From assembly GCF_000315625.1 (NCBI RefSeq), contig NW_005434610.1, forward strand, positions 389,751 through 453,750: 64,000 bases of DNA, read 5' to 3'. This document shows, piece by piece, positions 1 to 64,000 of this stretch (the first letter of the stretch is position 1; the number at the start of each line of letters is the position of its first letter). Source of the DNA: Guillardia theta CCMP2712. Taxonomy: Eukaryota > Protista > Cryptophyta. The notes beneath the pieces were generated by a model. The model worked only from the letters and a program-made list of their open reading frames with translations. It was not told the DNA's origin and searched no databases. A program made the translations under genes and the position numbers.

Positions 1-158
1 ATGACGACTTGCAGTAGGGTGCGCGCACCTGTACTCTCTTCCCTGCAAGCGTCGCTTGTCTCCAGATGTCTTCTCCAGCTACGGATGAACCGACAAATGA
101 GATGGAGGAGATGTCTGCCTAGTTCGTTATTTCCGGAGATGCTCACCGCTTCTTCCCT

Positions 159-221
<63 letters not shown>

Positions 222-2052
222 CTCACCTTCGTGTTTGCAGAGGAACTGTGCTGTGTCCTTGGAGCCGTGAATGATGTTTACAACCCCTGGCGGACAGCCT
301 GAAGGACCACCATCACAAGGAAGGAGAACTGGAGGAAGGGAAGAGGTTTGAGGGGGGGGGGGAGAGCGGGAAGAGAAGGGCGGGCAAGGAGGAGCAAGAG
401 AAGAGGAAGGGAGAACAGCAAAAGAAGAGAGGACGTCGGATGGAGGATGGAGGGCAGGATGGAAAGTAAAGGGAATGAGAGGAGGAGAGGAGAAGGAGAT
501 AACAAGGTATCGCACCTGCTTGCTCGATGAGTTCGACTAGCCGATGAGCCGTCCCTGGCACCATCTCGGACGGTTTGAGGATGAAGGAATTCCCGCAGAC
601 TGCTGCCATGGGGAACATCCAGAGCCTGAGCAGGACGCGATAGAGGTGAGAAGCGAGGAAGAGCGAGGGGGAGCGAGGGGGAGGTTGAGATTTGTTTAGA
701 GGAGTAAGAGGATGCGGAGGAGGAGGTGGAATGGGGGGGAGGTACAAAGTCAGCCGGGGGGCAGGGCGGGAGAAGGAGAAGTTTCATGCTCACGGGGATC
801 ATTGCTGGGAAGTTGAATGGGGTTGATGCCTGCCCGTACCCCCGAGAGGGACTCGGGAAGGAGAAGATGTCCATGCCCCCTACCTTCCTTGTTCAGGAGG
901 AGTCGGAGCACGGGCCCAAGGAGGTGAAANNNNNNNNNNNNNNNNNNNNNNNNNNNNNNNNNNNNNNNNNNNNNNNNNNNNNNNNNNNNNNNNNNNNNNN
1001 NNNNNNNNNNNNNNNNNNNNNNNNNNNNNGAGGGGATAGAAGGGAGGGGATAGAAGGGAGGGGAGAGAAGGGAGGGGAGAGAAGGGAGGGGAGAGAAGAG
1101 AGGGAGAGAAGGAGGGGAGAGGAAAAAATACGATTCAAGGCGAGGATAGGAGCGAGGAGGGGGAGGGAGAGAGGAGGAAACGGCAAAAAAGACTGTTTAC
1201 AGCTTGCCATGGGAACTTGCTCACCTCAAGACCGCGGAAGATGTCTCCCTTTGCATCTGCGAGGGTCTTTCCTTGCTCGCGCGTGATGATGTTGGCCAGC
1301 TCATCGGTGTGCTCCCTGATGAGGTTCTTTGAAGACCGTCAAGCCTTGGCTCCTCCTCCTTTCCGCCTCCCATCCCCATCCTCCTTCTCCCTTCCATCGT
1401 CTTCCATGTTGTCGTCTTCCTCCAACTCCTCTTCCCAATCCTCCTTCACCACCACCTCCACACACGTCTCCTCCTCCTCCTCCTCCTCCTCTACACACGT
1501 CTCCTCCTCCTCCTTGCCTTCCACCCTCTCTCTTTCCTCCCTTCCTCCTCCTTTCTCCACCTGGAAGCGAAACATGACTCTCTGCCTCTCAGAAACTGAG
1601 ACCTGATCACAAATTATCACAATCACTTCACAACTTTCCTACGAGGTACACAACCTTGGACCATGAAGCTGCAGCTGCGGTTGCTGCCTCCACGCACATC
1701 TTCATCTCATCCTCCGTTGCTTGGGGGACCCGGGAGATCAGCTGGAGGGAGGGAGGGAGGGAGTTTTGTGAGCTGACTGGTCAAGGAGCAAGCAAGGAAA
1801 GCACCTCCTGTGTGGCTGGGTCCTTCACATCGAAGAAGGTGGTGGACTTGGAAGGGACCGCTTTACCGTTGATATGGTGCGCGAGAACAGAGACTGGATA
1901 CAAGGCAGACTTGAGCTATACGGCATAACATTTCCTTGTGCAGATAATGACCTGAGCGATGGAAGAAAGAAAGCTTTCTCCTTGAAGCGAGAAAGATCAT
2001 GTGGCGATTCATGGCATAAATCTCTACCACGTGTCAGGATGCTCGACAACAT
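1..2052 (-). CDS. ALDH6A1: Methylmalonate-semialdehyde dehydrogenase (ALDH6 family), multi-exon; 3' end runs off the window
   Basis: Minus-strand exons translate to [117 protein letters not shown] and [11 protein letters not shown], which are MMSDH signatures. The first exon boundaries are uncertain. Confidence 0.9.
160..225. repeat. (TCCTCG)n hexanucleotide microsatellite, intronic
   Basis: Directly visible tandem TCCTCG units. Confidence 0.95.
930..1029. other. Assembly gap (N)
   Basis: Run of N. Confidence 1.
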
Positions 2053-2899
2053 TCTTATCGGTATAAACTTTGTTTGACTGTGTTGAAAACTTTGTTTGAG
2101 TTGCACTCACTAGCTCTCAGGCTCTCAGGCTAGCTTGAAGGATGTTGCATGGCACCATCCTTCCTTCCCTTTGTCAATCATGGTTCAACCCTCGCCCCTC
2201 CTCCTCTCCATCTTCCTCTCCTTCCGCTCTCTCCCTCCCTCTCCTCCTTGCTTGCTGCTCTCCTTGCTTTGTTTCCTTTTTGTTGCGGTTCTTGCGCCCT
2301 ACCCTGACTACCCCACCCCCAATTTTTTTCATTTTCCAAATCACACCCTCATATTTGCAGATTTGCTACTTAGTACCCGTATTATTTACAAGTGTATTAC
2401 CCCTCTAATCCCTCAACTTTACCACCCTACCATGATTTTGCTCCCGAAGTCGTGTTTACACCCTACCTGCAACGGCCCCCAGATAGCACCCGACCCCCTT
2501 TCCTGTTTATTTTGTGTCAGATCCTAGGGGGTGGTGAGTAGAAACGACAAGGGAGAGGAGAGACGAGGGAAGGGGGACGGGAGGGGAGGAGGAAGGGAGG
2601 GGAGGGGAGGAGGGAGGAGGGAGGAGGTAGGGGAGGGGAGGAGGAAGGGAGGGGGGGAAGAAGCGAGAGAGGGAGGGAGGGAGGGAGGGAGGGAGGGAGG
2701 GAGGGAGGGGAGGGAGGGGACGACAGAATAAGAAGAAGTGAGATTACATTCGGCGAGATCTACGTTGGTAGGATGAAAAATGAGAAGATCGCTCTGATAG
2801 AAACAATGATCATCGCCCGTGGACGCAGTGGGCTGAAAGTAATGAAATGCTCATCAGAGCCGTGTGGAGATTCCACAGCATCTTGAAATCTTTATATGC

Positions 2900-6630
<3,731 letters not shown>

Positions 6631-7451
6631 TAAGAATCCAGTCAACGTCTTTTTCAAGTCAGTTTTAGGTAGAATAGACACTGTCGAGGCTTTCTCGGTC
6701 TCTCTATCACCTCCTTGTCCTCTACTTCTCTCTCCCCTGAGCTTTTCACAGCTTGCCAAGTTTTACGTTTTCCCTCCGGGCCTCACCTACCTTCCTTGTC
6801 CTCGATCTTCCCTCCTCTCCCCTTCTCTCCTCTCCTCTCCTCCCACTCTCATCCTCTCTTCCCGCTCTCCTCCCTCCTGTTGTCTCCTTAATCCGCCATG
6901 GACGGGTGCCATTGAAAACTTTTGACCCGATCGTTTTTGCAACGGAATTCAACGGAGGAGAAATAGAAGTAACGATCAATGTAACGGTCTGGGAAGGCGG
7001 GAAACATGGAGTGGGACGATGGTGGAGGTACGTCAGGAGGTGCGAGGGAGAGATGGAGGAGGAGGAGGAGGGGACGGGAGAGAGGAGGGAAAACAGAGGA
7101 GAAGAGCAGGGGAGGGGAGGGGGGAGAGGAGGAGGGTGGAGGAGGGAGGAGTGAAGGGAAGAGTAGGTGCAGATCGAAAGTGAGTGCAAGGTTTGGGCAA
7201 AGGGGTGAAGAGATGGAGAGAGGAGAGGAGGAGAAGAGGTATGTCCTTCCTATGGGGGATTGTTCGGAGAGAGTGGTTGAGGAGAGCTGCCGATGCGACA
7301 GGTCAGGAAGAGGAGGCAGAGGACGTGGATTGAGTGAAAAGGAGGAAGACAACATCGGAAGGAATGAGAGAGATATAGCATCATGGAAGGAGGAAAGAAA
7401 GGCTAGAACCGACGTGGTGAAATGAAGGAGCAGGGACGAGGTAGTAGATGA

Positions 7452-10400
7452 TATGCTGTCAGTAGAGGAGGGGTTGGAAGATTTAGAAGAGGAGCAACGA
7501 ATAAATGCGCTGAAAAAGCTTCCATGTTATGTGATCCATGACATCCTCATTCATGTTCGCAGGCATACCACGGAGCTCAGTGATTGATGACGATCAGATT
7601 GTAGTTCCGGCAGACGAATTCGATGATGATGACGATGATGATGCAGTGGGTCTGATCGAAGAACAAGATGAAAAAGTACCTTCATGTGTTTTCGCACACC
7701 CAAGATTTGACTTCCTCCCAGGATGACTTGGACCACGAAGCGAATGAAGAGGAAGAGGTTTTGTGACATTGTGTTACAAATTTATGCCTGCCTTATTCCT
7801 GTTTTCAGGATGAGAATGACCAAGGAGACATCGAGGAGGAGGAAGAAATTCTTGGAAAAGTGAGATTCAATCTTGATCCCTCCTGTGCTGAAGCTCCCAA
7901 GCAGGCGGGATCGAGTGAGTTTGTTGAGGGCGAAGAAGCGGATGCAGGGGAAGAGGAGGAGGAGGAGGAGGAGGACGCAGATAAAGCCGAGGACGCAGAG
8001 GAGGATGAAGATGAAGAAGAAGACGAGGGGCAGAATGATAACCAGCTTATCTCGGAAAGCGTTTATGATGGGTCTGTTCAACCCACCCCCAGTGCAGATG
8101 GAAGAGGCCATGGAGCCCTCGATGCCTTGTTGGCGGCCGCAGCTTCCAATGAAGGTGCATCAGGAGAACAAACATCTGCGAAGACGGACAAGCCGGCGAA
8201 AAAAAAGGACGACAAAGTGTGGATCCCCGCAAAGAGACATGTTCCACTTGAAGAGCATCAGCATTGGCAACAAGACACGATCAAATGGGTGGAGAAACAC
8301 ATGAAAGACCACAAGGTCACGCATGCGCAGGTACGTGTCTCTTTGCGTGTATCAAACCTCGGTTCTGTGTAAGATGCAATTCAGCTCTCACGTCGCTCCG
8401 GTGTACCCCCGGACCGACTTGTGGAGTACTTAGAACAGCGATCAACAGTCGATCCGCGAGTAACCAACCAAATTCGTCGATACATTCGAAAGTAGGCATC
8501 ATCTCATTCACTCTGACACCTGAACAACCCTGAATGTCTTTTGCTAGTTTTCTTGATCGTGAAAAGAAGGACAAAGAAAAGCGTCAGAAGGAATTGCTCG
8601 AGGGGAATGCAGAAAAGAAGCCATCTCACAAGGTACAATGGGACACATGAAGGCTTGCAAACTGAAGTTCCTGTCAGATTCAATACCACAAGAGGGCTGA
8701 GACCAGAGATTCCAAATCCAAGGAGTTGGATCCTCAGAATTTGATCAAGATCGATGATTCACCCATGTGATCATACAATTTTTAGTTCCACAACTCATGC
8801 TGAAGTCTTTCCTAGATCTGTAGACGCTTTGCCTGAATGGTCCGTGCCGATTGAAATAAGTATCAATCACGAGGGACACAATGTGATGCTTTATTTGTTT
8901 TATCTTCGCAATTTGTTTTAATGGTTTGGATCTCTGATTTTGGACTTGACAGGTTCAGGAACGTATTTTATGGAACCTGAAAGATGATTATGTGGAGCCG
9001 GAGGACTTTGCTGCAGCTTTTTGCAAAGCTTATCATCTCCCGGCTACTTCCGAGAACGAAATATCAGAAAGCATCAGAAACCAGGTCTCTAAGTATCCTC
9101 GATGGGCTCCCATGAAGCGAGGAGCCCGGAATTCACAGCCAGAAACCATCGTCGATCTGGAGATTAATGTAGAGGTTGGAATCATTTTGTTTACGCATAG
9201 TTTATCATAATCTTGAGTGACAGGTGGAGGGCCTCAAGTTCCATGACAGGCTCCGTTGGGATCTGCTGGATAGAAAGAGTAATCCTCGGACGATTGCTGC
9301 GCAAATATGCACCGACTTAAAACTCCCGGCGTTTGCTGTAAATCCATGGAGCCAGCCAGCATGCGCTTGAGCTGATGCAGTTGCAGGTTTCTGCGATTGA
9401 TACTGAGATCAGAAATCAAATCAAGAAGAAAAGTCAAGATCTCTGGCAGGATCCAGCATCTTCAGACAAGTACTCGCTGCCGTGAGAGGAGGAGCAAGAG
9501 AAATGACTCTGTTGTAGCATATTAACAGGCAGCTCGACCCATGACCTTGAAGCGCTGAATGAATGGACACCCAAGATAAATGACCAACTCAGTATCTTGC
9601 TGCCCTCACGTCTTCCTCCGAAATCTGTGAGGGGTCGATTTGCATCTCAAGCTCTGGTAGCTGACGAGTGGATAGACGTACAAGGAAGAAACGGACAAGA
9701 GCATGATGGTCGACGAGACTCAGGAGGACTTGGAGTACTTTCGTCAACAAGAGCAAAAGGTAGTGCTTCATCAGCTTTCCTCCCGACGTGAGTTGTTATG
9801 CCAGCTGAGAATGCACAACGACATGCTCAAGTCAGCCGTTGCAAGTCCCCTCACGTCGCAGTTCCCTGCGCTGAATCAACCGCTCTTCAATCAGAATTCT
9901 TCGACACCCAGCGGAAAGGGAAAGTCAAAAGGCTCTTCAGGACGCAAAGGCTCCAAGGCATCAGCACTGGCCCAGGGCAACAACATCGCAAGTTTCAACC
10001 AAACAGACAACCGGATGCCTCCGAGCACGAATGGAACGTACCAGCAGATGCTTGGCAGGGGAGAACTGGACGTGTCCTTTGGCTCACTTGGAGCAGGGAT
10101 GCATGGCATGGCAGGGAGTATGAATCAAAACCATCCCACAAATATTCAAGGGGGCAGGTGCTTGAGAGCCTGTTGCTTGTTCAAACTCACTTGTCACCAG
10201 CAGCGGGGGTCACAGGTTTGTAGTAGATAACGATCTGAATGGCCGGCAAGCCGGAGTCACCCAGCTATCCTTCGATGTCCAGGGGAATCTGACGCAGAAG
10301 AAGCCCAACAAGAAGCAGAAGGTAGTCGGACTTGACTGAACTTGACCTGCTGCCTTCATGCTGATCTTCTGTCAATAGAATCGTCAGTCCGCCCCCTCCT

Positions 10401-10606
10401 CGTATGGAAGGAGTGAGATGGGTGCTCCAGGCCGTCCATTGCCTCCTCCCTCGTCCTCTCCCTATCGGAACAGCTCTCTACAGAATCCAGCAGCGAATTT
10501 CGGGGGCGGCCGGGGGCAACTTACCGTCGAGACCATCCAGATGATGTCAGAGGCATTGATGGCAGATGAGAATCAGTACGACGCTGCCTATGGCAACCAG
10601 TGGTGA
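7452..10606 (+). CDS. SNF5/SMARCB1(INI1)-domain protein (SWI/SNF-type chromatin remodelling subunit) with acidic N-terminus
   Basis: Spliced exons give VPIEISINHEGHN|VQERILWNLKDDYVEPEDFAAAFCKAYHLP...EISESIRNQV and IVDLEINVE|VEGLKFHDRLRWDLLDRKSNPRTIAAQICTDLKLP, the two SNF5 repeats. The start at 7452 is tentative. Confidence 0.8.
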
Positions 10607-10714
10607 GTCTTGCTGAACTGATGTACATAGTCTTGTAGATACTCGAACAACTAAAGAGCAAAAGGAGTAAAGCCATAATGACAGCGCGGGGAGCGAGTAG
10701 TTGTGAGGACATTT

Positions 10715-11471
10715 TTATTGCGATGCAGGCAAAAACTTGGAGGATGGAATGGCGGAGAACTTGGCGATCAGCTCCTGCTGCAGCACCACGTTCTTCTGAC
10801 CTACCGTCCCATCCCAGGTGATGGGGTTGCCCTGTGTGCGGCAGTGAGCAGCGGGCAGCGTCACATGCTCTGCTCCAACCTCGTATGTCAGGCGCTTGAG
10901 GATGGGAAATGAAGTTAAGAGGAAGGGAGGGATGCGACTGATCTGTGGATGGGCCCGATCTCAGTGACTGCAGACCTTGTCCTGCCCTGTGCTCGCGGAC
11001 CTGATTGTTGGCGACCATGAGATTTTGTAAGTTGCTGCAGTTCTCGAGCCCAGAAGGGAACCTGAGGGAAGTCAGCGAGAGGAGAGAATTGATGGGAGCA
11101 GGAATGAAAAAGCAGCAGCAAGGGGGAGAGCGAGGGAGAGATGGTAAGGAAGAAAGGGGCAGGACGCGACGAAGCAGAGGAGGTGAGGAGGAAGAAGTGT
11201 CGAGTGGAAAGGAAGGAGAAAACTCAGTCGGGACAGAGGAGGGTGACGGAGAGGAGGGAGGAGGGATTCACTCTTCGAGGATATTGGAGGAAAGGTCGAT
11301 TGTCTTGAGCTTGATTGTAAACACTTCGGGAGGAACGTGATCGATCTGTCAAATGTCAAGAAGGTTGACGACGAGTGAGGAAGAGTAGACTTTGTTGGAG
11401 GCAAGCATGAGCTTCCATAGCATCTGCAAGTTCCCTACAGACGCCGGGACCTGTACATCCTTCAGTTGAGG

Positions 11472-11549
<78 letters not shown>

Positions 11550-13379
11550 TCCTGTTCCTGTTCCTGCTCCTGCTTCGCCTGCCCCTTGCCCTGCTCTCCT
11601 CCTCCTCTTGCAGCCTTTTCATGGCCTAACTCACCGTCTTGAGAAGGTTCTGATTCACTTCCAACACCTCCAGCGACTCCAGCTTATCTGCAACGAGATG
11701 CTCAGAGCAGCGAAGGAGCCTCAATCGTCCTGCTTGCCGATGTCATCCGGTATACTTGACAGCCAGTTCTTCGTGAGCTGACAGCGGGAGGTCAGCACGA
11801 AATGCAAAAACCTCTCCATCCCCAGCTCACTATCAGCTCGTCAAGGTCTTTGAAGTTTCCAAATTCGGGTAGCACGTCCAAAGCATTCCTGCCGGGGGGC
11901 GGTTTAGCCGAGTTAGCTCCTCCTTCCTCTCCCTCTCCCTCTCCGTCTTTCCTCCCCCTCTCCCTCCCCTCTTCCCTCTCGTTCGTCCTTCCCACCTGTA
12001 GAGCTCGAGCTTCTGTACTTTGGTGATCCCGGTGAGGGCAGGAAGGACTACCTGTATGCTAGTGAGGACAGTCGGACGATGCAACGCGAGTTTACAATCT
12101 TGTTGTTGAACAGAGCGAGTCTTGTGAGATTGGTCAAGCTACAGGCATTCTTTGTCATGACTTGCGAGGAGGGAGGTGGGGGATCAAGGAGGACGGGAGG
12201 AGAGTAGTGAGGCAACATGAAAGGAGTGAGGAACAAAGGGGAGGGAGGGAGGGAGGGAGGGAGGGAGGGAGGGAGGGAGGGAGGGAGGGAGGGAGAGAGG
12301 GAGAGGAAAACAAGTCAAGATGTCCACCCGTCGAGAGGAGGGATGGTCTTCAGCTTGTTGTCGGCGAAGTTGACTTCCTGCCGAATTTTGTTGAGTTGAA
12401 GTCGAGGGGCAAAGGGAGTGAAACCCTTAGGGACGAGAGCTCCCCAAGGACAGCAGGGATCTTGATGACCTTGTTGTTGAACACCTGATAACAAGTTTGA
12501 CAAGCTGTTGAGGGAGCGAAGGAGGTTGGAACAAGGTCCTCACTCACGTTCAGTTCCTGAAGCTTCTTTAGACTCGCGATTTCATCCGGGAGCACCGCCA
12601 GGTCGTTCTTGTACAGGTGGAGTCTGACGAGGCTGCATGACGGAAAGTCAGCCCGCGGGCCCCGGCCCCCTCGGGACTCTCACTTGGTCATGTGCTGGAT
12701 GGTAGGAGGCAGGCTCTTGAGCTTGTTATCGCTAAGATCAAGCTTCTCCAAGTTGGTCAAGAAGCCAATCTCTGCTCTCATCGTCAGATCGCGGAGTTGC
12801 CAGCAGACCTCAGCAGCGACCAGGCGGCAGCTCGATGAACAGCTGCGGGGCAGAGGAACAGGTCAGCAGCGAGCAGGCGCGCATGAGCCCTCCTGCTCAC
12901 GTTCTCGCTGCAGTTCAACTCCGTGAGGAAGTCGAGCTTCTGGATGTTCTTGGGAAAGATCTTCGGGGCAACCAGATGCAGTCAGTCCCTGCAGCAGGAA
13001 GAACATGATCCTGCCTCCAGTCTGTTGATAGAGATGTTGAGGAACTTGTGCAGATGAATCTTCTTCGACTTTGTCTGTTTTCGATAGAGAACATCTCAGT
13101 TTTCGGCAGCGACGTTCATGACACCTGGGCATACCAACTCCTGGACTTTCGCTTCTTTGAACCCTGTTGGTATTCCATGACGGTCAGCGAACGGGAGCAG
13201 TAAGTAGACATCTCTCTTGTACCTGAGGCCTGCAGCTCCGCCATCAGGTCGCCGCCCTTGTCCACCAGCGTACCTGCAGGAGACGTAAGACGGACAGCAG
13301 CTGTAGCCCAACAGCATGTCGGAGCTGCAAGAGGCGGCAATGAACCCTCACCTCTGCATATGTTGCTGAGGGCCTGCAT
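10715..13379 (-). CDS. Leucine-rich repeat protein, multi-exon
   Basis: Exons such as LTNLEKLDLSDNKLKSLPPTIQHMTK, LVRLHLYKNDLAVLPDEIASLKKLQELN, LTNLTRLALFNNKI, VPASVGNLQMLWKLMLASNK and FPSGLENCSNLQNLMVANNQ match LxxLxLxxNxL. Confidence 0.88.
11473..11573. repeat. (CTCCTG)n microsatellite in an LRR-gene intron
   Basis: Directly visible. Confidence 0.9.
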
Positions 13380-14245
13380 TGCCCGCGATGTAACACGTTA
13401 CTCCCCCTCCTCCTGCTGATGAAATGTGAACACCAAACACTCACTCAGTGCATGCTACGTTCTGTTCGGATCATCTAGTGTCTTCCATCTCTTCTCACAC
13501 CTGCTGCTATTCCTCCATTGTGCCCCTTGCAATTTGTCCTGCCGATCCTTTGACCTATGCATTCTCCTGCTCCTTCCTCCTCTACATCTCTACTTCTCCA
13601 CCTGTCCTTCTCCCGTGTCCTTTCCCCGCCTTTCCTCCTCCTCCTCCTCCTCCCTCTCAACCTTCCTGCCTCCTGCCTTCCCCTCCTGCCTTCCCCTCCT
13701 GCCGCCCGCCTTCGTCTGGCATGTCAAACATCGCCGGGTCAACCGCCTCCCAGACTCCGTACCCCCACCCCCTAATATTCAATCAACCACCCCATAGTTT
13801 AAGGCTACCCCCAGCTCCTGCGGAAGTTAGTAGCGGCATATCCTCTCCTCCCTCTCCTCCCTCTCCCACTAGCCTTCTACCTCCCTTGCTCCTGCTACCA
13901 CACCATCCTCCTACTTCCCTTGCTCCTGCTCCCTCCTCGTATTCATGTCCCACTCTCCTCCTCCCTTCCACTCCGGCTTCTGAGGATGCTGTCAAGCTCA
14001 ACACTCGCAGATTGACAAAGACGGTTTTCAGACCTCCCACTCTTCTGACAGATTTTATTCCAAATTCAACAACTCTCTGCGCAACCAAGTTGTCACGCTC
14101 ACGCACAACGGGCAGCTGGAATGACAGCAACAAACAAAGACAGCGATACTCCTCTTAAACATACATCCAGCTTTCGTTTACCTGCACAACACAATGAGAG
14201 GTTGACGAGTCTCAGGCGTATCAATCTCTACCGGACTCGCGCGCC

Positions 14246-15655
14246 TCAAGCTTCACCTTTGCACTCCTTGCAGAACCTCCTGATTCTGCTATGATCGCAG
14301 ATCGCCGACCCCTTGCACTCCTTGCAGAACTGTCGCTCTCGGTTGTGCTCGCAGATTCCTGGGCCCTTGCAGTCCTTGCATCTGCTCCGTCTCTGGTTGT
14401 GCTCGCAGATCCCGGAGCCCTTGCAGTCCTTGCAGAACCTCTTGACGCGATTGTGCTCACAGATGCACTTCCCCTTGCAGTCCTTGCAGTGACTCTTCTG
14501 CCGGTTGTGGACACAGATATCTGACCCACCGCACTCCTTACATCGCCGACGCTCACGGTTGTGCTCACAGATCCCAGACCCTCTGCAGTCCTTACACTGG
14601 CTCTTCTGCCGGTTGTGCTCGCAGATCGCTGATCCCTTGCACTCCTTGCACCGGCTCCTCTCACGATTGTGTTCACAAATCCCCGACCCCCCGCATTCCT
14701 TGCAGATTCGCTTCACCCTGTTATGCTCACAGATACCCGAGCCTTTGCACTCCTTGCAGAAACGCTGCTCCCTGCCGTGCTCGCATATCCCAGAGCCTTT
14801 GCAGTCTTTGCATCGCCTCCGCTCCCGGTCGTGCATGCAGATGCTGGAGCCCTTGCAGTCCTTGCACCTGCTCCTCCTCCTCTCATGCTCGCAGATCCCT
14901 GCTCCTTTACAATCCTTGCACAGGCTTCGATGCCTGTTATGTTCACAGATGCCAGAGCCCTTGCATTCCTTACAGAACCGACGCTCGCGGTTGTGTTCAC
15001 ATACACCCGTCCCTCCACAGTCTCGGCAGAGTCTCTTCTGTCTGTTATGTTCACACACCTTTGGCCCACCGCATTCCTTGCACTGGCTGAACTTCCGATC
15101 GTGCTCGCACATCCGGGGTCGTTTGCCCCTCATCTTTTGAAGGTTTGCAGCCGTCTCCTCCAGGTCCTGCTGAGCCGTATCTTTGATCACCCCAGCTTCC
15201 TCCTGCCTGACTGGCTTTTGCTGGCCTTCTTCGTTCAACTCCTTCTGCTCCATTGCCTTGTCTCCCTGTCCCTCGCCTGCTTCCCCTGCCTTCGTCTCCT
15301 CAGCCGGAGTGTCTCGGTTGTCAACAGCAGATGGTTGCTGCCTCCCCGGATCTTGCTCAGACTGCCTCTCTGCCTGCTTCTCTTGCGCAAGCACATTGAT
15401 AGCCTCCTGCCCTTTCTCAGCAGCTTGCTGTTGACCCAGGAGGTGTTGACTTTGTTCAGACTGCTTCTCCTTCTGCTGCTGCTGGTTCCCCTCCAGCTGC
15501 GGTTGTTCCCCCCCGCCACCTTCTTGTCGGGCTGCATCCTCGGAGTCAATCTTCCTCCCCTCTACATCCATCTTCTCTGCATCTTTCGGTTGCTGTGCGG
15601 CGGAGGCGCCGCCAGCCGTCGGCATGTTCTCGTCCGGTCTCCCTGCCGCGCTCAT
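14246..15655 (-). CDS. Intronless protein with an acidic/Gln-rich N-terminus and 16 tandem 18-aa Cys/His repeats (CxH-x6-CxxC-x5, putative zinc-binding)
   Basis: ORF 14246..15895; repeats like CEHNRERRFCKECKGSGI were counted 16 times. The ATG at 15655 (MSAAGRP) is preferred because the upstream in-frame part crosses promoter-like motif DNA. Confidence 0.85.
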   Translation of the reverse strand: MSAAGRPDENMPTAGGASAAQQPKDAEKMDVEGRKIDSEDAARQEGGGGEQPQLEGNQQQQKEKQSEQSQHLLGQQQAAEKGQEAINVLAQEKQAERQSEQDPGRQQPSAVDNRDTPAEETKAGEAGEGQGDKAMEQKELNEEGQQKPVRQEEAGVIKDTAQQDLEETAANLQKMRGKRPRMCEHDRKFSQCKECGGPKVCEHNRQKRLCRDCGGTGVCEHNRERRFCKECKGSGICEHNRHRSLCKDCKGAGICEHERRRSRCKDCKGSSICMHDRERRRCKDCKGSGICEHGREQRFCKECKGSGICEHNRVKRICKECGGSGICEHNRERSRCKECKGSAICEHNRQKSQCKDCRGSGICEHNRERRRCKECGGSDICVHNRQKSHCKDCKGKCICEHNRVKRFCKDCKGSGICEHNQRRSRCKDCKGPGICEHNRERQFCKECKGSAICDHSRIRRFCKECKGEA

Positions 15656-16050
15656 GCCGCGATAACGGGAGTTGTTGATGGAGGTCGGGGGTACTTCATT
15701 ACCCCCTACTATCCCCCGAATGGTGCGATATTGAGTGGGTGGGGGTGATTTTACTATCATGGGTGGACATTTGAGTGGCTGGGTGCTTTTGTAACGGCAG
15801 GTAACGACTGAGTGAATGTCACCGGGGCCCCGGGCCCCGGCAGTTGAGTAAACTTTAAAAGGTGATTCGGCAAGTTTGACAAGCCTGTGCGCCATGGGCG
15901 GCGAAGGGAATGGTGGGAGGGAGGGGGAAGGGAGGCGGCGACCGAGTAGGAAGACTCACAAGAACTTGAGCTTAGGAACTCGATAAGTTGCCCGGGAGGC
16001 CGCGCACTGAACAGACCTTAGTAAGGTTGATAGTGTACGGTACATACAGG

Positions 16051-18709
16051 ATGAAGGGCTTGCAGCAGACGATGAGTGTAGGGCGGGACTCGATCGACTC
16101 CTTGATGAATGTCTGTGGAGACAACCTGGAGGAGGATGCCTCGGACCAGGCACAAGTGCAGGACATCGGGAAGCTCGTGGCGGAAATATCCACGCAAGCG
16201 CTGTTGCAGAAGCGCAGGCTGACAGAGTTCAAGTCAAAGACGGCCAAGGTGCAGGGCAAAGGTTTGAATGAGCAGACTAATATGATCGAGAAGTCTTATC
16301 AGCAAATCCTCGCCAAGGACCCAAACCATGTTCCCACCATGAACGAGTACGCCCTGTTCAATCTAGTGGTCAAAAGGCAGTACGACGCTGCTGAAGAGCT
16401 GTACCTGGCTGCTCTCAATGTAAGCCCGTTTCACACGCTCACTTTGTGCGACTATGGTTTCTTCCTCGAGAGGATACGAGGCGACTTCGATGGAGCAGAG
16501 GCCCTCTACCAGCGGTCGCTCAGGGTAGACCCCCAGCACTTGCCAACCCTTGCGAACTATGCGTTGTTCCTGCATGATGTTCGGAGACAGTACGGGAAGA
16601 GTTTGAAGATGTACAATCAGATGGTGAGGCTGAACGCGTTCAAGGACGAGGATCCAAACCTCTCCAAGGGCGCAGAGTCTCTGCTGACAAGCGCGCACAA
16701 GAAGGATCCAGAAAGTGAGATCATCGAGGAGGAAATTCACCACCTGCGGCTGCAGCAGTCAAGGCGGTACCTGAAGATAACAGAGATGCTGAAGCACAAA
16801 GAGGGGGAAGAAACTAGCTCACAGCCCGCACTGGAGTCAAGGAAAGTTGAGGACGTAGACAAGCACGACGAACTGGACGATGACCTTGATATCGACGCTC
16901 TCCGAATCAAGGATGCAACGGGGAAAGTAGCGAACGAGGCCTACACTGCCCAGCAGGAGGACAACAGCTGGATCGACTCCCGCTCGACCTCTTGGAAAGC
17001 TGCCATCCTGCGGCTGCGGCACCGCTTCTCATGGAAACCGTACTACTTTGTGATGAAGGGCACCAGCATCAGCTTCTTTACTAGTGAGGACTCGTACCTG
17101 GCCAGCGAGAAGGAGCTCGGGACGATATGGATCAGTTCCTGTCAGGTGAAATCAGCAAGCGTGACCAACGGGGGAATCTTTCCCCTGAAGTTGGAGGATA
17201 AGAAGATGAAGTACAAGTATACCCTCGGGTTCAACGATGGGGTGGTGCGGGATGAGTGGGAGAAGGCGATCTTCAGCACCAAGAACTCGATCAAGCGGGG
17301 GCTGGTCAGCGTCCCAGGAGACGAGGGCTCCAAGGAGGAGGCCGAGGAGGTAGCGTTCAAGAGCTTGCTGACGGAGGAACACAAGGCAACCATCTACAAA
17401 GGATACCTGAACGAGCTGGACGAGACCGGGCTGAACGAGTATGACTACATGATCGTCATGCCGCAAGTCTTTTCGGGCTGGAGCGCCTCGGCGATCAAGA
17501 AGAGGAAGGAGAGCCAGATGGAGATCATCAAGATCCTTCGGATGCAGCACCTCATCGTTCGCTGCATCAAGTCGAGGGACGAGGACGAGCTCTTCCTCCT
17601 CATCCGCGCTCCTCGGCCGGAGGAATGGGCGATCGAGAGCAACGCGGGGCAGGGAAGCGGCATGGAGCCATCCGGGGACGAGCTGGCGCTGTACTCGAAG
17701 CGCTCTTCGGGGGTCCAGGACTGGCTGACTATGTGGGCGGACAAGCTGAAGCCCGAGTACCTGGTAAGAGAGTTCAAGGAAGGATTCAAGGGCTGCACGC
17801 TTCCTTACGACTTTGGGCTCCGCCATCTGTTTGTGAGGGAAGGAGAATTCAACGACCCCCGGGCTGTGAAGCCCATCCGGGTGGACCAGGCGTTCAGGCT
17901 TCCAGGGCAGCTGAGGGGGAAGAAGGAGCTGGAAAGGTCGGAGGCGCTCAAGAAGCAGAGCGGGACGCATCTAGGTGAGATGATGGAGGAAGGGGAAGGG
18001 AGGAGAGCTTGAAGGAAGGTGAGGGAGCGAGCAGGAGAGATTGATGGAGCTGAGAGAAGGGAGGAGGCAGACAGGGGAGAAATATGATGAGGAAGAGGAG
18101 GGAGCAAGGGAGGGAGGGTGAGGGAAGGATCAGAGCGAGAGCAAGATTGAGTGGGCAAGAGCTTGATGGAGGGACTGATTTTCGGACGCAGCCGAGTGGG
18201 ACCTGAGCATGGAGGCTCACCGGGTGGCGCAGAACTACGCTAAGACGATAGGAGGGAAGCAGAAGTCGTTCACGGACTGGAGGAACGAGCAGATGCGGAT
18301 CGGGACGATGCGGGCCTCCTCGAAGCGCCAGGAGCTGATCCGCAAGGTGATGGACCTGACGCTGAAGAGGAGGATGACGGAGACTTGGTTCTGCCGCAAC
18401 GACGAGCTCAACCGAAACTGGATCGAGCTCGAGAGGAGGAGCGTCATCAAACTCATCACCCCCCTCCACCACCAGGCCAGCAACGACTGGCTGAAGCAGA
18501 ACTGGGCGGGGATATACTGCCTCACTAGCGCCTTTCTGTCTGCTTCTTCCCCCTTGGACGAGGTAGTGGCGTACTTCTCTGAAGAGATCGCCTTCTACTT
18601 CGCCTTTATCGGCCACTACAATCGCTGGCTCATCTTCCCTGCCGTCTTCGGCGCTGGAGTCTTCGGATACAACATCATCTATGCCCCCGTAACGCTGGAC
18701 ACCCCGGTG

Positions 18710-18759
<50 letters not shown>

Positions 18760-21700
18760 TCTCTTATTTTTGTCCTTGCTCTTCCTCCTGCTTCAACGTC
18801 ACGTATTCCTCTTGTTCCTGTTCTCCTTTTCTTTCTACTCATCCTTGTTCTCTCCCGCTCATTTGCATGTCGTTCAACGGTTGCCTTCCATAACTTATTT
18901 TCCCTCTCCTCCTGCTCCTGCTCCTGCTCCTCCTGCTCCTGCTCCTCCTGTTCCTGCTCCTCCTGCTCCTCCTGATCTTGCTCCTCCTGCTCCTCCACCA
19001 CCACCACCACCACCTCCTCCTCTCCATCCCTTCCCTCCTGCCACCAGCCACACGAGCTGATTCTGTGCAGGCTCTTGTCATCTACATGATCTTCCTGGCT
19101 CTGTGGAGCACGCTCTTCCTCGAGACGTGGAAGAGGAGGCAGAGCGAGCTGGCGCACTCGTGGGGGGTGATGAACACAGCGATAGAGCACATCCCTCGCC
19201 CTCAGTTCAGAGGCAACGTCAAGCTCGACCTCTGGACGAAGAAGACGGACTACAAGGTGCCCAAGAGGTCAGTGAGGATGCGAATTTTCTCTGTTCCCAT
19301 CCTCCTCGTGTTCGTTGCCGTGATCTGCATCGTGACTATCTACATCCTCCTCAACAAGAGCGACTTCAAGGCCGACTCTGGAGGAGGAGGCAGCAAGGCC
19401 TGGTTCACGGGGGGAGCGTTGAGCACCGGGCTCCTGTGCTCATTTGCGATGATGATCTTCGACCAGGTCGGGCAGACACTGTCTATCGTCCTCACCACGA
19501 GAGAGAATCACAAGACGTACTGGGGGCACGAGAAGTCCCTTCGCAACAAGTTCGTGATGTTCCAGCTCTTCAACTTCTTCCTCGCCCTCTTCTGGACGGC
19601 CTTCCATGGCGACTTCGGCAGCCTCTGCGTCGCCAGCTCCGATGCCGTCCTGACGTACCAGCAGTGCATCGACCTGCACAAGGCAGGGTACGGCGCTCCC
19701 GACGACATCTGCGCGCAGCCCGAGCAGATCTTTCAGAGCTCCGACAAGCTGAACCAGGCAGAGCAGTTCGTCCTGTTTACAGTGAAAAACATGGACCCCT
19801 CCGAACTGCGGCAGATCGGGTCGGCGTGCCTAGGGGGTACCACCATGCACTCCCTCTTCCTCATCTTCCTCATCATCTACACCTCTCGCCTTCTCGTCAG
19901 CATCTTCACTCAGTACGTGTATGCTCCCTTCTTAGACCGAGTGCGGGAGATCAGTCAGGAGCTCTACCTCAGGACGAGGGTGAGGGACCGGGCGATCGAC
20001 AGGCTGACGAGGAGGAAGCTGCGGATGGAGCGGCAGAAGCAGAAGAGGATGAACGAGTTGCAGGCGAGGACGACGGACATCCTCCCGATGCCCCCGCTCG
20101 CCTCCAAGGATGACGAGAGGAAAGAGGTCTCGCTTCTGGCCAACGCCGGGGGGATCTACGGGCTGGTCATCAAGTTCTTGGAGTGGAGGAGGCAGAGGAA
20201 GGAGGCGAGTCGGCAGCACAAAACCGCCAGGAAGAACCGGGAGGATGAGGAGGAGGATGCAGAGGAGGAGGTCGAAGTTGAAGACGACGAGGAGCTGGAT
20301 GCGTTTGAGGAGGAAGACTTCAGGCAGATCTCCTTCGACATCTCCATCCCTGGCTCGGAGTCCAGATTGTGATATCCTCCTCCTCCTTTGTCTCCTCTCT
20401 CGTCCTGGTCCTCTTCCTCCTCCGTCCTCTTCCATTCTCGTCCTCGCCCTCTTCCTTGTCGGCTCATCCTCTTTGTTGCCCTCCGTCCCTATTCAACTTT
20501 TCTCCGCCCGTTTCCCTTTTCCTCCCCTGCCTTTTTGTCCTCGTGCTCCTACTCCCCGATCCGCACTGCCTCTTCCTCAATCTGACTTGACGGCAGGGCA
20601 CCGTATTCCTCCTCATTCTTTGAGATCGATCAGATGTTCATCCAGTTTGGTTCGTTCATCTCAAATCATTCTCCTTCTCCTCTCCTTCCTCCTTCTCATC
20701 TCCTCCTCCCTCTCCCACCCTATCTCTCTCATCTCTTCCTTGGTGCCTTCCTTCCTGTGACTGCTCATCTTCCTCCTCCTCCTCCTCCTCCACCACCACC
20801 ACCACCACCTCCTCCTCCTCCTCCTCCACCACCACCACCACCTCCTCCTCCACCACCACCACCTCCTCCTCTCCTCCTCCTCCTCCTCCTGCTGCTGCTG
20901 CTGCTGCTGCTGCTCCTCCTCCTCCTCCCCCCCCCCGCTGCTTCTTCTTCCTCTTCTTCTTCTTCCTGATGATCCTGCTCCTCCTCCTCCTCCTCCTCCT
21001 NNNNNNNNNNNNNNNNNNNNNNNNNNNNNNNNNNNNNNNNNNNNNNNNNNNNNNNNNNNNNNNNNNNNNNNNNNNNNNNNNNNNNNNNNNNNNNNNNNNN
21101 TCCTCCTCCTCCTCATCATCATCATCATCATCATAGCACTTCTCACGCATTGCTCACATGACGCACAGGCTACATCGCGCTCTTCTCCGCCGCCTTCTCT
21201 ATCGCTCCCCTCCTCTCTTGGATAAACAACCTTGTCGAAGTCCGGCTGGACGCCAGGAAGCTCACCTCCTACAGCCGACGGCCCTTGATCAAGCATGCCA
21301 AGGAGCTGGAGTTCTGGATCGAAGTGCTCGAGCTCCTCGCCTACCTGGGTCTCATCTGCAACGTCCTCCTCCTCGGCCTCGGCTCCTTCTCCCTCCGCGA
21401 CCTCCTCGGCCTCACCCAGGACCTGCCCAGCTCGAGCCCGCCAGACGCCGTGCAGTACAAGACGGCAGACGAGCTGAGCTCCCTGGGGAAGGACTTCCGG
21501 GGGCGGGTGACGATGCTGTGGTTCATGCTCGCAATGGAGCACGCGATCTTTCTGGTCAAGATCGCCTTCGCCTTCTTCATCGAGGACGCGCCAGGGTGGG
21601 TGAAGGAGGCGGAGAAGGGGATCAGAAAGTACCGCAACCGCAAGTACCTGGAGAGCGCTTTCCAGCACGACGACGAGGGGAGCGAGGGGCAGGAGTTCGG

Positions 21701-23104
21701 GAGATGCACGGGGGAGCTGAAGGGAGAGCTGCTGTCGGCCATGCACGAGAGGAACGTGTCCGACATCCTGGACGAGATGACGAACGCTCCTAGCGAGCGG
21801 CCGAGGAGGCAGGAGCGGATCATGACGCTGCTGTCGGTGGTGCAGCGGCAGGGGCTGGTGGACGACAAGGGGCTGCCCCTTGGCCTCGACCAGGCGCTGG
21901 CGCGCGAGCGGCAGCGGCCCAACGGCGGGAAGCTGGGGACGGAGAAGCACTTCACAGCAAGCAGCGAGCTGGGGTTCGCGAGCATGGTGGAGGAGGAGCC
22001 GGTCGCCAACGTGGTGGTGCGGATAGTGGAGGCGATCCGACCGCACGTGTTCATGAATTCTGACAAGAATGTGGAGATGAAGGAAGCAGACTTTCTCTTC
22101 TTCTCCCTCCGCGCGTCCTGTCCCGGGTTCCAGCACAAGCAGAACACGAGGGTGGTGGAGGCGTCGCCGACCCTCTCGTGGAAAGAGCCGCTCGTCGTTG
22201 CTGTGCCTTCGCTTCCTGTTGCCTTGGAGGTGAGTGAGAGGCAGGAAAGGTGGAGGGAGGGAGGGAGGGAGGGAGGGAGGGAGGGAGGGAGGGAGGGAGG
22301 GAGGGAGAGGCAAAGCAAGAGGGAGGGAGGTAGAGATGAATGGAGGACCAAGGAGGGCTTGACAATAGCAAGGAAGATCTAGGGGACAGGGGGAGTAGGA
22401 TGGAGGACGGGAGGATCTTCCTAACCCCGGGCTCACTGGCTCGAGCAGCTCGAGTTGTACTCGTACAAGGGGCAGGAGGAGCCAGCAGGCCTGCTGGCAA
22501 CGGCGATGACCTGCGTGACTGGAGGAGTTTTTGATGTGGACCCAATCAGGTCGACCATCCGGGTGCAGGATGAGCAGGTTGATTTCTTGTCTCCCCGCTT
22601 GTCTCTCTTCTACTCTACATGCTCTCTCTTCCTCCCCTCCCCTGCCCCACTGCTGTCCTGTCCTGTCCTGTCCTGTCCTGTCCTGTCCTGTCCCGTCCCG
22701 TCCCGTCCCGTCCCGTCCCGTCCTGTCCTGTCCTGTCCTGTCCTGTCCTGTCCTGTCCCGTCCCGTCCCGTCCCGTCCCGTCCCGTCCCGTCCTGTCCTG
22801 TCCTGTCCTGTCCTGTCCTGTCCTGTCCTGTCCTGTCCTGTCCTGTCCTGTCCTGTCCTGTCCTGTCCTGTCCTGTCCTGTCCCGTCCTCTCCTCTCCTC
22901 TCCTGTTCGGTTTGTCTTTGCAACTCCACGTTCCCACGCTCCTCGCCCTCGAGCTTCTGTCCTTATTCTTCCCCCCTCTTCTTCTCCTCCACTCCTCTTA
23001 CTTTCACTGCAGGATTCATGGCTGCCGATGACTCAGCCTGACTCGTGGGAGACGGTCATCTCCAGCGGCGCTCTTCATTTGCAGCTTTCGATAGGTCGAA
23101 ATCC

Positions 23105-23137
<33 letters not shown>

Positions 23138-24901
23138 AGTGCTGCTGCTGCTGCTGCTCCTCCTCCTCCTCCTCCACCACCACCATCACCAACTCCTCCT
23201 TCTCCTTCTCCACCACCACCACCACCTCCTTCTCCACCACCACCTCCTCCAGCTCTCCTCTTCCTGCTCCACCAGCTGCTGCATCTGTTCCTGCTGTTCC
23301 TCCTTTCGCTCGCTCACACCTTTGCTTCCTCTTCCTCAAGTGCCTCGTCTTGCTGAATCTCCTCCTTCTCCTCCTCCTCCTCCTTCTCCTCCTCCTCCTC
23401 CTTCTCCTTGCTGTTTTCCTTTTCCTCCTCCTTCTCCTTGCTGTTTTCCTTCTGCTCCTGCTCCTCCTACCCCTGTCACGCCTGCCCTGCTCCTGCTCTG
23501 CTCCTTGACAGAGTGAACAGAGTTCTTCCGCGAAGAGGACAGAGTGGGAGTTAAGGATAAAGACAACAGCTCAGGGGATGCGACGGAGGAGGACGTCTCA
23601 GTCGCAGGAGAGGAGGAAGAGCACGGGACGACGAGGAGGCCGGCCGGGCGGTGAGGCTCACGGGGGGTTGGGAGGGGGAGGAAGGAGTACAGGACTCCAC
23701 CTGACAGACAGCAGGTCGGTGCTGGACACCGTCGGAGGGATCGGGGCGGAGGTGGAGGACATGGAGGACCCGAGGAGCGGGAGCATGTGAGTGGAGCCTA
23801 ACCCCAGCTGGCAGCGAGCTGACTTCCCAGATCAGGCTCGCCTGCATCAAGGGCGTCAGGAGGAAGTCGCCCGCCGAGGCAGCGGGGATCCGAGCTGGGG
23901 ATCGCGTGCTGAGAGGTGCTGGCATCTCCACGTCCTCAGGCTCCTCACTTGGTGCTGCAGTGGACGAGAAGAACGTGGATGGGATGGGAGCTTTCCTCGT
24001 CCGCTCCCTCCTCTACGGCCCCGTCAACAGCCGCCTCTCCCTCACCCTCCTCCGCCGTGCGGCCGACTCCTCGGGACTGGACAGGATGTAGGGCTGATTG
24101 CTGCTGCTGCTGCTGCTCCTCCTCCTCCTCCTCCTCCTCCCCCTCCTTCTTGTACTCCTCCTGCTCCTGCCGCTTCTCCTCTCTGCAATTTCCCTTCCCT
24201 CCTTTTCCTGCCCCTTGCTGAAATGTCGCAGATTTAAGGTGCAGCTTGTAAGGGATGCGGACCTCAAGCTCAATCTCGCTTCCAAGAAGCAGATCCATCG
24301 AGGTCCTGCGCCTGCTGCTGCTGCTGCTGCTGCTGCTGCGCCTGCTGCTCTTCCTGCTGTACTTTGACGTCCCTCACTCTTACGCCCTCGCAGACATCAT
24401 CCTCAACATCGTGTCGGCGATGCGGCCGCACGTGTTCAGCGTCATGCAGGAGGAGGAAGCGCTCACTCCCTTCTACTCCTTCCCGGAGCTGCTCCACGTG
24501 ACTTGCTCCATGACCCACAGGAAGCGGCCTGACTGCTCCTCTCCTCTCCTGCAGGCCCTCAAGGACGGCAGCGTAACCCGGCAGTCGCTCCTCCTCTGCC
24601 CGCAGCTCAACATCGACGTCTGGACTCAGATCACTCGCCTCCCCGACGTCTGCATGCTCCTCGATTTCGCCAGGGAGGCGACCAATGAGGAGATGCGAGA
24701 GCTGACAGAGCACGGGGCGGTGAGAGTAAGAGGAGGAGGCTTGTTCCTGCTGCAGCTCACGCACTGCAGGTGGGGGAGGAGGAGAGGATGGACACGGAGA
24801 CGGTGGAGCCGACGAGCCGGACACGATCGGACGGAGGTGAAGGAGGCTCGGTCTTGGACTCTGACTCGGCCTCAGTCTCCTCCATCATCTCCGGGGATTG
24901 A
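16051..24901 (+). CDS. Anoctamin/TMEM16 family protein fused to N-terminal TPR repeats and a PH domain, with C-terminal C2-like domains
   Basis: TPR: YDAAEELYLAALNVSPFH, DFDGAEALYQRSLRVDPQH. PH: SWKPYYFVMKGTSISFF...VRDEWEKAI. Anoctamin: IKLITPLH, PLDEVVAYFSEEIAFYFAFIGHYNRWL, LWSTLFLETWKRRQSELAHSWG, RENHKTY, FEIDQMFIQFG|YIALFSAAFSIAPLLSWINNLVEVRLDARKL, LAMEHAIFLVK..EDAPGWV. C2-like: VVVRIVEA...QNTRVVEASPTLSWKEPL. Exons include 16051-17973, 18192-18705, 19071-20368, 20597-20649 and 21169-22229. Confidence 0.9.
21001..21100. other. Assembly gap (N)
   Basis: Run of N inside an intron. Confidence 1.
22654..22886. repeat. (TGTCC/CGTCC)n pentanucleotide microsatellite, intronic
   Basis: Directly visible alternating blocks of TGTCC and CGTCC. 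Confidence 0.95.
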
Positions 24902-24955
24902 CGTCACTTGTCAAACTCTACTACAAGTACAACTTCAACAATATCTCACATGTTG

Positions 24956-25192
24956 TCACATGATGCTGCAACATTTGTTCTTCCCTCGCAGCGTCTCCTC
25001 CTCCCCAGCAGGGTACGAGCTGACCTTCCCCTCCTTCACACCGGCTGGGGCAGGCGCAGCCACCTCCGTCCTCGTTACCACATCCGGGACGGTCTTGTAC
25101 ATCGCCTGCATGCTGATCAAACAGAGTACAAGGAGGAAGGAGACAAGATCACCTGTACAATATTGGCTCTGCTATCCTCTTCCGCTTCCTCC

Positions 25193-25237
<45 letters not shown>

Positions 25238-27797
25238 GGCAAAGCAGCAGCAGTCTTTACCGTCGAGTCCCTCTCCCCTTCCTGCTCTCCTTCCACCTTC
25301 CCTCCCCTCCCTGAGCCAACCTCCCTCGGGATGCTGATCGACCGGGGCAACGGCTCCATGGAGATGTGAAGTCCTTCTTCCTGACTCGCTCGGGCTGATT
25401 CCACGCTCTCACTGTCGCAACTTTGCAAGTCCAGCGGGCCGAGGGAGGACGTGCTGGTGACAGCAGAGACAAGCCCCTCCTTCTCTTGCACGTCATGAGA
25501 CTCGGTCGTCTGCTCCTGTGCCTCAACGTCATCGTCGTCATCGTCCTCGCTTGTGTCCTCATGCTCGTCCTCGCTTCTTTCGTCGTCCTCATTCTCGTCC
25601 TCCTCCTCCTCGCCCTCCCTCTCCCCCATGTTCGTTAAACAGTTATTCACATTCTGAAACGCATCCAGTCGCGTTACATGGTGTACACCTTCCACATTGC
25701 TTTCCTCAACTGGTTCCTCGGATACACTCCGGGACGAGAAAACTTCCAGGGCCCCTCGTACCTCAGCCTCGTCCGTCTCCTCCTTGTCAAGGATCGAAGC
25801 ATCGGCATCCGTGCTCGCAGCTTGCAGACTAGTCCTGTCCTCACAGCTCCGCTCCAGCGACGAGCTGCTGTTCGTCCCCGAGCTCCTCCCTGCTCCCTGC
25901 GACATCGTCCGGTCCTCGTCCTGAGTCAGCGAGTGGGCCCCTGCTGCAACTCCAGAGCTCTCGCCTTCCTCAGAAGTCTCACTGTCCCCTGAAATCTGAC
26001 TCCTGCACCTCGCCGTTAACCTTTGTTCCGAGCTGTACTCCCCTGCACGCACAGTCGATCAGCTCTGACCGAACCAGACAAGCAGCCCTCTCAAGCCTCA
26101 TCCCATCCCCATCTTCACCTCCTCCCGTCCTGCCTCTCACACTCCATTCCAGCTTTTCTTTCCTCTCCCCTCGTCGTCAACAAGTCGTCACGAGTCTCAC
26201 CGCAAATCTCCGAATGTTTCCGTTTCCTGCTCATCCTTCCCTCACTCCATATGTCCGTCGCTCCTCCTTCGCCGGAACCACTACCATCATGCGCACCTAC
26301 ACACGTGTCAGCAGCGTGTAAGTAGGAGTGCACAACTCACTTGTATCCAGCATCGTAGCCCGAGAGCCCGAGAGGGATTGGGCCGCAAGTCGATCCCCAA
26401 GGGCGTTGAGGTCCCGTGAGAAAGACTGCAGATCCTCTCCTGAGTTGCGGAGATGAGACCGTTCTGCATCATCCGGTCACCATGGGAGGCCAGCACATTT
26501 GAGATGCACCTGAGACGGAGTTCTCCGACAGCGCAAGACCGTTGTCATCGTTGATCAGGTCGTCAAGTCCGAGCTCCGACTCTTGATCTACCATGTACGT
26601 GCTCTGCCTCGTGTAATCATCCAACCGGTCATCGATCGGGTCATCGTAAGATTCGTAGACATCCGACAACATGCTCGGTTGCAGCTGAAACCAACGATCG
26701 TATCAGCTCGGGCTTCAATACGAACGTCTCTCTCACCTCAAGATCAAAGTACTCTGACCAATCCGAATCGGCCATTGCGCCATAATCGTGCGAGGACCTT
26801 GGGGGAAGGTCGATGAATTGGTTGATTCTGCTAGGGTTGAAGGACAGGGGAATTCCTGCCGCTGAAGGGTGCTGGATCCTACGTCTCCTTTGCCTGCCAT
26901 TCGAGCTCAGTCTCCATGGCCACCGAGAAGCTGAGCAGCAGCAGCACAAGGATGTGCACCTTCGGTGGAGCGAGGAACCCGCGTGCACGTTTCTCCTTGC
27001 TGATTGGAGTTCTGAACTACCTCCATGACGCCGAGTCCTTCAGGTTGAAGAATTTCAGCACGGAAGCGCAAGTCTGCACCTCACCTTGGTATATACGATA
27101 TCGACGACATGATTTCCTGCAGATTTGGCGTCCCGTTTCCACGATGCAGTATCCTATGCACGACTCTGTGCATCTCCCGCTCTGGCACGGGTATGGTAAC
27201 GGTCCCTCGGAGCACGATCCTGCTAGATCGCATTACGCTCTCCTCCCCAGCAGTGGTGGGCAGCTCATCGTCGTTCTCCTGCCAGAAGGGTATCAGTCCT
27301 TGTCCTCCTACCATCTCCTCTCCCTCACCTGCTGCGGTGCAGCGAAGGCTGCTCCTGGGAACTTGACCACAAGGTAGATCACTTGCGACGGCGATTTGGA
27401 ATAATCCGAAAGCCTCTTGGTATCTACCATCTCACACCCCGCCCTGCCCGCACCCAGTTGAGCAGAGTCGAGCAACATGCTCCAGCAGAACTCACGACAT
27501 CAGCCGTTGGCTCTCAACGGCGATGGAGGTGGTGCTGGCGACCTCTTTCTTCAGCTCCGACACCTCGATGTCCGACCGGACCTGCACGCCTCGCCATCAG
27601 CAATGCACGCGACTGGGTCGCAGGGTGAGCACCTGAAGATAGAACTCCTTCTTGTCCAGAGTCTTCACCATCAGGTCCACATGTTCCGACATGAAGTCCT
27701 TCGATTCTTTGTACGATAGCCGACTTGGGCTGGCGGTATCCATGATCGAATCCATCCTGAAGAGTGGATGAGCATAAGGCGCGATTGCTTCAAGCAT
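24956..27797 (-). CDS. Ubiquitin-like (UBL) domain protein with a long acidic/polyQ disordered region and C-terminal CaaX (KNKCCSIM*)
   Basis: Spliced N-terminus VDLMVKTLDKKEFYLQ|VRSDIEVSELKKEVASTTSIAVESQRLMS|AGCEMVDTKRLSDYSKSPSQVIYLVVKFPG aligns to ubiquitin by eye. The last exon (24956-25106) ends ETLRGKNKCCSIM-stop. Joining the middle exons into one gene is inferred from GT-AG phases. Confidence 0.65.
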
Positions 27798-27912
27798 GTC
27801 CAAAAGCGAAATAAAAAACATTGTTTTCACTCCATTATACATTTATGCATTCGGGTGATGGCATGAATAGCAACTTTCGCATCACATGTGCCTGAGAACT
27901 CTGCAGGGTTTG

Positions 27913-27948
27913 CAACATTTGTGGTCGTTCCAACATTTGTGGTCGTTC
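27913..27948. repeat. Perfect 18-bp tandem duplication (CAACATTTGTGGTCGTTC x2) in a divergent intergenic region
   Basis: Directly visible. Confidence 0.9.
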
Positions 27949-28834
27949 AAGGGGGTTGACAACAAACTCAACCACTTCAAGAGGCCATGACAGCATCTGA
28001 CGTCACATGACAACAAGGTCAAACCAGCCGTCTCCTCATCATCTCATTCAAGCAGCAATCATCAACACCTCATTCGCCCCGCACACATTTGTGGGGTTTT
28101 ACCTGGGAATGGGTAGAGAGGAGAGAAGAGGGGGGAGAGTAGGGGAAGCAGGAGGGAGAGGAAGGGATGATGTGCAGTCTTGGCTTCTCCTCTTCGTTTA
28201 TCGCGCTCCTCTTGCTGCTCCTCTTCCTCCTGCCGTACGCGCCATGGCGCCAGGTAAGGCAGCCGGCTGCATTGATAACTGGTCTTGTTCTGGAAGGGTA
28301 GGGGTACCACAGCGGTACCTTTGGCGCCAGGAGGTACCAGAATGTACCCACCCTCTACGATGAAATTTGGCTCAAATACAGGGGTCTATTTGATTACTTT
28401 CTCGAAAAAGGGGGTAGTAGAACAGAGAGATGGGGTACACTATCCACACTGCAATGAGAGCAACCGACGGGGAAGTGGTAGGGTACTCAGCAATTGGGGT
28501 GGTCAAAGTACCCTAGAAAATTTCAATCATGTTTTGGAAAAAGAAGGGGTACTTTAGTACTTTTAGGATGTAGTGTCCAGTGGGGTAGGTGGGATGGGAA
28601 CAAAAGGGGAATTCTATATCATATAAAATTTTGATGGGAAATCTTCAACCCTACCCCCCTGTTTGAGCTAATCATGTTAGGAGATGTTCCCACCCCTGTT
28701 TAATTGCAATTGCCAAGTTTAATGAATTTTTATTGTAGTCAAACTACCGCCCATGGCGAGCACCGTAGCTCCAGTTTTCTGCAAGGGAGAGGAGGAGGAC
28801 TGAAGAGGAGGAGGAAGAGCGCGATCACACGAAG

Positions 28835-31119
28835 ATGGTATCAAACAGGGTAGATCATCATCCGCAGAGCGATTCTTCAGAAATGGCGGTAGCAAAGCGC
28901 CGGAGGCAACTTAGGCAAGGCTTCAGATCCAGCCATCAATGCCTCTCGACCTCGCTCTTGGTGCTCTGCGTCCTGTGTCTCCCTCAGGTCAGGGCCCAGC
29001 AGAAGATCTACTTTGGAGTGAACGCTCTCTGCACCAGCGACCAGAACTGCACCGCCGTTGCAGGGCTCAAGTGTCTTCCGTACAGGTATCGAGACAATGA
29101 CTACCAGGTCTGCCGGTGTCAGAACGAGAGCAGGGCAGGGATCAACTGCGTGCGAGACTGCCCGACGACCAACGGGAACCTGCCCATCTGCAACGCCCGG
29201 GGGGAGTGCAACTATCAGACGGCTATCTGTGCCTGCAACAACGGCTGGCAGGGTCAGAACTGCACCGCTGAGTGCCCTGGGGGCGAAGCCTCGCCGTGCT
29301 CAAGGCAGGGCGACTGCATGCCGTCGGGGGTAAACGGAGCTGTTTGCGCGTGCTACCCGGGCTTCCGGGGAGGCGATTGCTCGATCGAGTGCATCGGAGG
29401 AAGCAGCTCTCCTTGCCTGAACCATGGCTTCTGCGAGGCCGACGGGTCGTGCTCCTGTTACGGAGGATGGCGAGGTGCTGACTGCAGCATCGCTTGCCCT
29501 GGCGGCAGCGTGACTCCATGCAACGGACATGGTCTCTGCGAGGTTGACGCGACCTGCTCTTGCTCCACCCTGTACCGGGGGACAGACTGTTGCTTCCGAT
29601 GCCCGGACTACTTGGGGGTTGCGTGTGGAGGTGTGTAGGCAGTGACCTTGTTGTTTGCGAATTCTGAAATGTCGATTTCAAGGTCGTGGGTTCTGCCAGG
29701 TGCCCACGGGGGCAGTTTGCAACCAGGCCAGGCTCGACTCCAACATTGCCAAGTGCATCTGCAACAACGGTTTCCGTGGGGACAACTGTATGATAGAGTG
29801 CAAGGGAGGGTCGTCCAACCCTTGCTCGGGGCACGGGACATGTGGAGCCGATGGCTCCTGCACCTGCACTCTAGGATGGACAGGCTCTGCATGCGAGAAC
29901 GCCTGTCCAGGTCAAGATCTCCCGTGCTCAGGGCATGGGACTTGTGTAGGGATTAATGTCACTGGCTGCTCCGTGGGGTGCTATCAAGTCAGCCCTACCT
30001 CCCCTCCCCTTTGCAACTGCCAGGCTGGAATTCAGGGCAAAATCTCCTACTACTATGGAGCTGATTGTTCACAGCCAGGCAAGTTGACGACGTTCACCTC
30101 GTCCCATCAGCATTCACGTTCGATGACGCTCAAGTGCAGGGTACAACACGCTATCGATGCCGAGCCTCATCTCCTCCTCTTCTCCCAGCGTCACCGTCAC
30201 GTTCCGCGTGTCAGGAGCCACAAGGTCTTCCTTCGACTCAGTCCGACAGACCGTCTTCATCCGTGTGCTCGCCACCACCGTCGCCTCCTCGGCTGCCAAC
30301 ATCTCGCTGGTGTCTTTGCAGGTATGAGGTGCCATGGCGGGAGAGCACAGGGTGCTGAGGTCTGCCCAGGACGTGAAGCCTGCGGACTTTACTTTTGATG
30401 GCTCGAGCACCTTCACTTCAGGGGTTGGGGTGCAAACCAGTCAGATCCAGACTCCTTCGACCTTGACAAGCACGCCAACCATCCTTATCTCCCTGCAGCT
30501 GGCCGTAGTTGACAACCCGGCAGCAGACACCATGGTGAAGACGGTGAGGCAGGGTCGATCGTCCCCTGCTACCAGTAACGGCCCTCGTTCCCAGCTGAAG
30601 ACTGTCGTCAAGGACGGGATCCTGGAGAAGGCGATGCACGACGAAGGCCTGACAGGTAGTAGCGGCTCAACTCCTCCTTGAACGAGGTCCGATGACCCTC
30701 CTTGTACAGGCATCACGCTGACTCTCGATGGAGTGATACCTTCCTTTTCCATGAGTCCATCGCCATGACTGCCTTGAGCAGGAGCCCGTCGCCCGAACTA
30801 CCGTCACTAACGTCATATTCCGCCCATCGCCCAAGCTCCTGGCTGTGATAGCCCCGGTCAGACCTTGCCAACAATCCTTGAAGTCTCCTCGCCTCGCCTC
30901 CTGACAGCAGTGCATGCAGATGCTGCTGTTCGGGGTGGTCGGCCTCTCCATCGGCCTCGTGGGCTTCCTGGTTCAGAGGAAGAAGCACATGGAGGCAACT
31001 ACATCTTTCCTTCCATCCTGCTTCCCTCACTGACGTCTTGCCGTTGACCGCAGGAGAAGAAGATGGTAGACATGTACATCAAGAGAATCGCTTCCTCGGC
31101 ATCACAGCCAGGGCAGTAG
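28835..31119 (+). CDS. Type I membrane protein with tenascin-like EGF repeats, a SEA-like module, one TM and a short tail
   Basis: Signal-like LSTSLLVLCVLCLPQVRA; repeated CPGG..PC.GHG.C...G.C.C..GWRG.DC; later exons give GYNTLSMP...VTVTFRVSGATRSSFDSVRQTVFIRVL; TM MLLFGVVGLSIGLVGFLV followed by QRKKH; stop at 31119. Confidence 0.85.
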
Positions 31120-31613
31120 ACCGTCAGAGTTGGTTCAGTTTAGCCTTGTACGGCGATTCCCGTGGAATTCCTACTCGTTCCTTCCCATGGCTCGTTTGCA
31201 GCCTGATCCTCGCCAGTTGTACCCTGATAGTTTAATCCACACGCGGTGGCTTCCGTGTTTGTGAAAACGCTCTTTCATCCTTGCTGCCTCGTTTGCTGCC
31301 TCGTTGGCTGCCCGTTGGCCTCCTAGTCCGACCAGGTCGGGTGATCTCAATGGAACGGCTGGATGACTAGTGCGCTGAGTAGCTGTGGAGCACTGATCAA
31401 GGAACGAATGGCACGAGTCAAGGTGTGTTCGAACAAGGAAGAGACTTTGAAGGGGAGCAGATGCTTGAGCAAAGATGGAGGGAAGGAAAAAGGTTGAGAT
31501 ATCATCGGCATCGTTATGAAGAAAGAAACTGTTTACTATTGTTGTTCTCCAACGTGAACAGAGAAAGCTTTCGCCCAGAATAAGATGCAAGCACAACAGA
31601 GAAGAACCTGACA

Positions 31614-34600
31614 TCATTCTCCTCTTGTGTTTCGATAGTCGACGTACCGCCTGTGCCCCTGACTGTGCATGGCCCAGGCCTTGTAGTCCTTGAGCGACAA
31701 CTGCAGCTCGCACACGTGCAAGTTCACACCCAGTCGACGAGTCTCTTCGTTGTCAAGACGGACGTTGAGACATAGGTCACGGTACGCTCCTGACTGCTGC
31801 GACGTGAACTGGGGATCGAAACGATTTTTGACGCGCAGGATCACAAGCTCTTCGTCCTCGCAGATCCCTTGGAAGCATCTCGAGATGTCCTCGATGCTCT
31901 CGAACACGATGCATTGCCGCACCACGTCCAGCAGCCGCCAAACTTCCCCCCTGTACGACCTGCACAGCTTCTCGATCGCCCGATCGAAGCCCTTGAGCCT
32001 CGCCCAGCCGGGTCGATGCTGCGTGTCCTCTCCCTCGTACCTCACCCACCTGACCTCCCTTGGCCCCTCCTCCTCCTTCTCCTCCTCCTCCTCCTTCTCC
32101 TTCTCCTCCTCCTCCTGCACTAGCCCCCCCCACTTCTTGAGCAGCTCCTTCACCTTGCGCAGGTAGGGCAGCTCAAGCAGCATGGCCTGATTGTAGAGCT
32201 GATCCAGACATGCGATCTTGCTCGTGTCATGTCGCACGACCCAGTCGAACCCTGAGGGGCTCTGCCCCTGGTCCCTCCCTTGGAACTGATAGATGACTCC
32301 CTTGCGCCAGGCCTCGGGCCCGGCATCTACCATCGCCTTGAGCCTCATGACTTGCTCCATGGTCTCTCGATTGGTCGTCAGCGCTTGCCAGACCTCGTCG
32401 TAATGCTTCACGTCGTCCTCGATCCCCCGCCGTGCTCGATGGATCGCCATCCTCCGCAGCAGCAGCACACCCAGCCAGCAAAGAATCAGGATGGATCCGC
32501 TGATGGGAACCTGAAAGCCTCTTCTGCCAAACACATAGGAATAGTGGAAGTTGATGGCAAAGTAGTTCATCAGTGCATTGACAGGAAGAAACGAAAAGAA
32601 CTTCTCCTCCCAGAATACCAGGAGCAGTCCGGTGACCAACGCTGCAAAACCCTGAAAGAACCAGAACAGGATGTCGATCGCCAAGCCATTGATCGCACTG
32701 CAGATTCCAGTAGCGATCTCGAAAAAGGCAGGCACAGAAAAACACATGGAAAAGATCACAACGCCCGTACGGGGCCACCCGAGGAAGCTCGCCAAGGCAC
32801 CACCGAGGCAGGCAAACATCACCGGGAAGAGGTAGAAGATGGTGCCAACAGCTTGATAGAGGGGCGGGACCAGCGAAATCACGTTCTCAGCTCCTCGCTT
32901 TAGGGTCGTTGGGTACGGCTCCTCCCATAAGGGAATGCAGGCGGTGCTGTAAAGGTCCCACTTGCATCGGGTGCCTGCTTTCAGAATCCAGCTGGAGTCT
33001 TGGAGCTCCCACGGGCTCTCTGTTGAGGTCGAGGTGACCTCCAGCTGGAAGCGGACGGGGTCACCTCCCTGGGTGCCGGGACGACTGTCGGTAATGAAGT
33101 AGAAGGCGTTTGCGGCTTCGAGAGTCTTGAAGGAGAAGTAGAAGTCGTTTCCCACCTCCACTCCCTCCACCGGCGAAGAGACCTTACATCCGTCCAAGAT
33201 CCACCCGAGCTGTAGCGAGTAGTTCCCCCCGGCTGGTAGCGCAGCCTCCCGCCATTGCACAACCTTCATCCTGGCTGCATGTACATGGAACACCTGTCGA
33301 CCAGTGAATTCATACCAGATCCCTCCGGGCCCGAACGTGTAGATTAGATAAAAGGTGCCGCCAGCCAGCAGCAGCACCTTGAACCAGGTCTTCTGGATCG
33401 CCAACGTGCACGGGATAGATGTGAAGAGCACGCTGGCTGTCCCGGCCTTCTTGACTGCGAGTCGCAGCTCCTGGAGCCTCGCCCCGAGAGTATCGCCAGC
33501 AAACAGACATCTTTGTCTCAGCAAGTCCTTCTGCCTTCGTGTCTCAGTCATGGAGTGAGCGGCAGACCGGTAGAGTGAATTCAAAGACCCGACCTCCTTG
33601 CCCATATCGCTAATCTTGTCCACCACGACCCTTGAAAGTTTACGAATCCTATCAGGACTCAGCATGCAAAACCAGGCAAGCGGGTCAAGCTTCGACATGA
33701 ACAAGGAGCATCTCGCACGCAAGTCGATCTGGTGGATGCGCCGGTAAGTCTTCAAGTCTTCCAACATGCTCGGGGTTGCCGCAGCTTGCAGACGGGCCAG
33801 GACCAGTCGAAGTTCACAGACGAACGCGCACGTGCCGTAGAATCGCGATTGCTCTGTGACCAACCTTACCTTTAGACAAACATCCCTGACCTGTCCCAAG
33901 TGTCTGCTGTCATCCCCCACAGCGAGTCTGTTCGTGAGGCTCACAATCACAACCTCGCGATCCCTTGACAACACTTGCAAACAGTCTGTGATGTCTTGTA
34001 TCCGCTCGAAGACGATGCTCTGCCGCACCAGATCCGTGTGTCTTGCAACAGCTCCATGGTACTTTCGTAGGATCTTTTCATAGCTTGCCTCGAAGCTCTT
34101 CATGGGAGTCTCATGGAAACGAGCGGTAGACCCATGCGAGTTCTGTAGTTCTTCCACGATGACCACCAACTTATCAACAAACACTTTCTGCATCGTCACT
34201 CCCTGGGCGTACAGTTGGTCAAAACTAGTGATGTCGTTTGTTTCAGACAGCGTCACACTTGCAAACGAGGTGAAAGCTCCAAATGAAGCATGCGTAGAAG
34301 AAGAGCGAGTTCTTTTCAGCGCTGAAAATGATTCCAGGGTTCGAATCCTTTCCACGTCTGTCTTTACATCCCCTTCGCTTGTTTGAATGTACGCCAGGCG
34401 AAATTGCCGCAAGTTTGTTGGCTTCTTTGCGCTGTTACAAAAGGCTTCTGCCATTTCGACTAGCACTCTCAACTTTGAGTCGTCTTCTTGCGATAGAATG
34501 TCCTCCCAGACCTGATCCAGCTCGGCCTGGTGCTTCACTGCAGACTTGCGGGAGCAAGTCCTGAGGTACTCACGGATTGCCATCAGGACAAGGAAGAAGA

Positions 34601-35874
34601 GCAGGGCGACCAGTCTGACGTATGCTCCGCTTGATCTCAGCGCAACCTGCATCCCAAACAGAATCGCCGATGACACCGCCCCAAGCTCCAACACCAGGCA
34701 CTCGTGAATCATCAGAGGGCAAGGGAAGAGCAGCAGGATCTGGAGCAAACAGACTCAGAAGAAGGAGAGGAAGAGACGAGAAGAACCGTGAGGCTCTCGA
34801 TCAGCGCCGCATACCCCACATCTAGGTTGCAGCTGCCCACCGTGACGATGAAGTTGGAGATGCCAACAATAGCTGCGAGGAAATATCCCAAGAACAGCAT
34901 CTGCCATCATCCCGTCACTCGAATGTGAGTAGGAAGTTTACAAGCACACTTGCCTGTACCGATGCGTCAAACTTGCCCCAATATGCGCATGCTCCAAGGA
35001 ACAAGAGCCCGGACGCTTTCAAGAATCGCTCCACGACTCTTGCGTAGGCAGGCCATCGGCATGTGAGGTCATTCCATTCGAACTTGACGATTTGGTTGCG
35101 TTGAAACGGAGCCAACATCCTCGAGAAGTCACTCTCAGCCACGTCTTGACCTACAGGGACGGGAACCACTCGATCCAACGACAGCATGGACGGCATCACG
35201 TAGACTTTCCAGTGCTCGCCATCACCGGAGGACTCGAGCGTGAACTCGACGGGGTCAAACTCACTACTTGCGTTGGACGTCAGGATGTACCAGCCGTCGA
35301 AAGAGAGCGGAGCATCTGACTTGAGAGTCACGGAAGCTCCTCGCCTCTCGTCGACATACAAGTAACCCCCAGCATTGGCGTCTCCCTGCGGATACCTCGG
35401 AATCAAACAATCCCCTTGCAGCACTCCGAAGGACTGTAACCCAGGAGATAATATGGCAGATCCTTTCAGTCCATTCCGAAGCCTTCTTGCTGTGAAGCGA
35501 AAGAGGCGAGAGCCTCCTTGTGACTGATCTAAGCTCGCAAGCGACCATACCGCTGACTCAAAGGGTGGCGCAAAGAGAAGAAGCACAGCAATGACAACCA
35601 GAAGCGCTTGGAAGATCCTCACGGACAGAAACCAGGTGAGGGGATGAGAGGAGCAGAGAACTTCGAAGCTCTTGTGCGAGAAGATCTTTGACCGAGCTTC
35701 TTCAAGACTGTCCTGTAGTCTATGACCCTGCATCTGACTGCTTTCCACCAGATAGTCGAGCCATGCATGAGGAATTTGTTCTGCCGGATCTGGCTGAGAG
35801 CAGCTGATGTTGCTCTGAGGTAATATCTCCTGACCTTCATCCTCTGCTGCAAGAATCTCCGTCTCAGCCGCCAT
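31614..35874 (-). CDS. Tandem-module 12-TM protein: 2x[TM + discoidin/F5-8-like ectodomain + 5TM + RelA/SpoT-type synthetase-like domain], ~1386 aa
   Basis: Exons 35874-34954, 34900-34787 and 34739-31614, joined in frame by a GC-AG intron (34901-34953) and a GT-AG intron (34740-34786). The C-terminal domain has RLKGFDRAIEK, LLDVVR, VKNRF, SGAYRD, CELQL and GHRRY. Ectodomains contain DGWYILTSNASSEFDPVEFTLESSGDGEHW and NAFYFITDSRPGTQGGDPVRFQLEV. Confidence 0.85.
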
Positions 35875-36152
35875 GCGCTCCCTTCATCGCAGTGCGCTCC
35901 GAGAAGGAGGGTATGTACTACAAAATACGTAATGTGAAGATGCTCCTATTTGTCCCTTCTAGTTAACTAATAAATAAGACGACCAGCATATTCAGTTTTA
36001 CTCAACATTAAGTAATTATTTGGAGCGGGCCCAGTGGCCCGCCGACCGGGACCCGGTGTGAGTCATATTTATTGCGTAACGGTTGGTAACGGGTAGTCAA
36101 TGAATGTGAGGAGACAGTGAGGGGAGGTCGAGGAAAGAGGAGGACAGGAGAG

Positions 36153-36300
36153 GTAGAGGAAAGAGAGGGAGAGGAGGGGTAGAGGAAAGAGAGGGAGAGG
36201 AGAGGTAGAGGAAAGAGAGGGAGAGGAGGGGTAGAGGAAAGAGAGGGAGAGGAGAGGTAGAGGAAAGAGAGGGAGAGGAGAGGTAGAGGAAAGAGAGGGA
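36153..36300. repeat. 26-bp purine-rich minisatellite (GTAGAGGAAAGAGAGGGAGAGGAGRG) x ~6 in a divergent promoter region
   Basis: GT starts at 36153, 36179, 36205, 36231, 36257 and 36283. Confidence 0.9.
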
Positions 36301-36377
36301 CGGAATTAATTTTCCAACCCCTTATAAGAAACCAAATCATGTCTTACTGATCTTCTTATTGCAGCTCTTCCCCTCCC

Positions 36378-39300
36378 ATGGCTTCGCACAATGGTAGTAG
36401 GGACTATGCTGTTGATATTCGCAGCTGTTCTCAAACCCTTGTCTCTACTCCTTGACAGGTGAGCCGGTGAAGAAGAACTCCAAGTTCTATGACCGCTATG
36501 AGCTCCATGGCAAGGTGCGTGTAGCCTCTTGGGACGGGGGTTTTGCAAAACAAGACTGAAACCCTTTTGCAGACTTTTGCCCCGTCGTTCGTTGGGTTCT
36601 GCAAGAACTGCGAGAAAGCGGGGAGGTCGCACTTCGGCAACCAGAAGCTGTGTCAGATGTCCTTCCGTGTCGTATACATGGTCAAGAAACAGGTCCCCGA
36701 GGCCAGCGACGTTGAGTGCTGTCAAGTGACAGAAGGACTTCAGGCCGTCCCCAAGATGATGTACGTCGACCGCGAGCATGCACTCGTCTACATCCAAGCC
36801 CCAACAGCATCGCAGGACACCAAGGTGATCAAGATCAGGTGCCTCGCCCCCCCCTGCAGCCTCGCTCCTCCTCACCCGCTCTTGCGGCAGCTGCCCGGAT
36901 GTTGTGAAGATCCGCTTTCGAGGTGAGACCAGCCGTCGCTGGCTGCCTCCCTCTCTTATGCTCCTTGCAAGAGCACAACATCAACAAGATGTTCATGAAG
37001 CTGGGAGACTACAAGGCCCCCTGCGAAGTGTGGTTCAGCAGCGAAGACGACTCTCAACTCTACCTTGCTTACATCAGGCAGTTTCTGAGTAGCAGAGCTG
37101 TTGGGATTGAGCACTTGTCTCTCGCCGTCACCATCACAGGCAACACGGGCTGCGAGGTCAGCAGGAGGGAGAGGAGGGAGGGAGGAGCGGAACAGACGCG
37201 AGGCAGGAGGGGGTGGAAGGGGGTAAGAGATGGGGAAGGAGGATGGGAGGAGTTGCGGGTGGGGAGGGGGAGAAGGAGGTGCGAGGAGAAAGGAAGGAGA
37301 GTGTGTTCACTGGCCTTTTAGAAAGTCAAGCATGCAATCGGCAAGCCGGTACCCATCACGTTGCTCCCTACCCTCATCCCGCACACCGAGCTTGAGGTCT
37401 ACAACTTGGAGCTGAAGGTGGTGGTGGAGAGAGGAGGGGGAGGCTGCAGTGCTGACAGAGTTTCGAGCCCCCGAGCAACGCTCTGCTCATGCCGCATTAC
37501 GCCATGTCTCCTTCCTACTCGCCCCAGCAGGTGAGAGGTGGATGATGGAGGGGGAGTGGACTGGGAGCACGGAGTAGACGAGGAGGATGAATGGAGGGAT
37601 GCTCGGTTGTGAGAACGTGTGCTGGAGAGTGTCAAGGAGAGGACGCGAGAAGGGGAAAGGGAGGAGGGAGGAGCAGGTATCCGGATCTTTCCCTGAAACC
37701 TGCATAGATTCAGCATGTGAAGAAGAGGGATATCCTCGTGACGGGGGAGGTAGCGCGAGCGCGAGCAGAGGAGTTCATCAGGAAGCAGCATCTGATGGAA
37801 GAGCAAGAGCTGAGCGACGGGGAGGAGGAGGAGGATCGATCCGTATCCATGGTCAAGGGGGAGACGGCGTCCCGCGGCGCGGACGGAAAAGCATAAGGAG
37901 CATGAGGAGCACAGAGGCCCAGCCGGTCTTCCTCCTTGAGAAGACGGCCCAGGACTGGAAGCTGAGCAACTTCTCCTCGGAGGAGCTGGCGAAGGCCAGG
38001 AACATGCTGACACGGGAGGTCGACCTGCTCCTAGATCAGCAGCACGGTCAGGTGGAGGTGGGGGAGAGAGCGAGGTCGGTGAGGTCAGCAAGGAGCACGA
38101 GTCACGCGTACCAGAAGGCGCTGAACAGTCTCACCCTCAATATGTGAGGCTCCTCCTGTCCTCTTGTTCCTCTGCTCTGCTCTGCTCTCGTCCCCTCGTG
38201 TTCTTTCTTCTGGTCCCTCCTCCTCCTCTCTTTCTACTGCTGCTTCCTTCGTTTTCTTCTCTTCTGTTGCCCTTGCACCTTACACTCCTCCGTTGCCTCC
38301 CCCAGCTCCTTCTTCTCCCTGCTCCTGCTCCTGCTCCTGCCCCTGCCCCTGCTCCTGCTCCTTTTCTGCTTCAGCTTCAGCTTCTGCTGCTCCTGCTCCT
38401 CCTGACTGCCCCGCAGTCAGTACGACAGGTGGATCGAGGTGCAGCAGCCGAAGCAGCTTGAAATTCCCACGGACGGCTTCTCTGTCGAGCAGCATCTACG
38501 AGCCTACAAGAAGCTTCGAGGCCTCCCAATGGAGGCTGGGCTGACCCATGAGCAGGTCAACATCCTCCCTTCAGATCTCCCTCCTCTTCACCCCGCATGC
38601 TCCCTTTCATCCCCTCCCCCCTCCGTCCTCCTCCGTCCTCCTCCGTCCTCCTCCGTCCTCCTCCGTCCTCCTCCGTCCTCCTCCGTCCTCTTCCGTCCTC
38701 CTCTGTCCTCCTCCGTCCTCCTCCGTCCTCCTCCGTCCTCCTCCTTGTCTGCGTCTTGTCCTTGTACTTGCCCTCTATTCCTCAGGTGTGACACTTGTCT
38801 CTCCGTCGTCTCTCCTTTCCCGAGCTCATCATAGCTCCTCATGCCTCGTCCTCGCCTCTCCTCCTGCTCGTCGCCGATGATCATTCTTCTCCTCTGATCC
38901 TTCTCGCAGACTGCCGACGCCATTGAGAAGAAGTGTGCTTTCATCGAGTTCAGCAATCAACTAAGTGAGATCGAGGCGATAAAAGAGCAAGAGAAGGAGC
39001 TGCGACAGGTTTCATCCTCCTGTTCTCCCTTATTCTTCTCCCCTCCCCTCTCATTCTTCTCCCCTCCTTCCCCCCCCCCTTCCCTTCCCCACTCTCTACT
39101 TCTCCTCTGATCTCCACAGTCCCCTCCACTCTCTCGCGCTCCTTCTCCCCTCTTCTCCTTTCTCGTCTCGCCGTTTTCTCTTGCTCCCCTTCTCGACCTT
39201 TCCGCCTCCCCTCCCTTCTCCTCCCCTCACGCTCCCTCCCCTCCTCCACCACTGACCGTCAGAGCAGGAGATGTTCGGGGAGTTCATCAAGGGGTTGGGA

Positions 39301-41840
39301 GGGGAGAAGTTGGGGGCGGATCAGCTGCGGGAGTTCGAAGTCAGGTTTGCCCGCAAGATAGAGCAAGATCGCGTCATGAAACTCGACGACACCGAGAAGG
39401 AGCAGTACCTTCGCATCCTCCACGGCTTCAAGAACAGCCTGGCAGACAAGGACAGGAGGAGGAAGAACGGCAAGAAGATCACTGACTGCTTCCTCGCACA
39501 CCCCATCGGCCTGCCTCTTCCTCCCGAAGTACAGAAGAGGTGCTGACCTGGAACCCTCCCCCCCTCTCCCCTAATCTCTTTTCTCTCCTCTCCTCTCCTC
39601 TCCCTCCCTTCCTCCATTCTCTCCCCCTCATCTTCTCTCTTCACCTGCCCCTCTCTTCTCTCTCTCTCTGTCTCTCTCTGTCTCTCTCTCTGTGGCTCTC
39701 TGTCGCTTTCTGTCGTGGCAAAGATCATGGCAAGGACAGTCCTCAAGAAGTTATGCTTCCTCTCGGGTTTTAGGAGGGACAACCTCACTCTCAACTCTTT
39801 GGTCTTGACAGCTGTCAATAGGCTCCGATAGGCTTTATTCGGCCACTCAGTTATCTGCGGAGTCTTTGCGAGCNNNNNNNNNNNNNNNNNNNNNNNNNNN
39901 NNNNNNNNNNNNNNNNNNNNNNNNNNNNNNNNNNNNNNNNNNNNNNNNNNNNNNNNNNNNNNNNNNNNNNNNNNNNNNNNNNNNNNNNNNNNNNNNNNNN
40001 NNNNNNNNNNNNNNNNNNNNNNNNNNNNNNNNNNNNNNNNNNNNNNNNNNNNNNNNNNNNNNNNNNNNNNNNNNNNNNNNNNNNNNNNNNNNNNNNNNNN
40101 NNNNNNNNNNNNNNNNNNNNNNNNNNNNNNNNNNNNNNNNNNNNNNNNNNNNNNNNNNNNNNNNNNNNNNNNNNNNNNNNNNNNNNNNNNNNNNNNNNNN
40201 NNNNNNNNNNNNNNNNNNNNNNNNNNNNNNNNNNNNNNNNNNNNNNNNNNNNNNNNNNNNNNNNNNNNNNNNNNNNNNNNNNNNNNNNNNNNNNNNNNNN
40301 NNNNNNNNNNNNNNNNNNNNNNNNNNNNNNNNNNNNNNNNNNNNNNNNNNNNNNNNNNNNNNNNNNNNNNNNNNNNNNNNNNNNNNNNNNNNNNNNNNNN
40401 NNNNNNNNNNNNNNNNNNNNNNNNNNNNNNNNNNNNNNNNNNNNNNNNNNNNNNNNNNNNNNNNNNNNNNNNNNNNNNNNNNNNNNNNNNNNNNNNNNNN
40501 NNNNNNNNNNNNNNNNNNNNNNNNNNNNNNNNNNNNNNNNNNNNNNNNNNNNNNNNNNNNNNNNNNNNNNNNNNNNNNNNNNNNNNNNNNNNNNNNNNNN
40601 NNNNNNNNNNNNNNNNNNNNNNNNNNNNNNNNNNNNNNNNNNNNNNNNNNNNNNNNNNNNNNNNNNNNNNNNNNNNNNNNNNNNNNNNNNNNNNNNNNNN
40701 NNNNNNNNNNNNNNNNNNNNNNNNNNNNNNNNNNNNNNNNNNNNNNNNNNNNNNNNNNNNNNNNNNNNNNNNNNNNNNNNNNNNNNNNNNNNNNNNNNNN
40801 NNNNNNNNNNNNNNNNNNNNNACCTTTCCCTCGGTTTCTTTTTCCCGTACTTCCTCCTTCCGACCTCGTTACACTGCTCCTGCTCCTGCTCCTGCTCCTG
40901 CTTCTCCAGCATTGCTCGCTAGATCTGACCCTCCTCTCCCGCAGCGATCAACATATATCAACGATCGCTATGAGATTTTCATCGACCAGTCAGCGATGGT
41001 CAACTTCTCCATGCCGGAGCTCTACATCGAACTGTACTCGCCGCCTATCCTGCACGTCCCCTGTTACCTCCTTTTCCTGCCTGCCTGCTCCCCCACCTTA
41101 TCCTGCCTGCCTCCTGCCCCCCTTATCCTGTCTGCCTCCTGCCCCCCTTTACCTGACTGCCTCCTTTTTCTGATCGTTCTCGATGCTAGACTCATGCAAG
41201 TCCTGTCAAGACCATGTTAATACGTGCCGAACCCTCTTAACCTCCACATTTCCCAATCACATACTCACCTCGATTGTCGCTTGACGACCGCATGAATCAC
41301 CTGCTATCATGCACAAAAAAATGCTCACCATTGAACTGTCCTTGTACGACATGCTTAGATGACCTAGTTCTAAACGTTTTGAGAAGCATCGGCTAACCCC
41401 TCTGATTTCGTCACCGATACCTTGCTCATCCCCGGCCACGGAACCCTTCGAATTTNNNNNNNNNNNNNNNNNNNNNNNNNNNNNNNNNNNNNNNNNNNNN
41501 NNNNNNNNNNNNNNNNNNNNNNNNNNNNNNNNNNNNNNNNNNNNNNNNNNNNNNNGTTTGAAGCTGCAGGTGACTCCTCTCCTCGCTCTCGCCCATTCCC
41601 TTCCTTCCATCCCCCGGCCCCCGCCCCACCACCGCCTTCTCCTCCTGCTCGCCATCCTCTCTCCTCCTGCTCTCCGTTCCTCTGCTTGTCACATTCTGCT
41701 CCTCCTCTAGTCTCCCTCCCCTGCTCCCTCTGCGTCTCCTCCTGCTGACCGCAACAGGTGAGCGAGAGGCTACCGGCCATCCTCATCCTTGGTTGCTGCA
41801 TTGCTGTCGACTGTATAGAAGGAGGGAGATCACGCTGAGA
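36378..41840 (+). CDS. Large multi-exon hypothetical protein, interrupted by gaps
   Basis: Coding-like exons flanked by GT/AG (e.g. TFAPSFVGFCKNCEKAG..., EHNINKMFMKLGDYKAPCEVWFS..., EMFGEFIKGLGGEKLG..., STYINDRYEIFIDQSAM). No family recognised, and the 3' extent across the gaps is uncertain. Confidence 0.55.
38621..38744. repeat. 10-bp tandem repeat (CTCCGTCCTC)n, intronic
   Basis: Directly visible, ~12 units. Confidence 0.9.
39874..40821. other. Assembly gap (N)
   Basis: Run of N. Confidence 1.
41456..41555. other. Assembly gap (N)
   Basis: Run of N. Confidence 1.
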
Positions 41841-42039
41841 TATCGCAGGAGAGCATGTACACATAATCCTTGTTATCGCACCTGGCCTTCTCTTCCTCTG
41901 CTCCTGCTCCCTGCTCCCTGCTCCCTGCTCCCTGCTCCCTGCTCCCTGCTCCCTGCTCCTGCTCCTGCTCCTGCTCCTGCTGCTCCTGGTCCTGGTCCTG
42001 GTCCTGGTCCTGCTTCCTTTCTATCAACATCGTAGTCTC

Positions 42040-44036
42040 ACAGCGAAATGGTGAGGGAGTGGCGGGCGCACAAGGAGCATCGACCTGCCTTCTCATCAGC
42101 ACCAGCCAGTCCTCCTGCTCCCCTACCAGCATCGAGATCATCCCGATCGGCTCGGAGAGCGCTGCCGCAATCTTGAAAGAACAGCGTGTGAGGAGTCGTG
42201 GGAGCAGAGGGAAGGGGAGAGGGAATGAGGGAAGAAGGGAGCAGATGGAAGCTATTGAGGGAGGGAAGGGAGGGAGGCTATTGAGGGAGGGAAGGAGGGA
42301 GGGAGTGAACTCACCGACACNNNNNNNNNNNNNNNNNNNNNNNNNNNNNNNNNNNNNNNNNNNNNNNNNNNNNNNNNNNNNNNNNNNNNNNNNNNNNNNN
42401 NNNNNNNNNNNNNNNNNNNNNNNNNNNNNNNNNNNNNNNNNNNNNNNNNNNNNNNNNNNNNNNNNNNNNNNNNNNNNNNNNNNNNNNNNNNNNNNNNNNN
42501 NNNNNNNNNNNNNNNNNNNNNNNNNNNNNNNNNNNNNNNNNNNNNNNNNNNNNNNNNNNNNNNNNNNNNNNNNNNNNNNNNNNNNNNNNNNNNNNNNNNN
42601 NNNNNNNNNNNNNNNNNNNNNNNNNNNNNNNNNNNNNNNNNNNNNNNNNNNNNNNNNNNNNNNNNNNNNNNNNNNNNNNNNNNNNNNNNNNNNNNNNNNN
42701 NNNNNNNNNNNNNNNNNNNNNNNNNNNNNNNNNNNNNNNNNNNNNNNNNNNNNNNNNNNNNNNNNNNNNNNNNNNNNNNNNNNNNNNNNNNNNNNNNNNN
42801 NNNNNNNNNNNNNNNNNNNNNNNNNNNNNNNNNNNNNNNNNNNNNNNNNNNNNNNNNNNNNNNNNNNNNNNNNNNNNNNNNNNNNNNNNNNNNNNNNNNN
42901 NNNNNNNNNNNNNNNNNNNNNNNNNNNNNNNNNNNNNNNNNNNNNNNNNNNNNNNNNNNNNNNNNNNNNNNNNNNNNNNNNNNNNNNNNNNNNNNNNNNN
43001 NNNNNNNNNNNNNNNNNNNNNNNNNNNNNNNNNNNNNNNNNNNNNNATTTCCGAGAAGTTGAAGAACGTCTTGTCTGGTAGCGGCTCGACACCCTGAAGC
43101 TCCTCCTGAATTTCTTGATCACCATCACCAGTACCGCTTCGTTCTACCTCTCTCCCTCCCTCCTCGTCCCTGCCTCCCTGCCTTCCTTCCCTCGTTGCTT
43201 GCTCGCTCCTTTCCTTCCCTCAATCGCTCGCCTCCTCCTCCGAGCATGAAGCACCTTCGAGAAGGTCTTGTGCAGCTGAGCATCAAACTCCACGAAGTCT
43301 GAGAATCTCAGATGGATGCACCATTCCTGCACACCCCCCCCCCTCTCTTACCACACGCACACGATAGCGCGCGATCATCACCATGCTCTCGTAGCTGATG
43401 AGGAAGATGTAGACGGTATACTCTGTTGGGCCGCATGACAGCCCAGGGAGCAGCCGGTTGGGCTGAACCTTGCGCTGCGTCCTGTCAGCTTCCTGACATG
43501 GCAGGAGGAGGGCAGGGGAACCTGAGCGTCGAGAACCCTCACGCTGAACTCTGGATGGCGCGACATGGAGGCTGCTACATACCTGGAGCATGCGTCAAAC
43601 ACCGAACGCAGGTCGTTCACATACAGCTCCCTTCTCCCATGAGTTTCTGCTACAGGGAGGCAGGGGCGGGGGGTGGGGGTTGGGAAGTAGGAGGACGAGG
43701 AGAGAATCTTTGCTCATACCCTCTCAACCCCCTTCTGCTGCTAGAGCAACGCTACAACAACCTCTTCATCTCCTGGAAGCATTCACTGTGACTCTGCTAG
43801 CACGAGGAGACTCTGCAGTGACCAAGCTTCTCCTGCCCCTGCTCCTTCCTCCTGCCCCTCGCCCCCTCTCCCTCTCCCTCTCCTTCTCCCTCTCCTTCTC
43901 CCTCTCCTTCTCCCTCTCCTTCTCCTTCTCCTTGAGTTCGAAACCTCTTTACCGCATTCAGAGGACGGAGGGGGGGGTGGGGAACTCATGCTTCCATATA
44001 CAGTTCCAGAACATGATGAAACGCCTTGCGAAAGCA
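42040..44036 (-). CDS. PX (phox homology) domain-containing protein, fragmentary because of gaps
   Basis: EYTVY...YRVRVVREGGGVQEWCIHLRFSDFVEFDAQLHKTFSK matches the PX W.+.(R)RYSDF..L...L motif. Confidence 0.6.
42321..43046. other. Assembly gap (N)
   Basis: Run of N. Confidence 1.
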
Positions 44037-44111
44037 GTAGTGTAGTAACGACTAGTGGAATGAGATGGAATGAGAAGTGACTATTAAAGTCAAACCAAGT
44101 TGTAGGCACCC

Positions 44112-44905
44112 NNNNNNNNNNNNNNNNNNNNNNNNNNNNNNNNNNNNNNNNNNNNNNNNNNNNNNNNNNNNNNNNNNNNNNNNNNNNNNNNNNNNNNNNN
44201 NNNNNNNNNNNNNNNNNNNNNNNNNNNNNNNNNNNNNNNNNNNNNNNNNNNNNNNNNNNNNNNNNNNNNNNNNNNNNNNNNNNNNNNNNNNNNNNNNNNN
44301 NNNNNNNNNNNNNNNNNNNNNNNNNNNNNNNNNNNNNNNNNNNNNNNNNNNNNNNNNNNNNNNNNNNNNNNNNNNNNNNNNNNNNNNNNNNNNNNNNNNN
44401 NNNNNNNNNNNNNNNNNNNNNNNNNNNNNNNNNNNNNNNNNNNNNNNNNNNNNNNNNNNNNNNNNNNNNNNNNNNNNNNNNNNNNNNNNNNNNNNNNNNN
44501 NNNNNNNNNNNNNNNNNNNNNNNNNNNNNNNNNNNNNNNNNNNNNNNNNNNNNNNNNNNNNNNNNNNNNNNNNNNNNNNNNNNNNNNNNNNNNNNNNNNN
44601 NNNNNNNNNNNNNNNNNNNNNNNNNNNNNNNNNNNNNNNNNNNNNNNNNNNNNNNNNNNNNNNNNNNNNNNNNNNNNNNNNNNNNNNNNNNNNNNNNNNN
44701 NNNNNNNNNNNNNNNNNNNNNNNNNNNNNNNNNNNNNNNNNNNNNNNNNNNNNNNNNNNNNNNNNNNNNNNNNNNNNNNNNNNNNNNNNNNNNNNNNNNN
44801 NNNNNNNNNNNNNNNNNNNNNNNNNNNNNNNNNNNNNNNNNNNNNNNNNNNNNNNNNNNNNNNNNNNNNNNNNNNNNNNNNNNNNNNNNNNNNNNNNNNN
44901 NNNNN
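44112..44905. other. Assembly gap (N)
   Basis: Run of N. Confidence 1.
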
Positions 44906-45199
44906 GTTGCATTTTCGTAATTTCTTTCACTCGCCTGGTCTGGCAGCTTGCAAGCTTCCGTACCCTGACCCCACCCCAACACGACTCGATCGAATATGAC
45001 CCCCTCATAATGTCACCCACCCCTAGTCATCTACTACGTCTGCTCATTACCCACCCTTTCCTGTTTTGAATTCAGATATCGGAGTGGTAGGGTATGTAGT
45101 CAGATATCAAACTACCCCTATTTCTTGCTCAAAATTTAACCCCTACCCACACTGAATGACCACCCAACCCCGAGACTCCTTTCAGAAGGAAAGGGAAAC

Positions 45200-47978
45200 A
45201 TGGCTTCATGGATGACACAGGCGGTGGAGATGTTGAAAGAGGTAAGAAGGAGGAGAGGAGAGGAGAGGAGAGGAGAGGAGAGGAGAGGAGAGGAGAGAAA
45301 GGAGTACAGCAGTGCAGTGAAAATGGTAGCTGAAGAAAACGTGAGGGAGAGCGAACAGGGGAGGGGAGGGAGGAGGAGGGCATACGATTAGGAGGAATTT
45401 AGGGAGGCAATGGCTAAGGATGAGGATGTCTAGAAGGAGAGTGTTGAAGTAGTGGGTGAGGTAATGATCTCAGGCGGGATACCTTCCTCCCGACCCCGAA
45501 GGCATGGACCCTGCTCTGTTCGAGGAGCGAAGCAAGAAATTCGACACGAACTGGAGGTGACATGCATCTGATCTCCTTTCTCTTGCTCCTGCTCATTCGT
45601 GGTGCTGCCAAGGTTCTGGTCGTTCTTCATCACGTTCATGGCTGTGACAACGATAGGTCTGTCTCTTCCCCCGTCCAACTGCGTCGAATGTTGATGCTTC
45701 TGCACCAGGATCAAAAGTCTTCCCCAAGGATCCGAAACCCGTGAAGAAGAAGGAGGACAAGGAGGCGAAGGGCAAGGTAGGAGCGGCGAAAACGTCGGCG
45801 ACGGGGAGATATGCGGGGGGGAGGGATAGGGAGGGGAATAAAAGGGGGCGGGCGTCGGATGGGGTGACCGATGCGAACAGGGGAAGGACAAGGGCAAGGG
45901 GGCAGAGGAGAAGAAAGAGGACACGCAGGAGGCTGAACAACCAGCGGCATCGCCTGCGGAGTCCACCGGGGTTCTCCACGACCTTGTGTTCAAGTGAGAT
46001 CTCCATCCTCTTCCTGCCCTTGTGTTGACTCGTGTGTAAGGTACATCCCCTACATGGTCATAGCCTTCTGCCTTGTCCAGATTGTGAGCGCCCTTGCCCT
46101 GCGCTCTCCTCTCCCTCCCTGTCTTCCTCCTCCTCCTCCTCCTCCTCCTCCTCCTCCTCCTCCTCCTCCTCCTCCTCCTCCTCCTCCTCCTCCTCCTCCT
46201 CCTCCTCTTCCCTCCTCCTCCCCATCCGCCTCCCCGTCTCTCCCATTCCATCGCATGTCTATAGGGCCTCCCTCACCTCGACTTCCTCCCGCGGCAGGTC
46301 ACAGTCGCTTTCTTCCCCAACCAGAAGCTCTTCTTTACAACTCAAGACTCCCAGCCCCTGGTCACCAAGGTTTGCCGGCAGTCCGCCAGCGCTGCGTCTG
46401 AAACGGTGTAAAGGTTGAGTACTACCTGGGGTCCAAAGTCCTCAAGCAGGTCAACGAGCAAGCGAGTCGCAAGGGCTGGACTGATCCCCTCCAAGGTCAG
46501 GAGCTTCTCCCATCTCCCTCCTGGCCCTCAGCTGCACCTGCAGATCCTTTCAACGGCGACCTTGCTTCCGGGTGCCGCCTGTCGTTCCATGGACCTGGTC
46601 GATGAGCTCTTGCGAGGGCCTTGGGGGCTGACTCGCGTGCTCTGATAGGAATCGAGCACTTCAAGAAGGGAGAGAAGTTCCAGGACCTTCAGGTGAGGCC
46701 AAGAAGGCGCGAGGGGAGGGAAAGCAGCGGCAGGATGAAGGAGGAGGAGAAGAAGATGATTGAGGAGGGAGGGAGGGAGGGAGGAAGGGAGAGGGAGGAG
46801 GGAGGGAGGGAGGGAGGGGGAGGGAGGAAGGGAGAGGGAGGAGGGAGGGAGGGAGGGAGGGAGGGAGGGAGGGGGAGGGAGCTCACAAGATCTGAGCATG
46901 TGAACGCCGGCAGAACTTCTTCGACCGAGCGGTCATCTCGGACGCAAACGCCTGGGTTCTTTCTTCGGTGAGCCATGCGGCCTCCTCCTTGCGAAGTTGG
47001 TCTGATCACTGCGATCAAGGTTTCGTTGAAAGGGGTCAACGACTTGAAGACGGTTACTTCCTCTGAGAGGAGGAGGAGAAGGAGGGGGGGGGGAGAGGCG
47101 GAGGGGGGGGGGAAGGAAGACAATGGGGCGGCGGGGGGGGGATGGCGTTAGAAGAAAGACCTCACGGGTGCATGAGCAGGAGGTTCTTAGACCCTACCGG
47201 GGGGTCTACCCGCTCTCCAACTCTTCCGCAGGAAACTATGTAGCCAGTCAGGTAGGCAGCCTTGCTCATGGGCTCTTCCGCTTCCTCCACTTTTCGTTTT
47301 TCCTTCCCTTCCGCTTCCTCCTCTTCTCGTTTCCTCCTCCGCTCTCAAGGCTTGCTGTCCGCTCCTCAGCCCTCATGCCTGAGCAGGTGGATATCATCTG
47401 GCTCTCCGTCCCCGAGGATGCAGTGGGAGGGCAGGTCCACGTGTACGACAGGGCGAGGTCAGCGCGTCTCGTTGCTCCATCCTCCCTCCTTGATCAGAGC
47501 TGGCAGGGGCGACCCTAGGGGCAAGCAGTCTGTGCTTGACAAGCCCGACCAGGTCATGAGGAGGGAGAGGCGATTGAGGTTGGTGAAGGACATCAAACAG
47601 ACGGTCGATCCTGAGGAAAACAGCAACATCGTCGTGCGAGGGGACGCCTTCTATCGGGTACTTTTCATCCCGCTCCCTCTTCCCTGTCCACAGCCCTTCC
47701 TCCCTCTCCCTTCTGCCTTCCCTCCTCACTTCCTACCCTGATCCTGGCCAACAGGTTCTTGGTTTCCGTGCGGACATCTCGCAGGAGCACATGCGGCTCC
47801 TCATCCTCGAGCAGTACATCGTGCCGGAAACCCTGTGAGCCTCTGCTGCTGCTCCTCCTCCTCCTGACCGTCTCCTCCCTCTCCTCCTCGCACCTTCGAC
47901 AGGCTTCAGCAGGATCGTTGGCACTTCTCCTTCAACTGCAGCACCCAGACGTACAAGTTGCCCGCGAGCCGGAGTTGA
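45200..47978 (+). CDS. Membrane-anchored protein with a 2OG-Fe(II) oxygenase-like (DSBH) C-terminal domain apparently lacking the iron ligands
   Basis: Many short exons: YIPYMVIAFCLVQI|VTVAFF (TM), DANAWVLS, EVLRPYRGVYP, VDIIWLSVPEDAVGGQVHVYD, TVDPEENSNIVVRGDAFYR|VLGF...MRLLILEQY. Confidence 0.55.
46125..46207. repeat. (CCT)n microsatellite, intronic
   Basis: Directly visible. Confidence 0.95.
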
Positions 47979-48039
47979 CTACTGAGTCAGGGTCGGAGTT
48001 AGTAGGATGTAAGTCAGTGCCAATGTCAAGTCAGTAAAC

Positions 48040-49350
48040 AAACAGCATGTAACGTTGAACTCAGTGACTTTCTGATCTCTGAGGGGCGGCGGCCGAAACT
48101 TCAAGTACTCAGTAACTTCGGCCTCATGCGGCCCGGACCATGAGTCAACTCCCGAGTCCGAATGGCGCCGGCCCGGCACCCCGCCGCCGGAATGGCCGCG
48201 CCGGGCAGCCCCCGGCCCCCCCCCCCCAAAAAAACGGCCGGGCCGCCGTGTAAGCGTTGCAACCGTGACATGATAAGGGAGTCACGTTACAGGTGGCTGT
48301 GTGACAGACGGCTGTGTACGGTAGGGGTTGTTTTTCCTTTAAGAAAGGGGGTGGGGGTGGGGACTCATTCCGAAATATTTTTCACCGTTCAAAATAACAA
48401 ATCACTCATCTCAGTGACTGGGTGGTTGCCTTGTACACCCCACCCCCTAATAATAGGTATAATAATAGGGTGGGGTGATGGAGCAGTGATGGTCAACTTC
48501 CGGATCAATGTCGTGTCGGCGTGGGTGAAAGGGGGCCGCTGACCTGATGACCCACCCCCCTCGTGATAACCCACCCTGATTGGAAATCAATCTAATTTGT
48601 ACCGAGAACGATCAAAATTGACCCCCCTAAATAGGTCATAATGACTACCCCTACCCACTTTCGAAACTTCAAGATATCTCAAAACAATAACTTTCATATC
48701 TTCTGACGACGTGACTTTGAAAACGATTCTTTTCAGGTCTGACGGGAATCCGTGACCCTGAATTCTCGTGTAGTGACCCAATACAACCCCCAACCTTCCG
48801 CCCACCCACCCCTGGAGATCAACATGATCCCCCTGTTTGAGATTCCGCGCATCTTGTTTTTACGGGTACCCCTACTTTTGCCAGTTTACTACCCCACGGG
48901 ATTAGCGACTAAGTCTGTGGCTACCCCACCCACCGGTAGATACCCCTCTAACCTCACCACCCCACCTACTGGTTGCGATCAAGTTTTATCATGTTGGGGA
49001 CGCATGTAAGCCTGTCGAACGACCTATAATGTGTGGGTGGGGGGTGAGATGAAAGAGCTGGGTAGGGGGTACTTAGTCACTGTAAACAGCTGAAAAGAGT
49101 GGGTAGGGGTACGACTGAAGAAGCACACTGACTTGGAGGGGTGGGGGGGTAGTAGGAGGTCGGGCACGGCTCCGTGGTGCGGTGCCCAAGGGACTGTCAT
49201 CGAAAAAATAGTGGGTGGGGGTACTAAGAAAAGTGAATTGTACCCGTGATAAAGATTGTTAAAAAGTAGGTGGGGGTGATTTTCCGACCCGAGGGGGTGA
49301 AGGTATTTGGAAAAGTTAGAGGGGGTGGGGGTATACAGGCCTATACCCCA
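48040..49350. promoter_or_regulatory. Intergenic block with a CCGG/GTGAC-rich core followed by dense TACCCC/GGGGTA motifs
   Basis: Non-coding composition; the same motif classes recur upstream of other genes in the window. Regulatory role inferred. Confidence 0.4.
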
Positions 49351-49381
49351 CAATCGTCAGGCAAGAAGCAAGACTGCTGTC

Positions 49382-49978
49382 ATGGCAGCTACTTTGGACG
49401 ACTATGCACCACGAGCCCTCGCTCCCTCGCTCCCCCACTCGTCATCGTCGTCTCCCTCCTCTCCCACCTTATCGTTCTTCTCGTCTGCTGAGCCTGCAAA
49501 GAGCATGCTTCTCTGCGCATCGCTTTCAAGGAGTTTGTCAGAGAAAATCACTCCTTTCGTCCATCCGGTTGAAGACGATGATGAAGAAGAGGAGGGCTCT
49601 CCTCCTCCCCTGCCACCTCCAAGCCGGTTCCGCAGGTCAAGGGACATGCACTCATCGTATTCATCGTCTTGCTCATCCCTTTCCTCCATGGCAGAGGTTG
49701 ACAGCCCAGTTGCGAGAGTTACGTTGATGAGGACGTGGGGTTCAGAAACACATCTAGACGACCTAATTTTACAGGCAGAAGAAAAGATTAGCTCTTCCCC
49801 AGACATAGACAAGAAGATTGAGGAAGCTCCAAGGATAATGCGGCGTTCATCCTCGCTTAACAGCTTGAGTGACGCTGGCAACCTCGGGAAAGCGCGAATG
49901 TACTACAACAGAAGCATTGGAAAGGAGATCCAGGGGACTGATTTGCTTCCGAAGCTCAGGCGAAATCCAGGAAAATGA
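49382..49978 (+). CDS. Intronless Ser-rich hypothetical protein (~198 aa)
   Basis: ORF 49307..49978 with a likely start MAATLDD at 49382; low complexity, with kinase-site-like MRTWGS and MRRSSS motifs. Confidence 0.55.
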   Translation: MAATLDDYAPRALAPSLPHSSSSSPSSPTLSFFSSAEPAKSMLLCASLSRSLSEKITPFVHPVEDDDEEEEGSPPPLPPPSRFRRSRDMHSSYSSSCSSLSSMAEVDSPVARVTLMRTWGSETHLDDLILQAEEKISSSPDIDKKIEEAPRIMRRSSSLNSLSDAGNLGKARMYYNRSIGKEIQGTDLLPKLRRNPGK

Positions 49979-50185
49979 TGTTCTGCTCAAGGTCGCACGA
50001 CTTTACCATCACCGATCATCTGACAGGACACAAAGTTTGTGCTCCGGTACCAGTTTCCTCTAGTTTCCATGTTAGTGTTAATAGCCTAGTTGTGTAGTGT
50101 GGGTTAGTGTAATGGATGAGTTTCCATTTCAAATCACTCCCAAATTCCCTCCCTTCCTAGCACTGAGTACGAGCAGCTATTCACT

Positions 50186-50287
50186 CTGGGAAAGTAGCTA
50201 CAGTAGCTACGAACCTGGGACAGGAATACAAACCTGGGACAGTAGCTACAGTAGCTACAACTCTGGGACAGTAGCTACAACTCTGGA
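50186..50287. repeat. Imperfect tandem array of CTGGGA(C/A)A-GTAGCTAC(A) units
   Basis: CTGGGA occurs 4 times (plus CTGGAG) and palindromic GTAGCTAC 5 times within ~100 bp. Confidence 0.85.
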
Positions 50288-50364
50288 GAACAAGAGATCT
50301 GGCATGAGGAAGTGCAGCTGTGCGATTTTATTAGATCTGAACTCTAGTTTCAGCGAGTTTGGTC

Positions 50365-51776
50365 TATGCCTGATCCTCCATCTGCTGGAGATTCTCGTTG
50401 GTCTCCCAATGAACCCCGTCGCCGACACTGAGGAAAGCGGAATCAAACGACAGTCGCAGCAGAGATGTATAGAGACTGGGGAGTGGGGGGAGGACAGAAA
50501 CAAAGGAGTGAGGGTGAAGAGGGTGGAGGAAAAGAAATGGAATAGGATGGAAGGAGGAAATGACAAGAGGTAGTGAGGTCAGTCAAACCTTTTGCTGCTG
50601 CTGGGCGGTGCAATGGGCAGGAACCAGGTCCAGACATCGTCACCGAAAACCTGTTTCACGAAAAGTATGATCGGACGGTGAGAGAGGGATTACGAGTGAG
50701 GGAAGGAGTGAGGGAGGAAGGGAGGGAGGAACCCTTGGGGAGGCAGGGGGAGTGAGCAGCGTAAGTCCTTTCTCACCTGCCTCCAATTCTTCTCCCTCCC
50801 CAAATCGAACGGGTTGACCTGCACAGACAGGTCAGCCCTCTCCTGCTCTCTCCCTTGCTGTCCAAACCTGATCCTTCTTGGTCGGGTCTCTCTTCTCCAC
50901 GTGCTCTATGGTACTCATGTTCTGACAGCAAGCAAGGTCAATGTCATGTCTCATATGAGTTGGACGTTGAGATCCGGCAGATTTTTGCCCTCACCTTGAG
51001 AAGGAGCATGTAGTGGAAACCAGTGAATCCCGTTAGCACCACAGTGACAGCCTTGCAAGCATACATCAGCATCCCATCACAACATCAAGCGTTGTCAGGG
51101 CCCTCACCACCATGAGGCAGAACACAACGAAGTACTCGAACTCGACCACGGTGAACTGGATTGGCCTCCGCTCGATCAGGGTTGTGATGAAGCCGATGAA
51201 GATGGTGCAGGCCACGTAAAAGGAGGTGATGGTGGCGTAAGAGCAGAACAGAATGAAGTACTTGTAGTTGCAGTAGCCGATGCAGTTGTTCACCCAAGGA
51301 CAATGGTGGTCCATCTTTAAGACGCATCGTCCACAGTACTTGCAGTGATGCGCCCGGTCAGGCTTGAACTTCCTGCACTTGCGGCAGTATCGCTGCCTTC
51401 CATCCAGCTTCCTCTCTGCACTCGGCACAGTGAGAGGAGAGTTCTCGTCCTTGTCCGACACCCTCTCTGACACTTCAGCTTCCAGACCAAATCGATGAGC
51501 GAGGTTCAATTCTGAGATCCACGCCTCGTCCAGCTCGTACGGCACCCCACCGGCGTCTGTGAAGATCACTTTCCAGTAGCTCACGAGCAGCAGGATGAAG
51601 AGGATGTGGAAGCAGATCAACAGCGTGACGCAGCTGGCAGGGTTCGGCCCCCATAGCGGCAGCGCAGTCAAGAAGACGAAGCAGTGGTAAACGAGGGGAA
51701 TAACCATGAGAACAACGATGGAGATGAAGAACAAGCCACAGGCCCTGATCTGATCGCTCCACTTGTCCGCTGCCAT
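50365..51776 (-). CDS. DHHC palmitoyltransferase (ZDHHC2/15/20, Pfa3-like)
   Basis: RYCRKCRKFKPDRAHHCKYCGRCVLKMDHHCPWVNNCIGYCNYKYF; downstream exons NMSTIEHVEK, NPFDLGREKNWRQ|VFGDDVWTWFLP and GDGVHWETN. Confidence 0.95.
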
Positions 51777-53097
51777 CGTGAACGGATGCTGTCTCTACCC
51801 ACAAGGTCCGTGGATCCTTATATCATACACTCCTCCCAAGCAAGTCTGAAACCCCCCACGCGCACCAGTCACGAAAGAACTGCAGGAGCCGAGTCAGCAA
51901 CTTGACATGGTCGTGTCCTCACGCTCGCACAACTACTTTCTCTTCCTTCACAGCTACTTTCCAAATACTTCCATCCGTGTCCTCTCAACGTCTTATCTCT
52001 GATGAAACGTATGCTGGTTGAAACTGCAACTTTGATCAGGGTCGAGCCCTAGGTTCACGGCTGCTCTATTGATATGCATGTGGAATGGTTTTGGTGCTTA
52101 AATCTCTTGGACCGTGCACATGCGCTCGAGATCGAATCCTCCTCTCTAGCATCTGCCATCTTTCCTTGCTTCTAGTATCTGCCATCTTTCCTTGCTTCTT
52201 CCTCTACTCGTCACCCACATGCATATCCCTCAAAAATTTCCATCGGGAAATTTTGGTGCGATGGCAGGCATTCAGTCCACACAACATTATGCATGATGAC
52301 TGATGTTGACACTCTCCTACTCCTCTACCCTTCTTCCTACTTCCTCCCATTTCTTCACTGATTTCCATTGACTTTGCTGTCCTCCCAAATCGGCTGTGCT
52401 CCCTTCCTCCTACCTCATGGTGGGTGCCACATCACGCTACCGCTTCCTCTGACCTGCCTCTGACCTATTCATTGGTATCGCAGTCTTATAGTGCCATGTA
52501 CAGGACCATCTTCATCAGTATATCCAAATGTCCTTCTCTGTCCTCCTCCTCCTCCTCTTCTCTCCCTCCCCTCCCCTCAATCCTCCCCGCCCTCCCCACC
52601 GCCCATGGAAGAGCCATCCAATTCTACCCCACCCCAAAATACACTTTCCTGTTTGATAACCCCCTTCAACAACGTGAAACGTAGGGGTACTAAGATACCC
52701 CTACCCTCGTTTGTCCAAGGTGCCTCTTCCAATCTGGGCGAGCCCACACCCCCCATGGAGCTTTCATCATATCTGAACCCCTACCACCTCTTTATCAGAT
52801 CAAACTACCGGTACTCAATGGAATTTGTCACCACCCACCCCGGGACAACCCCACTGTGGACCTTATTATGTATAATAGGTATAATTATGATCTTTCTTGA
52901 CTAGGAGGTGATGCATTGCACCCTCCACCCCCCTCTATTAATGATTTCTCCACTGAAAAATACCGGTACTTGCCACCCCCTACCCCCAACTTAGACGTAC
53001 TGTGGACAAGAAATGGCCCAGTGGAAAGCGCAATGTAGGCAGTGGAGCGGGATGAGGGAGAAGAAGCGGGGGCACAGCGGCGACAGGAGCTTTTCCT

Positions 53098-55010
53098 TTA
53101 CTTTCCCTCTACGATGCTCTTCATCAGAGCCTTGGCTTCAGCGTCTTTATCCTCAGGCGCTGTTGAATTCTGACCTTCCACATGGAAGAAGCGCGGGTCG
53201 AAATCGGAGTGCAGCTTCACAATGTGACCCTCCCCGTTGATCCAGACGGTGTCCATGATTTCACCCTCCAGGGTGACAGGAAGACCTGGAAGAAGCAGTG
53301 AGGAGACGGACGAGGGGCTGCGGGAGAACCCACCGCTGGAGTTGCTGACGCTCTTGAGCTCGAAGGTGCAAATGTGCTTGGCAACGCAGAACATGTATGG
53401 CTCCAGCGCATCCTTTGGGTTCTTCACCGGCTGCAGGGTGAGGTCAGTGCATGATCAGGGTGAGGTCAGTGCATCAAGCTAGCTGAGCTGATCGCACATG
53501 GAAACCAACCTTGCAGCTGATGTTCCCAGCGAGAGAGCTGGTGATGTTACCAAACGCATCCACAGTCTGACCGAAGGCAGTTGCCCAGGCGTCTGGTCCG
53601 ACGAGCTGATGGGAAGGTGAGCAAGAAGAACGATCAGAGAACGCACAGGCTTCAGACCAGCTTTCCGTTCGTCTCCGCCACGCAGCCAGGAACAAGCGCC
53701 ACATCAGTGCTTGAGAATGCCTACAACCCCGTTAGTCTTGGAGGAAGAGGAGAGCAGGAATAAGTACAAAGTCCTTGGACAGCAGGGATGTCGCGTTGGA
53801 GAGGTCGTCAACCATGGGAGATGATGTGAACTACACCGAGGCTGAGTTGGCAGCACGGGAATAAAGACTAGCAGCGCACCTCGTAGAAACTCTTGATCAC
53901 TTCCTCGCACTCCGTTTGATTGGGAAGCAGGGACGGTTCAACCCAGCTTAGGGGAGAGACCCAGTTGGCTGGGACAGGGTGAGGAAAGGACAGTCTCAAC
54001 AGCTGTGTGTACCTCTATGCCGCTCCTCGGCCTTCTCCGGGATCTTAGCGTCCACCCTCTCGATGCTCTCCCTTTCAGCAGCAAGCACCCTGCGCAGCCT
54101 CTCCTGGATTCCGCGACCGTAAAGATTGCCGTATGGGTCCAGCTGAGTGAGTTTCAGCATCCAGCACTCAGACGAGAAGAAGGAAAGAAATCAAGACTGA
54201 CCAAGAACACTCCATAGTCATCCGAAGAACAAATGAACCCTTGCGGGAGTTCGGGGAAAGTCTGCGGGACCCAACAGTCACAACCCAAGTTGAAATCTGA
54301 GCAACGGCAGGACCTGTGGGATGCATGCCTCAGGTGAATAGAGCGGCCAGTTCCCTCCGTAGGCTTCGAGAGGGTCTGGTTTTTCAATCTCGTATCCATA
54401 CTCGCTGCTATACCTTCACAAATAAGTGAGGGAGGGATTAGTTGACAAGGAGGAAAAACAAATACCCTTGAAGTGGACTTTGCCTTCCCTGATAACGATA
54501 ATCAAACGGAGAGTTCAGCTCGTTCCAGGGGAATGACTAAACAAGCGTGTGTTAGTCTGCCAATCATGAGACGCGATTCAATCCGCAGGGAGAGGCGAAG
54601 GGGGGAAATTGAGAAGGGGGAGAGAATGTAGCGGAGAGAACAAAAGAATCAAGCAAGAGAGATCAGGAGATGAAGCATCAGCTCGTCCATTACATCCTCT
54701 GAAGGATAGGCGAAAAATTCCATGAGAGAGCTGCGTTTGGAAGACGTTCGAGCTACAAGGAGGATGGCAGATACAATGCATAGTGCCCCGACACATCCAA
54801 TCAAAACCTGTTGGAAGGGTGTTAGAACCCATGGCGTCAAAAAGCCTCTCCACTGACTCGCTTCCCCATAGTGCTCAGTCCTGTTCTCCTCCGAAACGAG
54901 ACCTGCATCGAGCGTCGGTCAAAGTCAAATTAGTTCCACCCTGCCGTTGATACCTCATCTTGCGGAACTGATCCGTACAAGAAGGCCTGTTCAGAAGACA
55001 TGGGAGTCAT
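53098..55010 (-). CDS. Single-pass (type II-like) hypothetical protein with a Cys-rich luminal part and possible NTF2/SnoaL-like C-terminus
   Basis: TM VLIGCVGALCIVSAILLVA; exons with CRCSDFNLGCDC; last exon ...GLPVTLEGEIMDTVWINGEGHIVKLHSDFDP. The fold assignment is tentative. Confidence 0.5.
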
Positions 55011-55561
55011 CCACAGCTTCAATGAAATATTTGAGCTATGCTAGAACAAGAGGAATCAATCAAGTCAATCGATCGGTCATATGCAGAAAGGCAGTCTCAA
55101 CAGCGGGTCTGATGAACACCAATGAATTTTGAAGCTGATTGTGTCACTCACAGACGCAGACCAAAGCAAACAGAACAGTCAAATCGCCATGTTGTCAGCA
55201 TGAAAACATCAACTCTTCTTCCAACATAAACTCCTTGTCATCTCCTCTACTACTATCCCATTCCCTTCTTACCCGCGCCATGACTCTTCGCCCCGCACCT
55301 GTGCGGGCTCACTCACCACCACCCCTATGGGAATCGACAGGTTGGACCAGGGGTACACAACATGACCCCTGTATTCCTATTCACCCTACCCACACATCAC
55401 CAAGTACTATCAGAGATAAGACCGGGTACAACTAATCCGAGATACCACCCCACCCTTGTGGACATTTTACCCCCACCCTCAAATCATTTACCTACCCTCA
55501 GGGGAGCCTCCGAGCCTGAGCGTCGGAAGGTCCGGGAACTTCACCGAGAGGCCCGACAATG

Positions 55562-57082
55562 ATGGAGGAACTGCAAGCGATGCTTCGAGAGATGGGAGGA
55601 GGAGAGGGAGAGGGAGGAGGAGGAGGAGGAGGAGGAGGAGGAGGAGGAGGAGGAGGAGGAGGAGGAGGAGGAGGAGGAGGAGATGATAAGAAGGGCCTTC
55701 CATTTCTGTGGTCGTCTTTCCTCTTTTCCCATGCGGACTCCAAGGCCTACGAGGATGTGAAGGATTTCTTGGACGACAACCCGAGCGACTCATCATCACG
55801 GGGTTCGATGACGATCAGTAGCGGGAAGCCGGTCATGCCGAATCTCTCGAGCTTCTTGAGCAGCCTTCCTGCCTCCACCCCCATGCGCTCAACTGATTTC
55901 TCCCTCACCACTCCCATCTCGAACAAACCAGGGGGGCAGAAATCGCCGCATTCCTTCCGCGCACTGCAGATTGAGGGGCCTGGTGATGAGGCGATTGCGA
56001 CGTCGCACCTGCTGCATCACGAGAACAGAGAGAACTGCGCGGAGATCGACGTGGAGATCGCCTTCAACGTCACCGAGTTCCTCGAGCAGAAGGCGTCGGA
56101 GAGGCTCCGCCTCGACCTCGAGCTCGACTTCTCCTCTGCCCTTGGGGGAGACCTGCAGGACGTGACGGTGATCAGCCTGGACGCGGAGGAGACGCTGAGG
56201 ACGATCATCGTCGTACAGGGCGCGGTCCTTGAGAAGCTCTTCACCCTCGACAGCCAGATGCTGGACCCGCAGTCGCCTCTCAGGAGGGGGGTGTGGACGA
56301 GGGACGTGACGGGCATCCGGCTCGTCCACGTGCCCCGGCGCTACCGGGAGAGAGCAGCGCAGTTCAGGGGAGGAGAGGTGAAGCCCCGAGCGACCACGGA
56401 GAGTCAGACGGAAGTTCAGGTCCCAACACCCCTCACGCTTCCTCGTGCGTCCTGACGGCTGTGCAGGCGAGCCAGCTGGAGACAGTGCCGTCGGTTGGAT
56501 CTGCCGGGCACGGGCTGAGGATGTTTGCTGACGCTGCTGTGCAGCAGGGATCGATCCATATCGAGGACCAGGAGACCAAGGTAGCGGGGAGGGGATGGTG
56601 GTGGTGGTGAGGGGGGGTGAGGTGCTGTGCAGGTTCTGACGAGGGAAGACTATGCCGGCATCATCGGGCTGAGTGCGTTGCCTGATGCTTTGAGCATGTG
56701 ACGTGAGGACTGACCCTCTTGTTGAAGTCTCGAGCCTGGAGAACGACAAGTTGATCGATCAGGTGAGAATGATGATGATAGTGGTGGTGTCGATGATGAT
56801 GATGGTGCTGCTGCTGCTGGTGATGGTGATGATGATGGTGATGGTGATGGTGATGGTGATGGTGATGGTGATGGCGCTGATATTTGCATTCTGATGCCTT
56901 TGAATAGTCTCAGGTAGATGAGTTGAACAGGCAGCTCGTTGACAGAGATCCGAGACTGAATGCGGTCGGAGCTTAACCATGTTCATTCGTCCTCTTCACA
57001 CTTCAAGCAGGCGTACACCAAGTTCTGCACAACGCGGAACAAGCTAGACCTTCTTCAAAGTTTGAGGCGGAACTCCATGTGA
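55562..57082 (+). CDS. Hypothetical protein with a poly-Gly N-terminus and a SEA-like module
   Basis: ORF 55559..56455 (LELDFSSALGGDLQDVTVISLD...QMLDPQSPLRRG) plus small downstream exons. Confidence 0.55.
55612..55682. repeat. (GGA)n microsatellite in frame (poly-Gly)
   Basis: Directly visible. Confidence 0.9.
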
Positions 57083-57113
57083 GCATTTACAGTACTGCAT
57101 GAGAATATCTAGG

Positions 57114-59056
57114 TCAACGACTGTATTTCACTGCTCGTCTTCTTCGGTTTTTTCTGCACATCATGTCACTTGGTTTCAGAGAGGAATCACAGTGGTCACC
57201 AAGGAAGTTGTCGAGGAACTCGTAGAAAGTGACGTCCTCCTCTTGGTCCGCGTCATACCGTCCAAAGAGAGCCGCAGCCTGCCTCACGTCAACCTGCCGT
57301 GTCTCACGATGTATGACCAACCTCTGTCGAGCTCAGGTAGATCCCCAGCTTGCGGATGGTGTGCATGAACTTGTCTGCTGTGATGTACCCCGTCCCGTCT
57401 CTGCTCTCGCGTGAGTCAACGGCCACAAACTCGAGAGCCCTGCTCCACCTGTCGTAGAGCTTGAACATGTGCAGCAGCTCCGATATCCCTGCGTTGGTAG
57501 CCTGTCGAACTTTCTCTGTCACTGCTTTCTGCAGTTGATCTAGTCTCTTCTGCCCCACAACAGCCTGCGGACAAGAGCGTCAATGTCGAGGAGGGCGAGT
57601 CTACATTCACGAGCACACACCTGCAACAGTTTGTACTGATACTTCTTCTCCTCGTTGGACTGCGCCCGGGAGGCAAGGAGAGCGTTATTCTTCTGCTGCA
57701 GTACGATCTGCCATCCTCGTTCACAACATCCGCCACACAACATCCGAGGGCCAAGATCACCTTCTCAACTCCCTTAACGTTCTCCTTGGTCACACTGCCT
57801 CCTGTCATCTGCTTGGGGAAGCTCTCGAGGTACCTTCACAACAGTTTCAGCACAGAGCGAGCTACAAGGATCTGCTCGGCATCACGTAGTCTGCCACATA
57901 TGAGGCCCGCTCCAGTAGAACCTATCCCCGATATCTTGCACAAGTTGTTCAACTCCATGTCATGTGAGAATGGAGCAGGCAGCACCGATGTTCGATCGAA
58001 TCTTGGCAGGTGAGCCGGATTTGATAAGGAGCTGACTGTAGTTCTTTGCGGACAATGATTTGCTGGCACCCTCCGTCAGTCTCCTCGCCATCTCTCACCA
58101 TGGTCCTACTAGTAAGCTGCCAGGTCGACGTGGCTGCCTTGAAGGTAAGTATGAAGACCGTCTTCTGCCGGCGTCTTGTCTCCCCTTCCCTTCTCCTGTA
58201 AGGTCACACGTCACCATCGGCCTGGGTCCGTCCCTCCGCTCCTCACCCCAGTAGGTTTTGCGAGGCCGCTGAAGGTGTTGCCGGGCAACAGGTGGGTGGA
58301 GCTGATGACTCTGCGCGCTCTCTTGCCCTGGTAGAACATCACGGGAGGCCTGCTCCTCTCCGTCACCCGAGCTCAAGCACAAGCAGCGCATCACCGATCA
58401 AGCGACGGGGGAGTCTGCAAGGCCATGCGGGAAGCGTGGCTGTATCTAGTTCCATGGGTTTGATTGAGCTTGGGAACGTGTCCGGTATAGCCGGGAAAGT
58501 GCTCGTTATGGCGGTAGAGGGGAACGACGTCGTCCTGCCATACGGTTGAGTCCACCGAGTAGACGCTTGATCGCCTTCTGTCTTGCGACGAATCGGAGAC
58601 TCCTGCGCATTGCTCAGCCACCCATGGCTCCGTTGACTCCCTTGCCTGTGTCGAACGCGACTGAATTTGACGTGCGCGGAAGAGGTGACATGTGCGAAGA
58701 AAGAAGTCTCTGCGAGAGGGTCGAAAGCATCAGTCAAGTGCACTTGTCCCTTGCGCTCACTCTCTCAGCTGTCTGTCTGATCCATAACCGCTCCCTTCTG
58801 AGACGGCGAAGTTGGAGGCTGTATACCCACTATATCTCTGCGTGCTGACGTACATACTTGACATATCTAGGTGCTAAGGCAAACACTCTACATGTCTAGC
58901 TACGTCGTGTCTGTGCACTAACGACTGAGCTGAGGATATGGAGCAGACAAGCTGCAAGGTACATGAAGATAAGTACAAGCGCATAAAACAACACCGAGTC
59001 ACCCTCTCCACCTCTGCGCCAGCCTCACCCCTGCGCCGTAGACCCAAGAAGCTCAT
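57114..59056 (-). CDS. EF-hand protein with an N-terminal PGYTGHVP (FAM166/CIMIP2-type) motif, probable ciliary microtubule inner protein
   Basis: HFPGYTGHVPKLNQTHGTRYSHAS; spliced EF-hand pair LHMFKLYDR|DGTGYITADKF...|AAALFGRYDADQEEDVTFYEF. The start is uncertain. Confidence 0.7.
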
Positions 59057-59279
59057 CTATCCCTGTGATCTCCTCATATGAATCCTCCTCCAGCAACTTT
59101 AACGCTCCTTCTTCTGCCCTTCCCTCCTCTCAGTTTCTTCCTTCACTTCCTGCTCCAGGCCATAGCCGTTGGCGCTCGTACCCACCCTCTTCAAGAGCCT
59201 CTTCATAATGGTACCCCTCCTTTGCCCTCTCCTCCCCTAAGAAACTGGTTGGGGGGACGGGGGTACTCACCCGTTGCTG

Positions 59280-59940
59280 GCGGGCTACTGGCTGTCACAG
59301 TGTCACAATAGGCCCGCGGGCCCCGCACGGACTCCGGAAGGCGGACCGCCTCCCAGCCCGGGCCCGTGACAGTACTGCTGAGTAGAAACGCCGTAGTGAC
59401 GGCCGGAGGGCGTGACGGTGGTCCGGCGCCCGGCCCGGTCCGCCGCCGCGGCCGCCGCCTGCCCTCAGGCTGCCCCGGCCGGGGGCCAGAGACGGAATAC
59501 ACTGAAGTTTGTTAGACTTGTACTGTCACTGTGTGTCAAAGTAATCAGCGGCTGCGTGTGACCGTGATCCGGGACTCAGTGGGGCCCGGCGGTCACCGGG
59601 TGACTGCGGCCCGGGCGCCGCCGCCGCCGTGACCGCCGGAGTACGCCGGTCCGACGAACGGTGTGAGGCTTGGCCGCGTACTCAGTCACTAGCGGCGCCG
59701 TGAGCCGCACACCGGGCCCTCGGCCCCGGGCGCCGGCCGGCGTGAGCGACGTGACTGCCATGATCATGTACGGTAGTACTGCCGGTAGCCTGATTACCGT
59801 GACCGAGTAACTGCTTCTTTGGCTCATCGGATCGATCCGATCATTGCGGCGGCACGGTGCCGCACGGGCCCCGGCGGCGGCGGACTCCGCCGTGTGACTC
59901 GGACGGCCGCACCGATCCGATGGAGTCCGATCGGAACCGG
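59280..59940. promoter_or_regulatory. Very GC/CpG-rich island (CCGG, GGCC, GTGAC/GTCAC motifs) between divergent genes
   Basis: Composition is directly visible; it is flanked by TACCCC-rich and AT-rich DNA. Function inferred. Confidence 0.4.
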
Positions 59941-61068
59941 GGAGTAGCCATTTTTCTGCTTGTAATTTGAAAAGATTATCTTTGATGTTGAAATCTGAAA
60001 AATAATTGAGGGTGTAATAACCCCCCTCCCCCTTCCTCTCCACCCCACCCAACCCCAAAGATATCACGGTACATACACTTTACAACCCCCCCTCCCCATG
60101 GGGACTCCGTATGTACCCCACCCCCCCATTACCTCTTGTATTTCCCTTTTACTCCCACAGGAGTTCCACCCTCCACCCTCTGTTTTATTTGCTCCTGAGC
60201 CCACAACCCCACCCCAAGAATCCACTTTGCCTTTCATCAAAGTATGACCCTCCACCCCCTCCAAGTACCTACCCCACCCCTATGTGTCTAAGGGAGTATA
60301 GCCAGATATCACCCATGACCCACCCTCGGGGCTTTTTAAAATTCATTCTCTATAATATTTTAGAAGAGTTTTAGAAAGATTGCAATCGAAAGGCATATTC
60401 TGTACCCGTGTTTCTCTCTGTCATGAAGGGGGTGGGGTGGTAAAATCTGATATTACACTTGTTAAACAATGGCGAACATCCACATTATAGCCGAATATGA
60501 ATTTTAGCGAGTTATTGCACCTTTTTCTCCATTAAAATACTATAATTATGCATAATTATATATATTATATTCATAAGAATTCATAATGCACGGAGTTTTT
60601 GGAGGGTGACTAAAATGTTGTAGATTTAAATATATTTTTCATGGAAGTCACTTCGGTTAGACCCCTTCCACGCAGTCATTTCGGGCTGTTTAGTGGTAGG
60701 GTACTTTCATGGTGGTCCTCGGGTAGTTTTGAGTACGGAAATAAGAGTCAAATTGGGGGTAGGGTAGAAAAGACGGGGGGTGGGCAGAGAAACAATCGGA
60801 GAGGGGGGTACTTTTTGATGTCGAGAAAGTTTGTCGAGGAAACCTGGAGAATTATAAGCGCTAGGCAGTGGGGGAGAGGAAGAGAGGAAGAGAGGAGCAG
60901 AGAGGGGGAGGAGAAGAGGAAGATAGATGGGACGGTGGGAAGAAAGAGCAAGTAACACTGCAGGGAAGCAATAAAGGTCAAGGAAGGGGAGGGGAGCAAG
61001 TTACCTGGGAGCAAGCGGTGTGAAAGAGTAACCCTCGGGAGGAGACGCATGGCCTGCTAGGGACGAAA

Positions 61069-64000
61069 ATGAAGCTTGATAACAGCAATATCGATGAGAG
61101 GATGAACGGGATGCAGGCAAGAACGATCAACGCTCCGGTTCCTCAAGAGAGTGGGAAGAAGGACATGATTCAAGAGGCCGCAAGCCTCCTGCAGGAACAG
61201 AGGAAGAAGCTATCTAGGCTGCAAGATACTCTCCAAGGCAAGCACAGCAACCAAGGTGTCAGTGCGACTATGCTCACAAAGAAGCTGCAAGAGCTGGACC
61301 TGGAGGTGATCGGGGATGGCCTCGTGCTGTCTAGGAAGAGCAGCACGGAGAACCTGAGCACGGAATCTACGCCAACAGCCGTCTACTCGAGCATCACTGC
61401 CGGCCAGTGGTCCAGAACAAACAGCTCTGCTAACGGGTTGGAAGCAAGCTCCAAGCCGAACAAGCTCAATGACATCTGCGGCGCTTTCTTGAAGAGGGCG
61501 GAGAGCGTTCCTGAGCCCGAGCCATCCACCCTGTTGATACAGCATGGGCTGATTGCAGAGGACCGATCGCCTGCAGACAACGCGGCTCACCTTCTCAATC
61601 AGTTCTTGCAGCAGTGCAACTGCCTGGCTCCCTTGGACCGAGCGATCGTTGCTTACTCCCTCAAGGTGCTCGTCACAGACCCTCACGTGGCCGCCATCCC
61701 GCAGGGGCTGCAAGGCTTCTTGCAGAGTCAGCAGGAAGAGATCTCTTCGCCCACGAGGAGGCGACTGATCGACCCGGAGGAGTGCTTGGATGACAAAGGG
61801 TCCGAGAAGTCTTCCTCCATGCATGCCATTTTGTCCAAGTGTGAGAGCATGAAGCTAACAGCAAACCACTCCCTGAAGCCCGAGATGCTGGCCAGCCTCC
61901 TGGAGGACGTGAACAACGGGCAGAAGCCCACCCCGGAGGTGATGAACTGGGTGAGCAAGGTGGCGGACCCGAAGGATGAAAACAAGGGAGCCAACGGGAA
62001 GTCGAAGTCGGAGGTGAACAAGTTCGCGAAGGCAGCAAGGATGTGCATGCTGTTCTACAGGTGCAGGGGGACAATCGAGACTCTTTACGACAAAGTGGTG
62101 GAGAAGAACAAGTCCAACCTGACGCGCGCTCAGATCTCGCAAATCTTGAAGGAGCTCAAGGACGGGGAGGACCCGATGATCTCCGACGTTGAGAGTGTCT
62201 GGGAGGAGGCGAAGAAGGCTGGAGGGGACAACCTGACGAAAGAGCAGCTTGTGGAGGCGATCGCCATGTGGTACAGTGAGTATGAGGAGAAGGAGAAGGC
62301 GAAGGGCGAGAAGAAAAGCCCATCGCTGGCACGAAGGATGTCACTTCCGCGGCTGACAAGGGAGTTCGAGAATGGATCCTCAGTCACTTCACGTCGGTTG
62401 CGAGCTCTACCAGGTCTTTGCCCTCCTCCAAAGACTCGAAGCTCTCTCCTCTCTCCCAGGATTTCTCCAGCTCCTGGTGCAGGAGGAAGACACCTCGGTC
62501 GCAGGAGGAAATGTTCGGGCTACCGGCTCCTGCGGTGTGGACACTAGAGCAGGAAGTTGAGATCGCCAAGTCGATGAAGGGGATCGCGACATGGAGCTGG
62601 GATCCGTTCGACCTTCATGAGAAGACTGGAGGACATGCTCTGCAGGCTCTGGGCCTCCATGTCTTCCAGCAGTGGGAGCTGCTGGCGGAGTACAACATCG
62701 ACACGTAAGTGCGGAGCTAGGGGATCTGGATTGTTCGAATGCAAGGCAGGGAGGGAGGGAGGAGGGAGGGAGGGAGGCGGTGTCAGGAAGGCAGGGGTTC
62801 AGGTCGAGGGTAGGAAGAGGAGGATGGAGAAGGATCTGAGTGTTGCATTTTCTTCTCAGGGACACGATGAAGCGATGGCTTTCGTTCGTTGAGAAGCAGT
62901 ACGCGGATGTTCCCTATCACAACTCGCTGCATGCCACGGATGTCTTGCAGACCGTCAACTTCATGCTGCAGAGCGCAAAGCTGTCGCAGTTTGTCAACCG
63001 ATTTCAACTCCTGGTGAGCCTCCTCTCCTCCCCTCTTCACTTTCCACCTCCTCTGCTTTGCTCTCCACTCCACTCCACTCCTCCTCCTCTTCACTCCTCT
63101 CCTCTCTCCTCCTCTTCACTCCTCTCCTCTCTCCTCCTCTTCACTCCTCTCCACTCGCCTCCTCTTCAATACTCTCCTCTCTTTTTCTCTTCACATTTCC
63201 CCCTCAACTCCCCTCTCCCTCCATCGCATGTCCTGCGGCGCTGAACCCTCGTCCTCTCCAACCTCACACTCCTCCTGCTTTTGCTTATCTTCGTCCTGGA
63301 CCTTATCGTCTTCCTGATCTTTCCTCTACCTCCTTCTGATCTCCTGCTCTGATCCCTCCTTCTCCCTCCTACCTCTCCCTTACTGTTGCGATCTCGTCTT
63401 CCATGGTTCCTCTCCTGCTCTCCTGATACGATCCTGGCAGGCCATTCTCATAGCGGCCATCGTGCACGATCTGGGACATGACGGCTACAACAACAACTAC
63501 CACAAGCACGCGATCACGGAGAGGGCGATGGCGCACAACGATCAGAGCATCCAGGAGAACTTTCACCTGCACAAGCTCTTCTCCTCCATGGACGCCTACC
63601 CGAGCATCAACATCTTCGAGAACTTCGAGCTGGAGACCTTCTGGGAGATGAGGAGGATGATCATCGACCTGATCCTCCACACCGACATGTCGCGCCACTT
63701 CCTCCTCATGAAGGAGATCAAGGAGAAGCTGGAGACGAGGCAGGAGGGCTCCGCTGCCTACCGGGAGAGCTCCGAGCTCCTCATGCGCGCTGTCCTCCAC
63801 ATCTGCGACATCTCCAACCCCGCGAAGCCCCGGGAGCTGGCGCTGAGGTGGACGGAGAGGTGCATGGCCGAGTTCTTCCGGCAGGGAGACAAGGAGAAGG
63901 AGCTGCAACTCCCCGTGTCTCCTCAATGCGACAGAGAGACAACTTTCATCCCGGCTTCGCAGGTTGCTCCTCCTCCCATCTCCTCCTCCCATCTCCTCCT
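61069..64000 (+). CDS. Class I 3',5'-cyclic nucleotide phosphodiesterase with degenerate EF-hand-like N-terminal repeats; 3' end beyond the window
   Basis: WSWDPFDL, VPYHNSLHATDVLQ, AAIVHDLGHDGYNNNY, NDQSIQENFH, ILHTDMSRHF, LHICDISNPAKP, EFFRQGD and ASQ. The frame change near 62400 is explained by intron 62364-62413. Confidence 0.95.

Follow-up and report, generated by a model that had tools for sequence, protein, structure and literature searches.

Comparison with Described Synthetases

The prevailing view assigns alarmone synthetases to bacteria and plastids. The small alarmone synthetases (SAS) occur as soluble homotetramers whose subunits are about 200 aa long; the bacterial effector Tas1, likewise soluble, is delivered through a PAAR/T6SS module and restrained by an immunity protein; in RSH enzymes, the active sites sit inside one domain and not at a dimer interface. 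The plant and algal plastid RSHs (RSH1-4 and CRSH), to which descriptions of RSH enzymes from photosynthetic eukaryotes are so far confined (PMC10107265, PMC6881373), have a synthetase domain from the same superfamily as the algal protein analysed here, but are soluble, plastid-targeted and equipped with HD hydrolase, TGS/ACT or EF-hand domains.

The gene GUITHDRAFT_113149 of Guillardia theta is located in a stretch of 64,000 nucleotides (the window) and is labelled "RelA/SpoT domain-containing" in UniProt; no paper describing it or its family was found in the literature. The Pfam search of its product disclosed no HD_4, TGS, ACT or EF-hand match, in agreement with the earlier note, according to which the protein has no hydrolase domain and no obvious targeting peptide; no targeting or other domain was detectable with Pfam. 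The best match of the family profile in the PDB is the (p)ppApp synthetase toxin Tas1 of the P. aeruginosa T6SS (6ox6, E 8.4e-5), followed by RelP/YwaC (6fgk, E 9.6e-4); the motifs align one to one, and in the case of YwaC the alignment spans all five synthetase motifs. Tas1 and the algal family have in common the stretch K-x3-R-x3-K ... Y-x-G-D ... D-x2-R, and the two structures match at 20% identity over 112 residues (Z 8.6); unlike Tas1, the algal domain is predicted to form the cytosolic end of a eukaryotic 12-TM protein, where a degenerate copy accompanies it in tandem. The best structural matches are RelQ/SAS1 and RelP/SAS2 (5ded, 6fgk, 6ex0; Foldseek TM 0.55-0.57), with an identity of 15-24%; compared with the SAS enzymes, the algal family has R for S in RxKxxxSxxxK, GYRD for GY(R/Q)SxH and ELQL for ExQxRT.

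The same variant motifs (KNRF, GYRD, E-x-Q-L and H-x2-Y) are found in exported RelA_SpoT proteins of Shewanella (P0274; loci L013-L021). These relatives are 264 aa long, have a signal peptide and are followed by a SUKH_5 immunity-type gene in nine loci out of nine; the P0274-type protein is just over the Pfam RelA_SpoT cut-off (27.7 bits). Unlike the algal gene, they have neither the TM/ectodomain module nor the tandem arrangement. Judging from these sequence comparisons, the nearest solved and bacterial relatives are toxin-type and not housekeeping (p)ppGpp synthetases, and the Pfam search revealed for the algal gene no evident feature of toxin-type SAS, i.e., an immunity/antitoxin gene or a delivery module.

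Gene Structure and Transcription

GUITHDRAFT_113149 is a single, expressed nuclear gene on the minus strand, on which all the features reported below are located. Two ORFs, at 34915-35874 (319 aa) and 31614-34748 (1044 aa), are spanned by transcript contigs (X1 record 4 and X2 record 12) with two joints, so that 34915-35874 is not a separate gene, an outcome that the earlier note had left open while proposing one spliced gene with two short introns. The joint 34900|34954, seen in contigs of X1 and X2, corresponds to a 53-nt GC..AG intron (34901..34953), and the joint 34739|34787, seen also in X4, to a 47-nt GT..AG intron (34740..34786). Splicing of 35874-34954, 34900-34787 and 34739-31617 yields a protein of exactly 1386 aa (307 + 38 + 1041), the length that had been estimated from the sequence. 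The aligned spliced contigs derive from runs of three studies, the stretch being present in runs from six; positions 32058-32127, within linker 2/domain 2, were skipped as a repeat in the transcript alignment.

Exon 1 (34954..35874, residues 1-307; contigs end at 35877-35882) encodes the acidic N-terminus, the pre-TM helices, TM1, the first beta-sandwich ectodomain and the start of the TM bundle, as delineated by the ORF and hydropathy. Exon 2 (34787..34900, residues 308-345), bounded by both joints and in frame with exons 1 and 3, encodes the third TM helix of half 1 and the first part of the fourth. Exon 3 (31614..34739, residues 346-1386 plus the stop codon at 31614-31616) is 100% identical to residues 297-1337 of XP_005827870, and transcript contigs extend beyond it to 31529.

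Two-Module Membrane Architecture

In each half of the protein, one TM helix and a beta-sandwich are followed by five further TM helices, and these by a helical linker leading to a domain of ~150 aa. The six hydrophobic helices per half were recognized by hydropathy and, for half 2, also in the AlphaFold model (pLDDT 85), which bears out the 6TM-domain-6TM-domain layout previously proposed; the sequence motifs quoted in the earlier note are likewise all present (residues 52, 72, 766, 782, 418, 1124, 515, 1187, 1259, 1281, 1328, 1355 and 1373). In half 1, TM1 (35569-35640, from hydropathy) and the first beta-sandwich ectodomain (about 35014-35568) precede the rest of the bundle, which is followed by the juxtamembrane helical linker 1 (34194..34568, residues 403-527), where the motifs ELDQVWEDI and ITSFDQLYAQG are located and which pairs with linker 2 in the long self-alignment, and by domain 1 (33735..34193, residues 528-680). 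The two halves are connected by helices predicted to be cytosolic (33390..33734, residues 681-795; model helices 2-22 and 26-42), which contain RLQELRLAVK..VLFTSIP. Half 2 then consists of TM1 (33321..33389, residues 796-818; model helix 62-80 and hydropathy), the second beta-sandwich ectodomain (32850..33320, residues 819-975; module-model strands 95-233), TM2-TM6 (32439..32849, residues 976-1112; five model helices 248-390 and hydropathy), linker 2 (32100..32438, residues 1113-1225), with HYDEVWQAL, IACLDQLYNQA and a Glu/Lys low-complexity run, and domain 2 (31617..32099, residues 1226-1386).

Lys/Arg clusters precede TM1 and follow TM6 in each half, the N-terminus is acidic and without a signal peptide, and each ectodomain has one N-x-S sequon. 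On the predicted topology, the RelA/SpoT-fold domains would face the cytosol and the beta-sandwiches the opposite side of the membrane. The second ectodomain is modelled with a pLDDT mostly of 83-94, with two blocks at 61 and 70. No Pfam match in 25 modules and no PDB profile match was obtained for the ectodomain; the shape matches drawn from the whole-module model are of several kinds, all of them weak (C2 of PTEN/PI3K, Ig-like, discoidin-like), and the comparison with Big_2 and F5_F8_type_C clusters gave a TM of about 0.3, which is weak.

Regarding the origin of the two halves, domains 1 and 2 are 44% identical over 112 aa (self-alignment, E 4e-23), and a longer self-alignment, extended over the linker and the TM helices that precede it, has an E of 8e-18. 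Both TM/ectodomain modules match the same module in paralogues, which supports the whole-module duplication suggested earlier; the pre-TM motif pair cited as part of it is not significant alone (E 0.16).

The layout is the same as that of the membrane adenylyl cyclases (6TM-C1-6TM-C2), where one of the two domains is degenerate, as in C1/C2, and of the full ABC transporters (TMD-NBD-TMD-NBD), some of which have a degenerate site. The folds of both are unrelated to that of the algal protein, so that the analogy concerns the layout only; moreover, in each TM block of the algal protein, unlike in theirs, TM1 and TM2 are separated by a beta-sandwich ectodomain. A class III adenylyl/guanylyl cyclase was considered as a candidate and rejected, since there is no Guanylate_cyc Pfam match and the domain folds as an RSH synthetase.

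RelA/SpoT Fold and Catalytic Residues

The Pfam model RelA_SpoT (PF04607; gathering cut-off of 27 bits) does not match either domain of GUITHDRAFT_113149, even at E<=10, and the search that the earlier note had indicated for the protein itself thus gave no match; the link with RelA/SpoT has to be drawn through a family profile or a structural model. PF04607 is matched by 16 of 44 homologues (best E 1.6e-5), and hhalign to the Pfam-positive Shewanella protein gave a probability of 98.3% and an E of 1.5e-14. The AlphaFold model of domain 2 (pLDDT 81.9) retrieved RSH synthetases with Foldseek in all of its top 50 matches (E about 2e-5, probability 1.00), as anticipated; in VIA, the top 28 structural matches are RSH synthetases (Z 10.5 to 6.1; SAS1 10.5, SAS2 10.0, and Tas1 8.6 with an rmsd of 2.1 A over 112 aa), and Z is 6.0 or less from the first fold of another kind onwards. 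The structural matches include CapRel and FaRel2, and the motifs previously assigned to the C-terminal domain coincide with the profile alignment to RelP and Tas1. Domain 1 matches the family HMM with an E of 7.9e-32. The assignment of both domains to the RelA/SpoT synthetase fold is supported; of the proposal of two synthetase domains, the fold stood, by profile and structure, whereas Pfam gave no match and domain 1 turned out to be degenerate.

The residue table separates the two domains. Across 139 single-domain members of the family, K35, R39, K43, D57, R60, N91, R106 and E130 are invariant (139/139), and G104, Y105, Q132 and H148 are conserved at >=93%; when 30 second-domain copies are added, D57, E130, Q132, Y105, R106, H148 and Y151 are nearly invariant. 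The family does not conserve three elements of the classical motifs, namely RT in ExQxRT, the leading R in RxK and H in GYxSxH; therefore, the chemistry may differ from that of the classical RSH enzymes. Domain 2 retains K1261, R1265, K1269, D1283, R1286, Y1331, R1332, E1356, Q1358, H1374 and Y1377; of the family-invariant residues it lacks only the near-invariant G104, which is replaced by alanine (G1330A) in this protein and in both its closest paralogues.

Domain 1 has lost four residues of the set (R39A, G104Q, Y105V and Q132R), together with the C-terminal H..Y helix, so that the ATP/Mg-side residues are kept without the acceptor-side and C-terminal ones, and catalysis is therefore unlikely in more than one of the two domains. 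Three paralogues have these substitutions fixed, and the state is shared by C50 and C103. With respect to C50, domain 1 is 87.6% identical, and dN/dS is 0.18 for domain 1 and 0.16 for domain 2; by this measure, domain 1 is under purifying selection as strong as that acting on domain 2. A degenerate first domain maintained by selection is, as far as the sequences indicate, the specific addition that comes from GUITHDRAFT_113149.

Family Size and Distribution

The family comprises about 50 genes in G. theta, where at least 84 domain matches were counted, corresponding to roughly 29 tandem genes and 23 single loci; the paralogue count suggested earlier thus revealed a sizeable family. About 29 paralogues repeat the ~2.1 kb spacing between the two domains. 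Among 1.84 billion representatives, 1495 clusters were retrieved at E<=1e-3, and the relatives with names are all cryptophytes. A whole-genome PF04607 search recovered two canonical RSH loci only and none of the 84 family copies (0/84); that the family falls below the Pfam threshold may explain why no paper on it was found. The genome contains two HD_4 hydrolase matches, both within canonical long RSH loci (HD_4 + RelA_SpoT; C47 and C24), and no dedicated cytosolic messenger-degrading enzyme was seen in this HD_4 search. Among the three closest paralogues, the dN/dS of the ectodomain is 0.14-0.36, pointing to purifying and not to diversifying selection.

Proposed Function and Alternative Explanations

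The reading that we favour, if by little more than an even chance, is that of a receptor-like two-module protein in which an active C-terminal pyrophosphokinase and a non-catalytic domain 1 would be coupled to the ectodomains. Each module would start with cytosolic helices and a signal-anchor TM helix, and the enzyme activity would respond to an outside (or lumenal) cue by way of the ectodomains and TM bundles. In domain 2, K1261/R1265/K1269/D1283/E1356 would serve as the ATP-Mg site, and a nucleotide stacked on Y1331 would receive the beta,gamma-pyrophosphate at its 3'-OH; an adenosine- or guanosine-3'-pyrophosphate of the (p)ppApp/(p)ppGpp type appears more probable than other products because of the Tas1-like K-x3-R-x3-K motif. 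Domain 1 might act as a regulatory or scaffolding partner, since it has lost the acceptor-side and C-terminal residues, has kept the ATP/Mg-side ones and is under purifying selection. Several findings weigh against the favoured reading: the missing Pfam match, the motif positions that the family does not conserve, the alanine at G104, the toxin-like character of the nearest bacterial kin and the failure of the HD_4 search to reveal a dedicated cytosolic enzyme that would degrade a messenger.

The same enzymology might have a different physiological outcome, the only point on which the next reading departs from the favoured one: the protein might be a receptor-triggered toxic effector in immunity or cell death, descended from Tas1-like or tRNA-pyrophosphorylating toxSAS synthetases, where a pathogen or damage cue would lead to ATP depletion or a translation block and hence to growth arrest or abortive infection, and not to graded signalling. 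The likeness to the T6SS toxin Tas1, with its K-x3-R-x3-K variant, the exported Shewanella relative with its constant SUKH_5 partner, the matches to CapRel and FaRel2 and the missing cytosolic HD_4 hydrolase are consistent with it, as is the expansion to 84 domains, large lineage-specific expansions being typical of immune receptor families. Such an effector, however, fits poorly with ectodomains under purifying selection in the three closest paralogues, with a gene constitutively present in transcript assemblies from several studies and with the lack of an evident immunity or antitoxin partner, and we judge it rather unlikely.

A more radical departure is that neither domain is catalytic, and that the binding of ATP or of an alarmone-like molecule regulates a channel, a transporter or an adhesion receptor. 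The layout fits the full ABC transporters as much as the adenylyl cyclases, and domain 1, degenerate yet conserved, implies that a non-catalytic use of the fold is already present in the protein; G104A in domain 2 and the loose matches of the six-helix bundle to TMEM45A, rhodopsins, GPCRs and small channels (Z 6-8.7) point the same way, although Z values of this size are below the level signifying shared ancestry. Yet no transporter family match emerged from the Pfam and PDB profile searches of the TM/ectodomain modules, and the near invariance of the Mg/ATP and acceptor set in 139 single and 30 second domains is the pattern of active enzymes, which makes a pseudo-enzyme or nucleotide sensor distinctly improbable. 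As for the possibility that gene prediction had mis-fused an ordinary plastid RSH of the stringent response to a neighbouring membrane protein, its appeal is that the eukaryotic RSHs described so far are plastid enzymes (PMC10107265). It is hardly tenable, and is refuted by single spliced contigs crossing both introns, by about 29 paralogues with a like spacing and by the canonical RSH loci located elsewhere (C47 and C24); besides, exon 3 is one 1041-codon frame with both domains and the second TM module, and the protein lacks hydrolase, TGS and ACT domains as well as any signal or transit peptide.

Returning to the receptor-coupled pyrophosphokinase, a broader proposal can be put forward tentatively, and we hold it to be possible though doubtful: a new class of receptor-enzymes, present in cryptophytes and related uncultured marine eukaryotes, in which a Tas1-like pyrophosphokinase gated by the beta-sandwich/6-TM modules would make a 3'-pyrophosphorylated purine ((p)ppApp/(p)ppGpp) as a cytosolic second messenger or switchable growth-arrest signal, the intact/degenerate pair being convergent with C1/C2 of the cyclases.

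Animals have (p)ppGpp and the hydrolase MESH1 without a known synthetase (PMC10107265). If catalytic, the about 50 membrane-anchored, non-plastid RSH-fold proteins of G. theta would represent a concrete eukaryotic source of (p)ppGpp-type nucleotides; if the proposal is true, a new output domain would join the short list of receptor-enzymes (kinases, cyclases and phosphatases). On the whole, sequence and model suggest that a eukaryote may use an enzyme of the bacterial stress or toxin type as the output of a receptor and, if the toxin-like ancestry holds, that a bacterial weapon would have been domesticated as a signalling or immune module.

Gene structure and transcription

The gene (31614-35874) comprises two minus-strand open reading frames of 319 codons (34915-35874) and 1044 codons (31614-34748), which the earlier note had read as one spliced gene with two short introns. 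Transcript contigs from public assemblies of three studies (runs X1, X2 and X4) cover positions 31529-35882, apart from 32058-32189, which is covered by none of the transcript contigs listed. Both joints are seen in these contigs: intron 1 (34901-34953, minus strand, 53 nt), whose removal joins 34900 to 34954, is of the GC..AG type (donor G/GCAAGT, end CAG), and intron 2 (minus strand, 47 nt), whose removal joins 34739 to 34787, is of the GT..AG type. Since the introns are absent from the contigs, the latter derive from RNA and the two frames form one gene, 34915-35874 not being a separate one. The minus-strand exons (35874-34954, 34900-34787 and 34739-31617), joined in frame, encode 1386 aa, which is the length originally claimed. 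A hand-made model with donors at 34947 and 34840 (1370 aa) was ruled out by the transcript joints, which place the GC donor at 34953 and give a longer exon 2. The deposited model XP_005827870 (GUITHDRAFT_113149) has 1337 aa and an exon 3 with 100% identity; it starts at Met48, and its first donor lies 6 nt earlier than that of the transcripts (..DAS/MLF vs ..DASVQ/MLF). Raw RNA reads of run X19 gave little (4 partial reads placed on the gene, with about 6% of the run sampled), so that the expression evidence rests on the assembled contigs.

Some local features were also observed. At 34038-34089, a second 112-nt contig is present in X2 and X4 (organism B label) beside the reference form, differing from it at five sites (G>A, A>G, G>A, A>G, C>T); it is either allelic, strain-specific or from a close paralogue. 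In one X4 contig of low depth, 34450 is followed directly by 34563; the 112 nt skipped have non-canonical ends (CC..CT), and the contig carries one extra letter. This joint would disrupt the frame, and the contig is probably an assembly chimera. Directly before domain 2, positions 32058-32127 encode a Glu/Lys low-complexity run, EEEEKEKEEEEEKEEE, which is missing in the paralogue on contig C103, shorter in that on contig C50, and flagged as a repeat in read mapping.

Fold of the globular domains

The protein contains two globular domains, domain 1 (residues 528-680) and domain 2 (residues 1226-1386). The match to PF04607, which the earlier note had proposed as a check, was not found in the protein even at E<=10, and a single-sequence PDB search of the domain was blank as well. 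Searching the domains against Pfam, NCBIfam and, as single sequences, the PDB gave only sub-threshold matches (KPBB_C, GLTP, DUF4908 and GutM), which were considered chance. It is the family that connects the domain with RelA/SpoT. When the C-terminal 160 residues were used as query in an exhaustive search, 1495 clusters were retrieved at E<=1e-3, 640 of them at E<=1e-10, and 44 diverse members were aligned. The resulting profile matches exactly two PDB sequences, i.e., Tas1 (6ox6, E 8.4e-5) and Bacillus subtilis YwaC/RelP (6fgk, E 9.6e-4), the alignment with YwaC spanning all five synthetase motifs. PF04607 is reached individually by 16 of the 44 members (best E 1.6e-5), and no other family recurs; in addition, a Shewanella protein that is Pfam-positive for RelA_SpoT (P0274) matches the family profile with 98.3% probability (E 1.5e-14).

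The AlphaFold model of domain 2 (pLDDT 81.9, pTM 0.73) gave the same picture. The best 50 Foldseek matches in the PDB are RSH synthetases only (SAS1, SAS2/RelP, CapRel, FaRel2, RelSeq, Tas1 and SpoT), and the first 28 entries obtained with VIA-align are all RSH synthetases (Z of 10.5 for SAS1, 10.0 for SAS2 and 8.6 for Tas1, the last with an rmsd of 2.1 A over 112 aa); Z does not exceed 6.0 for any other fold. Hence, the RelA/SpoT synthetase fold proposed for the C-terminal domain is borne out by both the family profile and the structural matches. Fold, profile and residues place the domain in the RelA/SpoT synthetase superfamily as a divergent member, which falls below the curated Pfam threshold and is not a long RSH. 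The earlier interpretation is partly supported, in that its fold and layout hold.

Catalytic residues

Residues are numbered on the 160-aa query (protein residue = position + 1226). In all the 139 single-domain copies, K35, R39, K43, D57, R60, N91, R106 and E130 are invariant, and G104, Y105, Q132, H148 and Y151 are 88-99% conserved. With reference to RelP, K35 and K43 correspond to the two lysines of RxKxxxSxxxK, with R39 in place of the serine; D57 to the Mg-binding Asp of DxxGxR; G104, Y105 and R106 to GYR; E130 and Q132 to the Glu and Gln of ExQ; H148 and Y151 to H..Y. The K-x3-R-x3-K variant is common to the family, Tas1 and the Shewanella protein.

Domain 2 keeps the whole catalytic set but for an Ala at G104 (SGAYRD). 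In domain 1 the corresponding residues are K-A-K-D-R-N-Q-V-R-D-E-R, and the H..Y helix is missing; thus, it has lost R39, G104, Y105, Q132, H148 and Y151, and has kept K35, K43, D57, R60 and E130. Among 30 tandem proteins, the second domains are nearly invariant; the first domains keep the ATP/Mg side and often lose Y105 (13/30), Q132 (14/30) and H148 (18/30). Both domains are intact in some paralogues (P0005, P0007 and P0008).

Architecture and topology

Hydropathy and the AlphaFold model of the module (residues 735-1125, built on 25 homologous modules, pLDDT 85.2) revealed the same order of elements in both halves: two helices on the predicted cytosolic side, a single TM helix, a beta-sandwich (about 140-185 residues), five more hydrophobic helices of membrane-spanning length, a helical linker and a globular domain of about 150 residues. 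The 6TM-domain-6TM-domain layout, thus, holds. The two globular domains share 44% identity over 112 aa (E 4e-23), a longer self-alignment including TM5-6 and the linker has E 8e-18, and each TM/ectodomain module matches both the first and the second modules of the paralogues, indicating that a complete module was duplicated in tandem. All the motif pairs quoted in the earlier note are present in the protein sequence, and what it had observed (gene, duplication, motifs and layout) is confirmed.

In both halves, basic clusters flank the membrane part, before TM1 and after TM6; the acidic N-terminus has no signal peptide, and each sandwich has one N-x-S sequon (N201 and N851). These features fit an N-in topology, in which the globular domains would be cytosolic and the sandwiches would lie across the membrane. 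The layout, with one domain degenerate, recalls that of membrane adenylyl cyclases and equally that of full ABC transporters, a likeness that is one of analogy only.

Among 25 members, the TM/ectodomain module matches no Pfam family, and its profile matches nothing in the PDB. Shape searches (Foldseek, VIA and Atlas) gave weak matches of the sandwich to the C2-type sandwiches of PTEN, PI3K and RasGAP; for discoidin, the sandwich has only Atlas matches, themselves weak, to Ig-like or discoidin-containing clusters (TM about 0.3). The helical bundle resembles TMEM45A/rhodopsin-like, 7-TM-like bundles with Z<=8.7, which is below the meaningful level for helical bundles. With no sequence family and only weak shape matches, the TM/ectodomain part is an orphan module.

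Selection on the degenerate domain

The gene was compared region by region with its two closest paralogues (on contigs C50 and C103). Compared with the C50 paralogue, domain 1 has 87.6% identity and a dN/dS of 0.18, and domain 2 has 87.5% and 0.16; in the TM bundles and linkers, identity is far lower (43-68%). The domain-1 substitutions and the domain-2 G104A are common to all three genes. Domain 1, though degenerate, is not decaying, and the simplest reading is that it has a conserved non-catalytic role, e.g., regulation, nucleotide sensing or scaffolding. A prediction of the complex between the two domains scored 0.00, with the fold of the partner uncertain and alignments not used, and speaks neither for nor against an interaction. 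Diversifying selection on the ectodomains was not seen at this resolution (dN/dS 0.14-0.36).

Genome content and taxonomic distribution

The search of the genome assembly (87.1 Mb, 669 contigs) disclosed at least 84 matches to the family domain, corresponding by position to about 29 two-domain genes (domains about 2.1 kb apart) and about 23 single-match loci. Tandem arrays of four genes (C30:477353-530987), of two head-to-head genes (C206:46648-57042) and of two genes (C1:833992-842949) point to recent local duplications. The Pfam RelA_SpoT model recognizes none of these copies; it retrieves only two canonical HD_4 + RelA_SpoT (long RSH) loci (C47:131263-132737 and C24:131220-132315), presumably plastid RSH enzymes. 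No stand-alone HD_4 small alarmone hydrolase was detected in the genome.

Every named relative belongs to the cryptophytes (Guillardia, Hemiselmis andersenii, H. tepida and Rhodomonas salina), and many further relatives come from marine metagenomes and transcriptomes. In two long environmental contigs the neighbouring genes are eukaryotic (TBCD, PIG-S, TRPC4AP-like), and the best named match, to the cryptophyte Hanusia, has just 49% identity. At a Tara Oceans locus (L025:81-3617, PRJEB4352), a family member of 1178 aa is encoded without introns on a gene-dense eukaryotic contig. It belongs to a cluster of 41 environmental sequences that are nearly identical; a fragment deposited as a 'Promethearchaeia archaeon' MAG protein is probably a mis-binned eukaryotic contig.

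Bacterial relatives and possible origin

The nearest bacterial relatives of the algal domain resemble toxins: one is Tas1, the other a Shewanella protein. A loci search with a single protein retrieved Shewanella only, whose relative bears a signal peptide. At each of the nine loci recovered, a SUKH_5/SMI1-KNR4 gene lies about 130-165 nt downstream of the RelA_SpoT-like gene. The pair is conserved in Shewanella olleyana (L013:4001-5359) and in loci L014-L021; its first gene encodes an exported RelA_SpoT-like protein of 264 aa, and its second, SUKH_5, is of the immunity type. The SUKH family reportedly supplies immunity proteins of polymorphic toxins (Zhang, Iyer and Aravind 2011), and the Shewanella pair looks like an undescribed secreted toxin-immunity pair related to Tas1. 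The kinship with Tas1 and with these SUKH-paired proteins suggests that the algal domain came from a toxin-type branch of the superfamily, and it may have a role in defence or cell death.

The UniProt entry carries the automatic name "RelA/SpoT domain-containing protein", and the literature searched yielded no account of RSH-like proteins that are membrane-bound or from cryptophytes. In a review on plant and algal (p)ppGpp, eukaryotic RSH enzymes are treated as plastid proteins (PMC10107265). The product, the gating, the surface location and the messenger role of the Guillardia protein are putative. What the gene adds is a transcript-verified three-exon model with a GC-AG intron, a degenerate yet conserved first domain under purifying selection, and the SUKH-linked bacterial relatives.
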